DNA of 64,000 nt, taken from contig CAVUZH010000013.1 of the NCBI GenBank assembly GCA_963745835.1, positions 384,001 through 448,000 of the forward strand, written 5' to 3'. Numbering within the stretch: the stretch's first letter is position 1; every line of letters starts with the position of its first letter. The stretch comes from an uncultured delta proteobacterium. GTDB taxonomy: Bacteria; Desulfobacterota; Binatia; UBA9968. Shown here in pieces: positions 1 to 64,000 of the stretch. Under the pieces are notes generated by a model. The model was not told where the DNA came from, searched no databases, and saw only the letters and a program-made list of their open reading frames with translations. The position numbers were made by a program, and so were the translations under genes.

Positions 1-892
1 AACACAGTAACAGATCGCGTGAACGCCAACACGCAGCTTCTTCACCGTAGCAAGACTCAACGATGCTACGGTGGCGCCAAGTCCAGGCGCAGCCATCAGG
101 AGACCGAATCCGCGTCGGCCCGACTTGGAGTATGTTGGTGGCAAACACTGGGACAAAGCGATTATATGGCGCACCGAACAGAGCCACTACATAAGAGATA
201 CCGACAATGTAGAGGATTCGGCGATTGTCCCTGACATACCGGAATCCTTCTCCGATATCCTCCAACAAGCTTTGCTTATCCTTGCGTTTCTCCCACGGCG
301 GCAGATCCAATAGATAGAGATTGAACAGAAGCGCGACGAAGCTCAGCGCATTGATCAAAAAACAGCCGGCTACGCCGATGAACGAGATGATCACGCCTCC
401 GACGGAGGGCCCTAAAATTTTGGAGAAATTGAAAACCGATGATTGCAGGCCGATGGCATTGAGCAACTCCTCCTTCGGCACCAGACTGTTGACCAGCGAC
501 TGCCGCGCCGTCTGATTTATCGTATTGACCACTCCCAAAAAGAACGCCAGGCCTGCGATGTGCCAAAACTCAATGAATTCGAACTCCACCGCGAGCCAGT
601 AGATAATCGCCTGCATCATCGCCAGCGCTTGAGTAACTTGCAGGACCCGGCGACGATCGAAGCGGTCCGCAATCGCGCCACCGACCGCGCCAACCAGAAG
701 GCGGGGAAGGGTATCGAAAAAAGCGATCACCCCGAGCGCGACCGGCGAACGCGTCAGCTCCCAGACGAGCCAGCTCTGGGCGATGTTCTGCATAAAATCG
801 CCGGAACTCGAGATCAAGGCGCCTTCCATGAGCAGACGGAAGTTACGATGTCTGAGCGAGCGCAGGGTTCTAAAATTCCAAAGGCGTTGCAC
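1..892 (-). CDS. MFS transporter (MFS_3/H+ antiporter-like), 3' end runs off the window
   Basis: Not in the ORF track. Read manually on the minus strand from GTG at 892: MQRLWNFRTLRSLRHRNFRLLMEGALISSSGDFMQNIAQSWLVWELTRSPVALG...GGAIADRFDRRRVL, which contains MFS motif A. Confidence 0.85.
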   Translation of the reverse strand, partial: MQRLWNFRTLRSLRHRNFRLLMEGALISSSGDFMQNIAQSWLVWELTRSPVALGVIAFFDTLPRLLVGAVGGAIADRFDRRRVLQVTQALAMMQAIIYWLAVEFEFIEFWHIAGLAFFLGVVNTINQTARQSLVNSLVPKEELLNAIGLQSSVFNFSKILGPSVGGVIISFIGVAGCFLINALSFVALLFNLYLLDLPPWEKRKDKQSLLEDIGEGFRYVRDNRRILYIVGISYVVALFGAPYNRFVPVFATNILQVGPTRIRSPDGCAWTWRHRSIVESCYGEEAACWRSRDLLLC

Positions 893-1071
893 GGTAATTC
901 TATCAGTAAAAAGTTTTACCAGTTTGACGCCTTCGTGGATGCAATGCAAAGACTCGGTTCAAATCTGCTTCAGCCGCTTCGCAGCACTCAACACGGATGC
1001 GGTTGCAAATTGTATCGGGCCGGCGATAGGCCTATGATACTTTCTGTGACCGCCGCCAAAGGAGAACACCG

Positions 1072-1587
1072 ATGGAGAAGATGCCGATTGTGAATTTACT
1101 TGAGCAGACACGGCAGCTGTCGGAAAGCGGCCAACGCGTTCGAGTTCTTTGGCAGCATCCGGACACGTTGGTCTTCATCGCGCGGGGCCGGGAGTACCGC
1201 AGCGAGTTTCACATCAATCCGAGTGACGAAACAATGTACATGATCAAAGGTGAAATGCGATTACATTACCGCACGCCGGAGGGCAAAGAAGAAGTTGCCG
1301 TGATCCCGGAAGGAGCGATGATCTATACTCCTGCCGGCACGCCGCATTCTCCCCGGTTTGCCGCCGATGCCTTTGCGTTGATTTCAGAACGGAAGAGGCG
1401 CGAGAGTGAGACTGACCGCTTTCACTGGTACTGCCAGAAATGCGATGCTTTGCTCCACGAAGAAACGTTCACCGTGAAGGACTATGCCGACGACCCGGTC
1501 TCCAAAGCGTACGATAAATTCTTCGGCAGCAAAGAATTTAGAACCTGCAGATGCGGCGAGATCATGGCAGTACCGGGGTCGATCTGA
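1072..1587 (+). CDS. 3-hydroxyanthranilate 3,4-dioxygenase-like cupin
   Basis: RSEFHINPSDE, PHSP, ERKR, WYCQKC and RTCRCG match the 3HAO/NbaC architecture; GGAG RBS upstream. Confidence 0.75.
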   Translation: MEKMPIVNLLEQTRQLSESGQRVRVLWQHPDTLVFIARGREYRSEFHINPSDETMYMIKGEMRLHYRTPEGKEEVAVIPEGAMIYTPAGTPHSPRFAADAFALISERKRRESETDRFHWYCQKCDALLHEETFTVKDYADDPVSKAYDKFFGSKEFRTCRCGEIMAVPGSI

Positions 1588-1595
1588 TCTCGATC

Positions 1596-1770
1596 GTTCA
1601 ACAGTTCAACAGTTCAAAGGTTCAACGTTCAACGCCTTAATCCGAATTAGATCTCAGGACAGCTTCTCTTTCTTGCAGCGTTGTGAAAGGCGGAGCCGCC
1701 GGGCTGCCCATGCGCCGAATAGAGTCGCGAAAGGAGCCTTTTCTAACGTTGAACATTGAACTGTTGAACT
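1596..1770. repeat. Inverted arrays of short GTTCAA tandem repeats between convergent genes
   Basis: 5x GTTCAA(N1-2) at 1596-1634 and 3x TTGAAC at 1749-1769. Confidence 0.75.
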
Positions 1771-1784
1771 ACTTTACCAATCTT

Positions 1785-2774
1785 TCAGATATTCAGTTCT
1801 TTCGAGCGATCATAATCATGACGCGCGCCCCTGACGGCGCCTTTTCGCGGGAACAGCTTGTCGATTTCAGCTATCTCATCGGATGTTAATACGACCTCTG
1901 CCGCAGCAGCATTTTCTTCTAAATGCGCGATCCGGCGCGTTCCCGGAATCGGCACGAAATTATCTCCCTGATGCAGAGTCCATGCGAGAGATAGCTGTGC
2001 CAAGGTGCATTTCTTGGCATCGGCAACTTGTTGTAGACGACTGAGCAAGCGAGCATTGTGTTGGAAATTCTCCTCGTGGAACCGCGGCGCTTTGCGCCGG
2101 CTATCTTTCGGGTCTAAGTCAGACACGCTGTTGACTGCGCCAGCGAAAAAGCCCCGGCCAAGTGCATAGTACGAAACAAACCCGATGCCGAGCTCCTTAA
2201 CGACTGGAATCGTGTCGGTCTCATAATCGCGAGTCCATAGAGAATACTCGCTTTGCAGAGCGGCAATTGGATGAACCCCATTGGCTCGGCGAATCGTGTG
2301 CGGTCCGGCTTCGCTCAGCCCTATGTGGCGAATCTTTCCTTGCTCGATTAATCGAACCATGGCGCCGATCGTTTCTTCGATCGGAACCCGCGGATCGACC
2401 CGATGCAAATAGTAAAGATCAATGGTTTCCATCTGCAGCCGTCGCAAGGAGGCTTCACAGGCTACCGACACATACTCGGCGCTAGCATTGACGTCGCGTC
2501 CCTTTGCCCAGGGCTGCCCGCGCAAATTGCCGAACTTCGACGCAAGCACGACCTGATCGCGCTTGCCTTTGAGGGCTTTGGCTAGGAGTTCTTCATTGTT
2601 ACCGTTGTTGTGATCGGCTGTGTCGATAAAGTTGATGCCCAGATCGATGGCCCGATGGAGCACATCGATGTCTCGCCTTTCATCAGCGGCGCTGAGCTTT
2701 CCTTGAAATGTTGGACAGCCATAACCGATGGCGGATACTTTCAATCGCTGCTTGCCCAGATACCGATACTGCAT
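1785..2774 (-). CDS. Aldo/keto reductase
   Basis: VSAIGYGC, GINFIDTAD, SLRRLQMETIDLYYLHRVDP, IGLSE, QSEYSLWTR, PIPGTRR; start placed at MQYRYLG after a GGAG RBS. Confidence 0.92.
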   Translation of the reverse strand: MQYRYLGKQRLKVSAIGYGCPTFQGKLSAADERRDIDVLHRAIDLGINFIDTADHNNGNNEELLAKALKGKRDQVVLASKFGNLRGQPWAKGRDVNASAEYVSVACEASLRRLQMETIDLYYLHRVDPRVPIEETIGAMVRLIEQGKIRHIGLSEAGPHTIRRANGVHPIAALQSEYSLWTRDYETDTIPVVKELGIGFVSYYALGRGFFAGAVNSVSDLDPKDSRRKAPRFHEENFQHNARLLSRLQQVADAKKCTLAQLSLAWTLHQGDNFVPIPGTRRIAHLEENAAAAEVVLTSDEIAEIDKLFPRKGAVRGARHDYDRSKELNI

Positions 2775-2937
2775 ACGACGATGCTCCTTCCTTCTGCGCA
2801 ACTATTGTCCTTGCCGGCGCTGCAATGCAAGTTGCAGCGGGAAGAATATTTCTGCTAATAATCCGAGATTGTACGGACGCTTGCGAAATTTCACTGAAGG
2901 CCAACTGCGTCGATCGAAAATGCACAAAGGAGATCTC

Positions 2938-3972
2938 ATGATCCACAGGCACGTTCTCTGGACCGCGATATCGGCGACGTGGTTTCTCATATTTACACCG
3001 GCGACGTCAGCGACGACGCAGGAGTCATTTTATCAAGGCAAGACAGTCAGAGTCATCGTCGGCGGTTCCGCCGGCGGCGGCTATGACACCTACACTCGCC
3101 TGATCGCGCGCCATCTCGGCAAGCACGTCCCCGGCAATCCGAACTTTGTCGTTGAAAACATGACCGGCGCAGGAACTTTGATTTCGGCGAATCACGTCTA
3201 CAAAGTCGCCAAACCGGACGGTCTGACGATCGGCCATTTCATCGGCGGTTTGCTTCTCCAGCAGGTGCTTGGCAAGCCAGGCATCGAATTCGACGGGCAG
3301 AAATTCGAATATCTCGGTGTCCCGGCGCAAGACAACACGGTGATCGGCATCAGCAAAGCGAGCGGCGTAAGCAGCATCGAAAACTGGTTGGCAACCAAGA
3401 CCAGCCTGAAATTCGGCGGCGTCGGGCCGGGATCTGCCACCGATGACATCGCCAAGGTTGTGCGCGCCACCGTGGGCGTGCCGATGCAGTTAGTAAGCGG
3501 CTATAAAGGCACCGCCGATATTCGATTGGCGATCAACAGCGGCGAGTTGCAAGGCGTCGCCAACTCCTGGGAATCGTTTAAATCCGGCTGGGTCCAGGAG
3601 ATTCAGTCCGGCTCGGTTATGATTGTCTTACAGATGATACCCGAGCGGCGCCATCCGGATTTACCCAAGGTGCCCATGATTACCGATATCGTTAAGAGCG
3701 AAGACGCGCGAAAAATCATCCAAGCAGGAATTTACGATTACGCGGCGATTGCTCGTCCCTACGTCTTTCCGCCGAACACACCCAAAGATCGCGTGCTCAT
3801 GCTTCGCAAGGGTCTCGTTGAAACCTATAAAGATCCCGAGTTTATCGCGGATGCGCAAAAGGCACGACTGGACATGAGTCCGCTTACCGGCGAAGAGTTG
3901 GAGAAAGTGGTCGCTCGCACTTATAAACTCGAGAAGTCGATTATCGAGAAGTTAAAAGAAATCTTGAAGTAG
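2938..3972 (+). CDS. TctC/Bug-family tripartite tricarboxylate transporter substrate-binding protein
   Basis: Signal peptide, then FYQGKTVRVIVGGSAGGGYD, VVENMTGAG, KPDGLTI, PPNTPKDRV. Confidence 0.9.
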   Translation: MIHRHVLWTAISATWFLIFTPATSATTQESFYQGKTVRVIVGGSAGGGYDTYTRLIARHLGKHVPGNPNFVVENMTGAGTLISANHVYKVAKPDGLTIGHFIGGLLLQQVLGKPGIEFDGQKFEYLGVPAQDNTVIGISKASGVSSIENWLATKTSLKFGGVGPGSATDDIAKVVRATVGVPMQLVSGYKGTADIRLAINSGELQGVANSWESFKSGWVQEIQSGSVMIVLQMIPERRHPDLPKVPMITDIVKSEDARKIIQAGIYDYAAIARPYVFPPNTPKDRVLMLRKGLVETYKDPEFIADAQKARLDMSPLTGEELEKVVARTYKLEKSIIEKLKEILK

Positions 3973-4013
3973 TTTTCTCGCATCTAAGGGCGCGACCAAA
4001 ATTGGAGGTGGCC

Positions 4014-4712
4014 ATGGAAGACATATTGACGACACTGAAACAGAAGGTAAATCCAGAGCATGCTGCCGTGCTCGTGATCGATATTCAGAACGATTTTTGC
4101 CATGAGGACGGCTATCTGCGCAAACTCGGTTTGGACATCTCTGCCACACAGTCGATGGTGCCGCGCCTCGTGCGCTTCATTGATGAAGCACGGAAAGCTA
4201 ACGTCAAGATAATTTTCGTTCAGGGAATCTACAACAACCGATATCTTTCCGGACCATTTGTTGAAAAGGACAGAAAACACGGCCTCAACAATGAAAGATG
4301 CCTGGAGGGGAGCTGGGGGGCCGATTTTTATAAAGTGACGCCGCTCGCAACCGAACCAGTGATCCGAAAGCATCGCTACAGTGCTTTTGTCAGGACGGAA
4401 CTGGATCAGATTCTGCGAGAGGCAGGCATCAAAACTCTGATTCTAACGGGCGTTACGACCAACGTGTGCGTCGAGTCGACGGCGAGAGACGGCTTCATGC
4501 GTGACTACTACATCGTTTTTCTCAGCGACTGCACCGCCACATTCAGCCAAGAGGTTCATGAGACAACCCTTGGCAATATAACAAGACACTTCGGCACGGT
4601 TGCCACATCGTCCGAGACCGTCGGGGTTTGGCAGGGATATCAGGGGAGGTCACGGTCAAACCGGGACAGGCATATAGCCGAAGTACAGGTCATCGGTAAA
4701 GCTTGTCGATAA
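4014..4712 (+). CDS. Isochorismatase-family cysteine hydrolase (RutB-like)
   Basis: VIDIQNDF, KHRYSAF, GVTTNVCVESTARDG give the Asp-Lys-Cys triad. Confidence 0.9.
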   Translation: MEDILTTLKQKVNPEHAAVLVIDIQNDFCHEDGYLRKLGLDISATQSMVPRLVRFIDEARKANVKIIFVQGIYNNRYLSGPFVEKDRKHGLNNERCLEGSWGADFYKVTPLATEPVIRKHRYSAFVRTELDQILREAGIKTLILTGVTTNVCVESTARDGFMRDYYIVFLSDCTATFSQEVHETTLGNITRHFGTVATSSETVGVWQGYQGRSRSNRDRHIAEVQVIGKACR

Positions 4713-5673
4713 AGCCGCTTTGATCGATTTCGCGTAGGTATTGCATGTCGTAAAAGTCCGCGGGCTTGAATTTTTTGATCGCAATATTTTTTTCGCCCAG
4801 CACTTCGAGTACGGCTCTCACCGCGTCGTCGTCACTAAATGGCTTGGCTGGATAAAGACGGAGAAAGAAATCATAGGTGTCTTCCAAAGACTCGCGGTCC
4901 GAGTTCCGAGTCCACTTACTGAGAACGCTCAGAGTCTCTTCCTTGTTTTTGCGGAGAAAGGCAATGGCTTCGGAAAATCCCCGCATAAAGTTGAGGACAC
5001 TGGTCCGATTTTTCCGTCCATAATCGCTAGTGATAAAAATCGATCCGTAGGCAAACTTAATCCCCGCGTCTTGAAAACTCGTCAAAAGATTGAAGCCAAG
5101 TTTTCTGGCGGTCAGGGTGTCCGGCGGCGAAATTACCGTCGCATCGACGCTGCCGACCTTTAACGCGGCAAAACGCGCGGCGGCGTCACCAATCCCGAGG
5201 ATCACGGCGTCCTTAGCCGGATCCACTCCGAGATTCTTCAGTGCAAGCCTTAGCGCGATATCCGATATTGCACCAAGCCGGCTGACGGCAAACCGCTTGC
5301 CCTTAAGTTGATTGGCGGATTTGATCCGGTCGGAAGTCACCAGCGTGTATGGCAGCGTGTTCATGTAGTCCGTAATCGAGATCATGTCCGCTCCAGCTAG
5401 TTTCGCTTCAATACCGGAGGAGGTTCCCGATGCCGCGTATTGAATCTCACCTGCCAGAAGTGATTGAATCGCCACAGACCCGGAACGGACCATGATCAGT
5501 TCGGAATCCAGACCATATTTTTTAAATAGCCTTTTCTCCTGTCCAACATAGAGCGGCAACAACGTTCCGCTGATGCCTGGGATAGCAATTCGTATCGACT
5601 GCGCCGATGCTGTCCCGCTAGAAAATACGGTTAGCAATATGAAGATTAGAATAGCGGCTGACTTAAGTGTCAT
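4690..5673 (-). CDS. ABC-type substrate-binding protein, NMT1/SsuA-like
   Basis: Signal peptide, LPLYVGQEKRLFKKYGLD, LKGKRFAVSRLG, C-terminal EIDQSGFIDKLY. Confidence 0.85.
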   Translation of the reverse strand: MTLKSAAILIFILLTVFSSGTASAQSIRIAIPGISGTLLPLYVGQEKRLFKKYGLDSELIMVRSGSVAIQSLLAGEIQYAASGTSSGIEAKLAGADMISITDYMNTLPYTLVTSDRIKSANQLKGKRFAVSRLGAISDIALRLALKNLGVDPAKDAVILGIGDAAARFAALKVGSVDATVISPPDTLTARKLGFNLLTSFQDAGIKFAYGSIFITSDYGRKNRTSVLNFMRGFSEAIAFLRKNKEETLSVLSKWTRNSDRESLEDTYDFFLRLYPAKPFSDDDAVRAVLEVLGEKNIAIKKFKPADFYDMQYLREIDQSGFIDKLYR

Positions 5674-6659
5674 GTCGAATGCCTCCTAGCTTTGTGCCGT
5701 TGCATCGGCAAACCATCACGTCAGAGTGGCCGGATCACAATCGAGCGCAATCCTTCAACCCAACTATCTATACTTCATGTACAATCCGCTTCAAAACGGC
5801 GTGCGATACCTGGTGATATAGTTCATCGCGCAAACAATCTCATTGGTCAAACAAGAGTTTGAGGAATCAAGGGGCGAGAATTTAGGGCAACTGAGTTTAT
5901 CCGGGATCTTGCCCATGAAGCAATTGACAAATAGCTCGGACTAATCGGCGTGATGATGCACGTTTTCTGCAATCTATTGATCCAGAGCTTCACGCCTTCT
6001 TTGTCGATATGTATCGTCAGGTAAGCACCTGAACCGTTCGGCAAATAGCGAGGTCGCATTGTAATTCGTAATGCAGTCGGCCTCGCGCAGGTTGCGCGGC
6101 TGCAGCTCGACGAATGCGTGAGACCGGCTCCTTGATCCAACGGCGCCCACACAGTTGACGAGAAGGATTGGAAGTGGCGGTAGGGCGAACGCTGGCACCC
6201 CGGGGTGAGGTCTACCTGATTCAGCTTGATTCCGAGGCAGGGCAGTGAGATCTGAATGAACATCTGCGCACAATTATCGTCGCGCCAATGACGACTGGAC
6301 GGCAACTGCCCATGGCGCGTCCCATGTCGCTTTGGAGGCCGCAGTGGATTTGTTGCCACGGACCAACTTCGTACGGTTAATATCGAGCCGCTAGCGAGGC
6401 GACTCGGGCGCTGGCTCCCAGCTCTGTGACTGCGGTATTGACGGTTCTGCAGGAGATGTTTGCGCCTTGATCAAAGTGAGGGGTATCTGACCGCTTCAAT
6501 CAATCCCCGAAAAGCGAGCGGCTGAGAATGAGCGTTAGCGTCGCTACGCATATTGAATATAAACACTTCGGTTTAAGGTGGTCTCTGGCACCATTACCAT
6601 GCATTGGCCAAACTATTAGATGAATAGATGAACGAGCTGACTGCAGTCGCACAGGGGCG

Positions 6660-8126
6660 CTATTTCAGCAGATAGCCAAATTTCTCACGAGCCATCCTTA
6701 CTACTTCCTGGCTCGGCGTGTTGACCATGGGAAACTTATCCTTCCATTCGTAGGGTCGGGTCGCATCGACTACCATTCGGGAGTTGGTAAAGTCTCTTTT
6801 CTTGCGCTGTTCGGGAGTAAGTCGAGGATCGGCAGGAGTGCTGCGCATGCGGCGCAAAATGTCTACGGAGGTTTCCGGATCGTAGCGCGACAGCATTGCC
6901 CACATCAGCTGGTCCAAATTCGATACGTCGATATCATCGTCCACCACGATCACCATCTTGCAACCGTAAACGCTGGCGCCGCAACTTGCCGCCAAGGCGC
7001 CAACCTGTTTGGCGTGACCCGGATATCGCTGTTGAATGGCCAGCGCGATCAGCATTCGAGATGCGCCGATCTCATGGGCCCATACCTGCCTTACGTCGGG
7101 AACGCCGGCGCTCTGGAGTTGTTGTTTGAGCATGGCCGAACGCATGATCGCGCGATAACGCGCCATTTCGTCCGAGCCGCCGCCGATCGGCGGCACACCG
7201 AGAATGATCGGGTCGTTGCGGTGATAAACGGATTCAATCTCCAGCACCGGCTGCGCGCTTTCATCCGATGCATAATAGCCGGTCCACTCCCCGAACGGGC
7301 CCTCGTTCTTGCGATTGTCGTTGTTTAAGTATCCTTCGAACACAATTTCCGCACTGGCGGGAAACGGTAAGCCGGTGAGCGGGCCGCGCACGACCTCTAC
7401 CGGTTTGCCTCTCATTCCGCCGACGATGTCATACTCGCAGAGGCCGTACGGATGTTCGGTGCCTGCCATGAAGAAAAACAGCGGATCACCGCCAATAACC
7501 AACGCCAATGGCATCTTCTGACCGCGCTTGAAATATTTCTCGCGATGCATGTAGCCATGCTTGCCTGGCACCATCAGCAGGCTGACGGTTTTTGCGTCCT
7601 GGATCATCGCACGGTAGCAACCGACGTTAATCCACTTCTCGTCCGGGTCGATGGTCACTGAGTAACAACCTGTGCCGATATACCGGCCGCCGTCATTCAC
7701 ATGCCACACCGGGGTTGGAAACTTCATGATATCGACATCGCCGCCCTTGACGACATTTTCGAAAATCGGCCCATCCTTTACAAAGACAGGCGGCATATGA
7801 TTGGGAGTTTTCTGAAAATGATCGAAGTAGGCTTGGCTCAATTCCTGTTTGGACAATCCTTGGGGAAAGCCGAAGGTCATGGCGCGACGTTTGCCGGCAA
7901 AAGCGTTGATCAAGATGCGGAACCCTTTGGGACAGCCGGGCACCTCGTCGAAAACCACTGCAGGTCCATCGTCGGGAGGAACAACGACATCCGTGGCCAA
8001 GCCGATGTCCTTCTGCCAGGACGCGCCAAAAACGGTTTTCAACTCACCCAGCTTTTCAGCTTCGCGCATCCATTCGCGCAGGTCGGTAAAAGCAATATGC
8101 GGCTGAATCTTTGAGCTGTCAAACAT
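6660..8126 (-). CDS. UbiD-family prFMN-dependent (de)carboxylase
   Basis: DLREWM, DGGRYIGT, EGPFGEWTGYY, VVDDDIDV, VDATRP. Confidence 0.92.
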   Translation of the reverse strand: MFDSSKIQPHIAFTDLREWMREAEKLGELKTVFGASWQKDIGLATDVVVPPDDGPAVVFDEVPGCPKGFRILINAFAGKRRAMTFGFPQGLSKQELSQAYFDHFQKTPNHMPPVFVKDGPIFENVVKGGDVDIMKFPTPVWHVNDGGRYIGTGCYSVTIDPDEKWINVGCYRAMIQDAKTVSLLMVPGKHGYMHREKYFKRGQKMPLALVIGGDPLFFFMAGTEHPYGLCEYDIVGGMRGKPVEVVRGPLTGLPFPASAEIVFEGYLNNDNRKNEGPFGEWTGYYASDESAQPVLEIESVYHRNDPIILGVPPIGGGSDEMARYRAIMRSAMLKQQLQSAGVPDVRQVWAHEIGASRMLIALAIQQRYPGHAKQVGALAASCGASVYGCKMVIVVDDDIDVSNLDQLMWAMLSRYDPETSVDILRRMRSTPADPRLTPEQRKKRDFTNSRMVVDATRPYEWKDKFPMVNTPSQEVVRMAREKFGYLLK

Positions 8127-8368
8127 TATCGCTCCTTGCAAAGGTTTGAATCACGCTCAATCTAACATAGTTGTCGTACCCAATGGAACGGCTCTGGCGG
8201 AGAGAAAATACCAATGATTTCACCGTGTATTGTTCCACTGAAGGAAGTGCGGCATTGGTTCTTCATATCCGAAACTCTCATCGCGGCGTTGCTTGAGGAT
8301 GGAACGAAGCACGAACGCGGAGCCTCCGGATATATTTGCAGACTAACCAACCCCGTGAAGCAAGCGCA

Positions 8369-9196
8369 TTAGTGCCGGTCGACCCAATCCCCGATAATCT
8401 TGTTAGTCTCCTCCGGCTTGTGCCAGAAAAAACCGTGGCCACAGCCCTCCACCACCGCGAATTCGGCATTGCGAATATTATCGCGCAGATGCTCCGAGGT
8501 GATGACATGGTTGCCGGTATCGGCATCGGCCTTATCTTCGCCGCCCACTAAAACTAGAGTCGGCGTGGTAATCTTGTTCAGTAATTCACCGGTCTCATGC
8601 TGGTTGCGGGCGATGACATGGCGTAAATAGGGATCGAGCTGCGGCCGATTGTCCCAGAAACTTTTAAACAATATTTCCAAGACTTCCGGTTGCGCTTTCA
8701 CAAACTCCGGCGGAAAGAAAAACTGGCTCTTGAAGTGGCTCAACATGTATTCCCTATAGCCCTTCTCGATCATGCTCTTCAGACTATCGACCGTCAGCCA
8801 GCGCGGGTACTCGGGATTGCCCATCGAACCTGAGCCGGACGCCGCTTGAATCATGCTGCGCACCTTGCGCGGATAATCGATGGCAAGCCACTGGCATACT
8901 CGCCCGCCCATCGAGTGACCGATGATATGAGCCGACTCATTGATGCCAAGTGCGTCGAGCAAGTTAGCCGCATCTTGAGCAAACTGCCGCGTCGAGTAAT
9001 ATCCCGCAGGCGCATCCGACTTTCCCACTCCACGATGGTCATAGACGATTACCTGATAACGATCTATGAACGCCGGCACTTGTTTAAGCTTCCACGGCTC
9101 ACCCGGCCACCCAGTGCCGGAGACGAAAAGAAACGGCACTCCGCGGCCGAAGCTTTCATAATACAAACGAACATCACCTGCTTGGGCGTACGGCAT
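8369..9196 (-). CDS. Alpha/beta-fold hydrolase
   Basis: YDHRGVGKS, GHSMGG nucleophile elbow, PTLVLVG, GCGH. Confidence 0.9.
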   Translation of the reverse strand: MPYAQAGDVRLYYESFGRGVPFLFVSGTGWPGEPWKLKQVPAFIDRYQVIVYDHRGVGKSDAPAGYYSTRQFAQDAANLLDALGINESAHIIGHSMGGRVCQWLAIDYPRKVRSMIQAASGSGSMGNPEYPRWLTVDSLKSMIEKGYREYMLSHFKSQFFFPPEFVKAQPEVLEILFKSFWDNRPQLDPYLRHVIARNQHETGELLNKITTPTLVLVGGEDKADADTGNHVITSEHLRDNIRNAEFAVVEGCGHGFFWHKPEETNKIIGDWVDRH

Positions 9197-9523
9197 CTAG
9201 GATCTCCATTGCATACGAGGTGTCATTGGATTATCCCAATGTTTTCGATGGTTCAAACGGTTTATGACATACGCGATAAATCAACCCGTTCGGTCGGCGG
9301 CTACTCTGCGCTTATTGGTTGGTTTTGCACATCTTAGGATCGGCTGGAGTCTAGTGGTCGATATTGCTTTGACTCTAGCGCACGGCTTAGGTGCGGCCCC
9401 TCTTGACGAGGCAGCTCAGGTTGATGTGACCGACTCCGATCAGCTAATCTCCGGCAGAATAGCGGATTGACTGAAATACGCGTTCAGAGGCTTATGATAT
9501 GCAAGGAAAAGAGGACATGTGAA

Positions 9524-10534
9524 ATGAAGACCCTGAGTGTCGTGATTGCATTACTGCTGGGATTCGCTGAGTTGGCGGTTGCCCAAGATTCGTTCTTCAA
9601 AGGCAAGACCGTGCGGATCGTGGTGCCGTTCGCTGCTGGGGGCGGCTACGATATCTATTCCCGGATTATGGGCCGGCACATGAGTAAATACATTCCCGGC
9701 AACCCGGTTTTCGTGGTTGAAAACATGACCGGCGCGGGCGGCCTGATCGGCATTAACCACGTCTATAAAGCCGCCAAACCGGACGGCCTCACCATCGGCA
9801 CGCCGATTGGCACTATGTTTGTCGATCAACTCATCGGCAAACCTGGTATAGAATTCGACGGCCGCAAGTTCGAGTATATCGGCGCGCCGGCGCAGGACAC
9901 GCAACTGCTGATCGTGCACAAGCGCACCGGCATCAACAGCGTCGAACAATGGTTATCGCATCCAACACCGGTGAAATTCGGCAGCACCGGGCCGGGATCA
10001 GCCAACGAATCGATTCCGAAGATTGTCAAAGAGGCGCTAAACCTGCCGCTACAAGTTGTTTCCGGCTATAAAGGCAGCTCGGTCATCCGTCTGGCATTTA
10101 CCGGAGGCGAGGTCGACGGCGTCGCCAATGCCTGGGAATCAATGGTCTCGACCTGGCCCCAAGAACTTGAGAGCGGCGACGCAGTCATCTTGTTGCAGGC
10201 GTCCGGAAAACGCCACCCGGATTTAACCAAAGTTCCATTGGTTATGGATTACGCAAAAACGGAGATGGCTAAAAAGCTGGTGCGCGGCGTCATCAACAAT
10301 TTCGGCGCTACGGCACGGCCCTATGTAGTGACGCCGGGCACACCGAAAGCGCGTGTGGAAATATTGCGCAAAGCGTTCATGGATACCATGAAAGATCCGG
10401 ACTTTGGAGCTGAGCTTAAAAAGGCGAAATTGGATCTGAATCCACTCGACGGAGCAACCTTGGAGAACAATATCAAAGAGCTGTTCGCATTGGATCAAGC
10501 GCTCATCCCTAAGTTGACAGAGATCTTAAAATAA
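9524..10534 (+). CDS. TctC/Bug-family substrate-binding protein
   Basis: Signal peptide, FFKGKTVRIVVPFAAGGGYD, ENMTGAGG; paralog of 2938..3972. Confidence 0.9.
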   Translation: MKTLSVVIALLLGFAELAVAQDSFFKGKTVRIVVPFAAGGGYDIYSRIMGRHMSKYIPGNPVFVVENMTGAGGLIGINHVYKAAKPDGLTIGTPIGTMFVDQLIGKPGIEFDGRKFEYIGAPAQDTQLLIVHKRTGINSVEQWLSHPTPVKFGSTGPGSANESIPKIVKEALNLPLQVVSGYKGSSVIRLAFTGGEVDGVANAWESMVSTWPQELESGDAVILLQASGKRHPDLTKVPLVMDYAKTEMAKKLVRGVINNFGATARPYVVTPGTPKARVEILRKAFMDTMKDPDFGAELKKAKLDLNPLDGATLENNIKELFALDQALIPKLTEILK

Positions 10535-10589
10535 GAAAGGATCGACACCGGGTTTGCATCATTTGGAGCCACAGTAGAAGGAGCCAACC

Positions 10590-11657
10590 ATGATTGTCGA
10601 TGCTGATGCCCATGTGGTCGAGACCGAACACACCTGGGATTATCTCGATGCTTCCGAAAAGAAATTCCGGCCTCAACTGTTTCAATCGGCCGACAATCCC
10701 AATGCGCAGTATTGGTTCGTCGAGGGCAAATCGATCGGCTTTCGCCCCCCGACCTTGACCGAACAAGAGCTGATCGCGCTTTCCAAGTCTACCGGCCGCG
10801 AACTCAAAACAGCCCCGGAGGCCCGTGAGCTCCGCGATGTCGAGCTGCGCTTGAACCACATGGACAAGCTGGGCATCGATGTTCAGATCCTGTTCAACAC
10901 CATGTGGATTGCCCGCGTTGCCGACAAGGCTGAAGCAGAGATTGCACTTTGCAAATCCTGGAATCATTGGATGGCCGATCTCTGGAAGCAAGGTAAAAAC
11001 CGTCTGCGCTGGTCGTGCGTCGTCCCGGCAATGACCATTAACGAGGCGATCCAGCAGATGCGCTTTGCTAAAGAGAACGGCGCGGTTGCGGTGAGCCTGC
11101 GCCCTTTCGAAGACGATAGGCACCTCGTCGATCCCTACTTCTATCCGATCTACGAGGAAGCGACCCGTTTGAATTTTGCGGTCGCGGTTCACATCGCCAA
11201 TGGGAGCCCGCAGCTCCTGGACCAGTTTAAACCGCGTTATGACAGAATGGGCGGCTTCGCGCAATTTCGTATCCCTACGGTAATCACCTGTTTGTCTTTG
11301 ATGATGAGCGAACTGCCGCAGCAATTTCCGAAACTGCGCTGGGCTTTCGTCGAAGCCTCGGCTCAATGGGTGCCGTGGGTTGTCAAGGAAGCGATCCGTC
11401 GGACCGGCACCAAAGGATTTCCCGATCTGCCTTTCAAGGAATTTCGGATCTACGTCACTACAGAAACAAATGATGACTTCGATTTCGTGCTGCGCTACGC
11501 CGGCGAAGATAACCTCGTCATAGGCACCGATTACGGCCATACCGATGCGTCGAGCGAAGTGGACGCCCTCGATATTTTCCGGGCAAATGATTCATTGCCA
11601 GAGACGATCAAGAAGAAGATCCTAGACGATAATCCGCGCGCGCTATACACCTTGTAG
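10590..11657 (+). CDS. Amidohydrolase_2 family protein (ACMSD/LigW-like)
   Basis: IVDADAHVVE, FYPIYEEA..AVAVH, FPKLRWAFVEA, GTDYGH. Confidence 0.88.
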   Translation: MIVDADAHVVETEHTWDYLDASEKKFRPQLFQSADNPNAQYWFVEGKSIGFRPPTLTEQELIALSKSTGRELKTAPEARELRDVELRLNHMDKLGIDVQILFNTMWIARVADKAEAEIALCKSWNHWMADLWKQGKNRLRWSCVVPAMTINEAIQQMRFAKENGAVAVSLRPFEDDRHLVDPYFYPIYEEATRLNFAVAVHIANGSPQLLDQFKPRYDRMGGFAQFRIPTVITCLSLMMSELPQQFPKLRWAFVEASAQWVPWVVKEAIRRTGTKGFPDLPFKEFRIYVTTETNDDFDFVLRYAGEDNLVIGTDYGHTDASSEVDALDIFRANDSLPETIKKKILDDNPRALYTL

Positions 11658-11705
11658 ATCTTTTCGAAGGTCCGCACCGGCCGTCGCGATTAACCACACC
11701 GATTG

Positions 11706-13076
11706 ATGCCCAAGGATCTACGCAGCTTTATCGCTGAATTAGACGCTACTTCACCCGAAGATGTAGCGCGGGTTACCAAACCGGTCTCGCCGCGCTATGA
11801 GATGTCCGCGATTCTCACCCATCTGGAAAAGCGCAAACGCTTTCCACTGCTGTTTTTAAAAAATTCCAATAATGGACAGGCGCCGGTTGTGATCAACGCT
11901 CAGGCTAGCCGCCGGCTCATGTCCATCGCCTTAGAATGTAAGCCGGAAGACTTAGCGCGCGCATTTAGCGAGCGACAATCAAAACCTTTAGCGCCGGTGG
12001 AGATGATCAACGCGCCGGTGCACGAAATCTCCAGAACCGGCGATGAAATCGATTTAAACGAAGTGCCGCTGCTGACCCACTATGACGTCAATGTCGCTCC
12101 TTACATCACCGCCGGTATCGTCGTAGCAGTCGATCCGGATACGGGAGTGCGCAATACGAGCTATAACCGGCTAATGATGGCAGGCAAACGCGAGCTGAGA
12201 ATCTTCATGGCCGTCGGCAGGCATCTGTGGACGCTGCACAACAAGCTTGAGCGCCGCAACCAATCGCTGCCCATCGCCATCATCATTGGTGTTCACCCTC
12301 TTTTTTCTCTGGGAGCACAAGCGCTCACGCCAGCGGATGAAGACGAGTACGCCGTCATCGGCGGCATGATGAACGAACCACTTCGTCTCGCACGAGCGAA
12401 AACGGTTCCGATTCTCGTGCCCGCGGATGCTGAGATGATTATAGAAGGCCAGATCATGCCGAACCTGCGTCGTCTCGAGGGCCCATTTGGCGAGTTTACC
12501 GGTCATGCCGTGCCGCAGGACCAACGGCAAGTCATTGAAGTCACCGCTATTACCCACCGCGACAATTACATTTTTCAGGACATTCATGCCGGGTATACCG
12601 AGCATAAATTGATGGGCGCGGTGCCGCGCGAAGCGGCTCTGTTGAAAGCGGTTCGCCTGACGGTTCCTACAGTCACGAATGTGTGCATGCCGGTGTCGGG
12701 TAATTGCCGCTTTCACGCGTACATTTCGATCGCTAAACGAACGCCGGGTCAAGCCAAAAACGCCATATGCGCGGCGTTCGCTGCCGATATGCTGCTTAAA
12801 CACGTGGTGGTGGTCGATGACGACATCGACGTCTTCGACGAGGAACGGGTTCTGTGGGCAATCTCCAATCGCTTTCAGGCGGATCGCGGGCTGGTGGTCA
12901 TTGCAAATGCTCAGGGCAGCGAACTTGATCCCTCCGCTAACCCGGGAGGTGTTAACGCCAAAATGGGTCTGGACGCAACCAAACCGCTCACTGGATTTCC
13001 GCCGGAACTCAGAGTGCCGGAAGAAGTTTTAGAAAAGATCAGCCTCGACGACTTCCTTCCTGATTTCGCAAAATGA
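11706..13076 (+). CDS. UbiD-family prFMN-dependent (de)carboxylase
   Basis: DLRSFI, PYITAG, NTSYNRL, EGPFGEFTGH, VVVDDDIDV, KMGLDATKP. Confidence 0.92.
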   Translation: MPKDLRSFIAELDATSPEDVARVTKPVSPRYEMSAILTHLEKRKRFPLLFLKNSNNGQAPVVINAQASRRLMSIALECKPEDLARAFSERQSKPLAPVEMINAPVHEISRTGDEIDLNEVPLLTHYDVNVAPYITAGIVVAVDPDTGVRNTSYNRLMMAGKRELRIFMAVGRHLWTLHNKLERRNQSLPIAIIIGVHPLFSLGAQALTPADEDEYAVIGGMMNEPLRLARAKTVPILVPADAEMIIEGQIMPNLRRLEGPFGEFTGHAVPQDQRQVIEVTAITHRDNYIFQDIHAGYTEHKLMGAVPREAALLKAVRLTVPTVTNVCMPVSGNCRFHAYISIAKRTPGQAKNAICAAFAADMLLKHVVVVDDDIDVFDEERVLWAISNRFQADRGLVVIANAQGSELDPSANPGGVNAKMGLDATKPLTGFPPELRVPEEVLEKISLDDFLPDFAK

Positions 13077-13107
13077 TGACTCCGCGGTTGCTCTATAGCT
13101 CATGAAC

Positions 13108-13137
13108 TAACCCCGGTTCGGCTGGGGTTAAAATTTT
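13108..13137 (+). terminator. Candidate intrinsic terminator after ubiD-like gene
   Basis: TAACCCCGG-TTCGG-CTGGGGTTA hairpin followed by an AT-rich tract. Confidence 0.5.
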
Positions 13138-13190
13138 AATTTACCGCCCGGCTATCCGTATGCCCTTCTCCCCCTCGCATGCGCTAGCAT

Positions 13191-13220
13191 TTGACAGGGC
13201 GATTCATCATCGGCTAACCT
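13191..13220 (+). promoter_or_regulatory. Candidate sigma70 promoter of the amidase-actin operon
   Basis: TTGACA-N18-TAACCT about 50 bp upstream of the amidase start. Confidence 0.45.
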
Positions 13221-13271
13221 TGCACATCTTCGATCCTTTCTTTGAATGATCAGTCAAGCTACCTCAGTCGA

Positions 13272-14282
13272 ATGGCCAGCATAGAGCAGGACAAACTCCG
13301 CCTCCTCAGGGGCGCAGTCCAAGACAACGTTGACCTGCTGCGCGGAATCCGAACCCATACTCGGAGCCGCCATCGAAAAATCGAAGGACCCTGGATATGG
13401 AGTCCGTTTTTACTAGCCGTTCTCGCAATTCTCTGGCAGGCTTCGCCGGTCATCTCGACCAGGCCCACGGCTACACCACAGGATGCCAAAGCGGACACCA
13501 AACAGGCTCAAGCGATGGCTCAATTCGGTGCGCTGGAAGTTCAAACACCGGCACTCACGCCGCATCCGCTCGATCGCGCGGTTATTCCGCTCGGGGTTAA
13601 GAGAATCGTCATCGATGCCGGTCACGGCGGCAAGCAGCCGGGGGCGATATCCGAATCCGGTGTCTCCGAGAAGGACATCACCTTGGACATTGCGCTCCGT
13701 GTGCACCGCCTCCTTGACAACGCGCCATTCGAAGTCTTGATGACGCGTCAAGATGACCGAACTATGACGCTGGAGAAAAGAGTCGCGTTCGCTAACTCGA
13801 ACCGAGCGGATCTTTTTATTTCAATCCATATCAACTGGACCGAACCGCGCGAGATTCGTCCGTTGGAAACCTACTTCGTCGGGCCCAGTGACGACCCGGC
13901 AACGATTAAATTGGCGAGCATGGAAAACCAGGAATCCGGCTATTCATTATCGGAGTACCGACGGGTGTTGGAAAAAATCTATATCGATACGCGACGCGAT
14001 GAATCTCGCAGTCTGGCCAAGAACATCCATGCAGAATTGTACCAAGCCCTCAAAGCGGTAAATCCGACGCTGGACAATCGAGGTGTTAGAACGGCGCCCT
14101 TTTTAGTTCTCGTCGGCACGGAGATGCCGGCTATACTCCTCGAAGTCTCGAGCCTGTCAAACGAAGAAGAAGTAGAGTTGTTGATAGACCCCGATTACCG
14201 GGAAAAAATCGCGCTGGCGGTATCCAGAGGAATTGGCAGCTACGCGAGCAATCTTAATAGGTCAGCTGAGAAAGGTAGCTAA
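13272..14282 (+). CDS. N-acetylmuramoyl-L-alanine amidase (Amidase_3) with N-terminal membrane segment
   Basis: RIVIDAGHGG, SEKD, MTRQDD, LFISIHIN, APFLVL..MPAILLEV; all Zn/catalytic H-E-H-E residues present; hydrophobic WIWSPFLLAVLAILW segment; alternative TTG start at 13242. Confidence 0.92.
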   Translation: MASIEQDKLRLLRGAVQDNVDLLRGIRTHTRSRHRKIEGPWIWSPFLLAVLAILWQASPVISTRPTATPQDAKADTKQAQAMAQFGALEVQTPALTPHPLDRAVIPLGVKRIVIDAGHGGKQPGAISESGVSEKDITLDIALRVHRLLDNAPFEVLMTRQDDRTMTLEKRVAFANSNRADLFISIHINWTEPREIRPLETYFVGPSDDPATIKLASMENQESGYSLSEYRRVLEKIYIDTRRDESRSLAKNIHAELYQALKAVNPTLDNRGVRTAPFLVLVGTEMPAILLEVSSLSNEEEVELLIDPDYREKIALAVSRGIGSYASNLNRSAEKGS

Positions 14283-14288
14283 ACGTCA

Positions 14289-15320
14289 ATGGAAGAAACA
14301 AATGATACACTTTGCGTCGGAATCGATCTCGGCACCTCGCGGAGTTCCATTTCGGCATCCAACGGCGAGCGCCACGTAATCGACAGTTATGTCGGTTGGC
14401 CGCTCGATATGGTCGCGCGCAAGCTGATCCAAAAACCGATTCTTGTCGGTCGTGAAGCATTGGATAGTCGTTCGATGCTGGATCTTCGCCGTCCCATGGA
14501 GCGCGGCTTGATCAAGGATGGATCAAAAAAGGACGAAGAAGCCGTCCAGGAGATCCTCCGGCATTTGATCACGCAGACCGGCTTGAAACAGAAAAATAAG
14601 ACGCGTTCAAAGGTTCGCGCCGTGGTCGGCGTGCCCGCGGAGGCTTTCAGGAATAGCAAACAGCGCTTGCGTAGTGCCATGGAGGGGGTGGCCGACAGCG
14701 TCATGTTGGTGTCCGAACCCTTCGCTGTAGCGTACGGATTAGAAGCTTTACTGCACGCCCTTATTATTGATATCGGTGCGGGAACGGCTGACTTTTGCGT
14801 GATGCAAGGGCGTTATCCGACCGAGGAAGACCAAAGAACCTTACCCAATGCCGGCGACTCGATTGACGAACAACTGCTGAAATTAGTGCGCGAGCACCAT
14901 CCCGAAGCGCAAACTTCGATTCATATGATTCGTGAATGGAAGGAGAAATGGAGCTTTGTCGGTGAGGCGAAACAACCGGTTTTAGTTTCTGTTCCGGTCA
15001 AGGGGAAGGCCACCGATTTGGATGTCACCGCGGAGATGCGCGCCGCCTGCGAAAGCATCTTAGCGCCCGTTTGTGAAACCATGTTGGACCTGCTCACCAG
15101 AGTCGAGCCCGAATACCAAGCGAAGGTTCGCAATAATGTTATTCTCGCCGGCGGCACTTCGCTCATCGTTGGACTGAGCCAAGCAATTGAGCAGGCGCTG
15201 GCCGAGCTCGGTGGCGGCCACGCCACGGTTGTTAAAGATCCGGTTTTCGCGGGTTCCGATGGCGGCCTGGCGATCGCCCAGGATGCATCGAGCTCGGATT
15301 GGGAAAAGTTGTCACTTTAG
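14289..15320 (+). CDS. MamK-like bacterial actin
   Basis: GIDLGTS, VVGVPA, VSEPFAVAYG, IIDIGAGTADFC, PTEEDQRTL..AGD.IDE, KEKWSFVG, PEYQAKVRNNVILAGG, VKDPVFAG, DWEKL follow MamK (as recalled) more closely than MreB. Confidence 0.85.
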   Translation: MEETNDTLCVGIDLGTSRSSISASNGERHVIDSYVGWPLDMVARKLIQKPILVGREALDSRSMLDLRRPMERGLIKDGSKKDEEAVQEILRHLITQTGLKQKNKTRSKVRAVVGVPAEAFRNSKQRLRSAMEGVADSVMLVSEPFAVAYGLEALLHALIIDIGAGTADFCVMQGRYPTEEDQRTLPNAGDSIDEQLLKLVREHHPEAQTSIHMIREWKEKWSFVGEAKQPVLVSVPVKGKATDLDVTAEMRAACESILAPVCETMLDLLTRVEPEYQAKVRNNVILAGGTSLIVGLSQAIEQALAELGGGHATVVKDPVFAGSDGGLAIAQDASSSDWEKLSL

Positions 15321-15471
15321 ATAATCCCGCCGCTCCGATGCCGGCTTCTTGGATGCATCACTTGCCGATAAACGCCTGATGGAATGTCAGTGATGACTGC
15401 TCTTTAAGGTTCTTCTCGAACCGTCGACGTTTTCTAGGCGTCAGGCAAACGATGGCGCGACAGCGAAAAAG

Positions 15472-16218
15472 CTAATCGCGAATTGCCAGCGCGCCGCCAT
15501 CGACAGGCAGGTCGATGGCGTAGATGAACTCGGACTCATCTGAGGCAAGAAATACTACGGCTTTGGCAATATCCATCGGAACGCCGCGCCGGCCAGCCAA
15601 GTTTTTGACGAAGCGATTTTCCGGAACTTCTTCCTGACCAACAGGCGAGCCGATTCGATTCGGCGATACCGAATTTACGCGAATGCCTTCCGGCGCCAAT
15701 TGCACCGCGATCGATCGGGTGAGATTAAGCACACCCGCTTTGGCGGTGGTGTAGGCCGTCGCTTCCTTACGTCCCCAATGGCCTGAGGTCGAAGCGATGT
15801 TGATGATCTTGCCTTTGCGCTTGTGATCGATCATCACCTTGGCAGCCGATCGCGTACAGTACCACACGCTCCTAAGGCACACGTTCATGACACGGTCCCA
15901 CTCTTCTTCGGTAATATCGAACAAGGTTTTGTGATCGGTCCAAGCGGCGTTGTTGACCAAGATGTCGATAGCGCCAAATTGCTTCACTACCGTCTGAACC
16001 ATTTGATCTACCGAATCAGCCGATGCGACATCGCATACGACCGAGATAGCCGACCCTGGCTTGGTCGCGTTGATTTCACTAGCCACACGGCTGCCTCTTC
16101 CCTGATCGAGATCGACTACCGCCACCTTGGCGCCTTCATGAGCAAAAAGCTTGGAGACGTCTTCACCGATATTGCGCCCTGCGCCGGTAACCACCGCGAC
16201 TTGATTCTGCAGTCTCAT
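15472..16218 (-). CDS. Short-chain dehydrogenase/reductase
   Basis: TGAGRNIG, DILVNNA, YTTAK, IRVNSVSP, VDGG. Confidence 0.93.
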   Translation of the reverse strand: MRLQNQVAVVTGAGRNIGEDVSKLFAHEGAKVAVVDLDQGRGSRVASEINATKPGSAISVVCDVASADSVDQMVQTVVKQFGAIDILVNNAAWTDHKTLFDITEEEWDRVMNVCLRSVWYCTRSAAKVMIDHKRKGKIINIASTSGHWGRKEATAYTTAKAGVLNLTRSIAVQLAPEGIRVNSVSPNRIGSPVGQEEVPENRFVKNLAGRRGVPMDIAKAVVFLASDESEFIYAIDLPVDGGALAIRD

Positions 16219-16326
16219 CGTTTCCTCCATCATCAATTTTTCTGCTGAATAACAGAACCTAGATTAAAGGTCCAGCTACCGGGAGGGACTACCGACTAAA
16301 GAAGAGCTAAGGGAGGAGCGATCTGG

Positions 16327-17349
16327 TTAAAGACTGACTTTCTCGACGTACAGATCTTTCAAAAACTTGCTATTTTTGAGCTCCTCAAGGAAGCGCGGTT
16401 CGATGACGTCGTTCGGCTTTATCGATCCAGTACGCTTATCGACAACAGCGCCGACATCAACCAGCGCTTGAAGCGACTCGGAATTGAGCTCCGGGAGCGG
16501 CCGAAGCTGGGAGGAGAAACTATCGTACATCGACTGAACAGATCCCGCCTGGGTATCCGGAAAATACTTCTTGATGATTGCCAGGCTCTCCTCACGACGG
16601 GTCACCAGGTGATTAATCGCCGCGGCATAGCCCTTCATAAAGCGCCGGATCGTTTCCTCGTCTTTCTTGATAAACGAGCGGGTCGTTACCAGCAAATCTG
16701 TCACCACAGGCACCGCCTTTACTTCAAGGGTCTTGATGCCTAACTTTTTCGCTTCTGCGGCAAGTTCTTCGCTCAACGGCGCGCCTTGCACAAGGTTCTT
16801 GGAAATTGCCAAAGCTCGCGCCGGTGCGAGCCCGGCGGCGACGATTTCAACATCTCTTACCGGGTCTAGCCCGGCGCGCCTAAGTATGACCCGTGCAATC
16901 AGGTCCGATCTCGAACCTAGTGCAGAAACAGCAACTTTCTTACCCTTCAAATCCTTAACCGAACCGATGGATGACGCGACTCCCATTCCATAGTGGTCCA
17001 GTCTCACGTGAGAGCCGATTACGGTAATATCGGCGCCGTTAGCCATCGGTTGAAGAATCGCCAATGGACTGCCGGAGCCTATCAGAAGGTCAACTCCCAG
17101 GAGCGCCTGTATTCCGGCAGACATGTTGTCCCTGATTGGAATCTCCTCGACCTCGATATCATATTTTTTAAAGAGCCCGGCATCCACCCCGACATAAGCA
17201 ACTGCAGTCCCCAATTCCCATCCGGCATAGGCGAGGCGTATTTTCTTGGCGCCATCAGCGGCAAAAGCAAGGCCCGCCAGAGTAGTGACAAACCAAAAGA
17301 CCACAATGAAACCCAACGCTCGCAAATTGAAAGACTTTCGCTTGCTCAT
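16327..17349 (-). CDS. ABC-type substrate-binding protein, NMT1/SsuA-like
   Basis: Signal peptide, YVGVDAGLFKKYDIEVE, DLKGKKVAVSALGS, FLEELKNSKFL. Confidence 0.82.
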   Translation of the reverse strand: MSKRKSFNLRALGFIVVFWFVTTLAGLAFAADGAKKIRLAYAGWELGTAVAYVGVDAGLFKKYDIEVEEIPIRDNMSAGIQALLGVDLLIGSGSPLAILQPMANGADITVIGSHVRLDHYGMGVASSIGSVKDLKGKKVAVSALGSRSDLIARVILRRAGLDPVRDVEIVAAGLAPARALAISKNLVQGAPLSEELAAEAKKLGIKTLEVKAVPVVTDLLVTTRSFIKKDEETIRRFMKGYAAAINHLVTRREESLAIIKKYFPDTQAGSVQSMYDSFSSQLRPLPELNSESLQALVDVGAVVDKRTGSIKPNDVIEPRFLEELKNSKFLKDLYVEKVSL

Positions 17350-17487
17350 ATTTTGACTATAGCTCACCGCTCCAGCGCTTCCAAGTGGAACGTAACGGGA
17401 CCACGCGTTCGGCTCTCGAAGCGATTGATGCCTCGATTTCATGTTGATATCTTCAGCGTAAGCCCATCGCGAGTCTTGGAGGCGCTA

Positions 17488-17888
17488 ATGAGATTTCTCC
17501 ACACGATGATCGAGTTAATAATTTAGATGAGTCCCTAAGGTTCTACTGTGATGTCTTAGGTATGAAGCTGATTCGACAAAGAGATTACCCGTCCGGCAAG
17601 TTCACCCTCGCTTTGGTGGGATTCGGTCATGAGGTACAAAACACGGTCATCGAATTGACATACAACTGGGAGACTCATCAGTATGACCTCGGTAATGCCT
17701 TCGGACATCTGGCGCTGGGGGAGTGGAAGACATCTATAAAACCTGCGACGACCTATGGAGAAAAGGCGCAAAAATTGTTCGCGAACCTGGTCCGATTGAA
17801 GCAGGCGGAACCGAGATCGCGTTCATCGAAGATCACAATGGGATATAAAATCGAGCTGATTGACCTAAGCCGGCGCGGGCAAGCCTAA
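17488..17888 (+). pseudogene. gloA: Lactoylglutathione lyase (glyoxalase I), multiply frameshifted
   Basis: MRFLHTMI/RVNNLDESLRFYCDVLGMKL..GKFTLA..IELTYNW..YDLGNAFGHLALG/VEDIYKTCD..KIVREPGP..IAFIED/GYKIELI is spread over three frames, with indels near 17510, 17720 and 17841. Confidence 0.85.
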
Positions 17889-18028
17889 CCGCCCGATGCG
17901 CTATGCAAAGTGCCAGCCGGAGAGCTAGATTAGTGCGGCGAGCAAGATTGCAACCGCGTCAGATTTAATTTACGATCATGTGATTTTCACTCCAGTCCAA
18001 ACCCGCTACATCTAGGAGGATTGCTGTC

Positions 18029-18853
18029 ATGGCTACGATGATTACTAATGAGTGTATAAACTGCGGCGCATGCGAGCCGGAGTGCCCCAACAACGCTATT
18101 TCACAGGGTGAAACCATCTTTGTCATCGATCCTCAGCTTTGCACCGAATGCGTCGGCTTCCATGATTTCGAGGCTTGCGCCGCGGTTTGCCCGGTTGATT
18201 GCTGTGTAACCGACCCGAATAACATCGAAACGGAAGAAGCGCTGATCGCACGAGCTCGCGCGCTTCATCCTGAGACCGACATCGGCGACAACTTCGAATC
18301 CCGCTTCCGCAAAGGCGAAGGGAAATCAGCCGCTCCAACTGCACAGAAACCCGCCCCGGCGGCAGCTTCGGCGGACTCAAGCGTCGCTGCAGCACCGCTT
18401 ACCACCGCAACCGCACCGCAGACGTCAGGTTACGCCGAACCGGCTGACAATTTCATTTCTTTACCCCCGATTGATGCTTGGGAGATTCCGCTTCGCTGCT
18501 TTAAATGCGGGCAAACACATCCAGAGCCCGTGCGTAACTTCATGATCGGCAATGTCATCTTCTGCCCTCAATGCCACAAATCAATGGTCGTGCGCGACAA
18601 TCTTAATTATCACATTCGAACACTGCTAACCGATTCTTATGACAAGTGGCAAAAGGAGCAGGAAGCCTACGTCAACCGGAGAGAAACCGAGCTGGCGGAG
18701 TTTATGGAGAAGCGCGCCAAAGACGCCCAAGGGTTCGAATCACATCAGCAGCGACAGCTAGAACACATTCGCGAGCAGTTAGCCGGGCTGGGGGAAAATT
18801 ATGACGCGCCCGGGAAACCGATCAAGAAGGGCTCGCGTTTTGGTTGGGGATGA
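18029..18853 (+). CDS. YfhL-type 2x[4Fe-4S] ferredoxin fused to an Ala/Pro linker, Zn ribbon and coiled coil
   Basis: CINCGACEPECP and CTECVGF..CAAVCPVDC; later CFKC-x18-CPQC; GGAGG RBS. Confidence 0.85.
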   Translation: MATMITNECINCGACEPECPNNAISQGETIFVIDPQLCTECVGFHDFEACAAVCPVDCCVTDPNNIETEEALIARARALHPETDIGDNFESRFRKGEGKSAAPTAQKPAPAAASADSSVAAAPLTTATAPQTSGYAEPADNFISLPPIDAWEIPLRCFKCGQTHPEPVRNFMIGNVIFCPQCHKSMVVRDNLNYHIRTLLTDSYDKWQKEQEAYVNRRETELAEFMEKRAKDAQGFESHQQRQLEHIREQLAGLGENYDAPGKPIKKGSRFGWG

Positions 18854-18865
18854 TTCCGGCCGATT

Positions 18866-19348
18866 TTGACTCTGATGCTCAATTCATGGCTTCACATTGT
18901 CGCTTTAGTTGCTTACCTCGGCGCCATTCTCGGTCTCGGGTTTATGCTTTTGCCTTCTTTGTCCTCCGTTGAAGAACACGAGGACAGGGTTCATTTCCTT
19001 GCTCGGGGTCTAAAGTTCTACAATCCTTTACAAGTAGGCGCGTTGGGTCTCGTGCTATTTAGCGGCGCATTCGAGTTAACCCATCTCAAAGCGATCTATC
19101 GTGAAATGTTTTTGAAGCAGTTGGGCTACAATCTGGCAATGAAGCTCACCTTCGCTTTCCTGCTGGTCTTCTTTAGCGTCTACCAAGCCATGGGAATTGG
19201 CCACCGTTTCGTCAAACGTCGCGAGCTCGGTGAATCCATTACACCGACTGAGCTCGATTCAGTCGTGCGGCGCCTAAGCGGGGCAAACTGGCTCATCTTA
19301 TTTCTCGCCGTCATTACCATTTGGTTGGGGCTGCAGCTCCAATCCTGA
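18866..19348 (+). CDS. Four-TM membrane protein (CopD/DUF4149-like)
   Basis: Four hydrophobic helices, WLH in TM1, MKL motif before TM3; starts 12 bp after the ferredoxin fusion. Confidence 0.6.
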   Translation: MTLMLNSWLHIVALVAYLGAILGLGFMLLPSLSSVEEHEDRVHFLARGLKFYNPLQVGALGLVLFSGAFELTHLKAIYREMFLKQLGYNLAMKLTFAFLLVFFSVYQAMGIGHRFVKRRELGESITPTELDSVVRRLSGANWLILFLAVITIWLGLQLQS

Positions 19349-19559
19349 GAAACACACACGATGCGCTCTTAAATATGGCTACCCCTGGCCGCCCCCGGGG
19401 TCGGATCGAAGAATTACTGCGCCATACGTACATCAAGAAACTTTCGTCGATGTTCCCGGAGAGCTTGGCAGCTCGTGGCGCTGTGTCTCGAAATGGATTC
19501 GGACCTGTCACCCGTTCAACGGGAGACTCTTAGGAGCATAGCTGCTGGAGGCGGGCAAT

Positions 19560-19591
19560 AAAAAAGGCGGGGTATCTCTACCCCGCCTTTT
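19560..19591. terminator. Intrinsic terminator, probably bidirectional
   Basis: AAAAAAGGCGGGGTA-TCTC-TACCCCGCCTTTT. Confidence 0.85.
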
Positions 19592-19609
19592 GACACTCAC
19601 AGGTAGTTT

Positions 19610-20359
19610 TTACTGCCGTTTGCTCAAGGTCTCCGATTGTGGTGCCGGTGAATTCGTTTGGGGCGTCGCCGCAACGGCCTCCGAAGTAATACCCTCACGG
19701 TAGACCAAGATTTCAACGCGACGATTCTTGGCCCGGTTTTGTGCATTGTTGTTTTCCGTTAGCGGAGCGCTTTCTCCATAAGAAACGGACATAACTTTGA
19801 GCGGATCCATTTTCTTCTGCGTGATCAGATAACGACTAACCGCGTCGGCTCGTCGCTTTCCGAGTTCATAGTTAATGTCGTCGGTTCCAACGTTATCCGT
19901 ATGACCGGCGACAACAAAAACCGTGTTACCGGCGCCTGACGGATCGCCCTTGAGATCGCTGAGGAAGCCATCGATCTCTTTTTGAGCTTGATTCGGCAAG
20001 TTCGATGAACCAAAGGCGAAGTTAGCACCCTCTTTCATATCAATCACAAACCGCCGCTCAAGTCTCAGGTTCGAGAGAGCTTTCAATGCCTTATCTGCCT
20101 TAATATCTACCTGCCCCAGTCGTCCTTCGAATTGGCCGAGTTTGCCTTCGATTCCCGTGATCCGGTTGTCGATCGCGCCGATCTGCTTCTCGCTCTGAGT
20201 CAACCGTCCTTCACCCTGTGTCAAACGGTCCTCGCTCTGCGATACCCGATTGGTTACTGGGTCCATTTGTTCCTTGACCCAGTCGCGAGTCGCGATACAT
20301 CCCTGTGCTAACAGTAGAGAACCTAAGGCACCCACACTCAAAATCGTATTAAACCTCAT
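19610..20359 (-). CDS. OmpA-C/Pal-like peptidoglycan-binding lipoprotein with N-terminal coiled coil
   Basis: Lipobox-like LLAQGC, heptad repeats (EDRLTQGEGRLTQSE), GHTDNVG, NYELGKRRADAV, SYGE, RAKNRRVEI. Confidence 0.9.
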   Translation of the reverse strand: MRFNTILSVGALGSLLLAQGCIATRDWVKEQMDPVTNRVSQSEDRLTQGEGRLTQSEKQIGAIDNRITGIEGKLGQFEGRLGQVDIKADKALKALSNLRLERRFVIDMKEGANFAFGSSNLPNQAQKEIDGFLSDLKGDPSGAGNTVFVVAGHTDNVGTDDINYELGKRRADAVSRYLITQKKMDPLKVMSVSYGESAPLTENNNAQNRAKNRRVEILVYREGITSEAVAATPQTNSPAPQSETLSKRQ

Positions 20360-20444
20360 GACCAATCCTCCTTCTTGACTACCACCTTGTTATTATATCA
20401 GTCCGTTTGTTTTAAAATCGCTCGAAATTTGCTACTAGCCACCA

Positions 20445-20460
20445 AGCGAATCGTGTGCCA
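20445..20460 (-). promoter_or_regulatory. Sigma54 -24/-12 promoter for the OmpA-family gene
   Basis: Minus strand TGGCACACGATTCGCT (GG-N10-GC). Confidence 0.6.
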
Positions 20461-20509
20461 ACGAAACGAGGCAATCTTTTCAGGAACTTGCAATTCTATA
20501 GATGTTGTT

Positions 20510-20526
20510 TGCAGGAAATTCCTACA
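20510..20526. promoter_or_regulatory. Candidate enhancer (bEBP-binding) palindrome
   Basis: TGCAGGAAATTCCTACA, with a near-identical copy at 21162-21178. Confidence 0.5.
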
Positions 20527-20597
20527 TCTTCTTTGTAGGCGTTACGCCACGGCAAGCAATCTGTAGGGATAGCAACCCGTATTCCTATCTAGCACTC

Positions 20598-21017
20598 TTA
20601 CACGATGCGATCGGCGGTCTTTGGCCGCGGATTAACCTCGCGATCGTCACTCACCCAACCATTCATTGACGCAAGCAAGTCGTTTCGCGAAAATGGCTTG
20701 GTTAACACCAGTGCCCCGTATTCTTTTCCTTCGCTTATGAGAGCTTCCCGATACTGGTTGATTGCCCCGCTAATGTAGATTGCCTTAACGTTTGGGTTGA
20801 TGGTTCGAATACAGCGGATCATTTCTAACCCATCTAACTCCGGCATCTGGATATCTGTAAGAACGATTTCCGGCTGCTGGTCGAGATATCTCAGATAGCC
20901 ATGCAAGCCGTCATCTGCGGTTTGCACTTCATAGCCAGCCGCAATTAGTGTTTCCGCCATGATTTGACCGAAGTTCTCATCGTCGTCCACAACTAAAACT
21001 CTGTAAGGAGCAGTCAT
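20598..21017 (-). CDS. Single-domain response regulator (REC)
   Basis: VLVVDDD, LTDIQMPELDG, ISG, LTKPF. Confidence 0.9.
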   Translation of the reverse strand: MTAPYRVLVVDDDENFGQIMAETLIAAGYEVQTADDGLHGYLRYLDQQPEIVLTDIQMPELDGLEMIRCIRTINPNVKAIYISGAINQYREALISEGKEYGALVLTKPFSRNDLLASMNGWVSDDREVNPRPKTADRIV

Positions 21018-21081
21018 AAAATTCTCCCAACTTTGTTCGCTGCGCTTTGTTGATGATCCACTCGCCTGCTAATAGTGCAAA

Positions 21082-21097
21082 CGCAAATCACATACCA
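21082..21097 (-). promoter_or_regulatory. Sigma54 -24/-12 promoter for the REC gene
   Basis: Minus strand TGGTATGTGATTTGCG (GG-N10-GC with TTGC). Confidence 0.62.
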
Positions 21098-21161
21098 GCC
21101 ACTTGGAAGGGCAGACCATTGGCCCGATTTGGTTTGTCCGTGAAGCTTTAAAGAAGGTTGT

Positions 21162-21178
21162 CGCAGGGATTCCCTACA
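21162..21178. promoter_or_regulatory. Candidate enhancer (bEBP-binding) palindrome
   Basis: CGCAGGGATTCCCTACA, matching 20510-20526. Confidence 0.5.
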
Positions 21179-21313
21179 ATGAGGAGAGTCATACGCGTAG
21201 GGATTTCAGGGGAATGTACAAAGTAGATGAAGACGCCTTTAGCTACCAAGTAGCATAGAGCCAACTCGCGGTCGAATTTGAAATTTAGCCTGCGCGAACG
21301 AATGAAGTCTGCT

Positions 21314-22744
21314 TTAGCTGGATGCGCTCGCGGCAGACTTGGTCTTTTTAAAATCGTCCGCTTTGAGGTCGTGCTTTTTCAGCAAGTCGTAAAAATCGGC
21401 TCTGTATTTGCCGGCCAGCTTCGCGGCTTGACTTACGTTGCCATCGGTCATCGAAAGCACCTGCACTAAATAGTCTCTTTCGAAGGCATCGCGGGCATCT
21501 TTTAAGGGCCTCAGCGCATCATCGGAGGCGGTTTGTTTATCATTGACGCCGGCCTGCGCACCGTCTGAGGATGAGATCTTTCCTTGGAGGATATATTCCT
21601 CAGTAACAAACTCCTTCTGCGTCATGGCCACGCTATATTCAATTGTATTTTCCAGTTCGCGCACGTTTCCCGGCCAATCGTGCAGCATCAGCTTGCGCAA
21701 TGCCTCTGGGGTTATCCCTTTAACGTCCTTCTTCATTTGTTGACTGCACTTCTTTAAAAAATGCTCGACCAGCGGAACGATGTCCTCTTTGTGGTCACGT
21801 AAGGGTGGTAGATAAATTGGGATAACATGGATTCGGTAGAACAGATCGTCCCGAAAAGTGCCCTTCTTCACGAGTTCTTCCAAATCTTTGTTGGTGGCGG
21901 CGATGACTCGGACATCGACCTCTATGGGGATCTCGCTCCCGACCGGATAGAATTGCCGCTCCTGCAAGACACGCAACAGTTTCGACTGAGTCGAGACCGG
22001 CATGTCGCCGATCTCATCGAGAAAGAGTGTCCCGCCGTGAGCTTGAGTAAAAAGTCCCCTAGTGCTTTTAACAGCGCCGGTGAAAGCCCCTTTCTCATGG
22101 CCGAAGAGTTCGCTCTCCAGCAATGTTTCGGGTAATGCGGCGCAATTCAAAGCAATAAACGGTTTATCTTTTCTATCACTGGCGAGATGGATGGCTTTGG
22201 CAATGAGTTCTTTTCCAGTGCCGCTTTCGCCGTGGAGATGGACTGTCGAGTCGAGTCTCGCAATGCGCATCACAACATCCAACACCGATCGCATCTTGGC
22301 GCTGCGGGCGATGATATTGGCGAAATCGAACTGCTCGTGCAAAAGCCCCTTGAGACGCTTGATCTCGGAGTTGAGCTTGCGATTCTCCAAAGCTCTTTCG
22401 ATCTGCAGCAACAGATCGCCTGGCTCGAACGGTTTGGTAAGATAGCTGTAGGCGCCGCGGCGCATCGCCTCCACGGCATTTTGAATGCTGCCGTGCGCCG
22501 TCAGAATGATCGTCGGCACTTCAGGGTTGACCGCGCGGAACTCTTCCATCAGCGTTATGCCGTCACGGTTGGCGAGCATCAAATCAACGATGCAAAGATC
22601 GAAGTTCCCCGCCTTGAGCTCGACGACCGCATTATCCTCTTCACGCGCAGCAGTCACCTCGTAATCCGCCGATTCCAGCCGCATTTTTATCAGCTCAAGG
22701 AGATTTGCGTCATCGTCGACGATCAATATTTTGCCTAATGACAT
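21314..22744 (-). CDS. Sigma54-dependent response regulator, GlrR/QseF-like
   Basis: REC domain, GESGTGKE, GAFTGA, FLDEIGD, WPGNVREL, and a GlrR-type HTH (GNVSQAAKLAGKYRADFYDLLKKH). Confidence 0.92.
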   Translation of the reverse strand: MSLGKILIVDDDANLLELIKMRLESADYEVTAAREEDNAVVELKAGNFDLCIVDLMLANRDGITLMEEFRAVNPEVPTIILTAHGSIQNAVEAMRRGAYSYLTKPFEPGDLLLQIERALENRKLNSEIKRLKGLLHEQFDFANIIARSAKMRSVLDVVMRIARLDSTVHLHGESGTGKELIAKAIHLASDRKDKPFIALNCAALPETLLESELFGHEKGAFTGAVKSTRGLFTQAHGGTLFLDEIGDMPVSTQSKLLRVLQERQFYPVGSEIPIEVDVRVIAATNKDLEELVKKGTFRDDLFYRIHVIPIYLPPLRDHKEDIVPLVEHFLKKCSQQMKKDVKGITPEALRKLMLHDWPGNVRELENTIEYSVAMTQKEFVTEEYILQGKISSSDGAQAGVNDKQTASDDALRPLKDARDAFERDYLVQVLSMTDGNVSQAAKLAGKYRADFYDLLKKHDLKADDFKKTKSAASASS

Positions 22745-22756
22745 GGTGCCCGTTCT

Positions 22757-23368
22757 CTACTTCCCTCGGTCGCGCTTCTTTTGTTCGATTTCAAGGTCGA
22801 TCTGGTTGGCTCTCTCCAGAGCTTGCCGAGATTTCTCCATCTCCTGTCTCGTTCTATCAACTTCCTGCTTGGATTTCTCAGCAGCCAACCTAAACCTTTC
22901 CGCGTCCTCTCGCGATTTTTCGACATCTTGTTTAGATTGTTCCATAGCTTCCCGGGTTCTTTCCGCTTCTTGTTTTGAATTTTCCACCTGCTGTAGCAGG
23001 CCCACCCACATTCTTGCCTGCTCCGCCCAGGTGCTTTGCGCGTAGTCGCCGATCACCTTGCTGAACGCTTCGATCGCTTTGCGATGATCGCGTTTAGGAT
23101 TGCTGGGATGCGCATAAATCAGGCCGATGTTGTAAACGGCTGCATCCCCGGGAGGATGATCCCCGGCCAACACTAAGGCCTCGCGATATTTAGCAAACGC
23201 TCCGTCGTAGTCGCCGTCAACAAACAAACTATGGCCCTGGAGCATCGAATCGCGAATCTGGCGCTGCTCGCGCCAATCTCTTAGAAGGCTACAGCCGGAC
23301 GAAAGTACAACTAACAGCGCAAGACAAACACAAAGGTGCTTCCCCGCCCTACCTGACTCTCTGCCCAT
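22757..23368 (-). CDS. Lipoprotein with TPR-like helices and C-terminal coiled coil (QseG/YfhG positional analog)
   Basis: Lipobox LSSGC, YNIGLIYAHPSNP, heptad tail ending QIDLEIEQKKR; lies between the kinase and the regulator. Confidence 0.7.
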   Translation of the reverse strand: MGRESGRAGKHLCVCLALLVVLSSGCSLLRDWREQRQIRDSMLQGHSLFVDGDYDGAFAKYREALVLAGDHPPGDAAVYNIGLIYAHPSNPKRDHRKAIEAFSKVIGDYAQSTWAEQARMWVGLLQQVENSKQEAERTREAMEQSKQDVEKSREDAERFRLAAEKSKQEVDRTRQEMEKSRQALERANQIDLEIEQKKRDRGK

Positions 23369-24753
23369 ATTTCTCCACCATGGGACTTGATGATATTCTT
23401 GGCGATTGCCAAGCCTAAGCCCGTGCCATTTCTGGTATGTGCGCCCTTGTGGCTCCCCTGACTAAACTTTTCAAAAATGGTAGTCAAGCTCTCGGCCGGC
23501 ACTCCAGGTCCAGAGTCTGTCACAGAAACTTGCAAGTTGCCATTTACAGATGCCGCAACAACGCTAACCCGGCCCCCTTTCGGAGTAAACTTAACGGCGT
23601 TACCGAGCAGATTGCGCAGCACTTGCAAAATTCTCTCGGGGTCCAGCCTGAGCGCCGGCAGCGACGGATTCACGTTGCTCTCAAGTTCAATTTGCTTGGC
23701 CTCCACCAGCGGCGTAATCTCGGCAATGGCGCGGCGAATTAGCGGATCGATAGTGACCAGATCGAATTCATAGCTCATCATACCGGCTTCCATTTTGGAC
23801 AGGTCGAGCAGGGAATTAACGACAGCGATGAGGCGATTGCTTTCCTCGGCAAGAATGGCCAGAAGTTTCCGTTGTTTGTCCGTGGTCTGACCGCCGACGC
23901 CGTCGAGAAGCAGTCCCGTGCCCTCTTTGATGGAAGTCAAAGGCGTGCGCAGCTCGTGCGACATCGATGAAAAAAAGTCGGCCTTCATGCGCTCAAGCTC
24001 TTTCAATCGCTCGCACATCAAATTGAACGCTGCCGCCAACTCACCGAGTTCGGGCGGCGATTTTATGTTTAGTCCTCCTTCGAAACGGCCCTGCGCGATC
24101 TCTCGTGTCTTGGTCTTTAAGATCGCAATCGGTCGAGTAATACTCCGGGTTACAATCAGCGACATCGCAACAATCGAGATCAGACACGCCACGGTGATGC
24201 TAACTGAAACCTCACGGGCGTGTTCGGCGGCTTCCGCCAGCTCTCTCACTTTAGTAGACATGGCATGTTGCTGATCAGCTCTAAGCTTTTCCAGTGAAAC
24301 CAGTATTCGATCGACGATTTCGTCTTTTTCTTGCTTGAATTGCGCCTCAGGATAGCGCTTTTTCGCGCGCAGTAGCGCAGATTCTTCCACCACCAACTCC
24401 TCGTAGTTGCGGTAATCCTGTTGAACTTTGCTTAAAATCGCTCCCGCCGCGCTGTCTCCGATGGTAATGGCGGTTGCAAGTTGAAGGTTGAAGTCGCGCC
24501 TTAGACGGAGAAACTCGTTATATAGCGCCTCATCTCTGCTGATGGCAAATTTCTGCTCATAACGACTCTGAGATAGTAGCAGATCGGCGAGGATCTTTTC
24601 GTAATCGAGAATTCGGTTATCGACCTTGAGTACAGAATCGGTAAGCTCATCAAAACGATGAAGCTGGAAAACAGCGTACGCGCTCACCGCCGTCACCAGA
24701 AGGAAGATGGCGAGGTAGCCAAGAGCCAACCGCGAAAACAAACTTAACCGCAT
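23311..24753 (-). CDS. Sensor histidine kinase (2 TM, HAMP, HisKA, HATPase), GlrK/QseE-like
   Basis: SHELRTPLTSIKEG, NLLGNAVKFTP, DSGPG, GTGLGLAI. Confidence 0.95.
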   Translation of the reverse strand: MRLSLFSRLALGYLAIFLLVTAVSAYAVFQLHRFDELTDSVLKVDNRILDYEKILADLLLSQSRYEQKFAISRDEALYNEFLRLRRDFNLQLATAITIGDSAAGAILSKVQQDYRNYEELVVEESALLRAKKRYPEAQFKQEKDEIVDRILVSLEKLRADQQHAMSTKVRELAEAAEHAREVSVSITVACLISIVAMSLIVTRSITRPIAILKTKTREIAQGRFEGGLNIKSPPELGELAAAFNLMCERLKELERMKADFFSSMSHELRTPLTSIKEGTGLLLDGVGGQTTDKQRKLLAILAEESNRLIAVVNSLLDLSKMEAGMMSYEFDLVTIDPLIRRAIAEITPLVEAKQIELESNVNPSLPALRLDPERILQVLRNLLGNAVKFTPKGGRVSVVAASVNGNLQVSVTDSGPGVPAESLTTIFEKFSQGSHKGAHTRNGTGLGLAIAKNIIKSHGGEIWAESQVGRGSTFVFVLRC

Positions 24754-24785
24754 GTCGAGACGTCGCCCCTGTAGAAACCAAACAG

Positions 24786-25913
24786 CTAGACAGGTTTTTG
24801 ATCGCCCGGCCCAGTTTGCAACAATTCGCTCTGCCCGGCGTTTGCCGACACCAGTTTCTGCCCCAACTGCTCGACCCGTTTCTCAGCACTTTGGTAGCTG
24901 GATTGGGCGTGTCCTAGATGTTTGCCGAGCACACCAAACTCATCGCGAAGACGAGTAAAGTCGCCTTGCAACCGGCTCAAGCATTCGATGATTTCTTTCG
25001 CTCGCTGTTCTATTGTCATGCCTTTAAGGCCGAGCACAATCGCCTGCAGGTATGCGTAAAAGCAATTAGGCGAAACCGGTACGACGCGTTTGCTCATCGC
25101 ATAAAAGCTTAGGCTTTTCTCTTCTGTGGAATCGTCTTTTATAATAATCTCGTAATAGACATTCTCGGCCGGAATATACATAAGCGCAAAATCGTAGGTT
25201 CCTTCGTCGGGCAGAATGTATTTTGTCGCGATGGCGTCGATATGCTTCTTAACGTCCACAGCAAACTGTCTCTTCGCCCGAGCTCGATCCTCCTCGACAG
25301 TGGTGTCTATGATTCTTTTGAAATTCTCCAGCGGGAACTTGGAGTCCACCGGCACCAGCGAGCTGCCCAGCTTAATCACCGCGTCAACTTTCTCGCCGCT
25401 GCGAAAACAGTATTGCGTCGCGAAGTGCTGTGGCGGCAGGATTTGCGCTAACAAGTCCTCGAGAAAGAACTCGCCTAATCCGCCGCGCAGCTTGGGTGAG
25501 CGGAGAATTTCCTGCAGTGAAGCGATGTCCTTGCCGACTTCGTAAATTTTTCTGTTGGCTTCCTCGAGTCCGCCGAGGCTTTTCTGCACATCGCCAACCA
25601 CTCTGGCCGCATTGTCCAGCCTTTGGCCAACGCTCTGATGTGTTTGCTGCAAAATTTCAGAATTCTCGCGCAAACGCTCGTTGACGTGGCCGATCATTTG
25701 TCCCAGCTGTTGCTGGATTAGCTGTGTGCTGTTATCCAGCACCTGTCCGAACTGCACGCGAAGTTGGTCAATTTGTTGCTGCATTAATAACCAGGCCTGA
25801 TCGTTTTGTGTTGCTCGTAGAATGGCGCGCATGCGGCAGAGAAAAAACCAGCCGAGAATCGTCAAGCCGGCGAGTAACAGCAAGACCAGCGACAGGGACT
25901 TTGTAAGTTCCAC
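24786..25913 (-). CDS. rmuC: DNA recombination protein RmuC
   Basis: N-terminal TM and coiled coil, KLRGGLGE, PVDSKFP, DFALMYIPAE, VVPVSP. Confidence 0.92.
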   Translation of the reverse strand: MELTKSLSLVLLLLAGLTILGWFFLCRMRAILRATQNDQAWLLMQQQIDQLRVQFGQVLDNSTQLIQQQLGQMIGHVNERLRENSEILQQTHQSVGQRLDNAARVVGDVQKSLGGLEEANRKIYEVGKDIASLQEILRSPKLRGGLGEFFLEDLLAQILPPQHFATQYCFRSGEKVDAVIKLGSSLVPVDSKFPLENFKRIIDTTVEEDRARAKRQFAVDVKKHIDAIATKYILPDEGTYDFALMYIPAENVYYEIIIKDDSTEEKSLSFYAMSKRVVPVSPNCFYAYLQAIVLGLKGMTIEQRAKEIIECLSRLQGDFTRLRDEFGVLGKHLGHAQSSYQSAEKRVEQLGQKLVSANAGQSELLQTGPGDQKPV

Positions 25914-25929
25914 GGATCGGGGTTTGGAG

Positions 25930-26142
25930 TTAGAGAAGCCTCAGAGCGTATTCAAGAATCTCGCTGAGTTTGCGAATTTGCGTTGCTCTCATCGAACGCT
26001 CTTCGCGAGGCGAAGAGAAATAATCATCGAGGCTCTTTTTCAAGTTCCACTCAAGCAGCTCAACGCATTGCTCCATGCTGACCTTTTCGGAGCGACGACG
26101 TCGCGCCTGATGCAGGTCTCGGATTTGGATGAGTCGCCCCAT
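25930..26142 (-). CDS. Small hypothetical helical protein
   Basis: ATG ORF filling the gap between aguA and rmuC, co-oriented, with protein-like composition. Confidence 0.6.
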   Translation of the reverse strand: MGRLIQIRDLHQARRRRSEKVSMEQCVELLEWNLKKSLDDYFSSPREERSMRATQIRKLSEILEYALRLL

Positions 26143-26178
26143 AGCAAAGCTAAGAATAAGTTCGGGATGAAGAAATTG

Positions 26179-27255
26179 TCAAGCCCTGGACGTAGCGATC
26201 AGCGGCTCTTGCTGCGTCACACAATGGATGGCGCCGAGACCTGCAACGACGTCGGTGCAACGAATTCCGACGACTTTTCGGCTCGGAAACAACTCACCTA
26301 AAATTCCCAGCGCTTTGTGATCACCAGGGTCATCGAAAACAGGCACGAGAACTACTTCATTGGCGATGTAGAAATTGGCATAGCTCGCAGGTAAGCGAGA
26401 TCCCTGGTAAAGGACAGGACGCGGAGACGGCAAAGTGACCAGATCGAACCTACTGCCAAGGGCATCGCGTGCTCCCTGGAGACGCTGAAGATTCTCTTGC
26501 AGAGGAGCATAATTCGCATCTTTCGGGTTTTCTTCAACAGCGCAGAGAATGGTCGTGGCGTCGACGAAGCGAGCGATATCATCAATGTGGCCGTCGGTAT
26601 CATCGCCCGCAACTCCCTCACCCAGCCAGATGATTTGACTGACCCCAAGCGAGTCTCGCAAAAACTGCTCTAACTCAGCTCGGCCCAGATGCGGGTTACG
26701 ATTCTTATTGAGCAGACACTGCTCGGTGGTGAGACAAATCCCCGCGCCATTGACCTCTATGGCGCCACCTTCAAGGACAAGCGCGTGGACGAAGACCGGC
26801 ACACCGAGCAACTCGGCAATACTCTTGGCCACCTGATCGTCCCGTTCATAAGCTTTATACTTGCCGCCCCAGCCGTTGAAGATCCAGTCGTTGAACGCCA
26901 GTGGGTCATCCGGTCCGTTGCGCACTACAAACGTCGGGCCGTAATCGCGCATCCAAACATCGATGGTGGGAATTTGGATGACTTTGACATTTTCAATCAC
27001 CGCACCGGCCGTTTTCAGACGGAGGGTGACATCCTGTCGCATCGGATCATCATTGACCAGAAGATAAACCTTCTCGTGCGGCGACAACGCCAGAATCATC
27101 TGGACCCAAGCCTCCCTGACGCGCTCGAGTTGAACGGGCCAGGTTTCCAGGTTGTGCGGCCAAGATAGCCAAGTGGCCCGGTGCGGCGCCCACTCCGCGG
27201 GCATCGAATACCCTAGTTCGCGCGGCATCGGCGAGCGGTTGTTCTGGTCCGGCAT
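26179..27255 (-). CDS. aguA: Agmatine deiminase
   Basis: MPAEWAPH, WMRDYGP, FNGWGGKY, LEGGAI, DDTDGHID, ASYANFY, GAIHCVTQQ. Confidence 0.95.
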   Translation of the reverse strand: MPDQNNRSPMPRELGYSMPAEWAPHRATWLSWPHNLETWPVQLERVREAWVQMILALSPHEKVYLLVNDDPMRQDVTLRLKTAGAVIENVKVIQIPTIDVWMRDYGPTFVVRNGPDDPLAFNDWIFNGWGGKYKAYERDDQVAKSIAELLGVPVFVHALVLEGGAIEVNGAGICLTTEQCLLNKNRNPHLGRAELEQFLRDSLGVSQIIWLGEGVAGDDTDGHIDDIARFVDATTILCAVEENPKDANYAPLQENLQRLQGARDALGSRFDLVTLPSPRPVLYQGSRLPASYANFYIANEVVLVPVFDDPGDHKALGILGELFPSRKVVGIRCTDVVAGLGAIHCVTQQEPLIATSRA

Positions 27256-27269
27256 GAGATGGAGTGAAA

Positions 27270-28160
27270 CTAGGTGCCGCCGGGCGAATCGATGAATCGC
27301 GATTGCAAAGAACTATAGGCATCGATTCGCCGGTCTCGAAAGAAGGGCCAGCTCTCGCGAATATCATCGATCTTGCGCAGATCGCATTTGGCAATGAGAA
27401 TCTCTTCACGGTCGCCAGCAGCGACGCTCAAGATTTCTCCAGATGGGCCGGCGACGAACGAATGTCCCCAAAATTTTAAATTTCCTTCCCTGCCGACGCG
27501 ATTGACAGAGGCCACAAAGACACCATTCGCAATGGCGTGGGCGCGCTGAATCAGCTCCCAGGCGTCACGCTGTTTTTGCGCCACCGGGCGGGGTTCCTTG
27601 GGTATCCAGCCGATCGCTGTTGGATAGACCAGAATCTCCGCGCCGGACAACGACGCCAGGCGAGCGGCTTCTGGAAACCATTGATCCCAACAAACCAGAG
27701 CGCCGATTCTCGCATAACGGGTTTGAAAGCTTGGAAAGCCCAGATCACCCGGTGTGAAGTAAAACTTTTCGAAATAGAGGGGATCGTCCGGAATATGCAT
27801 CTTGCGATATTTTCCGGCGATCGAACCATCCGCATCGAGCACCACGGCAGTGTTGTGATAGATGCCCGCCGACCGCTTCTCGAATAGCGAGGACACGATG
27901 ACGATCTGCAGTTCGCGCGCTAGGGCGCCCAAACGATCCGTGCTTGGGCCGGGAATAGTTTCAGCCAGGTTGAACCATCGCTGATCCTCGCTCTGGCAAA
28001 AATAGCGAGAGCGAAACAATTCCTGCAGGCAGACAATCTGGACGCCTTTCTTCGCCGCCTCGCGTATGCGCACCTCAGCCTTTGAGAGATTGGCTTCCGG
28101 GTCTTCGCCGGCGCTCATCTGCACCAAGCCAAGAGTTACGATGTCTTTATTTTTCTTCAA
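27270..28160 (-). CDS. aguB: N-carbamoylputrescine amidase (carbon-nitrogen hydrolase)
   Basis: CLQELF, YRKMHIPDDP, EKFYFTPGD, CWDQWFPE, YPTAIG; adjacent to aguA. Confidence 0.9.
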   Translation of the reverse strand: MKKNKDIVTLGLVQMSAGEDPEANLSKAEVRIREAAKKGVQIVCLQELFRSRYFCQSEDQRWFNLAETIPGPSTDRLGALARELQIVIVSSLFEKRSAGIYHNTAVVLDADGSIAGKYRKMHIPDDPLYFEKFYFTPGDLGFPSFQTRYARIGALVCWDQWFPEAARLASLSGAEILVYPTAIGWIPKEPRPVAQKQRDAWELIQRAHAIANGVFVASVNRVGREGNLKFWGHSFVAGPSGEILSVAAGDREEILIAKCDLRKIDDIRESWPFFRDRRIDAYSSLQSRFIDSPGGT

Positions 28161-28262
28161 TCGAAGTGCCGACAGGATTGATTGCGACTTTTAATATTCA
28201 GCGCAAAAGGATCCGGACGTCCTCGCCGCTGGGCCATTTAGTTCTTCGCTACTTTAGCTTCG

Positions 28263-28982
28263 CTACTTTAAATGTTGAGCAAAAAATGTTTTCAGTTTTT
28301 CCCACGAATCTTTCGCGGCGCTCTCATTATAGCTCGGCCGCTCATCGCAGAAGAACCCGTGCGTTGCATCCGGATAAACCTTCATCGAGAAGTTCACTTT
28401 TTTATGAGTTAGCTCTGTGTTGATCTGCCCGACTTGATCCATTGGGATCAACGGATCTTTGGCTCCGAAAAAGAGATAAATCGGACAGGTGATTTCACCC
28501 GTGCGCGACAACGGGCTCGGATCTCCCATCGGAATGCCACCGCCATAAAAGCACACCGCCGCTTTGACGTCCTTGTTATGATGCGCCGCCGCAAGATAAG
28601 TATAACGGCCGCCCATACAAAAACCGGTGACGCCGATGGCGGCAGATTTGAGGTTGCTCTGCCCCTTCAAATGCGCGATGGCCGCGCCCACGTCATCCAT
28701 CACTTTGGGATCCTGCAAGCGGTTCATAGTGCCGATTGCCTTTTTCATGTCACTGTACGGAATGATGCGCTCGGATTCTCGATGATAGAGATCCGGGGCA
28801 ATCGCAACGTAGCCTTCTTGGGCAATCCGCTCGGTCACTTTCTTGATGTGATCGTTAAGACCGAAAGCTTCCATCAAAACAACGATGCCGGGATAGGACC
28901 CGCCATCTTTGGGCCGCGCTTCGAACGCGTCCATGTTGCCATCGGGCATACTCAATTGAAGAGTTGATGTGGTAACGTCCAT
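28263..28982 (-). CDS. Dienelactone hydrolase family protein
   Basis: EAFGLN, APDLY, GFCMGG, FYGG, ATHGFFCD. Confidence 0.92.
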   Translation of the reverse strand: MDVTTSTLQLSMPDGNMDAFEARPKDGGSYPGIVVLMEAFGLNDHIKKVTERIAQEGYVAIAPDLYHRESERIIPYSDMKKAIGTMNRLQDPKVMDDVGAAIAHLKGQSNLKSAAIGVTGFCMGGRYTYLAAAHHNKDVKAAVCFYGGGIPMGDPSPLSRTGEITCPIYLFFGAKDPLIPMDQVGQINTELTHKKVNFSMKVYPDATHGFFCDERPSYNESAAKDSWEKLKTFFAQHLK

Positions 28983-29098
28983 GACGAGCCTCCCTGCGAA
29001 TATTTATCGTATGAAACCGGAGTCTTCCTACAAGATTTTCTATATCGGTCCATCCGCACGAGGTCAAACTCCGAACCTATCGGACCGACTGTGCCGGC

Positions 29099-29947
29099 TC
29101 ATGACTGTTGGCGAGAAAACTCGATTATTCTGTCGCAAACTTCACGGGTGGTCTGCTCCAATGGCGACACATTCCAAAAGCTCCCATTCGACAACAACTC
29201 GCGGAGATAATGCGCCGCAGAAGTGGCGTGGGACGCGTCGTCACCGGGAATGATGAGAGCCGGCGCGCTAATGCCAATAATCTCCTCGGGTGCCGCGCCG
29301 GTGGCAGTGTCGCGATCGAACAAGCCTCTGCCGCTGACAGCAATAAGTCCGAGGTAACGATTCAAATCCGGACGGACAAAGTCCTCGGCAAATGATGGGT
29401 CGCGAGCAATCACGGAAGCCCAGGGACCGGCTTCGGGATCCATCCAAAAGCTTTTGCCGATTCTCGCGCGCTCGACAACGCCGGGCAGACCATGGCTGCT
29501 GGCGTAGCGGTAATGGCGCTCAAATCGATCGCGACCGGTGGCTTTCCACCGAAAACCACCGACCGGCCAGTGCAGCAAGAGCGCGCGGGTCGCCTCCGGG
29601 TAATCAACCGCGAATGCCAGTGCCACCGAACAACCCAAACACCCGCCCAGGACGAGCGCAGATTCAATCTTGAGCTGATCCAGTAACGCTTTTGCCTGCC
29701 GCGCATAGGTGCGCCAGCTGAGGTGTTCGACTCTTCCTCCGGATTGTCCGGATTCGCGCCGATCGTAGACAATCACTTGAAATTGAGTTGCCAGCGCATC
29801 CAGGGCATCGATGCCGGTCCAGGCGCTGGCGGCGCGCCATTTCTCTATCGTTGCATCAAATCCGCCGGGGGCAAACAATAACAGCGGAGCACCGGACCCG
29901 GAGACTTCGTAACGAACCTCCAATCCATCGATGGTTGCAGTTGACAT
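29099..29947 (-). CDS. Alpha/beta hydrolase with Cys at the nucleophile elbow
   Basis: YDRRESGQS, GGCLGCS, PALIIPGDDASH. Confidence 0.8.
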   Translation of the reverse strand: MSTATIDGLEVRYEVSGSGAPLLLFAPGGFDATIEKWRAASAWTGIDALDALATQFQVIVYDRRESGQSGGRVEHLSWRTYARQAKALLDQLKIESALVLGGCLGCSVALAFAVDYPEATRALLLHWPVGGFRWKATGRDRFERHYRYASSHGLPGVVERARIGKSFWMDPEAGPWASVIARDPSFAEDFVRPDLNRYLGLIAVSGRGLFDRDTATGAAPEEIIGISAPALIIPGDDASHATSAAHYLRELLSNGSFWNVSPLEQTTREVCDRIIEFSRQQS

Positions 29948-30081
29948 TGATTCACTCCTTCGATTAAGGCTCTATTTGTATTAACCCGGCATTGCCACCG
30001 GAATCATTGCTTAGCAACGTAAGATCTAACACGCTGCTTCAAGCAATAAAATTCCGTGCCGCTCCGCTTCTCGGGGAGGTT

Positions 30082-30897
30082 ATGTCCGACGACAAAAAAG
30101 CTGGAGAAAAGTTTTCCGAGCTCTTGGAATTGATGGCCCAATTGCGCGGAGAGAACGGCTGCCCGTGGGATCGAGAGCAGACGCACCAAACATTGAAGTC
30201 GTTTTTGTTGGAAGAGACCCATGAGCTTCTCGATGCGCTTGCCGGCAACGATCCCGCCAAAATTGCCGAAGAATTATCCGACCTGCTGCATCAGATCGTC
30301 TTTCATTGTCAGATCGGCACCGAAAACGGCACATTTACCGCCAATCAAGTGATTAGCAACTTAGCGGCGAAGCTTATCCGGCGTCATCCACACGTCTTCG
30401 GCGGTGACGCCTTGCCTGATGCGGACGCCGTGACAAAACAGTGGACACAAATCAAAGCGCAAGAAAACCTTAGCGGCACGGCCAATTCAGCATTGGGCAG
30501 CCTGCCGAAATCCATGCCGGCGTTGGCACGTGCTCAAACTATTTCGGAGCGCGCCGCGCGGGTTGGTTTCGATTGGCCCAAGATAGAACCGGTGTGGCAA
30601 AAGGTGGAGGAGGAATTAAGTGAACTCAAATCCGCCTGTGCCTCCGGCGATCATCAACGAACCGGAGAGGAATTGGGCGATGTGTTTTTCTCATTGGTTA
30701 ATCTTGCGCGCTTTCTCGGGGTTCAGGCAGAAGAGGTTGCCAGTCAAACCACCGATAAATTCATTGAGAGGTTCAATTACCTAGAGGATCAGCTGCGGCA
30801 AGCGGGGAAATCCCCAAATCAATCCAGCCTGGAAGAAATGGATCAGTTGTGGGATGAAGCAAAAGCGCTCGAGCGGCGCGGGCGGCTTCGACGATGA
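30082..30897 (+). CDS. mazG: Nucleoside triphosphate pyrophosphohydrolase MazG
   Basis: GCPWDREQT, EETHE, KLIRRHPHVF, GFDW, EELGD. Confidence 0.95.
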   Translation: MSDDKKAGEKFSELLELMAQLRGENGCPWDREQTHQTLKSFLLEETHELLDALAGNDPAKIAEELSDLLHQIVFHCQIGTENGTFTANQVISNLAAKLIRRHPHVFGGDALPDADAVTKQWTQIKAQENLSGTANSALGSLPKSMPALARAQTISERAARVGFDWPKIEPVWQKVEEELSELKSACASGDHQRTGEELGDVFFSLVNLARFLGVQAEEVASQTTDKFIERFNYLEDQLRQAGKSPNQSSLEEMDQLWDEAKALERRGRLRR

Positions 30898-31865
30898 CTT
30901 TGCCCAAGATTGTTTTCCTCGATGCCGCCACGTTCGGCGATGTTTCACTGGAACGCTTCGGCGAGATCGGCGATTGCAAAATTTACCAAGTCACCAAGCC
31001 AAGTGAGACCATTGGTCGATTGGCCGGTCAAGACATAGTGGTCACCAACAAACAACCCATCTCTGAGGCGGCTCTCGCCGCGCCGGAGTCGCAGAACTTG
31101 TCGTTGATCGCAGTGGCCGCTACGGGTACCGATATTATCGATCACACGGCAGCCCGTAAACGTAAGGTCAAGGTCTGCAATGTCCCGGGCTATGCCGCGC
31201 AGTCCGTGGCGCAGTTCACGATGGCGTTGATCTTAGAACTGGCTACTCACGCGGGCCGGTACGCTGCTGACGTCAAGGCCGGGATGTGGCAAAAAAGTCC
31301 GGTCTTCTCACTGCTGACGTATCCGAGTATCGAGCTCAGCGGCAGGACATTAGCTATCATTGGCTACGGTAATATCGGCCGCGAGGTTGCCCGGATGGCA
31401 CGGGGATTTGGTATGGAAGTGCTGGTGGCCGCTCGCCCGGGAGCAGCCAAACCGCCTGCCTCGCATCGAGTTCCCCTAGAGCAGTTGCTGCCGCAAGCTG
31501 ACATTGTATCACTGCACTGCGCACTAACGCCCCAGACAAAAAACCTGATCAATAATGAGACGCTTAGGTTGATGAAACCATCGGCAATCCTGATCAATAC
31601 CGCGCGCGGCGCTTTGGTTGAAGAAACAGCACTGATTCAGGCGCTGCGCGAGCAGCGCCTGGCCGCAGCTGCCTTGGATGTGATCACTGAGGAACCTCCA
31701 GCCGCGGATCACCCGATCATCGTGGCAGCGAGCGCACTGGACAATCTGCTGGTGACCCCGCACACGGCGTGGAGCGCCCGTCAAGCGCGAGAGCGGCTGC
31801 TAAGCGAGGTGGCCGAGAACATCTCGGCCTTTTTAGCTGGTAAAGATAGGAATCTGATCGGATAG
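30894..31865 (+). CDS. D-2-hydroxyacid (glycerate) dehydrogenase
   Basis: IVVTNK, AATG, NVPGY, IIGYGNIG, SLHC, INTARG, TPHTAW. Confidence 0.92.
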   Translation: MTLPKIVFLDAATFGDVSLERFGEIGDCKIYQVTKPSETIGRLAGQDIVVTNKQPISEAALAAPESQNLSLIAVAATGTDIIDHTAARKRKVKVCNVPGYAAQSVAQFTMALILELATHAGRYAADVKAGMWQKSPVFSLLTYPSIELSGRTLAIIGYGNIGREVARMARGFGMEVLVAARPGAAKPPASHRVPLEQLLPQADIVSLHCALTPQTKNLINNETLRLMKPSAILINTARGALVEETALIQALREQRLAAAALDVITEEPPAADHPIIVAASALDNLLVTPHTAWSARQARERLLSEVAENISAFLAGKDRNLIG

Positions 31866-31875
31866 GGACGAATCC

Positions 31876-32301
31876 TCAAAACGGTATGTCGTCATCGAAA
31901 GGTGGCTGTCCACCGCCAGTTGATATTTCCTCGGTGCCGCCACCTTCGACCTCCGGCGCCATTCGCGTGCCACCGCCGCCGCCAAGAAATCTAATGCGTT
32001 GCGCAACGATCTCGGTCACATATCGCTTGGTACCGGTCTTGTCGTCATAGCTCCGGCTGCGGATGCTGCCCTCGACAAAAACCTGCCTTCCTTTGGCGAG
32101 ATATTGGCTGCAAGATTCACCCTGCTTACCCCATACAATAATGTTATGCCATTCAGTTCTTTCCTGCTTGTTGCCGTCGCGGTCGTTCCAAACTTCGGAA
32201 GTAGCGATCGGAAAGCGCGCTACCGCGCTCCCCGTTGAAGTGAAGCGAAGCTCGGGATCTTTGCCCAGGTTTCCAATGAGAATTACTTTGTTAACGGACA
32301 T
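31876..32301 (-). CDS. ssb: Single-stranded DNA-binding protein
   Basis: [22 protein letters not shown]-terminal DDDIPF. Confidence 0.97.
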
Positions 32302-32480
32302 GAAACACCTCCAGACCGCTACATTGCGGCAGCAAACAGTGCAGCCAACTTAGCGCCCGCGTTATTTATAGTCAATGATAGAATCGGCATGCATCGGGTC
32401 TCCGCTGAATTGCAATTTGCTCATGCGTACACTAGACTAAGCTAGCGTGTTTTCGCGGTTTTGCACTCGCCAAGCTTACT

Positions 32481-33275
32481 TTGATCTTGATGTTTTATCT
32501 GCTCAAGCTGTCGGTTTTTATGCTCATCACCGTACCGGCTGCGGTGCTGACAATCTTTCTTGGCCTATTCGATCGTCATGGCAAAGTCGCCTACCGTGCA
32601 AGCCAGATCTGGACGGCTTTGATCTTACGCATGGGCGGGGTTGTATTGCGAGTTAGCGGCGGCGAACATATCGATTCACGACAACAATATGTTTTCATGG
32701 TCAATCACCAAAGCAATCTCGATATCCCAGTTCTGGTGCACAGCCTGGTAAGTTTTCAGTTGCGCTGGATCGCTAAAAGAGAGCTTCTTTGGATTCCGTT
32801 TTTCGGCTGGGCGATGTGGGCTTCCAGGCATATTATAATCGATCGAGCGGACCCTCTCACTGCTGTCAAAAGCTTAAAACGCGCGAAAGAGCGGATGGCA
32901 GCCGGTATTTCGATTGTTGTATTTCCGGAAGGGACGCGCAGCCGAGACGGAAAACTGCTGCGGTTTAAGAAGGGTGGATTTTTACTTGCCGCCCAGGCAA
33001 ACCGACCGATTGTTCCAGTGACCATCAACGGCAGCCGGCAGATCCTGCCAGCCGGTGCATGGCGGTTGAGGGGCGGAATCGTTGAGGTCATCATTAATGA
33101 ACCGATTGCGGTCGATGGTTTTGGCCCGGGCACGCTCCGCCATCTCTCGAACCAGGTACGACAAGCAATTGAAAAGCATCTGCGAAGCGAGCCTGTGGAT
33201 TCGGCCTCGGTCGCAGCAAACTCAGGCCATAGCATCATCACTACTAATCGTCAGTTGGAGAAACGGAGCATTTAA
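32481..33275 (+). CDS. plsC: 1-acyl-sn-glycerol-3-phosphate acyltransferase
   Basis: NHQSNLD, AKREL, FPEGTRS, FKKGGF, PIVPV. Confidence 0.9.
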   Translation: MILMFYLLKLSVFMLITVPAAVLTIFLGLFDRHGKVAYRASQIWTALILRMGGVVLRVSGGEHIDSRQQYVFMVNHQSNLDIPVLVHSLVSFQLRWIAKRELLWIPFFGWAMWASRHIIIDRADPLTAVKSLKRAKERMAAGISIVVFPEGTRSRDGKLLRFKKGGFLLAAQANRPIVPVTINGSRQILPAGAWRLRGGIVEVIINEPIAVDGFGPGTLRHLSNQVRQAIEKHLRSEPVDSASVAANSGHSIITTNRQLEKRSI

Positions 33276-33281
33276 AGCAGC

Positions 33282-34937
33282 ATGGAATCCGTAAGAATAA
33301 TACCTTTAGGCGGTCTCGGTGAGTTTGGCCTCAACATGATGCTGGTCGAATACGGCGAAGCGGCCATAGCCATTGACTGCGGCCTGATGTTTCCCGGCGC
33401 GGATTTGCTCGGCATCGACCTGGTCATCCCCGATATCAGCTATCTTCTGGAAAACAAGCACAAGCTCAAAGCGATTGTTTTGACCCATGCGCATGAAGAC
33501 CATATGGGGGCGGTTCCCTATGTTCTCGAGCGCCTCTCGGTGCCGATCTACGCCACCCGTTTGACGCTGGGTCTGCTCAGCAATCGAGTCAGAGAACACG
33601 GTCTGGAAGATGTCGCCGATGTTCGCGAGATCACCGCCGGCAAACTGTGGGACTTAGGCCCTTTCAAGCTCGAGGGGATTCGTGTCACGCATAGCCTGAT
33701 GGACTGCCTGGCCTTGGCAATACAGACGCCCGTCGGTACGATCATCCATACCGGTGACTTCAAGATCGATAACACACCAATGGAAGGCGAGATGTTCGAT
33801 TTTCAAAGATTCGCCGCCTATGGAGAAAAAGGCGTTCTTCTGCTCTTGTCCGACTCAACCAACGTTGAACGGCGTGGCCACACCGGGTCTGAACGCGAAG
33901 TTGGAACGAACCTGGAACAGATTTTTCAGCAATCAAGCGGCAGGGTGCTGGTTTCGACGTTTGCTTCGAGCATTCCAAGGATCCAACAAGTGCTGGAAAT
34001 CTCCGAGCGGTGCGATCGCAGAGTCGTGCTCAGCGGTCGCAGCATGGTGCGCAACAGCCAGGTCGCAGCCGACCTCGGCTATCTCCGGCTTCCAAGAAGC
34101 TTCATGACGGAAAATGATCGTTGGCAAGATCTTGCCCCCGATCGCCTCACGTTTCTGACCACCGGCAGCCAGGGTGAGCCGCTATCGGTCTTGCACCGGG
34201 TAGCTCTCAACGACCACAAGACAATCAAAATTCAACCCGGCGATAACGTTATTCTCTCTTCGAAGTTTATCCCAGGCAACGAGAAGATCATTTCGAACTT
34301 GATCAATCATCTCTACCGCCGAGGTGCAGACGTTCACTATGAAAAGGTTTCCGAGATTCACGTCTCGGGGCATGCCAGCCAAGAAGAATTGAAGATAATG
34401 CTGCAGCTGACTCGTCCGCGCTTTTTCGTGCCGATTCACGGCGAGTACCGCCACTTGGTGCGCCATCAGCGGTTGGCTCAAGACGTTGGGGTCCCGGAGA
34501 GTAACTGTTTTATTCTCGAAGACGGCGACGTCTTAGAACTAACCGCCCAGGGCGCCCATAAGACAACTCCCGTCCAAGTGGGCAAAGTGTTCGTCGATGG
34601 CAAAGGTATCGGCGATGTCGGGCCGATTGTGATTCGCGATCGGCGCCATTTATCAGAAGACGGAATGGTGCTCGCGGTACTGGCAATCCACCAGCAATCC
34701 GGCGAAATCGTCGCCGGACCGGATTTGATTTCTCGCGGATTCGTTCGTGATGAAGAAGGCGAAGAGATTTTCGAACAGGCTCGAAAGGTCGTCTTGGAAA
34801 CCTTTAGCGGTATGAACCGGGAAACGCGCGCTGATCGAGCCGAGTTGCAGGAAGAGATTCGCATTGCGCTGCGTCGTCATTTCCGCAAGAAACTAGAACG
34901 GCGACCTGTAGTTTTGCCGTATATAGTTGAAACTTAA
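33282..34937 (+). CDS. rnj: Ribonuclease J
   Basis: PLGGLGEFG, THAHEDH, HTGDFK, TGSQGEP, HVSGHA, PIHGE. Confidence 0.96.
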   Translation: MESVRIIPLGGLGEFGLNMMLVEYGEAAIAIDCGLMFPGADLLGIDLVIPDISYLLENKHKLKAIVLTHAHEDHMGAVPYVLERLSVPIYATRLTLGLLSNRVREHGLEDVADVREITAGKLWDLGPFKLEGIRVTHSLMDCLALAIQTPVGTIIHTGDFKIDNTPMEGEMFDFQRFAAYGEKGVLLLLSDSTNVERRGHTGSEREVGTNLEQIFQQSSGRVLVSTFASSIPRIQQVLEISERCDRRVVLSGRSMVRNSQVAADLGYLRLPRSFMTENDRWQDLAPDRLTFLTTGSQGEPLSVLHRVALNDHKTIKIQPGDNVILSSKFIPGNEKIISNLINHLYRRGADVHYEKVSEIHVSGHASQEELKIMLQLTRPRFFVPIHGEYRHLVRHQRLAQDVGVPESNCFILEDGDVLELTAQGAHKTTPVQVGKVFVDGKGIGDVGPIVIRDRRHLSEDGMVLAVLAIHQQSGEIVAGPDLISRGFVRDEEGEEIFEQARKVVLETFSGMNRETRADRAELQEEIRIALRRHFRKKLERRPVVLPYIVET

Positions 34938-34953
34938 GGTTCGCTTTACTGCC

Positions 34954-37197
34954 ATGGAAAAAGGCCGGCTCAACCGGGAAGTCTGGGGTGTGGTCATTAG
35001 CCTCACCGCTCTTCTGATCATTATTAGCTTAGTCTCGTATAGTCCAAATGACCGTTCGCTCAATACGCCTTCTGGTTTGATCGCTCGTAACTGGGGAGGC
35101 TTTGTCGGCGCTTTTTTAGCCGATCTCCTGTTGCAGGGCCTCGGCCTATCTGCCTACTTACTGCCGATTTTCCTCGGCCTCGCTGCCTATCACTTATTTC
35201 TCCCCGGTTTCAAAGGACTTCGCGCTACCAAGGCAACCGGCTACGCAGTGCTTCTCCTCGGCATAGCAGTTCTTTTGAGTCTATGGATCGATTCTGAAGA
35301 CGCGCGAGACTCCGGTGGCATCATCGGAGGCTTTCTTACGGAAAGCATTCTGGTGCCGTTGTTCGGACGCATCAGCGCAACGTTGATTATCCTGACGACG
35401 GCGCTTCTGGCAATCATGACAGTTTCGCAGATATCGCTGGCGGATCTTCTTGATCGCAGCGGCAAACGACTGCTCCAGTTCAGGAAAACTATCATACCGA
35501 AGATCGGCTTGAGTTTGACCAAGCTCAAACAGCAGAAAGACAAAACCAGGGGGGAAAACATCAAGAACGAACGGCGCGACTATGTGCCGCCGCCCATCGT
35601 TGTAAAGACTGACCCTAAAGAGGAATTGATCAAGAAAGTCGTCAAAAAGCCGATTGCCCCGCAAGAGCAGTTTAAACTCCCGGTAGTTGGAGAAGGGTAC
35701 CGCTTGCCGCCTCTCGACCTCTTAGACCCACCCGATCCCAATCAGTTAATCAAAGTCGACACCAACGGCCTGCACGCCAACTCTCTCATCCTGCAAAAAA
35801 AACTGGCTGATTTCGGCGTCGACGGCGAAGTGGTCGCGGTCCGTCCCGGCCCGGTCATCACCATGTATGAGTTTAAGCCGGCCGACGGCGTAAAGGTACG
35901 CCGCATCGTCATGCTGGCTGACGATCTCGCAATGGCGCTGCGCGCTGTCAGCGTGCGTATTCTCGCGCCGATTCCGGGAGAATCGGTGGTTGGAATAGAA
36001 ATCCCTAATCCCCGGCGCGAAACGGTTTATTTGAGAGAAATCATCGAGAGCGATAGCTATCATTCCGTCGATTCAAAAATCACCTTAGCTCTAGGAAAGG
36101 ATATTGGCGGGATACCGTTTGCCACTGATCTGGGGCGCATGCCTCATCTGCTGGTTGCTGGCGCCACAGGAACCGGCAAGTCGGTGTCGATCAACGCCAT
36201 GATCCTGAGCATTCTCTTTAAAGCGACGCCGCAAGACGTGCGATTCATCATGGTGGATCCGAAAATGCTGGAGCTGACTGTTTACGAAGAAATTCCCCAC
36301 CTTCTTGTGCCTGTGGTGACGGATCCAAAAAAAGCCGCCGCCGCGCTTTTCTGGGCCATGGACGAGATGGATCGACGTTATCGGCTCATGAGAGACAAAG
36401 GCGCGCGCAATATCGACAATTACAATCGAACACTGGAAAAAGAAGGCGCCGTAAAGAAACCCGTTATTGAGCTGACGGAAGCGCAAGCGGACGAAGATCC
36501 GAATGCACCGGGTGGGAGCCTGGCAAAGGAAGCGCCGCTGGTGCATGAGCGTTTGCCGCGGATCGTTATTATCATCGATGAATTGGCCGATCTGATGATG
36601 ACGGTTGGACGCGATATTGAAGAATACATCACCCGACTTGCGCAAAAGGCACGAGCCGCGGGTATTCACCTGATCCTTGCCACTCAGCGCCCTTCTGTGG
36701 ATGTCATCACCGGTTTGATCAAAGCGAATTTTCCGGCGCGTATCTCATTTCAGGTGACCTCGCGAATCGATTCGCGCACAATACTGGACTCGATGGGCGG
36801 CGAGAAGCTTTTAGGCAACGGCGACTTGTTGTTCTTACCGCCGGGCACGGCACGACTGACGCGCATCCATGGAGCCTTCGTATCGGATCAAGAAGTGCGC
36901 AAGGTGATGAAGTTTATTAAGCAGCAGGGACGACCACAGTACCGACCCGATGTTTTTGACGTCAAAAAGGATATCGAGAACGCCGGCGCCGACGAAGAGT
37001 ACGATGAAATGTATGATCAGGCGGTGGCGATTGTCACCGACACTCAGCAAGCTTCGATCTCTATGATTCAACGGAGATTGCGGGTAGGATACAACCGGGC
37101 TGCGCGGATGATTGAGCAGATGGAACGCGATGGCGTTATTGGCCCGGCAGACGGCGCCAAGCCGAGAGAAGTGTATGCGAGAAAACTTGAAGCTTAA
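34954..37197 (+). CDS. ftsK: DNA translocase FtsK
   Basis: N-terminal TM domain, MPHLLVAGATGTGKS, DELADLM, ATQRPSVD, gamma domain QRRLRVGYNRAAR. Confidence 0.97.
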   Translation: MEKGRLNREVWGVVISLTALLIIISLVSYSPNDRSLNTPSGLIARNWGGFVGAFLADLLLQGLGLSAYLLPIFLGLAAYHLFLPGFKGLRATKATGYAVLLLGIAVLLSLWIDSEDARDSGGIIGGFLTESILVPLFGRISATLIILTTALLAIMTVSQISLADLLDRSGKRLLQFRKTIIPKIGLSLTKLKQQKDKTRGENIKNERRDYVPPPIVVKTDPKEELIKKVVKKPIAPQEQFKLPVVGEGYRLPPLDLLDPPDPNQLIKVDTNGLHANSLILQKKLADFGVDGEVVAVRPGPVITMYEFKPADGVKVRRIVMLADDLAMALRAVSVRILAPIPGESVVGIEIPNPRRETVYLREIIESDSYHSVDSKITLALGKDIGGIPFATDLGRMPHLLVAGATGTGKSVSINAMILSILFKATPQDVRFIMVDPKMLELTVYEEIPHLLVPVVTDPKKAAAALFWAMDEMDRRYRLMRDKGARNIDNYNRTLEKEGAVKKPVIELTEAQADEDPNAPGGSLAKEAPLVHERLPRIVIIIDELADLMMTVGRDIEEYITRLAQKARAAGIHLILATQRPSVDVITGLIKANFPARISFQVTSRIDSRTILDSMGGEKLLGNGDLLFLPPGTARLTRIHGAFVSDQEVRKVMKFIKQQGRPQYRPDVFDVKKDIENAGADEEYDEMYDQAVAIVTDTQQASISMIQRRLRVGYNRAARMIEQMERDGVIGPADGAKPREVYARKLEA

Positions 37198-37849
37198 ACG
37201 ACTGCTTGGGGCTCTGGTGATTGCCTTGTGCTTGACTGCGCAGAATTGGATTACCGCGGCGGAGCCGAAAAGCGCCGAGCAGGTCGTCGACGCGCTGCAG
37301 AAGAACTATGACGCTACCATCGATTTCATCGCTGATTTTCAGCAGGAAACCGAAGTCAAAACTCTTAACCGCAGCTTGAAAGCGTGGGGGAAGTTGTCGT
37401 TCAAACGCCCGGGCAAAATGCTGTGGCGCTATGACGAACCCAAGGGGCAGATCGTACTGACAGATGGAAGCCACCTCTATTTTCTACAACCTGAACAGAA
37501 CCAGGTGATTAAGAGTCCGTTGAAAAACGCCTTTCGCTCGGATATTCCGCTGTCTTTTCTACTTGGGCTGGGCAACTTGAAAAAGGATTTTAATGCCGTG
37601 CTCAAGGCAACTGAAAAGGACGAATACATTCTCCGTCTAGAACCCAAGGGCGAAGCTGGAGGATTCAGCGAAATCCTTCTAGGAGTCAGTCGTAGCTCAG
37701 CCGATATCGTCTGGGTAAGCATTCGTGACGCGGCCAACAATCTGACAAGCTTGCGTTTTTCCAATATGAAGAAAGGCCTTGGGCTTAAGGATTCGCTGTT
37801 TCGAATAGATATTCCCGAGGGGGTCGACATAGTGGAGTTGGGCCAGTGA
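37175..37849 (+). CDS. lolA: Outer-membrane lipoprotein carrier LolA
   Basis: ADFQQE, KRPGKMLWRY..P, DG..L..QV; follows ftsK. Confidence 0.9.
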   Translation: MRENLKLKRLLGALVIALCLTAQNWITAAEPKSAEQVVDALQKNYDATIDFIADFQQETEVKTLNRSLKAWGKLSFKRPGKMLWRYDEPKGQIVLTDGSHLYFLQPEQNQVIKSPLKNAFRSDIPLSFLLGLGNLKKDFNAVLKATEKDEYILRLEPKGEAGGFSEILLGVSRSSADIVWVSIRDAANNLTSLRFSNMKKGLGLKDSLFRIDIPEGVDIVELGQ

Positions 37850-39189
37850 AGCAACCAAAGCAGAAGTTTAGCATGATCAGCTTAGGATGCGCCCGCAATC
37901 TCGTCGATTCGGAAGTGATGTCCGGACTACTCGTCCAGGATCATTATGAAATGGTTCAGGAACCGGCCGAGGCGGATGTCGTGTTGATCAATACATGCGG
38001 CTTTATCGATGCCGCTAAAGCGGAGTCGATAGACACAATCGTCGAGATTTCCCGACTCAAGCAAGAAGGAGCGCTGCGCAGGCTTGTGGTTGCGGGGTGT
38101 CTGTCGCAACGGTACCCGCAAGAGTTAGCAACCGAATTGCCTGAGGTCGATTTATTTATAGGCACAGGGGAAATTCCGCGTATAGTCGATATTCTTAGAG
38201 AACATGAACGAAATCAAAGCCGCAGACACTACGTCGGCATTCCCGAGTACCTATACGACCATGTAACACCCCGGCTTCGCCATACTCCGTCTTACACTGC
38301 GTTTGTAAAGGTCTCTGAAGGATGCGACCACAAGTGCGCCTTCTGTATCATTCCTAAGTTGCGCGGCCCACATCGTAGCCGCAGCATTGAATCCGTGGTC
38401 AAAGAAGCCACTATGCTGGCCCAAAGCGGTGTCAAGGAGATTAATCTTATCGCCCAGGATCTCACCGCGTACGGCAGAGATCGCAAAGACGGGACGACTC
38501 TCTACGGTCTGTTAAAAGAGCTGGTTCATGTGCCCGATCTCGTATGGATACGGCTACTCTATGCTTATCCCAATTTTCTTGACTCGCCGCTGCTTGATCT
38601 GATCGATACGAGCGAAAAAATTTGCAAGTACATCGATATCCCTTTCCAGCATGTCAGCGCCGGTATCTTGAAGAGCATGCGCCGAGGCAAAAGCGGCAGT
38701 GCTGTACAGGCTACCGTAGAAAAGCTGCGTGAATCCATTTCTGGTTTGACCCTTCGAAGCTCGCTGATTGTCGGGTTTCCCGGAGAAACCGAAGAGGATT
38801 TTCAAGCGCTGCTCGATTTCGTTGAAAGGACCAGATTCGAACGTCTCGGCGTCTTCAAGTATTCAATCGAAGAAGGCACCGCCGCAGCAAGTCTTGCCGA
38901 TCAGGTCGACGAAGAAGAGAAAGAACGACGCTGGCAAGAGGTGATGGATCTGCAAGCAAGCATCTCGCGAAACAAGAATGAGGCCTTGATTGGGTCTATT
39001 CAGCGGGTTATCATCGATGGCATCGACGAAACCGGGCAGTTGATCGGACGCACACAAGGTCATGCGCCGGAGGTCGACGGCGCTGTATACTTGCAAAACC
39101 CAGCTTCCCTTGAAACCGGCGATTTTGCCGACGTAAAGATAACCGAAGCTCTTGAGTATGACTTAATTGGTGAAATACAACATGTCTAA
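37846..39189 (+). CDS. rimO: Ribosomal protein S12 methylthiotransferase
   Basis: SLGCARNLVDSE, NTCGFI, EGCDHKCAFCIIP, IVGFPGET, APEVDG, TRAM domain. Confidence 0.95.
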   Translation: MKQPKQKFSMISLGCARNLVDSEVMSGLLVQDHYEMVQEPAEADVVLINTCGFIDAAKAESIDTIVEISRLKQEGALRRLVVAGCLSQRYPQELATELPEVDLFIGTGEIPRIVDILREHERNQSRRHYVGIPEYLYDHVTPRLRHTPSYTAFVKVSEGCDHKCAFCIIPKLRGPHRSRSIESVVKEATMLAQSGVKEINLIAQDLTAYGRDRKDGTTLYGLLKELVHVPDLVWIRLLYAYPNFLDSPLLDLIDTSEKICKYIDIPFQHVSAGILKSMRRGKSGSAVQATVEKLRESISGLTLRSSLIVGFPGETEEDFQALLDFVERTRFERLGVFKYSIEEGTAAASLADQVDEEEKERRWQEVMDLQASISRNKNEALIGSIQRVIIDGIDETGQLIGRTQGHAPEVDGAVYLQNPASLETGDFADVKITEALEYDLIGEIQHV

Positions 39190-39640
39190 ATCGGAAAGTC
39201 TCAAAGACGCAAAAGCCAGAAAAGATTTCCTCAAAAGCGCGGCGGAAACTTTGCTGGAAATGAAGAAGCAGCTTCATAGAGAAATGCAGGTTCGGGTCAA
39301 AGGCGAGACCGAAGCTGTTAAGGATGAGGGTCGCGACACCTATGATCTAGCTAGCGATGAACGGGATCGGGAAATCAATTTTATTCTCAATGATCGAGAA
39401 CGGGAGAAACTGCACGCGATTGACGAAGCCCTCGAGCGCATCAAAGACAAAAGCTACGGCATCTGCGAGAGTTGCGAAGGCGAGATCCAACTAGGACGCT
39501 TGAAAGTGCTGCCCTTTACAAGACTTTGCGTGAGGTGTCAGGAAGAGAACGAGAAGGAAAGCAAACGTCAGAAAACGCTTGAGGAAGAGCGAGGCTACCG
39601 AAAACTTGTTCTGACTGACTTCGAAGAAGAAGGCTCTTAG
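39182..39640 (+). CDS. dksA: DksA/TraR family C4 zinc-finger protein
   Basis: Coiled-coil tip DTYDLA (DxxDxA) and CESC..CVRC. Confidence 0.85.
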   Translation: MSKSESLKDAKARKDFLKSAAETLLEMKKQLHREMQVRVKGETEAVKDEGRDTYDLASDERDREINFILNDREREKLHAIDEALERIKDKSYGICESCEGEIQLGRLKVLPFTRLCVRCQEENEKESKRQKTLEEERGYRKLVLTDFEEEGS

Positions 39641-39689
39641 CTGACAGACCCGCTCCGGCTCAAACCCTGACAGCGTCGATTCAAAAGCC

Positions 39690-39728
39690 AAAAAAAGAGG
39701 GCATGGTTTGGAACCATGCCCTCTTTTT
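39690..39728. terminator. Bidirectional intrinsic terminator
   Basis: AAAAAAAGAGGGCATGGTT-TGG-AACCATGCCCTCTTTTT between convergent genes. Confidence 0.9.
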
Positions 39729-39745
39729 ACGTCAAGGTTTGACGA

Positions 39746-40132
39746 TCAATCGCCGCCCTTTGCAGGGGTAAACTCGATCCCGCTAACGTAATTTTTTTCG
39801 CCTTTTTTCGTATATTGCACCGTTGCCGATGACCCTAAACCGATATCGGCCATCTTTGCATCCTTAGCCTTAAGTTCGGTAACTTTGGTCTTCTGATCGA
39901 AATCAACTGTGACCAACTTGCCTTCCTTGGTGACCACGATCATATAGTTCTTTTCAGTATCCAATAAGCCTATATCGCCGGAAACTTTTTCCGCTTTGGC
40001 TTTCTCAGCCTTTTCACCTTCGGCTTTCTTTGCGCCTTCTGCCTTCTTCTCACCTTCCTGCGCCAAAATTGGCGAGGCCAATGAGAGTGCGCACAGAATA
40101 CTTAGAGCCCGCACTGCGCTTTGTGTCTTCAT
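39746..40132 (-). CDS. Small exported protein, KGGD family copy A2 (Sec signal, putative OB-fold)
   Basis: Signal peptide ending ILA-QE, Lys/Glu/Ala linker, GDIGLLDTEKNY..KEGKLVTVDF..ADIGLGSSA..KGGD. Confidence 0.8.
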   Translation of the reverse strand: MKTQSAVRALSILCALSLASPILAQEGEKKAEGAKKAEGEKAEKAKAEKVSGDIGLLDTEKNYMIVVTKEGKLVTVDFDQKTKVTELKAKDAKMADIGLGSSATVQYTKKGEKNYVSGIEFTPAKGGD

Positions 40133-40185
40133 AAAATCGATCCTTTCCAATCATATATTACACAGACCGTAAGAGTTGCAGTGGC

Positions 40186-40644
40186 TCAATCCCCACCCTT
40201 GGCTGGGGTGAATTCCACGCTTTTGGCGAGATTTTTATCGCCCTGCTTGGTATATTCAACTGTTGCTGAAGAGCCGAGTCCGATATCCGCTATCTTGCTC
40301 GGAGTAGGATCGATTTGAGTCGCTTTCGTCTTGGCATCGTAATCCAGCGTGATCAGCTTACCTTCTTTAGTTACTAGGATCAGATAATTTTTCTCGGTAT
40401 CGAGTAATCCGATATCGCCTCTCGCCTTCTCTGCCTTCGCCTTGGCTTCACTCTTATCGTCGCCTTTGGCTTCGCCCTTTGCCGTAGTAGTTTCAGCTTT
40501 CGCCTTGGACTCAGCTTTTGCCGGCGGCGCCGCAGGTGCCGCCGCGGGCTTGGAAGCCATGTCGTCTTGTGTTGAACAAGAAGAGATAGCAAAAGCTACC
40601 GCAACCGCCGCCGCAGCACTACTGATCGAAAACAAATCCTTCAT
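40186..40644 (-). CDS. Small lipoprotein, KGGD family copy A1
   Basis: Lipobox ISSC-STQ, Ala/Pro/Lys linker, same conserved domain; GGGAGG RBS. Confidence 0.82.
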   Translation of the reverse strand: MKDLFSISSAAAAVAVAFAISSCSTQDDMASKPAAAPAAPPAKAESKAKAETTTAKGEAKGDDKSEAKAKAEKARGDIGLLDTEKNYLILVTKEGKLITLDYDAKTKATQIDPTPSKIADIGLGSSATVEYTKQGDKNLAKSVEFTPAKGGD

Positions 40645-40876
40645 TGTTGCCTCCCTAGAACATATTTACGGTAAAAATAGATTCGATAATTATCGTGAGC
40701 GTTGATTCATCTCAATACGAAATAGGTATGGTTTTAATCGCGCCGATCCGGCTTGCTGGCGATAAATTCAAACTATAGTCTTAGGACGACACGGGTGGGA
40801 TTACCACGTTGGCATGTTAGTTTATTTCGTGTATTTTCGCTTGGCGTAGGCAAATGTTCCCTAAGGAGCGAGTGCA

Positions 40877-41581
40877 ATGATGCCGATCAAAGTTGTGATT
40901 GCTGATGACCACGCGCTTTTCAGAGATGGACTCAGACGGATCCTTTCGCTCGAGAAGGACATCCTTGTCGTTGGCGAGGCAGCCAACGGTGACGATGTGA
41001 TCAAAGTCGTCGAGCGGACAAAGCCGGATATCTTGCTCCTGGATCTGAAGATGCCCAAGGGCGATGTTGTTCAAAATTTGCTGGAAGTCGGCGCTAAATA
41101 CCCGTCAACGCGGGTAATCATTTTGACCGCCTTCTCGGACGAGGAAAGTGTTTTGAATGCGGCGAAAGGCGGCGCCAAAGGTTTCGTTCCAAAGGGCGTG
41201 CCCTCCACTAGCTTGCTTCAAGCAATCAAGGCGGTGCACCAAGGCGCTTCTTGGACCGATAAGGAGATACCGTCATGGGAAACTTTCGAGGAGATTGCTC
41301 AGGGCCAGTCACTTGCCCGTGAAGCGCCGACTCAGTTCGATGAGAGTATTAGAAGTCTTACTAAACGAGAAATGGAAATACTCCGGTTAGTGGCCGAAGG
41401 TCTTACTAATGAGGAGATCGGCAAGAAAATTTTTATTAGTGAGAAGACGGTGAAGACTCACCTGACCAATATCTTCGATAAGTTGAAAGTTAATAACCGC
41501 TTCAAGGCTGCTCTGATGCTGATGGGCCAGTCAGGTGACACTAATACAGGGAATTGGAGTAGAAGCGGTCGAGGCCGTTAA
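40877..41581 (+). CDS. NarL/LuxR-family response regulator
   Basis: IADDH, LLDLKMP, LTAF, LTKREMEIL..GLTNEEI..ISEKTVKTHLTNIFDKL. Confidence 0.95.
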   Translation: MMPIKVVIADDHALFRDGLRRILSLEKDILVVGEAANGDDVIKVVERTKPDILLLDLKMPKGDVVQNLLEVGAKYPSTRVIILTAFSDEESVLNAAKGGAKGFVPKGVPSTSLLQAIKAVHQGASWTDKEIPSWETFEEIAQGQSLAREAPTQFDESIRSLTKREMEILRLVAEGLTNEEIGKKIFISEKTVKTHLTNIFDKLKVNNRFKAALMLMGQSGDTNTGNWSRSGRGR

Positions 41582-41602
41582 ACGATCTCGAACTTCAAAA
41601 CA

Positions 41603-42859
41603 ATGTCTCGTGCCACGCCCTCCACAGGGGATACCATTACTCCCGAGGAAGGATGGCTCTTACAACGAGAGAAACTCTTGGCTTGGCTCCGGGTGGCTTT
41701 CGCCATCGTTGCCGTAGTCGTCATACAGCTTAACCCTTCGCGCACGGCGCGCTTTCCGACACTTTCAGTTTTTTCCCTGTGGTCCTTCTTAGCCTATAGC
41801 CTATTTGTTTTAGAGTTAGTTCGGCGGCAAAAGGTAGCCTCCAAGAAGATTGGGATCATTACCGCTTGCTTTGATTCGGTATGGATTTTTTTGATCGTGT
41901 TTTCCACCGGTGGTACCCGAACGCCATTCTTTTTCTATTTCGCGTTCCCGATCCTCTCTGCAAGCCTACGCTGGGGAACCAAAGGAAGCGTCTTCGTCGC
42001 CTTGGTCGGGGTTACTCTCTATGGTTTGATCCGCTTTAGTATGGCTGCGGAAAGCTTTGAGACGCCGATGGGCATCGACACCTTGCTCGTGCGCAGCCTC
42101 TATCTCATCGTTCTAGCCTATATCTTTGGTTTTGTCAGCGAATTTGAGAAGAGGCAGAACCGAAGGCTGCTCGCGCTCTCCGACACAGCCATCAAGGCTG
42201 CGGCGATTCAGGAGAGGCGCAGAATCACATACGAACTCCACGATGGCATTCTGCAATCTCTAGCGACGATTATCCTCAGACTTGAAAGCTGCCGCAGCCG
42301 GCTTATCGACTCTCAAAAAGAGTTGCGCCGGGAAATCGAAGACATCGAAAATTTCACCAGAGACTCAATGACGGAAATCAGGAATTTTCTGGCCGGCAAA
42401 GAGACCCAGCCGTTAACCCCGGGAACGCTGATAGAAAAGCTTCGAGACGAACTGAAATTCCTCCAACAAAGCTTGGGATTGGAAGTCATCCTCGAGAGTA
42501 AACCAGAGGACCCGAGTCTGCCGCATCACATCGAGCGCGAGGTCTATTACGCTCTAAGGGAAGCATTGACCAACGTGACCAAACACTCGCATGCTTCTCG
42601 GGTTGAGATTCAAATCAGCCAGGGGCCAGACCTGCTCGAGGCTTCGCTGAAGGACAACGGTGTGGGATTTGATCAAGACAACCAGAAAAACCGCAGCCGA
42701 CTGGGTTTGTCGGGCATGGGAGACAGAATAAAAAAGATCGGGGGACAACTAAGCATAAAGTCATCCCCCGGTTTAGGGACTACGGTTATGTTCGCAATCC
42801 CCCTGGTTGAAACAAAAAAATCTATCGAAGGGTCAATCGAAACATTGTCAGACAATTAA
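41603..42859 (+). CDS. Polytopic membrane sensor histidine kinase (HisKA_3)
   Basis: About 5-6 TM helices, ERRRITYELHDGILQSL, EALTNVTKHS, DNGVGFD, GLSGM, SSPGLGT. Confidence 0.93.
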   Translation: MSRATPSTGDTITPEEGWLLQREKLLAWLRVAFAIVAVVVIQLNPSRTARFPTLSVFSLWSFLAYSLFVLELVRRQKVASKKIGIITACFDSVWIFLIVFSTGGTRTPFFFYFAFPILSASLRWGTKGSVFVALVGVTLYGLIRFSMAAESFETPMGIDTLLVRSLYLIVLAYIFGFVSEFEKRQNRRLLALSDTAIKAAAIQERRRITYELHDGILQSLATIILRLESCRSRLIDSQKELRREIEDIENFTRDSMTEIRNFLAGKETQPLTPGTLIEKLRDELKFLQQSLGLEVILESKPEDPSLPHHIEREVYYALREALTNVTKHSHASRVEIQISQGPDLLEASLKDNGVGFDQDNQKNRSRLGLSGMGDRIKKIGGQLSIKSSPGLGTTVMFAIPLVETKKSIEGSIETLSDN

Positions 42860-42941
42860 ATAAACGGGCGCGAACTCGTGACTCACTTGGACTTGCGCAA
42901 GAACTTATTCAAGGGAGAAACCAGCCAATCTTTCTCGGTAC

Positions 42942-43307
42942 TTAATCCCCACCCTTCTTAACTACGTACTCAATGCCACTGAGATAGTTTTTGTCACCTT
43001 TCTTGGTGTATTGGACCGAAGCCGCCGAACCTAGGCCGACATCCGCCATCTTCGCAGGCTTCGGCACCAGCTGTGTAACCTTGGTCTTTTCGTTGAAGTC
43101 CACTGTCACCAACTTGCCGTCTTTGGTAACGACAATCATATAGTTCTTCTCGGTATCCAATAGCCCGATATCGCCCGCAACCTTTTCGGCCTTAGCTTTT
43201 TCTGTCTTGCCCTTTTCTGCATTCTTTTCCTGGGCCGCTATGGGAAACGCGACAATTAACACTATGAAAATTCCCAAACCAAACATGCTCTTCGATCCAA
43301 GTCTCAT
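42942..43307 (-). CDS. Small exported protein, KGGD family copy B2
   Basis: Signal peptide ending IAA-QE and the same conserved domain ending KKGGD; GGAGG RBS. Confidence 0.82.
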   Translation of the reverse strand: MRLGSKSMFGLGIFIVLIVAFPIAAQEKNAEKGKTEKAKAEKVAGDIGLLDTEKNYMIVVTKDGKLVTVDFNEKTKVTQLVPKPAKMADVGLGSAASVQYTKKGDKNYLSGIEYVVKKGGD

Positions 43308-43340
43308 AAAATCCTCCTCCTTCGCTCGTTCACACGATGA

Positions 43341-43779
43341 TTAATCGCCACCTTTGGCGGCTTTGAATTCGACCCCGGTGGCGATATTCTTGTCTTTCTG
43401 TTTTGTATATGTGACCGTCGCTGACGAGCCGAGACCTACATCCGCGATCTTAGCGGGGGTTGGAGTCACTTCCGTCACTTTGGTTTTTTGATCGAAATCC
43501 AACGTGACCAGCTTGCCTTCTTTGGTCACGAGAATCAGATAGTTCTTCTCGGTATCGATGAGGCCAATATCTCCTTTAGCTTTTTCGGCCTTAACTTTAG
43601 CCTCAGCCTTTGCCTCGTTTTTGGTTCCGTTATCCGTCTTAGCTGCTGCAGCTTTGGCTGTAGGTGGAACGGGGCGTTGTCGTTGGTTTGGCTACCCGCT
43701 CTTCTTGAGTTGAGCACGATGCCAGAGCTAACAGCATAGCCCAGGCGGTGACTCCAGTTACCGGAAACACACTTTTCAT
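43341..43779 (-). CDS. Small lipoprotein, KGGD family copy B1 (one frameshift near 43672, possibly an assembly error)
   Basis: Manual read MKSVFPVTGVTAWAMLLALASC-STQEERVAKPTT / VPPTAKAAAAK..KAEKAKGDIGLIDTEKNY..KGGD; indel at a C4 run. Confidence 0.75.
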
Positions 43780-44114
43780 CTTTCTATCCTCCCGTTTGTC
43801 AGACTAAAGTCGAATGAGTAAACCATTAGTCGTATACTTTACGATGTGATGCCTTGTCAAGCGATTAAGGTAAACTCTAAGGAATTTTCGCGACGTCCGA
43901 GCGCGGCAAGCGCCGGGCCTAGGCTACGGGCGGAAATGTGAGCTGGCTTACGTTTAAACCAGACGACGATGGGGATGGGCGATGAATGTTAGTTCGACAG
44001 TTTGACGCGGCACCGAAGTCTCGGCTTCTTGCGATCTGCTTTAAAAGTTTACTCAGGATCTTCGCCTATAAGCCAGGGCTCTTCTCGGTTCGAAAAAGCG
44101 TATAGACAGGCAGC

Positions 44115-44408
44115 TCAAAATGGAGGCTTTTTTTCGCAACAGTTAGGATGCCCAGGGCCTTGGCCGGCCCAGGCACCGATCTCAATCGCGTCTAGCGGCT
44201 CGATGAAGAAGGGAATGGGATCGACGTCGGGATTGTTGTCCAAAATTTCATCGCGAATGTTTTGATAAATTTGTTGATCTCTTTTGCCTCTGTCGATGAA
44301 CTGCAGGCGGTACCCGTCGGACGCGCTTGATACCATGGACAACAGCAGCGAGATTACCAGCTGTTTGAAATAATTAGCAAATGTGCCGCCGGCATCATTT
44401 TGAGACAC
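44115..44408 (-). CDS. Possible small hypothetical protein
   Basis: 97-aa ORF with a hydrophobic stretch and C-terminal CC; the GTG start abuts a terminator, so doubtful. Confidence 0.3.
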   Translation of the reverse strand: MSQNDAGGTFANYFKQLVISLLLSMVSSASDGYRLQFIDRGKRDQQIYQNIRDEILDNNPDVDPIPFFIEPLDAIEIGAWAGQGPGHPNCCEKKPPF

Positions 44409-44441
44409 AAAAAAGGGGAGTCATTTCTGACTCCCCTTTTT
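44409..44441. terminator. Intrinsic terminator downstream of the porin
   Basis: AAAAAAGGGGAGTCA-TTTC-TGACTCCCCTTTTT. Confidence 0.9.
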
Positions 44442-44462
44442 CGTTGCGAGCGGTTACACGTC

Positions 44463-45990
44463 CTAGAACGTGTAGCGCCAGTTTAGGAACAGTGTCTGCC
44501 AGTCGCCGCCTTTACCGTTTCTGCAACCAGTAGCAGGGGTAACATTCGGCGTATTGCAAACTCCGAGATTATGCGCGGCCTGGTTGGCCCCGTTACGCAA
44601 GTTCGACGCATCGTACCACAGCCAGTTGACACCGATGCTCATGCGCGGCGCCAGAAAGTACCACAGATCCACTTCCCGCAGGAGGATCCTGTTGCGGTGA
44701 AATTGATTCAGCATCGCATTTCCGCCCGCAGCCACGACGCTGGCGCAGGTGATCCCGGTATTGCCATTACAACCCGCTTCCATGTCAACGCGCTCGAAGT
44801 GGGTGCCGACTAGAATCGATCCCGCGGTATTGGCAGAGCCTGTCAGGAAACCCTTGGGGCTCCACAGAAAGAGATCATGACCGATCAACCAGCTGTCACC
44901 TTTCTTATGTCCTCGCGTTCCGCCCCGGTCTTCACTTCTCTGGCGATGCGCCATGGCGCGCAACGTATAGGGACCGATGTTCCAGATAAAGCCGGGGGTT
45001 AGGCCGATATGAAGCCCATCGCCAATGGAGCCGGCGCCAGTATCAAACAATGCCTGGCGACCGCCATCGCCATGATCCTGAATGCGGTAGCGGTCGCAGC
45101 CATTATCAATTGCCCTATTATCGGCGTTACAGAACCACGCGCCCATTTCAAAGGCCAGGCCGCGGAGCCAGACGCTTTTAAGTTGCGAGAAGGGCTGAAT
45201 ATTAAGGTAAGCATTAAAGTCCTTGCGATCGGTAAAGCTGCTCAAGCCGTCGTCACCCTCACCGATATTGCCCATGCCAAGGTTGAAACGGCTGATCCGG
45301 CCGGGAATGCCGATGCCCGACAGTGACCTGTCGTCCCAGAAGAGTGAGATACCATTGCCGGTGCGGCCGGTGTTGAAACCGTTGTTGCGCGTATGCAAAT
45401 CATATTCAGCCTGCGAGCCCATTGCGCTGGACCCCTGGCGCGCGGTGCTCATGCTGTTCTGGACCTCCATGCCCAGCTGCACCGTCGGCAAAAATGGATT
45501 CAGGTTTTCGAGATGGAAATTAATAACGCCACGCTGCAATATGGAACCGACATCGTCACCGGTGGCATTCTTCGCATTGCCCGTGCCGAAACCATCCATA
45601 TCAATAGTGGCCTCGAGCTCCCACAAGCAGTTGTTGATGCAGAAGAAGAACCCCGGCCGGAAACGGCGGCCCATGATCTCGCCGTTGGTGCGCCCTACAT
45701 GACTGCGTCCTTCTTCGAAAAGCATCCGAAAATAAGTTTCCAACGGTTGCACGGAAAGACCATGACTTGTCCGCGGCTTCGATATCGAGACCGTTACCCG
45801 GGCGATAACTAAAAGTCGGCATCGCTGCTGCCGCTTCAGTTGCCTCCTTCTTCAATTCGATCTGCTGCTCTTTTAACTGCATCAGCTCTTGCTCAAGCGC
45901 TTGGATCTTTTGATCCACATTTTGCGCAAGGGCGGGGACAGCCAAAAGAAATGCAGAGAGCATTCCCAAGCCCAAAAACGTCTTCTTCAT
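44463..45990 (-). CDS. Outer-membrane beta-barrel porin (OprO/P-like) with N-terminal coiled coil; frameshift near 45745
   Basis: ORFs 45601..46026 and 44463..45752 join at SWSFRAT/LETYFR; signal peptide ALA-Q, coiled coil KIQALEQELMQLKEQQ, C-terminal beta-signal LNWRYTF. Confidence 0.8.
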
Positions 45991-46314
45991 TTTACCTCCT
46001 TTTGCCTCCTGGTTTTTGTGGTACATCGTTAGTACTACTGACCGCGACTTTTAACTTACTCACCAAACCCTGTCAAGCCTAAAGTTGTACTTTAGCGAAT
46101 GCCGTAGGTCAGTGATTAATACATAAGTAGTTAATTGGCAGTATAGGTCGGAGGCCACGATCCGCAGTCGGCTCGGGCCAAAGCTTTAGGTCTCCAGTCG
46201 CCTGCGGAATCGCTCCGGGGGCTGAGACATAGGATTGTCCTGACTCACGGCTATTCAACATCTATTTTTTTAACGCGTTGAGATTTCATTACCTGCCGGT
46301 TAGAGTCGGCTAGT

Positions 46315-47070
46315 ATGCTGGCCAAAAGAATCATCCCCTGTCTGGATGTGAATGAAGGAAGAGTTGTCAAAGGCGTGAACTTTTTGGAACTTCGCGACGC
46401 CGGAGATCCGGTTGAGATTGCCCGTCAGTACGACAAAGAAGGAGCAGATGAACTTTGCTTTCTCGATATAACGGCGTCGCACCAACAGCGAAGAATCATC
46501 CTCGATGTCGTCGCGCGAACTGCCGAACAGGTTTTCATGCCTCTCACCGTTGGCGGTGGGATCAACTCCTTGGAAGATATTCGCAATTTGTTACATGCCG
46601 GCGCCGATAAGGTTTCGATCAACACGGGAGCAGTCAATCGTCCGGAATTTGTTCGAGAGGCGGCGGAAGTATTCGGCAGCCAGTGCATCGTCGTTGCCAT
46701 TGATGCCAAGCGGGTTGACGATCATTGGGAGGTCTTCACTCACGGCGGAAGGAACCCCACAGGATTGGATGCCAGTGAGTGGGCCGAGCGGATGGAAAAA
46801 TTCGGCGCAGGAGAGATTCTTCTTACCAGCATGGACCGCGACGGCACCAAAGCCGGTTACGATCTTGGCTTGACCCGGGCGATTTCAGACCGTCTGTCGA
46901 TTCCCGTGATCGCCTCGGGCGGCGTAGGAAACTTGGATCACATTTACCAGGGATTTGCCGAGGGAAATGCCAGCGCGGCGTTAGCCGCCTCAATCTTTCA
47001 CTACCGGGAATACTCAGTGGGAGAATGCAAGAAGTATTTGCGCAGCCGCGGCATTCCCGTGCGGCTATGA
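46315..47070 (+). CDS. hisF: Imidazole glycerol phosphate synthase cyclase subunit
   Basis: [43 protein letters not shown]. Confidence 0.98.
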
Positions 47071-47192
47071 ATCGCTACCGGGTCTTCACACGTTAATTCC
47101 ACTGTTCTATTTGCCTCCTTAACAGGAACCGGACGCCTTAAGCGGCTCTTTGGTCGAACCAGGAGGCGATGTCTTACTAGTCCAGAGTGTTG

Positions 47193-47564
47193 CTAGTCCA
47201 GAGCAAGAATGAAATAGCCAATTATCGCGATCCCAAACACTGCTAGGAGCACATTAGTATATGCGCCTATATTGACCCAGTATCCCTCTGGAATTTCAAC
47301 CGGCTTGAGAGTCTTTAGCACGCTTCGGTACTGAAGCACGGAAAGCACGGCCACCACGACGCCAAAGAGAATGAAAGAAGCACCTACCCAGAATGATCCG
47401 TTTCGCCGCACATGATCGCCTTGAGCTAAAAGGAACATGTGCAGAAAAAGCCCGAAGCGCTCAATGGCAAACCCAAAGGCCATCAATGCAACCGCCGTAC
47501 GCGTCCACGCCATTAGAGTGCGTTCAGCGGCGAAGAACACTCTCGGATCATTCAAGTCGGACAT
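47193..47564 (-). CDS. DUF202/YidH family membrane protein
   Basis: DPRVFFAAERTLMAWTRT..MAFGF, three TM helices. Confidence 0.88.
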   Translation of the reverse strand: MSDLNDPRVFFAAERTLMAWTRTAVALMAFGFAIERFGLFLHMFLLAQGDHVRRNGSFWVGASFILFGVVVAVLSVLQYRSVLKTLKPVEIPEGYWVNIGAYTNVLLAVFGIAIIGYFILALD

Positions 47565-47873
47565 ATCTCGCCCTAATAGATTTCAATTGATAGGGATAAG
47601 TTCGTGAATGCTCAAACGTGACTGGTCAATCCGCTCCGATTGCGACGGCTATCCGCCGGGATTTATGCAGCCCGCAAAATCATACTGCCGCGAACTGTAG
47701 CACGTAGGGCCACTTCAGATGCAGCGACTTCTTACGCCGTTACCTGGTACATGTCGCCAGGCAAATATCGTGTCTCGTTCTCCGTTGCGCCCATAGATCT
47801 TTTCATTGACATACCCGACATTGGAACTTACTCGGATAAAGATCTAGGAACTTCCGATCTAAAGCCGTCCAGT

Positions 47874-49067
47874 TTAGAAGAGCATGCGCTTTCTCGGCGG
47901 GTCAAAAAAAGGCGGCTTCACTGTAGAAACTCTTACTTTTTTTCGCTCGTACTCCACCGTCGTTTCCATCTGGAGCATGGTTCCGGGCTTTGCGTGTTCG
48001 CTCTTGATGGTTGCCAAGGCGATGTATTTTTTCACACTCGGCGACCACGCGCCTGTGGTCGCTTGTCCGACCTGAAGATCGTCCTTGTAAAGCGGAATGC
48101 CGCCTCTCCAAGCGGCTGCTGGGACATGCGGCGGAAGTCCCACCTTCTGATAGAGCTCTTCGTAATGGCGCCAATCGACCTCTACTCCGGTAATCTGACG
48201 TGGCGCATCCTTGCCGTCCGAATGATGTAGCTGCTTGCTACCGACAAAAAAATTCTTGGCAAGATCCACCGTCCAGCCCAGACCAATCTCGAACGGAGAG
48301 TATTTCTGCGACTCAATGAGCGCCTTTTCCGCGCCGACATAGTCGACTTCGAGCAAAATGAAACCCGCTTCGAGCCGAGCGACATCGAGCGCTAGCATTC
48401 CCGCTGCTTTGAGGCCGTAGGGCTTGCCTTTATCGGTGAGGACGTCCCATACACGCTCTGCATCAGCGGCAGGCAGCCATATTTCATATCCGAGGTCACC
48501 AGTGTAACCGGTGCGGGAAATGGTGACCGGAACTCCGGCGAAATCGGCTGGCCTTAAGCGGAAGAACTTCAACTTACCCAGATCGGCATCGACAATCTGG
48601 GTAAGAATTTTCAAGGCATTGGGTCCCTGCAACGCAAGCGCCGCTATCCGCTCCGATACTTCCTCGATTGAAACCGACATCCCTCCGGCGTTGAGTTTCA
48701 GCCAACGCAGAGCGGGGTCGGCCAAGTGAAAACGAAACTGATCCTCACCCAACCGAAACACCGTGCCGTCCTGGATGACCTTTCCTTCGCCGTCACACAA
48801 GCAACCATAAACGGCCTGCCCTACGGCGCATTTGGCAACGTCTCGCGTGATCACCCGATTGACCAGCTTCAATGCATCTTTGCCCCGGACTTCGTATTTG
48901 AACAGCGGTGAGATATCGATCAGCCCAGCGGTGTTTCGTATCGCGTGATATTCGTAATCGTGCACCACATCATACGAGCTGGCCGCGAAGTATCCCGACC
49001 AGGTGCGCCAATTCTGACTGATGCAGAGCGCGGACGTACGTGAGTGGAAAGGAGTTCCAATGGGCAT
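47874..49067 (-). CDS. GcvT-like aminomethyltransferase/folate-binding family protein
   Basis: TPFH, EYHAIRN.AGLIDISPL, DGTV, LALQGP, SRTGYTGDLGYE, RLEAG, PFFDP. Confidence 0.9.
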   Translation of the reverse strand: MPIGTPFHSRTSALCISQNWRTWSGYFAASSYDVVHDYEYHAIRNTAGLIDISPLFKYEVRGKDALKLVNRVITRDVAKCAVGQAVYGCLCDGEGKVIQDGTVFRLGEDQFRFHLADPALRWLKLNAGGMSVSIEEVSERIAALALQGPNALKILTQIVDADLGKLKFFRLRPADFAGVPVTISRTGYTGDLGYEIWLPAADAERVWDVLTDKGKPYGLKAAGMLALDVARLEAGFILLEVDYVGAEKALIESQKYSPFEIGLGWTVDLAKNFFVGSKQLHHSDGKDAPRQITGVEVDWRHYEELYQKVGLPPHVPAAAWRGGIPLYKDDLQVGQATTGAWSPSVKKYIALATIKSEHAKPGTMLQMETTVEYERKKVRVSTVKPPFFDPPRKRMLF

Positions 49068-49259
49068 GGGAAGTAGGGACAGGTAATTGCGGCCGAGAAG
49101 GATAGTCGCTGATACGATCGCGCTTAACTTCGAGCGTTGTTAATCCAATCTAATCGATGCTTCTTCGCCTACTCTCCGTCTCCAAGGCCTGTGAATTAAG
49201 TCGGCTCGTTGACTTCGTAGAGAAATTACCAAATATGTTCGTTTAAGCAAATCAATAAA

Positions 49260-50849
49260 ATGACGACTTACGATGCGATTATCATTGGCGGCGGCCATAA
49301 CGGTCTTGCTGCGGCCGCTTATCTTGCCAAAGCCGGAAAAAAAGTGCTGGTGTTGGAGCGCCGCCATGTCCTGGGTGGAGCCGCGGTTACCGAAGAACTC
49401 TATCCCGGTTTCAAATATTCCGTCTGCTCCTACGTAGTAAGCCTATTGCGGCCGGAGGTGATCCAGGAGCTCGAGCTGCCCAGATATGATCTCGAGATCA
49501 TTCCTCTGGATAGCACGTTTACGCCGATGCCCAACGGCGACTATCTAGCCCGCTGGGGCGATCATGCCAGGACACGTCGTGAGATCGCGCGTCATTCCGC
49601 CATCGATGCGGAAGCCTACGAAGAGTACGGCAAGCTCATGGTGCAGATGGCCATGGCGATCAAACCGATGCTTGGCCTGATTCCTCCTGAGCCGACTTCG
49701 TGGAACCCCAAAGAGCTTTATGGACTGGCATCGCTGGGCAATCATTTTCGCCGGCTCGGTGACAAACTAATCTATGACCTTGCAAAGCTCATGACCATGA
49801 GCTCCGCCGATTTTCTTGACGAGTGGTTTGAGACCGAAGTGCTCAAGGCCACCATGTCCGCCAGCGGCATCATCGGTACTTTCATGGGGCCAAGATCACC
49901 GGGCACAGCCTACGTGCTGCTGCACCACTACATGGGTGAGCTCGACGGCGCGTTTCGATCCTGGGGTTTTGCCCGAGGCGGCACTGGTTCCATCAGCCGT
50001 GTGATCGCCGAGGCGGCGCGCCACTATGGCGCAGAGATCAGAACCCAGGCTCCGGTCGATCAAGTGCTAATTAAAAACGGCCGAGCGGTCGGCGTAGCGC
50101 TCAGCACAGGCGAGGAGATTCAAGCGAAGGTAATTGTCTCCAGCGTGGATCCGAAACGAACTTTCTTGAAGATGATCGATTCCGGTCATCTGGAGACAGA
50201 GTTTTTAACCAAGATAAACCAGTTCAAAATTCGCGGCTCGTCGGCAAAGGTCAATCTCTCGCTTGATGCGCTGCCAAATTTCACCAGCCTCCCTGGTGAA
50301 GGACCCCATCTGTCGGGCGCGATCTCGATCAGCCCCAGTATCGAATACATCGAGCACGCCTACGACGATGCTAAGTACGGCGACTACTCACGACGTCCCT
50401 ATATGGACATCATTATTCCATCGACTCTGGATCCTTCGATGGCGCCGCCGGGTAAACATGTCATGTCCGTGTTCGTGCAGTATGCCCCTTATCATTTAAA
50501 AAGTGGGACTTGGGCCGATAAGCGCGAGCAATTCGGCGATACGGTGATAGACACGATTAGCGAATACGCTCCCAATCTAAAAAATATCATCTTGCATCGC
50601 CAAATCGTCACACCCTGGGATCTCGAGGAGGAATTCGGCCTCACCGAGGGAAACATCTTTCAGGGCGAGCTAACCCTCGACCAACTTTTCTTTCTAAGAC
50701 CGGTACCGGGTTGGAGCAAATACCGCACGCCGATTAAGAATCTCTACATGTGCGGCGCCTGTACGCATCCGGGTGGAGGAGTGATGGCCGCATCGGGCCG
50801 GTTGGCAGCACTTGAGATCTTAAAGGATGTAAAAAGGAGCTTCATCTAA
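49260..50849 (+). CDS. Phytoene-desaturase-like (COG1233) FAD oxidoreductase, copy 1
   Basis: IIGGGHNGL, LERR..GGAA, APPGKHV, TPWDLE, GNIFQG, LYMCGACTHPGGGV. Confidence 0.9.
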   Translation: MTTYDAIIIGGGHNGLAAAAYLAKAGKKVLVLERRHVLGGAAVTEELYPGFKYSVCSYVVSLLRPEVIQELELPRYDLEIIPLDSTFTPMPNGDYLARWGDHARTRREIARHSAIDAEAYEEYGKLMVQMAMAIKPMLGLIPPEPTSWNPKELYGLASLGNHFRRLGDKLIYDLAKLMTMSSADFLDEWFETEVLKATMSASGIIGTFMGPRSPGTAYVLLHHYMGELDGAFRSWGFARGGTGSISRVIAEAARHYGAEIRTQAPVDQVLIKNGRAVGVALSTGEEIQAKVIVSSVDPKRTFLKMIDSGHLETEFLTKINQFKIRGSSAKVNLSLDALPNFTSLPGEGPHLSGAISISPSIEYIEHAYDDAKYGDYSRRPYMDIIIPSTLDPSMAPPGKHVMSVFVQYAPYHLKSGTWADKREQFGDTVIDTISEYAPNLKNIILHRQIVTPWDLEEEFGLTEGNIFQGELTLDQLFFLRPVPGWSKYRTPIKNLYMCGACTHPGGGVMAASGRLAALEILKDVKRSFI

Positions 50850-50855
50850 ACCGCC

Positions 50856-52452
50856 GTGCAGCACTATGACGCGATCCTCGTCGGCGCCGGCCATAACGGA
50901 CTGGTTACGGCGGCTTATCTAGCCAGATCAGGTAAAAAGGTATTGGTTTTAGAGCGCCGATTGGTTGTCGGAGGTGTCGCCGCCACCGAAGAAATCTTTC
51001 CAGCTTTCAAGTGCTCTACCGGCGCTCATATTGCCGGGTCATTTTCCCGCGAGATCAGCGCCGAACTTGAACTTCAGAAACATGGACTAAAGCTTCTCTC
51101 TCTCGGTCCACTGGTCTTCGCGCCGCAATTAGACGGCAATTCGCTGCTGATTCCACAAGATCCGGCCAAAACCGTCGAAGAAATCTCCCGGTTTTCGCGC
51201 GCGGATGCCGAAAAATTTCCTTCATTCTGCTCGCTCATTAATAAGCTCGCCGGTTTCCTGCAGGAGCTAAACGGGCTCCCCCTACCCGATGGCACGAGCG
51301 CCGGCAGTTTCAATATTTCGGAGCTGGTTAGAGTTGGTGTGAAATTTCATCGTCTCGGCAAGAAGGAGATGTATGAGTTCCTGCGCATTCTGCCCATGAG
51401 CATTGCCGACCTGTTGGGCGAATGGTTTGAAAACGAAACCCTAAAAGCAGCCATAGCCGGGAGCGCCATTCTGAATTCTTTTGTTGGTCCGCGGGCTCAG
51501 GGAACCGCTTACGTGCTTCTGCATTATTTGTCGCGATCCTCCCACGCTGTCTTTCGCAGCGCCGGCTTCGTTTCCGGCGGCATCAATCAGTTGCCGCAGG
51601 CATTGGCGCGGGCGGCTAGGCAGCATGGCGCGGAAATTCGCACCGAGCGCCGAAGTCGCTCAAATCATCACCCAAAATGGCTCCGCCAAGGGCGTGGTTC
51701 TCAAGAACGGCGATGATATTTCAGCAAGCGTGATCATCTCCAACGCCGATCCAAAGCGGACTCTGCTCCACCTGGTGGAACCGACATATCTCGATCCGCA
51801 CTTCTTGCTGCAAGTTAAAAACATTCGCGCGCGCGGCACCGTCGCCAAAATCAATTTTGCATTGGATACGTTGCCTCAGTTCAAGCCCAAGGCCAATGCA
51901 GCTTCGGGGGCAGAACTAAGCGGCATCGTTCACATCGGCCCTACCGTTGAGTATCTCGAGCGCGCCGCTGACGATGCGAAATATGGCAGATTTTCCAAGC
52001 ACCCCTTTTTAGAAATAACGATTCCGTCCCTCGTCGATCCAACGCTGGCGCCGGCTGGAAAGCACGTTATGTCTGTGTGGATGCAATCGGCGCCCTATCA
52101 TCTCAAAGAAAGCAATTGGAATGATCAGCGCCAAGCGCTTGGTGACAGTGTGACCGATATAATTGAAAGCTATGCGCCCGGATTTAAAAATTCCATCTTG
52201 CACAGGCAGGTGCTAACGCCCCTGGATTTAGAACAAACATTCGGCGTCACCGGCGGTCACCTTGACCACGCGGAACTGGCCCTCGATCAGATCTTTTTTA
52301 TGCGCCCGGTTCCGGGCTGGGCGGGATACCGCACGCCCATCGACAATCTCTACTTGTGCGGCTCCGGGACGCATCGCGGCGGCGGAATCTCGGGCCTACC
52401 CGGCTATTATGCGGCAAAAAAAATCCTGCAGAACTGGCCGCGACAGAACTGA
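50856..52452 (+). CDS. Phytoene-desaturase-like (COG1233) FAD oxidoreductase, copy 2 (frameshift near 51648)
   Basis: ORFs 50856..51716 and 51481..52452 join at GAEIRT/AEVAQI to give a full paralog of copy 1. Confidence 0.85.
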
Positions 52453-52689
52453 TTCTTGTGAGGATTCACAACCCCCTTCTTCTATCTTCGAGAGCCGCCC
52501 TCGGCGTTACGTAAACATAGCAAATAGAGTTGCCGAAAAGCGACAGATTCTCGGTAACCTGAAGGCAGGTAAGTTTAAAGGGACAACGACTCACGGGACG
52601 CACTGCAGAGTGTAACGTGCTGTGGAGCAGCCGTTGAATGCTTTCCCGGAACCCAAACAACTATATGACAGGCACTAGCGGACCGAAAT

Positions 52690-52948
52690 TTGGCAACTCT
52701 GGTGCTTGCCGCGGGCGATTTCGGCCGTCCCTATGTGATGCCGCCGAACACACCGGCGGAACACATCAAGACAATCCGTGAGGCGCTTGCGAAAACTTTA
52801 AACGACGAAGCCGTCAAAACCGACGCGGCGAAGAAGAAACTAGAACTTGATCCCGTCCTCCGCTAAGGAGCTAGAAAAACTCGCGAAGGAAGTGACCAGC
52901 CAGCCGCCAGATATCATCGCCAAGATGAAAACGCTGTTGGCAAAATGA
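52690..52948 (+). pseudogene. C-terminal relic of a TctC/Bug binding protein
   Basis: Manual read LVLAAGDFGRPYVMPPNTPAEHIKTIREALAKTLND..KLELDP/SSAKELEKLAKEV..IAKMKTLL*, similar to the C-termini at 2938 and 9524; no N-terminal part seen. Confidence 0.75.
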
Positions 52949-53492
52949 TCTGATTGTTCATCCGGAGACCCGCTGCGATGCCGCACGGTCTCCGACTACG
53001 TTGTGGAGCGCAGATTTGAACAGGCAAAGAGCGTTTAAACCTGTGCGCATAGGCGCATAGGTCCCACAGCCCGGCGCCGATCTCGCCCGGTCGTCTCATC
53101 CTAAGATATCCTGACGAGGCACTGCCGATTTATTTAGTCGTCGAGTCAGAGCTCAGCTACCGGGCTTCGAAGCGCCCGGAAGCTTAAACCGACCAATTAC
53201 GGTAGAGTCCCTGGCGGCTCTGGATTCAATGAATTGATCGCGAGTCCAAAACGGTTTGGCTAACCGAGGAAAAGCTGTTTTCGGAAAGATCGGTGACTGG
53301 CATGCCGCGGATGATGTCATTGATTTTTTCTGCTAACATTTGAACGATATTCACTAGATGGAAACATTTTCGCCGTCGGCCAGCTTCATGGGCTATAACT
53401 TGCCTGTCAACGAGACCCTCGGCAGAGTTCCCTTTATCGAAATAGCTATCCCAATCCAAGCAATATTTCGCATTCCGAAACGTCCAACCAGA

Positions 53493-53879
53493 ATGGATTA
53501 TTTTTGCTTGATCAGAAATTACCTCGGGATCCTAGCTCTCGTTCCGCTCCTGCTAGCCGGAACTCAGTTTGCCGATGCCGCATCTGCATCTGCCGGTGAA
53601 ACTCAAAAAATAGAGGCACTGATCCAAGATGTGAGAAACTTAAAAGACGCGACCTTTATCCGTAATGGCTCTAGTTACAGTTCCGAAAGCGCGGCTATCT
53701 TCCTGCGGCGCAAATGGCAAGCCAATCAGTCCGAAGTAAAAACGGCGCGTGATTTTATCGATAAAGTCGCCAGTTTTTCCGGGACATCCGGGAAGCCTTA
53801 CTTAATTCGTTTTAAAGTTGGCAGAGAAATCCACAGTCGCGACTTTCTGCTCGCTAGACTAAAATCCGTAGAGGGCTGA
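53493..53879 (+). CDS. DUF5329/YfeK-like exported protein
   Basis: Signal peptide, KIEALI, FIRNGSSY, LRRKW, TARDFIDKVAS.S..SGKPY. Confidence 0.8.
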   Translation: MDYFCLIRNYLGILALVPLLLAGTQFADAASASAGETQKIEALIQDVRNLKDATFIRNGSSYSSESAAIFLRRKWQANQSEVKTARDFIDKVASFSGTSGKPYLIRFKVGREIHSRDFLLARLKSVEG

Positions 53880-53891
53880 TAATGTTCAAGT

Positions 53892-54233
53892 ATGTCGGTC
53901 CTGGTGAAAACCACATTGCTGCTCGCAGCCTCGAACGTCTTTATGACTTTCGCTTGGTACGCCCACCTAAATAATCTAAATGATCGAAAGTGGTACATTG
54001 CCGCCATAGCCAGTTGGGGGATAGCCCTCTTCGAATACCTGCTACAGGTGCCGGCAAACCGGATCGGCTACACTCAGTTCAGTCTCGCACAATTAAAGAT
54101 AACTCAGGAAGTAATCACGCTTTCAGTGTTTGTACCGTTTGCGGTGTTCTATATGCGCGAGCCGATCAAGCTCGACTATTTATGGGCGGGCCTATGCTTG
54201 TCAGGTGCCGTTTACTTCATCTTTCGGTCTTGA
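53892..54233 (+). CDS. DMT family (DUF486) small membrane protein
   Basis: SNVFMTFAWYAHL, SWGIALFEY..QVPANRIG, QLKITQEVITL. Confidence 0.92.
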   Translation: MSVLVKTTLLLAASNVFMTFAWYAHLNNLNDRKWYIAAIASWGIALFEYLLQVPANRIGYTQFSLAQLKITQEVITLSVFVPFAVFYMREPIKLDYLWAGLCLSGAVYFIFRS

Positions 54234-54238
54234 TGCGG

Positions 54239-55180
54239 TTAATTCTCTTGTGTGCCGAGAAATCTCTCCGCATCGATGGATGCCATACAACCGGTGCCGG
54301 CGGCGGTAACGGCTTGGCGGTAAACATGATCCTGCACATCGCCGCACGCAAACACGCCAGGGATATTGGTCTGAGTGCCGTCATGAGTCAAGATATATCC
54401 GAGCGGATCTAGTTCTAGTTGCCCGACAAACAGCTTTGAGTTGGGCTCGTGGCCGATTGCGATAAATACCCCGTCAACTTTGAGGTCCTCCGACTTACCG
54501 GTCTTGAGGTTCTTAAGCCTAACGCCCTTTACGCCACCGTTTTTAGGGTCGCCATAAATCTCATCAACAGCGCTATCCCAGGTAAATGAAATTTTCGAAT
54601 TCTTTTTAGCGCGATCCTGCATAATTTTTGACGCGCGCAGAGCGTCGCGTCGATGCACGACGTTAACGCTTGACGCAAACTTTGTCAGAAACGTTGCCTC
54701 TTCCATCGCTGTATCACCGCCGCCAACGACTACCAGGTCCTTGTCTTTAAAAAAGAACCCATCGCAGGTGGCGCAGGCCGAGACGCCATGGCCCATCAGT
54801 TTGCTTTCAGATTCTAGTCCCAACAATTTGGCGGTCGCGCCGGTGGCCACGATCAAAGCCTCGCATGTAAACGCGTCCCGACCGGCGACGAGTTTGAACG
54901 GCCGTTGTTTGAGATCGACCGAGGTGACCTCGCCGAATATCACCTCCGTTCCGAAACGCACGGCTTGTTTCTTGAACGCTTCCATTAGCTCCGGGCCCAT
55001 GATCCCATCCGGAAACCCAGGGTAGTTTTCAACATCGGTCGTGATAGTGAGCTGGCCTCCGGGTTGAACCCCTTCAATAACGAGCGGCTCGAGATTGGCG
55101 CGGGCGGCGTAGATCGCGGCAGTAAGACCGGCGGCGCCGGAGCCGAGAATGATGAGACGGTAGTGACTTTTTTTCTCCAT
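54239..55180 (-). CDS. trxB: Thioredoxin reductase
   Basis: [44 protein letters not shown]; true start MEKKSHY. Confidence 0.96.
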
Positions 55181-55226
55181 GCGGTTTCTGTAACATAAAA
55201 GCCCAAGGGGAGAAAGCAAGCGGATC

Positions 55227-55712
55227 ATGAGAAAGTTAAGCCACTTAGACGAGCAGGGACGCGCCAGAATGGTCGATGTCAGCGACAAGGCGGTAAGCCG
55301 ACGAATCGCTGTTGCCCGTGGAGCAATTAAAATGCGGCCGGAAACTTTGGCCCTTATACTGGAAGACAAAATTGAAAAAGGAGACGTCTTTTCCGTCGCC
55401 AGAGTGGCTGGCATCATGGCCGCAAAAAAGACTTCAGAATTAATCCCGATGTGCCATCCGCTGAACATCACCTCGGTGAAGATCAACCTAAACCCACAGG
55501 AAAACCCAGCTCGTGTCGAAATTGAAGCCGCGGTCCGCGTCGACGGCAAGACCGGCGTCGAAATGGAGGCGATGACGGCAGTATGCGTGGCTGGGCTGAC
55601 GATTTATGACATGTGCAAAGCCGTCGACCGCGAAATGTCGATTAGCGAAATTCGCCTGGTAGAAAAAAGCGGCGGAAAAAGCGGCGTCTTTATTCGCGAC
55701 GAACAGCCATAG
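55227..55712 (+). CDS. moaC: Cyclic pyranopterin monophosphate synthase
   Basis: [40 protein letters not shown]. Confidence 0.97.
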
Positions 55713-55805
55713 ACCAACTGTTACTTGGCGCAACGCCGGTCAGAAACAATCATAGCTCTCCTACTTCTCGCCTTATTCTGATAGCCATTTCGAATCTTTT
55801 ACCCC

Positions 55806-56981
55806 ATGCAGCGGATCTTTTTAAAAAAAGGCCGAGAGGCTCCCATACTCCGCGGGCACCCGTGGATCTTTTCGGGGGCCATCGAGAAAGTTGAAGGCGA
55901 CGATGAAAATGTCGGTGTAGCCGATATATTCGACAGCCAGAAAACCTGGATCGCCCGCGGTCTTTCGAATGTGAAGTCGCAGATCCGGGTGCGCGTTGTG
56001 ACTTGGAAAAAAGAATCCATCGATCGAGCGTTCTTTTCACGCCGCTTATCTCAGGCTCTTTCTCTCAGAGAGAGATATCTTTCCGCTACAACCAATGCGT
56101 ACCGATTAATCAACGGCGAGGGGGATTTTTTGCCGGGCTTGATCGTCGATCGTTATGACGATTTTCTTGTCTGCCAATTTTTCACCGCCGGCATGGAAAT
56201 GTTCAAAGCTGATATCATCGACGCGCTTAACGATCTCGTCGATGTTAAAGGCATCTCTGAACGAAGCGAGGGCAAAGTGCGTGCCGAAGAAGGTCTCGAA
56301 CCGGCTGTCGGCGGGTTGGCCGGCGAAACACCACCCGAGACGGTCTCGATTGTGGAGAACCGGAAAAAATTCCTCGTTGATGTGAAGGGAGGACAGAAGA
56401 CGGGCTTTTTTCTCGACCAGAGAGACAACCGCGCCTTTCTTTTAACCCTCGCTCGGGATCGGAGAATATTGAATTCTTTCTCCTATACCGGCGCTTTCTC
56501 GGTGTACGGCTTTGACGGCGGCGCAAAAAGCGTTATCACGCTTGATTCCTCGCGCCCAGCGCTCGAATTGGCTGAACAAAATTTGGCTCTTAACGGATTT
56601 GATAGCGCCGAAGGAGAGCTTCTTAAAGGCGATGCATTTACATACTTGAAAGAATCCGACTTAAACTTCGATCTGATTGTTCTCGATCCTCCTTCTTTGG
56701 CGCCCCGGCGTAGCGATATCAACGCCGCCACGGGTGCTTACAAATTTCTCAACCTTCACGCGTTGAAGCACTTAGATCCCGGCGGCATCCTTCTGACCTT
56801 TTCCTGTTCACAGCATCTCACCGCGGACCTGTTCCAGAAGGTGGTCTTCGGCGCCGCCGTCGATGCCGGACGTAAAGTCACCATTCTAGGAAAGCTTGGC
56901 CATTCCATGGATCACCCCGTAAGCCTGCATCATCCGGAAGGAGATTACTTGAAGGGGCTTGCGTTACGAGTGTTGGACTAG
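55806..56981 (+). CDS. rlmI: RlmI/RlmK-family SAM-dependent rRNA methyltransferase
   Basis: GHPWIFSG, EGDFLPGLIVDRY, GQKTGFFLDQRDNR, FSYTG, LDPP, FSCS, PEGDYLKG. Confidence 0.88.
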   Translation: MQRIFLKKGREAPILRGHPWIFSGAIEKVEGDDENVGVADIFDSQKTWIARGLSNVKSQIRVRVVTWKKESIDRAFFSRRLSQALSLRERYLSATTNAYRLINGEGDFLPGLIVDRYDDFLVCQFFTAGMEMFKADIIDALNDLVDVKGISERSEGKVRAEEGLEPAVGGLAGETPPETVSIVENRKKFLVDVKGGQKTGFFLDQRDNRAFLLTLARDRRILNSFSYTGAFSVYGFDGGAKSVITLDSSRPALELAEQNLALNGFDSAEGELLKGDAFTYLKESDLNFDLIVLDPPSLAPRRSDINAATGAYKFLNLHALKHLDPGGILLTFSCSQHLTADLFQKVVFGAAVDAGRKVTILGKLGHSMDHPVSLHHPEGDYLKGLALRVLD

Positions 56982-57041
56982 TACTCGGGCGCTGTGCTAG
57001 AGCTGCGTTGCCGGTCAAACAACATCCAGCGGCGAGGTGTC

Positions 57042-57734
57042 ATGGCTCCTTACCAAACCATCAAAGATTGGCCCGCGGAGGATCGTCCCAGAGAAAAGCT
57101 CCTAGCCAGAGGACCGCAGGCTTTGAGCAATACCGAGCTCTTGGCGATCATCCTACGAAACGGCAATGCCAGCACCGGTGAGAGCGCCATCGATCACGCG
57201 CGGCTGCTGCTCGACCGATTTGGCGGTCTCAAGGGAATGGACGAGGCAGCCGGCAGCGAGTTGGGTAAGGTCAAGGGAATCGGGCCGGCAAAGATAGCCC
57301 AAATCAAAGCCTCCTTGGAGCTTGCACGCCGCATCGGCGGTCAGAGATGGGAGCCCGGTCAATCGCTGCGCTCATCCGAAGACGTTTTCCGTCATTTTCG
57401 CCACGATCTGGAAAGAGAGAAGCGGGAACTTTTCTACGTCGTTTTATTAAACAACAAGAACAAGAAAATCCGCGACGTGAAGATCTCTGAAGGCTCTCTA
57501 ACGGCATCACTGGTTCATCCACGCGAGGTCTACAATCCGGTCATCCGCGAATCAGCGGCTGCCGTCATATTTGTTCACAACCACCCCAGCGGCGATCCGG
57601 CGCCAAGCCCTGAAGACATCGAGATAACGCGCCGCTTAAAGGAAGTCGGCGATGTCATGGGCGTGCGCGTCCTCGACCACGTCGTCATCGGTCAAGACCG
57701 ATATTTCAGTTTCAACGACAAAGGAATGCTCTAG
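57042..57734 (+). CDS. radC: RadC/UPF0758 JAB-domain protein
   Basis: RPREKL, ELLAIILR, HhH GIGPAK, VHPREV, HNHPSGDP.PS.ED, VLDHVVI. Confidence 0.95.
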   Translation: MAPYQTIKDWPAEDRPREKLLARGPQALSNTELLAIILRNGNASTGESAIDHARLLLDRFGGLKGMDEAAGSELGKVKGIGPAKIAQIKASLELARRIGGQRWEPGQSLRSSEDVFRHFRHDLEREKRELFYVVLLNNKNKKIRDVKISEGSLTASLVHPREVYNPVIRESAAAVIFVHNHPSGDPAPSPEDIEITRRLKEVGDVMGVRVLDHVVIGQDRYFSFNDKGML

Positions 57735-57886
57735 CCGTTCTTGACATTTGAGCGCAAAGCTCCATCCGATTCAGAGCGAATCGACCAACTTTATGTCTTA
57801 AACCGTAAAGTTTCGTTGACAAGATCATGCCAGCCGTTTATTTTGTTGCGAACAACTCTTTCCAAACTGCTTAAAAAGTCTATTGA

Positions 57887-59317
57887 ATGAGCGCTCTTGA
57901 AATCGGCCGCCCCCCCAGACGCGCTGCCTTGCCCGGCAATCTTCTTGTTGTTTTACTTGTCGCAGGTCTGATCGCGGGTGGATACTTTCTCATTCCGCGC
58001 TTTGAATGGAAATCCCCGCAGATCAAGCTCACTCCTGACGCGGAAACCCTTGGGCTTGGCGATCTTGAAATTGATATCAGCGAGCAAGGCACCGGTTTAA
58101 AATCTGTCAGCGCTTCTCTCACCGCCGGCGGCAAAGAGCATTCTCTGGCTGCGGAAGAATACGATCAGCCGTTGATGCAGAAAAAGATTACTATCGCGCT
58201 ATCCTCGAAGCTAACCGGCCTCAAGGAAGGGCCGGCGATTTTGCGCGTTAGCGCCCGTGATCGATCGTTATGGAGTTTTTTTCGGGGCAACGAAACCGTG
58301 CTGCAAAAAAACCTGACGATTGATATCACGCCGCCGACCATCGAGCTGATTGCCGATGACGCCTACGTCAACTTTGGCGGCACCGCACTAGTGGCTTATA
58401 AACCCTCAGCAGACACGGTCAGCACCGGCGTAAAGATTGGTCATCATTTTTTTCCCGGATACAAGGGGCAAACAAAAGATCCCAGCATCTATCTGGCTTT
58501 CTTCGCTCACCCTTACGACACACCGGAGACCGAGAAAGCAACTCTTGTGGCCACCGACAAGGCCGGCAATGCCCGACAGATGGCGCTTGGCTATACACTC
58601 AAGGGCGTTAAGTACAGGAAGAGCACGATTCCGGTTTCAGAGGAGTTCATTAACGGTAAAGTCGCGCCGTTGATCAATGATGTGGGTGCCCGGCAAGGCA
58701 GCGCCAAGGAACTGTTTGTCAAGGTGAACCGCGACATTCGTAAAGAGAACGAGGACAAGATTAAAGCGGTCACCCAAAAAACCGCAGGCTCGATGCTCTG
58801 GAGCGGCCCATTTAACCAGCTAACCAATTCCAAGGTTGAAGCGAACTTTGCCGACGCCAGGACGTACGTTTATAAGAACGAGACCATCGACCATGCGTAT
58901 CACCTGGGCTTTGATCTGTCGGTCACCAAGAGATATCCGGTGGAAGCCGCCAACAGCGGTGTTGTGGGTTTCATCGGTGATTTAGGAATTTACGGAAACA
59001 CCGTGATTCTCGATCACGGCTTGGGGCTTGCGACGCTTTATTCACACCTGAGCTCCATCGACGTCAAACCGGGTGAGCAAATCAAAAAGGCACAAATTCT
59101 CGGCAAAACCGGTGAAACCGGCTTGGCAGTCGGCGATCACCTGCACTACGGCGTCTATTTAAACGGCATCGCCGTGCTGCCATTGGAGTGGTGGGACGAG
59201 AAATGGTTACGTGACAACATATATCCCAAGCTCCAGTCTTCCACTGCCGAGAGCGATGTTGTAGCAAAAGCCGAAGCCAAGCCTGCCGCAAAAAAAACCA
59301 GCCGCCGTCGGCGCTAG
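57887..59317 (+). CDS. M23 family peptidoglycan endopeptidase
   Basis: N-terminal TM, HLGFD, YGNTVILDHG, LYSHL, HLHYG. Confidence 0.92.
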   Translation: MSALEIGRPPRRAALPGNLLVVLLVAGLIAGGYFLIPRFEWKSPQIKLTPDAETLGLGDLEIDISEQGTGLKSVSASLTAGGKEHSLAAEEYDQPLMQKKITIALSSKLTGLKEGPAILRVSARDRSLWSFFRGNETVLQKNLTIDITPPTIELIADDAYVNFGGTALVAYKPSADTVSTGVKIGHHFFPGYKGQTKDPSIYLAFFAHPYDTPETEKATLVATDKAGNARQMALGYTLKGVKYRKSTIPVSEEFINGKVAPLINDVGARQGSAKELFVKVNRDIRKENEDKIKAVTQKTAGSMLWSGPFNQLTNSKVEANFADARTYVYKNETIDHAYHLGFDLSVTKRYPVEAANSGVVGFIGDLGIYGNTVILDHGLGLATLYSHLSSIDVKPGEQIKKAQILGKTGETGLAVGDHLHYGVYLNGIAVLPLEWWDEKWLRDNIYPKLQSSTAESDVVAKAEAKPAAKKTSRRRR

Positions 59318-59348
59318 CCATTCCACGTATCGGGTCCAACCAAGCGCT

Positions 59349-60764
59349 GTGTCGATCAAGCTCAGGCGCCCGCGTTCAGAATCGACATCGGACAAACTGG
59401 CAGAGTTTGTCGCAAGCCTGAGCGCAAGAGAGCTTCCTAAAGCAATCAAAGAAGCGGCCAAAGAACATCTGCTCGACGGCTTTGCGACAATGCTTGCCGG
59501 CGCGGCGGAAGGCGCGAGCCAGCGCATCGACGGTTATTTGCGAAATTTTTTCTCCAGACCGGAAGCAACCGTTATTGGATCCGCCATGAAGGTCAATGCG
59601 CAGTATGCCGCGCTCGCCAACGGCATTCGTGGACACGTGCTCGACTATGATGATGCCCAGTTGGCCACTCTGCGTTCGCGGCCCTACGGTCAACTCACCC
59701 ACCCAACCACACCGGTTCTAGCTGCTGCTCTTGCCTTAGCGGAAAAAATCAAGGCCACGGGTTTAGAATTGTTGGCCGCCTATATTGTCGGCGTTGAAGT
59801 AGCGTGCCGGCTCGCCGATGCGATTCACCCCGATCATTATCTTAAAGGCTTTCATCCCACCGGGACAATCGGCGCCTTCGGCGCTACCGCCGCATGCGCA
59901 CACCTGCTGAAATTGGATTTTACCCGGACGCGCTGGGCTGTGGGTATCGCCGCAAGCCTGGCCTCCGGACTGCGAGCTCATCGTGGTACGATGGCCAAAT
60001 CGTTGAATGCCGGGCATGCAGCCGAGAACGGTGTCGTTGCCGCCACTTTGGCTCAAACCGGCTTTAGCGCTTCTACGGATGTATTTGACGACCCGATGGG
60101 TTACTTCGCTGCGGCGTGTCATGGCATGGTGGAACGTAAACTGATCAAGTTCGGCTCGCCGTATTTTCTTGTTAACCCGGGGATCGCCATTAAAATCTAT
60201 CCCTGCGCCGGTGTACTACATCCGGCACTCGACGCAATCATCGATGTAGCCAAGGAACACGATTTGCGATCGACCGATGTCAAAAGAATTCGTGTCAGCC
60301 TCGGTCCTGATGCGGCTTTGCCTCTGGTGTATAATCGTCCAAAGACTGCCCTTGAAGGAAAATTCAGTCTATCCTTCTCCGCCGCTGTGGCTCTGGTCTA
60401 TCGCAGAGCCGGTCTCGAGCAATATAAAGACGCGACTCTTCTGAATCAAAACATTACCGCCGTGATGAAGCGAATCGAGCTCGTGCAAAATCCGAGGCTT
60501 CGGTCGCTGGGCAATCTCGGTTGCCCAGCTGAGATCGAGATTCAATTGAATAACCGGAGAATTTACCGAAAACGCGCCACCGTGGCCAAAGGCCATCCGA
60601 AGAAACCCCTGACACGAGAAGAAATTCAAGAGAAATTTCACCAGTGCGCCGGCGAGCAAATACCAAAGAAACGAGCCAAAAAGTTTGTCGAGGATCTCTT
60701 GTCCATCGAAGAAGTTGATGTGCTGGCGCCATGGCTTAAATTGTTGCGGCCCGCGCGCCGTTGA
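59349..60764 (+). CDS. MmgE/PrpD family protein
   Basis: AALANG..HVLDYDD, HPT, GFHPTG, KSLNAG, KIYPC..HP, KFS, KGHP. Confidence 0.92.
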   Translation: MSIKLRRPRSESTSDKLAEFVASLSARELPKAIKEAAKEHLLDGFATMLAGAAEGASQRIDGYLRNFFSRPEATVIGSAMKVNAQYAALANGIRGHVLDYDDAQLATLRSRPYGQLTHPTTPVLAAALALAEKIKATGLELLAAYIVGVEVACRLADAIHPDHYLKGFHPTGTIGAFGATAACAHLLKLDFTRTRWAVGIAASLASGLRAHRGTMAKSLNAGHAAENGVVAATLAQTGFSASTDVFDDPMGYFAAACHGMVERKLIKFGSPYFLVNPGIAIKIYPCAGVLHPALDAIIDVAKEHDLRSTDVKRIRVSLGPDAALPLVYNRPKTALEGKFSLSFSAAVALVYRRAGLEQYKDATLLNQNITAVMKRIELVQNPRLRSLGNLGCPAEIEIQLNNRRIYRKRATVAKGHPKKPLTREEIQEKFHQCAGEQIPKKRAKKFVEDLLSIEEVDVLAPWLKLLRPARR

Positions 60765-60823
60765 CTTTGATCCAGTGAACAGAGAAAGATGACAACAACC
60801 CTGGCTTGAAAGGATCAACTAGC

Positions 60824-61525
60824 ATGCGCATCGTCGATCTCAGCATGACCGTACAAGAGTGCGACTCAGCACCGTTTGCTCCCGATGAAAACTATTTTAA
60901 GCTCAGACCGATTATCAAATGGGAAGACAAAGGGTTTGTTTCCAATGTCGTGCAGATGACCGTTCACGTTGGCACCCACATCGACTCGCCGCATCATTTT
61001 TTTCGCGACAAGCCTTCTATCGAGCAACTTCCGCTCGAGCCGATGGTCGGCCAGGCGATCATACTGGATCTAACCGCTAAGGGGATTGCCCGCGCAGTTA
61101 TCACGCCCCAGGATTTAAGCCAAGCCGAGGAGAAGCTCAAGCAAGAAGGTATTGAGATTCCTCAGGGCGGCATGCTTTTTCTTAGGACCGACTGGCCTAA
61201 AGGCCACGATACGACGGACCCTCAATGGTGGAACGATTCGCCGTATCTAAATAAGGAGGCAGCTCAATGGATTGTTGCGAGGAAGCCGGCGGTTGTCGGT
61301 TTTGATTTTGCGCAGGAAGAAAAGGGAACTGATTATCAAAGCGCCGATCAAATTCTCCAGAGCGCCATGCGCGTGCACCGGACCATTCTTCCCAAAGTGA
61401 TTTTTCAAATCGAGAATCTGATCAATCTCGATCAGATCGGCTCCAGCGCTCAAGTCGTTGCTCTGCCGGTAAAGTGGAAAACCGAATCGGCGCCCGCGCG
61501 GGTCATCGCCCTGCTGGACAATTAG
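60824..61525 (+). CDS. Cyclase family metal-dependent hydrolase (KynB-like)
   Basis: VDLS, HVGTHIDSPHHF, LRTDW, IENL, APARVIA. Confidence 0.88.
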   Translation: MRIVDLSMTVQECDSAPFAPDENYFKLRPIIKWEDKGFVSNVVQMTVHVGTHIDSPHHFFRDKPSIEQLPLEPMVGQAIILDLTAKGIARAVITPQDLSQAEEKLKQEGIEIPQGGMLFLRTDWPKGHDTTDPQWWNDSPYLNKEAAQWIVARKPAVVGFDFAQEEKGTDYQSADQILQSAMRVHRTILPKVIFQIENLINLDQIGSSAQVVALPVKWKTESAPARVIALLDN

Positions 61526-61557
61526 GCCTGACACTCATGAAAGACTCTGATTATCGT

Positions 61558-61673
61558 GCTGCTCAAAAGAGCTCATAGGCGAGGCGGTCAAAAGTCGACG
61601 AGCGAAGGCCTACTCTTCAGTACGTCGACGCGCGGCGATTGGGCCAACGAAGCATATGGGGCTTTTCAGCAGC
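61558..61673. repeat. MITE-like palindromic intergenic element, copy 1
   Basis: Terminal IR GCTGCTCAAAAG / CTTTTCAGCAGC; internal blocks shared with 63487..63614. Confidence 0.75.
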
Positions 61674-61687
61674 GTGTTAACTGACTG

Positions 61688-62677
61688 ATGAGAGCAGTCC
61701 GTGTACATGAGCTTGGCGGCCCGGACGTGCTCCGCTACGAGGAAGTTCCGGCGCCACAACCGAGAGCCGGCGAGGTTTTGGTCAGAGTCGCTGCCGCGGG
61801 CGTCAACTATCTCGATATCTATTATCGTTCAGGGTTTTACTGGGGCGGCCATCATGGCCGTGCGCTCCCGTATGTTCCCGGCGCTGAGGCGTCCGGCACT
61901 GTCGCCGACTTAGGCGCGAACGTTACCGAGGTCAAAGTCGGTGATCGCGTCGCCTACGGCATATCCAATGGGTATGGCTCATATGCCGAGCTGCACGCGC
62001 TGCCTGCCTGGCATCTTTACAAAATTCCGCAGTCGATTGCATTTGAAGACGCGGCAGCGATCATGCTGCAAGGCATGACGGCTCATTATCTCACGCACAG
62101 TACTTATGCAGTAAAACCGAATGACACTGTTCTCATCCACGCCGCCGCCGGCGGCACCGGGTTGTTGTTAGTGCAACTGGCAAAGATGCGCGGCGCGCGG
62201 GTCTTTGGGACGGTCTCGACCGATGCGAAAGCGCAGCTCGCCCAAGCGGCCGGCGCCGATTGGACGATCAACTACGCGGAACAGGATTTCGCCGCCGAAA
62301 TTAGAAAATTCACCAACGGCAAAGGCGTTAATGTCGTCTATGATTCAGTTGGCCAGGCGACATTTGAAAAAAGCCTGGACTGCCTCGCCCCATTGGGCAG
62401 TCTGATCATTTTCGGTCAAGCCAGCGGCCCGGTGCCGCCCTTCGATACTTCGATTCTAAACGCTAAGGGATCGCTGACGTTAGCCCGTCCGAGCCTGACA
62501 CACAACGTCGCCAGCCATGCCGACGTGCTTTGGCGCGCCGGCGATCTATTTAACTGGCTTGCGCAAGGAAAGCTTAAAGTTACGATTGGAGAAATCTACC
62601 GGCTTTCCCAAGCCGCGGGCGCGCACCGGCAGTTGGAGTCACGAAAATCAACCGGCAAGATTCTCCTGGTCCCTTAG
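61688..62677 (+). CDS. qor: NADPH:quinone oxidoreductase (zeta-crystallin/MDR)
   Basis: GGPDVL, GVNYLD, LQGMTAHYL, HAAAGGTG, VVYDSVG, FGQASG, TGKILL. Confidence 0.92.
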   Translation: MRAVRVHELGGPDVLRYEEVPAPQPRAGEVLVRVAAAGVNYLDIYYRSGFYWGGHHGRALPYVPGAEASGTVADLGANVTEVKVGDRVAYGISNGYGSYAELHALPAWHLYKIPQSIAFEDAAAIMLQGMTAHYLTHSTYAVKPNDTVLIHAAAGGTGLLLVQLAKMRGARVFGTVSTDAKAQLAQAAGADWTINYAEQDFAAEIRKFTNGKGVNVVYDSVGQATFEKSLDCLAPLGSLIIFGQASGPVPPFDTSILNAKGSLTLARPSLTHNVASHADVLWRAGDLFNWLAQGKLKVTIGEIYRLSQAAGAHRQLESRKSTGKILLVP

Positions 62678-62683
62678 AAAATC

Positions 62684-63403
62684 ATGTACGGCTGGCGCGC
62701 AAAGCTCGGACGCATCTCCCCTTCTCCTGAAACCGTGGGCGCTGAGGAATGGCGCCGCTCCATGCCCGAAGGCGTCTGCCTCGTCGAAACGCGCACACTC
62801 CTTCACGACGTCACCGTGGACGGCCTCAACGAAGCCGCTAAGCAGGTTGAACGCGCAGCCTTGGAGTTGGCTTCCGCCGAAGTCGACGTGATCTTACAGG
62901 CCGGTACCGCCATCGCGTTCTTCCGCGGCTTTGGGCACGATCATGAATTAAGGCGCCGCATCCATGCTGTCACCGGCATCCAAGCGACCACATCGCTCAC
63001 CGCCGTGGTCGAGGCGCTCCGGGCACTAAAAATTCAGCGCCCCGCAATTGCAACCTCGTACCTGGCCGACATCGATGCGCGACTGGCCGAAGTCTTGGAA
63101 AAGTCCGGCTTCGAAGTGGCGGCGATTCGCGGAATGGGCCTTAAGAAGAGTATCGACATGGGCAAAGTGACACCCGAGGAAACCTACCGCCTGGCGCGAG
63201 AGGTCGTTCGTTCAGCGCCGAAGGCCGATGGGATTCTGATTTCGTGCGGTAATCTCCGGAGCTTTGAAGCCATCGGACCTCTCGAAACCGATACGGGCTT
63301 GCCGGTGATAACGAGTAATCAAGCAGGCCTGTGGCAAGCGCTGCGGATGGCGGGAATACAGGACCATTTAACCTCTCTGGGCCGGCTTCTTAGCGACCAC
63401 TAA
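62684..63403 (+). CDS. Arylmalonate decarboxylase / maleate isomerase family protein
   Basis: QAGTAIAFFRG, ATSY, DGILISCGNL, PVITSNQA. Confidence 0.82.
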   Translation: MYGWRAKLGRISPSPETVGAEEWRRSMPEGVCLVETRTLLHDVTVDGLNEAAKQVERAALELASAEVDVILQAGTAIAFFRGFGHDHELRRRIHAVTGIQATTSLTAVVEALRALKIQRPAIATSYLADIDARLAEVLEKSGFEVAAIRGMGLKKSIDMGKVTPEETYRLAREVVRSAPKADGILISCGNLRSFEAIGPLETDTGLPVITSNQAGLWQALRMAGIQDHLTSLGRLLSDH

Positions 63404-63486
63404 CAAGTATTTTATAAAATCGACAAACCCTTAGCAGTAAAAAGAGCTTCGTTCTTGAGGAGGTTTCTACAGTCCTCTGGTGCTCC

Positions 63487-63614
63487 TCCAGACTGATCAA
63501 AAAGGTCCAAATGCGAGGCGCGCGAAGATCGACGAGCGAAGACGTACGGCTAAGTACGTTGCAGCGAGGCGGGCGAGTGCAACGAAGCAGACGGGCCTTT
63601 TTCATCAGTCTGGA
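63487..63614. repeat. MITE-like palindromic intergenic element, copy 2
   Basis: Terminal IR TCCAGACTGATCAAAAAGG / CCTTTTTCATCAGTCTGGA; same internal blocks as copy 1. Confidence 0.78.
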
Positions 63615-63617
63615 CGT

Positions 63618-64000
63618 TCAGGAGTGCTCGTCCTGGGAAAACCACTCCGTTGGCAACTCTCTTCCCAAGCCCTTCTCTCGCGCAAGCTCGTACACTCTCG
63701 CCCCTGCGGCCGAGAACTGAAGCCCAAGTCCCAAATGATTGAGCATGCAAGTTACGTCCGAGTCTTTATCCCGGCCTTTGACTTTACCGGCAATTATTTC
63801 TGAAAGCTCCGGTTTATCACGCCAGTCCGCGGCGGTTTTTTCTAGCTCTGCGCGACCGTAATCGCCCTTGCCAAATTCCGGAATCGCGCTCTCCTGCCCG
63901 GGTAAGGTGAAGAGTTGTGCAGCTTGGCGCGTCGAAACAGCGATAAGATCGCAACCCAACAGAGCTTCAAGCGTCATCTCGCTGGGCCGTACCGTGGTGA
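63618..64000 (-). CDS. Ornithine cyclodeaminase/mu-crystallin family protein, C-terminal part (5' end outside window)
   Basis: ELSEIIAGKVKGR..GLGLQFSAAGARVYELAREKGLG. Confidence 0.8.
   Translation of the reverse strand, partial: TTVRPSEMTLEALLGCDLIAVSTRQAAQLFTLPGQESAIPEFGKGDYGRAELEKTAADWRDKPELSEIIAGKVKGRDKDSDVTCMLNHLGLGLQFSAAGARVYELAREKGLGRELPTEWFSQDEHS

Follow-up and report, generated by a model that had tools for sequence, protein, structure and literature searches.

A MamK-superfamily actin gene linked to the gene of a predicted membrane-anchored peptidoglycan amidase in Binatia and Acidobacteriota

Bacterial actins with a known function are, to our knowledge, few and comprise MreB, FtsA, the ParM-like proteins and MamK. 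In the ParM/ParR and MreB/RodZ systems the actin recognises a short segment of its partner, which links the filament to the object that is moved or organised. Among the amidases, LytH is a membrane-anchored enzyme under the control of a membrane partner. A survey of metagenomes recorded 2,798 MamK-like matches, only 227 of which have Mam neighbours (Uzun et al. 2020, PMC7449369). Outside the magnetotactic bacteria, BeeR of Verrucomicrobiota (8r2n) is, according to the available part of its description, the only MamK-superfamily actin characterised so far, known by its structure and without a known function (PMC11929497).

A cytoskeletal polymer with a wall hydrolase as its partner has been described in Hyphomonas neptunium and Rhodospirillum rubrum, where LmdC, a bitopic M23 hydrolase, is bound at its N-terminal cytoplasmic tail by the bactofilin BacA; the two are encoded in an lmdC-bacA operon, and this order of hydrolase gene followed by polymer gene is conserved in many species (PMC10945521, available part). 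The locus reported here, from the genome of a Candidatus Binatia soil bacterium, has the same gene order, and its putative amidase resembles LmdC in its predicted layout: a short conserved N-terminal tail in the cytoplasm, one transmembrane (TM) segment, and a zinc hydrolase domain in the periplasm. The polymer is bound by the tail, as shown for LmdC and as predicted for the amidase. Going by the same part of that description, the two systems differ in the polymer, which is an actin-fold ATPase here and a nucleotide-free bactofilin there; in the enzyme, which is an Amidase_3 amidase here and an M23 endopeptidase there; and in the tail, which is predicted to be helical here whereas that of LmdC forms a beta-hairpin. 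The amidase also lacks a periplasmic coiled coil.

The gene pair and its conservation

The original prediction described a compact two-gene unit with a 6-nt gap, and both open reading frames (ORFs) and the spacer were recovered in the window, that is, the whole 64-kb stretch of DNA analysed (Table 1). The amidase gene ends with TAA at 14280-14282, and GAAAGG is found about 13 nt 5' of the actin ATG at 14289. The amidase ORF can also be read from an upstream TTG (13242..14282); the ATG at 13272 was preferred as the start since the conserved N-terminal motif of the homologues begins a few residues from their own start codons. The convergent SDR gene expected downstream is present at 15472..16236 on the minus strand, and the flanks of the pair consist of ordinary chromosomal genes. 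The upstream terminator and the promoter of its own that had been proposed for the unit were recovered in part. The hairpin at 13108-13130 is a possible terminator, which would delimit the pair as a separate unit, but terminator-like sites occur in the region at a level near chance (4 seen against 3.4 expected in a consensus scan). The TTGACA hexamer was likewise found, but as a lone -35-like box that was not called as a promoter in the consensus scan because no acceptable -10 follows it; promoter-like sites are also near chance in the region (2 seen, 1.3 expected). Contigs of RNA libraries (four runs from four studies), which may contain DNA, match parts of both genes with 92-100% identity. 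None of them spans the 14282/14289 junction with at least 31 letters on each side (the best cover 14100-14311 and 14278-14517), and about 14522-14758 of the actin gene is without cover by these contigs.

Table 1. Coordinates of the features of the amidase-actin locus in the window
Feature	Position	Strand	Remarks
Hairpin with T-rich tail	13108..13130	+	10 pairs, 5 G-C; 3' of the UbiD stop
TTGACA hexamer, candidate -35 box	13191..13196	+	Seen in the sequence
Amidase gene	13272..14282	+	ATG start, 336 aa, stop codon included; putative bitopic peptidoglycan amidase
Amidase N-terminal helix, residues 1-25	13272..13346	+	Model helix 2-23; predicted cytoplasmic contact with the actin
Basic loop (26-40) and hydrophobic TM segment (~41-62), signal-anchor	13347..13457	+	Model helix 43-56; Arg/Lys-rich columns 29-39
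AmiA/AmiB/AmiC-type catalytic domain, residues 107-334	13590..14273	+	PDB sequence matches and Foldseek; probably periplasmic
Catalytic-domain insert, residues 205-240	13884..13991	+	Regulatory-helix region in the alignment to AmiA/AmiB (8c2o, 3ne8)
Spacer between the amidase and actin genes	14283..14288	+	6 nt, acgtca
Actin gene	14289..15320	+	343 aa, stop codon included; MamK-superfamily actin, amidase-linked clade
Predicted tail-binding surface, first wall: residues 121-155 of the actin	14649..14753	+	Contacts 121, 124-125, 128, 138-141, 145, 149, 152, 154-155
Predicted tail-binding surface, second wall: C-terminal helix of the actin (329-341)	15273..15311	+	Contacts 329, 332-333, 337, 340-341

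Related loci were searched for with an alignment of 12 closer actin sequences as the query, and the neighbourhood survey comprises two amidase-linked clades, with P0130/P0160/P0133, P0139, P0163 and true MamK lying outside it. In sets of loci that overlap in part, the amidase gene was found directly upstream of the actin gene and in the same orientation at 16 of the 17 places surveyed in 16 related genomes; in 78 of the 80 loci of named genomes (Binatia, Acidobacteriota and Rokubacteria), the other two having only 1 and 85 bases of sequence upstream of the actin gene; in 72/80 sister-clade metagenome loci, the remaining eight having less than 340 nt of upstream sequence; and at all 25 loci from 301 evenly sampled Acidobacteriota genomes. 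The expected conservation of the amidase linkage was thus observed far past close relatives. The sole exception is a second actin copy (L016 in G010) without an amidase gene upstream, and the actin can therefore exist without a neighbouring amidase gene. Order, strand and spacing of the pair are kept in at least three phyla, the carriers including Binatia, Thermoanaerobaculia, Holophagales, Vicinamibacterales and Rokubacteria, while all other neighbours vary; any other ORF family within 6 kb of the pair is confined to 10 or fewer of the 80 loci. Several carriers have the gene on a first contig of megabase scale. Across 42 loci the pairwise identities of the actin and of the amidase catalytic domain are correlated (r 0.69; none of 2000 permutations as high), which fits inheritance as a unit and would equally result from a shared species history. 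The pair is present in 16/24 genomes of the family to which the window belongs and in about 8% of the sampled Acidobacteriota, and every host examined carries another, longer Amidase_3 gene; the pair is therefore considered accessory, its loss being tolerated. No account of such an actin-amidase unit was found in the literature searched.

This patchy distribution, together with the nesting of the Binatia actins among Acidobacteriota sequences in the tree, which suggests transfer, and with PHROGs matches to an endolysin and a partition protein, would suit a defence system, or a mobile cassette for lysis or partition composed of a phage endolysin and a ParM-like actin for segregation. Such an origin is nevertheless very improbable, as the PHROGs matches are to generic domains (111 and 42.5 bits, the ParM-like one being weak), PADLOC returned nothing meaningful (17.5 bits), the flanks are chromosomal, phage and plasmid genes being absent from the window and from the conserved neighbours in the 80 loci, and the amidase is of the signal-anchored AmiA type and not a soluble endolysin. 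A ParMRC-type segregation system was also considered and rejected, given the chromosomal context and the absence from the 80 loci of a conserved third gene as adaptor.

Family placement of the actin and the host genome

The assignment of the second protein to MamK-type rather than MreB-type actins was borne out by the family searches. The actin scores 373.6 bits with the NCBIfam MamK model (NF040964), below the cut-off of 400 and below the core MamK representatives (472-508 bits), and reaches only 69.3 of 293 and 56 of 365.75 bits with the MreB models; its best PDB match is MamK 5jyg (251.7 bits). Among solved structures and named families, MamK (5jyg/5ljv) is the closest, and it is of equal length. 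The motifs cited for this assignment (VSEPFAVAYG, DIGAGTADFC, PTEEDQ, KEKWSFVG, PEYQ and VKDPVF) are all present in the translation, but the supposed terminal W is W338, six residues before the end. SEPF and DIGAGT align with 5jyg and the nucleotide-site residues are kept; among 42 clade members D161 is invariant and E143 nearly so (MamK numbering), which we take to be residues of the actin-fold nucleotide site. With the BeeR model (NF053558) the score is 215.2 of 530 bits, the match beginning at residue 8 without an N-terminal extension. The actin shares with BeeR its membership of the MamK superfamily in a non-magnetotactic host and lacks the disordered N-terminal extension of 30-50 residues that the available part of the BeeR description reports (PMC11929497).

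In the phylogenetic tree the two amidase-linked groups of actins are united in a single clade (SH-aLRT 100), placed in the MamK superfamily and not with canonical MreB, while the magnetosome MamK anchors P0153, P0208 and P0226 sit in a separate clade (SH-aLRT 96). The view of the protein as a repurposed MamK was not upheld, since the amidase-linked clade lies beside and not inside that of the magnetosome anchors, and as the MamK-superfamily backbone is without resolution in the tree, evolution may have run in either direction. In their sources, proteins of the amidase-linked clade bear the name 'rod shape-determining protein MreB'.

Pfam searches of 61 ORFs of the window returned no Mam, MreC/D or partition families, as had been claimed for mam, mreCD and par genes, and no Mam genes were found among the conserved neighbours in the 80 loci. 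The host genome, which is 97% complete, encodes a separate canonical MreB-like gene (C19). A magnetosome island was looked for genome-wide: MamI has no match, and the best scores for MamP (38.7 of 300 bits), MamQ (91 of 250) and MamO (81.5 of 800) remain below the cut-offs, at the level of non-magnetotactic control genomes, the Mam models being possibly biased towards Alphaproteobacteria. It is therefore exceedingly improbable that the pair is a remnant or a part of a magnetosome system, for which MamK as the best-matching named family and solved structure would speak; the control-level MamI/O/P/Q scores in a nearly complete genome and the position of the actin clade apart from the magnetosome anchors both argue against it. 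Thus the actin differs from MamK in its sub-threshold score, its separate clade and the lack of Mam genes above cut-off in its genome, and also in its partner, an amidase in place of MamJ or MamY.

Architecture of the amidase

The first protein of the pair matches Pfam Amidase_3 (PF01520) with an E-value of 1.1e-48 (166 bits against a cut-off of 27), and its AlphaFold model has a pLDDT of 80.7. The cell-separation amidases AmiA, AmiB and AmiC (8c2o, 3ne8, 4bin and 8c0j), which have EnvC and NlpD as activators, provide the top sequence and fold matches, and the catalytic domain aligns with them end to end, including the insert. The full domain matches AmiA 8c2o (2.2e-24) and AmiB 3ne8 (4.8e-24) in the PDB sequence search, and AmiA is recovered by Foldseek with an E-value of 6.4e-18 and a TM-score of 0.82-0.84 on the target. 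H118, E133, H186 and E291, presumably the zinc ligands and the catalytic Glu, are invariant in 42 homologues. Chains of the CwlV/CwlD type align only to about residue 205, where the insert begins; the corresponding insert blocks the active site in AmiA and AmiB as an auto-inhibitory helix, and E218, N219, S222 and G223 within it are invariant across the homologues. A further fold match in Foldseek is the Amidase_3 domain of Staphylococcus aureus LytH-ActH (7tj4; E 4.1e-15); there the partner spans the membrane several times and acts outside the cell, unlike the cytoplasmic filament considered here.

The amidase falls far below the NCBIfam cut-offs for AmiA (98/400 bits), AmiC (89/700) and AmiB (78/532). 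It has neither the cleavable export signal nor the AMIN domain of these enzymes, and carries in the place of their signal peptide a predicted cytoplasmic segment of 40 residues and a TM helix, so that a cytoplasmic helix and a signal-anchor form its N-terminus. By the positive-inside rule the N-terminal tail would be cytoplasmic and the catalytic domain periplasmic. The tail helix is well conserved among the 42 homologues (K8 in 95%, V16 in 88% and N19 in 100% of them), with a column entropy of 1.80 bits, whereas the loop, the TM segment and the linker have 2.55-2.75 bits, and a similar N-terminal motif is also present in the sister-clade amidases.

Predicted tail-actin contact and proposed function

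The physical link between filament and amidase that the original prediction implied gained support in silico. A complex of the actin with amidase residues 1-40 was predicted with ipSAE values of 0.87, 0.87 and 0.86, the best of three controls reaching 0.46. The mark passed by this prediction is also passed by 116 of 157 solved complexes and by 2 of 215 mismatched pairs, counts that are rough because own alignments were used. The runs share at least 92% of the contacts, with a partner pLDDT of at least 66. Residues 4, 7-8, 10-20, 22-23 and 25 of the tail touch the actin in the model, and the contacts coincide with the conserved tail positions and with actin residues invariant in the clade (R121, Q125, R128, V141, Y149, L154, D332 and A333 in 42 members). 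Several of the predicted partner-binding residues differ from those of Magnetospirillum MamK (R121/A, Q125/A, R128/L, D332/E, A333/L and D337/Y). Taken with the confidence of this one model, these data support in silico a binding of the N-terminal helix of the amidase to the actin. Peptide-in-cleft complexes of other actins have already been solved, and the success of the prediction could partly reflect likeness to them. The same cleft is also used in the longitudinal filament contacts of actins, and the tail may therefore bind only monomers or filament ends.

These observations bear on a reading in which the two genes are merely co-expressed, their adjacency reflecting common control in a response to envelope stress or growth phase, without any contact of the products. 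The products of adjacent genes often do not bind each other; we nevertheless regard this reading as quite unlikely, since the arrangement of the pair is retained across phyla while the other neighbours change, the cytoplasmic tail is conserved almost like the catalytic domain and would need a cytoplasmic partner, and the predicted complex passes its controls.

The reading favoured here is that a cytoplasmic filament probably holds or positions the periplasmic amidase through its tail, as the bactofilin does with LmdC. The two genes would then constitute a self-contained module of cytoskeleton and cell-wall hydrolase. The amidase would be a type-II membrane protein with a cytoplasmic helix of about 25 residues and a basic loop, one TM segment, a disordered linker and a periplasmic zinc amidase domain, and the actin a cytoplasmic MamK-like ATPase that polymerises, by analogy with MamK and BeeR. 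The actin would take up the N-terminal helix of the amidase in the cleft between the SEPFAVAYG region and its C-terminal helix, so that the filament would set the place of the amidase along the membrane and perhaps also the timing of its activity. The amidase would in turn fasten to the envelope a filament in which no membrane-binding segment is evident. Unlike the ParM/ParR and MreB/RodZ systems, no centromere, DNA-binding adaptor, MreC/D or RodZ is involved, the partner being an enzyme that would act across the membrane. Peptidoglycan cleavage would thereby come under the spatial control of the filament, with an outcome in cell shape, cell separation or local opening of the wall; a specific role in shape, branching, appendage formation or separation is a guess.

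Alternatively, the filament might serve to position a different object, for example an inclusion, a membrane structure or the nucleoid, with the amidase serving mainly as its membrane or wall anchor in the manner of the MamK adaptors. The predicted tail-actin contact is equally compatible with an anchor, the actin is far better conserved than the amidase (mean column identity 76% against 45%), and MamK and ParM are described as positioning cargo in the available part of PMC11929497. This alternative carries a small though appreciable probability: no third conserved gene for a cargo or an adaptor was found in the 80 loci, and both the regulatory insert and the catalytic residues are invariant across phyla, though a protein serving only as an anchor could do without them.

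The favoured reading, positioning of the amidase by the filament, can be extended, tentatively and at a rather low probability, to an unrecognised and widespread actin system. The helix of an auto-inhibited, membrane-anchored amidase would plug into the inter-subdomain cleft of the actin as ParR does into ParM, and growth or turnover of the cytoplasmic filament would move, cluster or switch on peptidoglycan cleavage across the membrane. A wall-linked actin could then be the older state, with the cargo-positioning MamK of magnetosomes recruited later.

For the MamK-like actins, the present analysis provides one large group with a concrete and testable partner. The principle of a bitopic wall hydrolase held by its tail would be extended beyond bactofilins to actins as the polymer and beyond endopeptidases to amidases as the enzyme, which points to a hitherto undescribed means by which a cell steers the remodelling of its wall from within. 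The 'MreB' labels carried by amidase-linked actins mislead genome-based inference of the shape machinery. The hosts belong to abundant and poorly known lineages of soil and sediment, and some features of how these cells are shaped or divide may be explained by the pair.

The amidase-actin pair and its surroundings

The MamK-type actin gene and adjacent amidase gene of the original prediction were confirmed, the ORFs being separated by six bases (table). All the actin motifs quoted were found in the translation and the convergent SDR gene is real; the hairpin and TTGACA taken for a terminator and a promoter exist, but no promoter was called at the latter and the number of sites from the promoter/terminator scan was at chance level. 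Homologues of the amidase begin with a conserved N-terminal motif and its start was therefore placed at the ATG at 13272. Parts of both genes are matched by contigs from the RNA libraries of four studies, which proves neither transcription nor a joint transcript.

Features of the pair and of the encoded amidase
Feature	Position	Strand	Basis
Hairpin	13108-13130		Site scan
TTGACA	13191-13196		Seen in sequence
Amidase ORF	13242/13272-14282	+	Pfam Amidase_3, E 1.1e-48
MamK-like actin ORF	14289-15320	+	NCBIfam MamK 373.6 bits (cut-off 400)
Amidase tail helix	residues 2-23		AlphaFold model
Amidase loop, low confidence	between helices 2-23 and 43-56		AlphaFold model
Amidase second helix	residues 43-56		AlphaFold model
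Amidase linker, low confidence	residues 57-110		AlphaFold model
Amidase catalytic domain, confident	residues 111-334		AlphaFold model

By Pfam, 61 ORFs examined in the window are ordinary chromosomal genes; none belongs to a Mam, MreC/D or partition family, in agreement with the first reading. The module is flanked by two UbiD-family decarboxylases, an Amidohydro_2 protein and TctC-type receptors (6663-8141, minus strand; 9467-13076, plus strand); the upstream Amidohydro_2-UbiD pair is retained in several Binatia loci and not outside Binatia.

The assembly (7.28 Mb, 25 contigs, 97.1% complete, 9.3% contamination; the window lies on contig 13) carries, on contig 19, a canonical MreB-like gene distinct from the actin of the pair. 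Genome-wide profile searches for magnetosome genes, a kind of check proposed initially, gave no match to MamI, and MamP (38.7 of 300 bits), MamQ (91 of 250) and MamO (81.5 of 800) stayed below cut-off, at the level of generic PDZ, LemA and HtrA proteins, with similar matches in non-magnetotactic control genomes.

Conservation of the pair

Amidase linkage in homologue neighbourhoods, also proposed as a check, was kept in all the locus samples, which partly overlap (e.g. L022 is L004, L076 is L007 and L029 lies within genome G041). Among 40 relatives searched, 16 of 24 in the window's own family carry the actin (two of these carriers, G018 and G012, are unpublished genomes, and no conclusion depends on those two by themselves), as against none of the 16 from two other families of the same order; the amidase lies immediately upstream at 16 of 17 places. 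The same holds for 78/80 loci from named genomes (best 80 of 556 relatives; Binatia, Rokubacteria/Methylomirabilota and Acidobacteriota; 61-99% identity; gaps 3-199 nt), the remaining two having just 1 and 85 bases of upstream DNA, and for 72/80 metagenome loci of a sister clade around P0124, which is labelled as a Nitrospira sp. protein, the other eight having less than 340 nt upstream. In an even sample of 301 Acidobacteriota genomes, a MamK-family actin was identified in 25 (23 of the window's clade, two of the sister clade), each preceded immediately by the amidase. Up to 6 kb away from the pair, every further ORF family is confined to at most 10 of the 80 loci, and neither PADLOC nor PHROGs assigned the pair to a defence system or phage. 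Pairwise identities of actin and amidase across 42 loci are correlated (r 0.69; 0 of 2000 permutations as high), which fits joint inheritance, although shared species history would give the same.

The sole exception among the 17 places is the second of two actin copies in one relative, G010 (L016:1501-2532, plus strand), which lacks an amidase and is preceded by a 435-aa polytopic membrane protein; the other copy (L020:2537-3760, minus strand) has a 408-aa amidase in which the tail helix motif apparently occurs three times in tandem, repeats 2 and 3 being degenerate. In a Thermoanaerobaculia MAG (L100:8851-11175, plus strand) the amidase frame is open for 775 codons, through the actin gene in another frame, which a missing stop or a sequencing error could explain, as could a frame kept open by high GC. 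A same-genus genome (L019/L021, G001:C610:3084-4093) has the actin split, a piece with residues 1-198 overlapping one with residues 181-343 and a single TGA lying within; the cause is a frameshift in the gene or an error in the assembly. In four Acidobacteriota (G230, G240, G280, G320), with matches on megabase-scale first contigs, the frame around the actin match spans 666-726 codons, far beyond gene length; either the proteins are extended at the N-terminus or high GC keeps the frame open.

Place of the actin in the MamK superfamily

The proposed MamK-type rather than MreB-type character is borne out by NCBIfam scores of 373.6 bits for MamK, 215 for BeeR and 69 for MreB, and by the solved relatives, led by Magnetospirillum MamK 5jyg (251.7 bits, E 9.7e-74), with BeeR 8r2n (137.6 bits) and then MreB (44 bits) ranking below it. 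Only 182 clusters were obtained at E ≤ 1e-30 from 1.84 billion representatives searched. Near-identical actins, labelled 'rod shape-determining protein MreB', are encoded in MAGs of Candidatus Binatia and in soil metagenomes; further MamK-like clusters belong to Gemmatimonadota, Verrucomicrobiota, Nitrosomonadaceae and ANME-2 archaea. P0163, from ANME-2/Methanosarcinales MAGs, scores 370.8 bits on the MamK model under the source label MreB. Many metagenomic proteins of 520-1232 aa (P0136, P0137, P0140-P0142, P0145, P0147, P0149, P0151, P0155, P0159, P0164, P0167, P0168) carry the MamK-like domain at the C-terminus behind long N-terminal regions.

Phylogenies were inferred with FastTree (135 rows) and IQ-TREE (LG+C20 PMSF, 83 rows, from which every fragmentary representative, the bulk of the near-duplicate loci and the 450-1232-aa proteins with the C-terminal domain were omitted), and the topologies agree. 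The window's clade, with SH-aLRT 100, unites with the P0124 clade (99) at support 100. True MamK, anchored by P0153 (463 bits to 5jyg), P0208 (the AMB-1 'MamK-like protein') and P0226 (a Magnetococcales MAG), falls in a separate clade (support 96), and the branching order among the major clades lacks resolution; repurposing of a MamK, as first proposed, is thus not borne out. In both trees the Binatia actins adjoin an Acidobacteriota-plus-Rokubacteria group inside otherwise acidobacterial diversity, and this nesting, with the patchy distribution, suggests that the pair may have spread laterally.

The amidase, its predicted contact and known systems

The homologue N-terminal consensus is roughly M..DRLKRxLLRxAVxEN.D..G, followed by an Arg-rich loop and a hydrophobic segment, and sister-clade amidases have a motif of the same kind. 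The tail helix is markedly more conserved than the loop, TM segment and linker (top-residue frequency 0.56 versus 0.34-0.39), with K8 at 95%, V16 at 88% and N19 at 100%. The amidase model was built from a 42-row alignment (pLDDT 80.7); its top Foldseek matches are AmiA and AmiC. Over its whole length the catalytic domain can be aligned with AmiA of E. coli (8c2o) and AmiB of Bartonella (3ne8), and the alignment takes in an insert at 205-240 with invariant E218, N219, S222 and G223, whereas alignment to CwlV/CwlD-type chains stops at about residue 205. By analogy with AmiA/B/C, this insert would be the auto-inhibitory helix that EnvC/NlpD relieve. AmiA/B/C amidases in other bacteria are activated by LytM-type proteins, and a 476-aa Peptidase_M23 protein adjoining a RadC gene (57887-59314, plus strand) is therefore a candidate activator, albeit at a distance of 43 kb from the module. 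The window's genome and each of four distant hosts also possess a different Amidase_3 gene of greater length, which makes the amidase of the module an additional enzyme.

Complexes of the actin with amidase residues 1-40 were predicted in three runs (ipSAE 0.87, 0.87 and 0.86) with three controls (0.00, 0.46 and 0.00); the ipSAE mark was attained by 116 of 157 solved complexes and 2 of 215 mismatched pairs, rough counts since own alignments were used. At least 92% of contacts agree between runs (partner pLDDT ≥66), involving residues 4-25 on the tail and, on the actin, 121-155, 174-176 and 329-341; the actin contact residues are in many cases invariant within the clade, and several differ in Magnetospirillum MamK. 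The modelling supports binding of the tail to the actin, though the prediction may have profited from solved structures of other actins with a peptide bound in the cleft. By homology with actin and ParM, the site is presumably the cleft between subdomains IA and IIA; we take this cleft to be involved in filament contacts also, so that the tail may attach to monomers or to the ends of a filament and not along its side.

An amidase-linked MamK-type actin was not found described in the full-text literature searched, with subscription journals outside its coverage; the single paper in which both terms occur is on an unrelated subject. BeeR is a MamK relative of unknown function in non-magnetotactic bacteria (PMC11929497), and Uzun et al. 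2020 put aside thousands of MamK-like matches without Mam neighbours (PMC7449369). The closest working analogue is the bactofilin BacA with the bitopic M23 endopeptidase LmdC, encoded by an lmdC-bacA operon with a role in cell shape, where a conserved cytoplasmic tail of LmdC binds the bactofilin polymer (KD about 15 µM; PMC10945521). In the original interpretation, a MamK-family filament repurposed in a probably non-magnetotactic bacterium positions wall hydrolysis; this is supported in part, in that the amidase-linked actin module and its likely logic hold, but not the repurposing.
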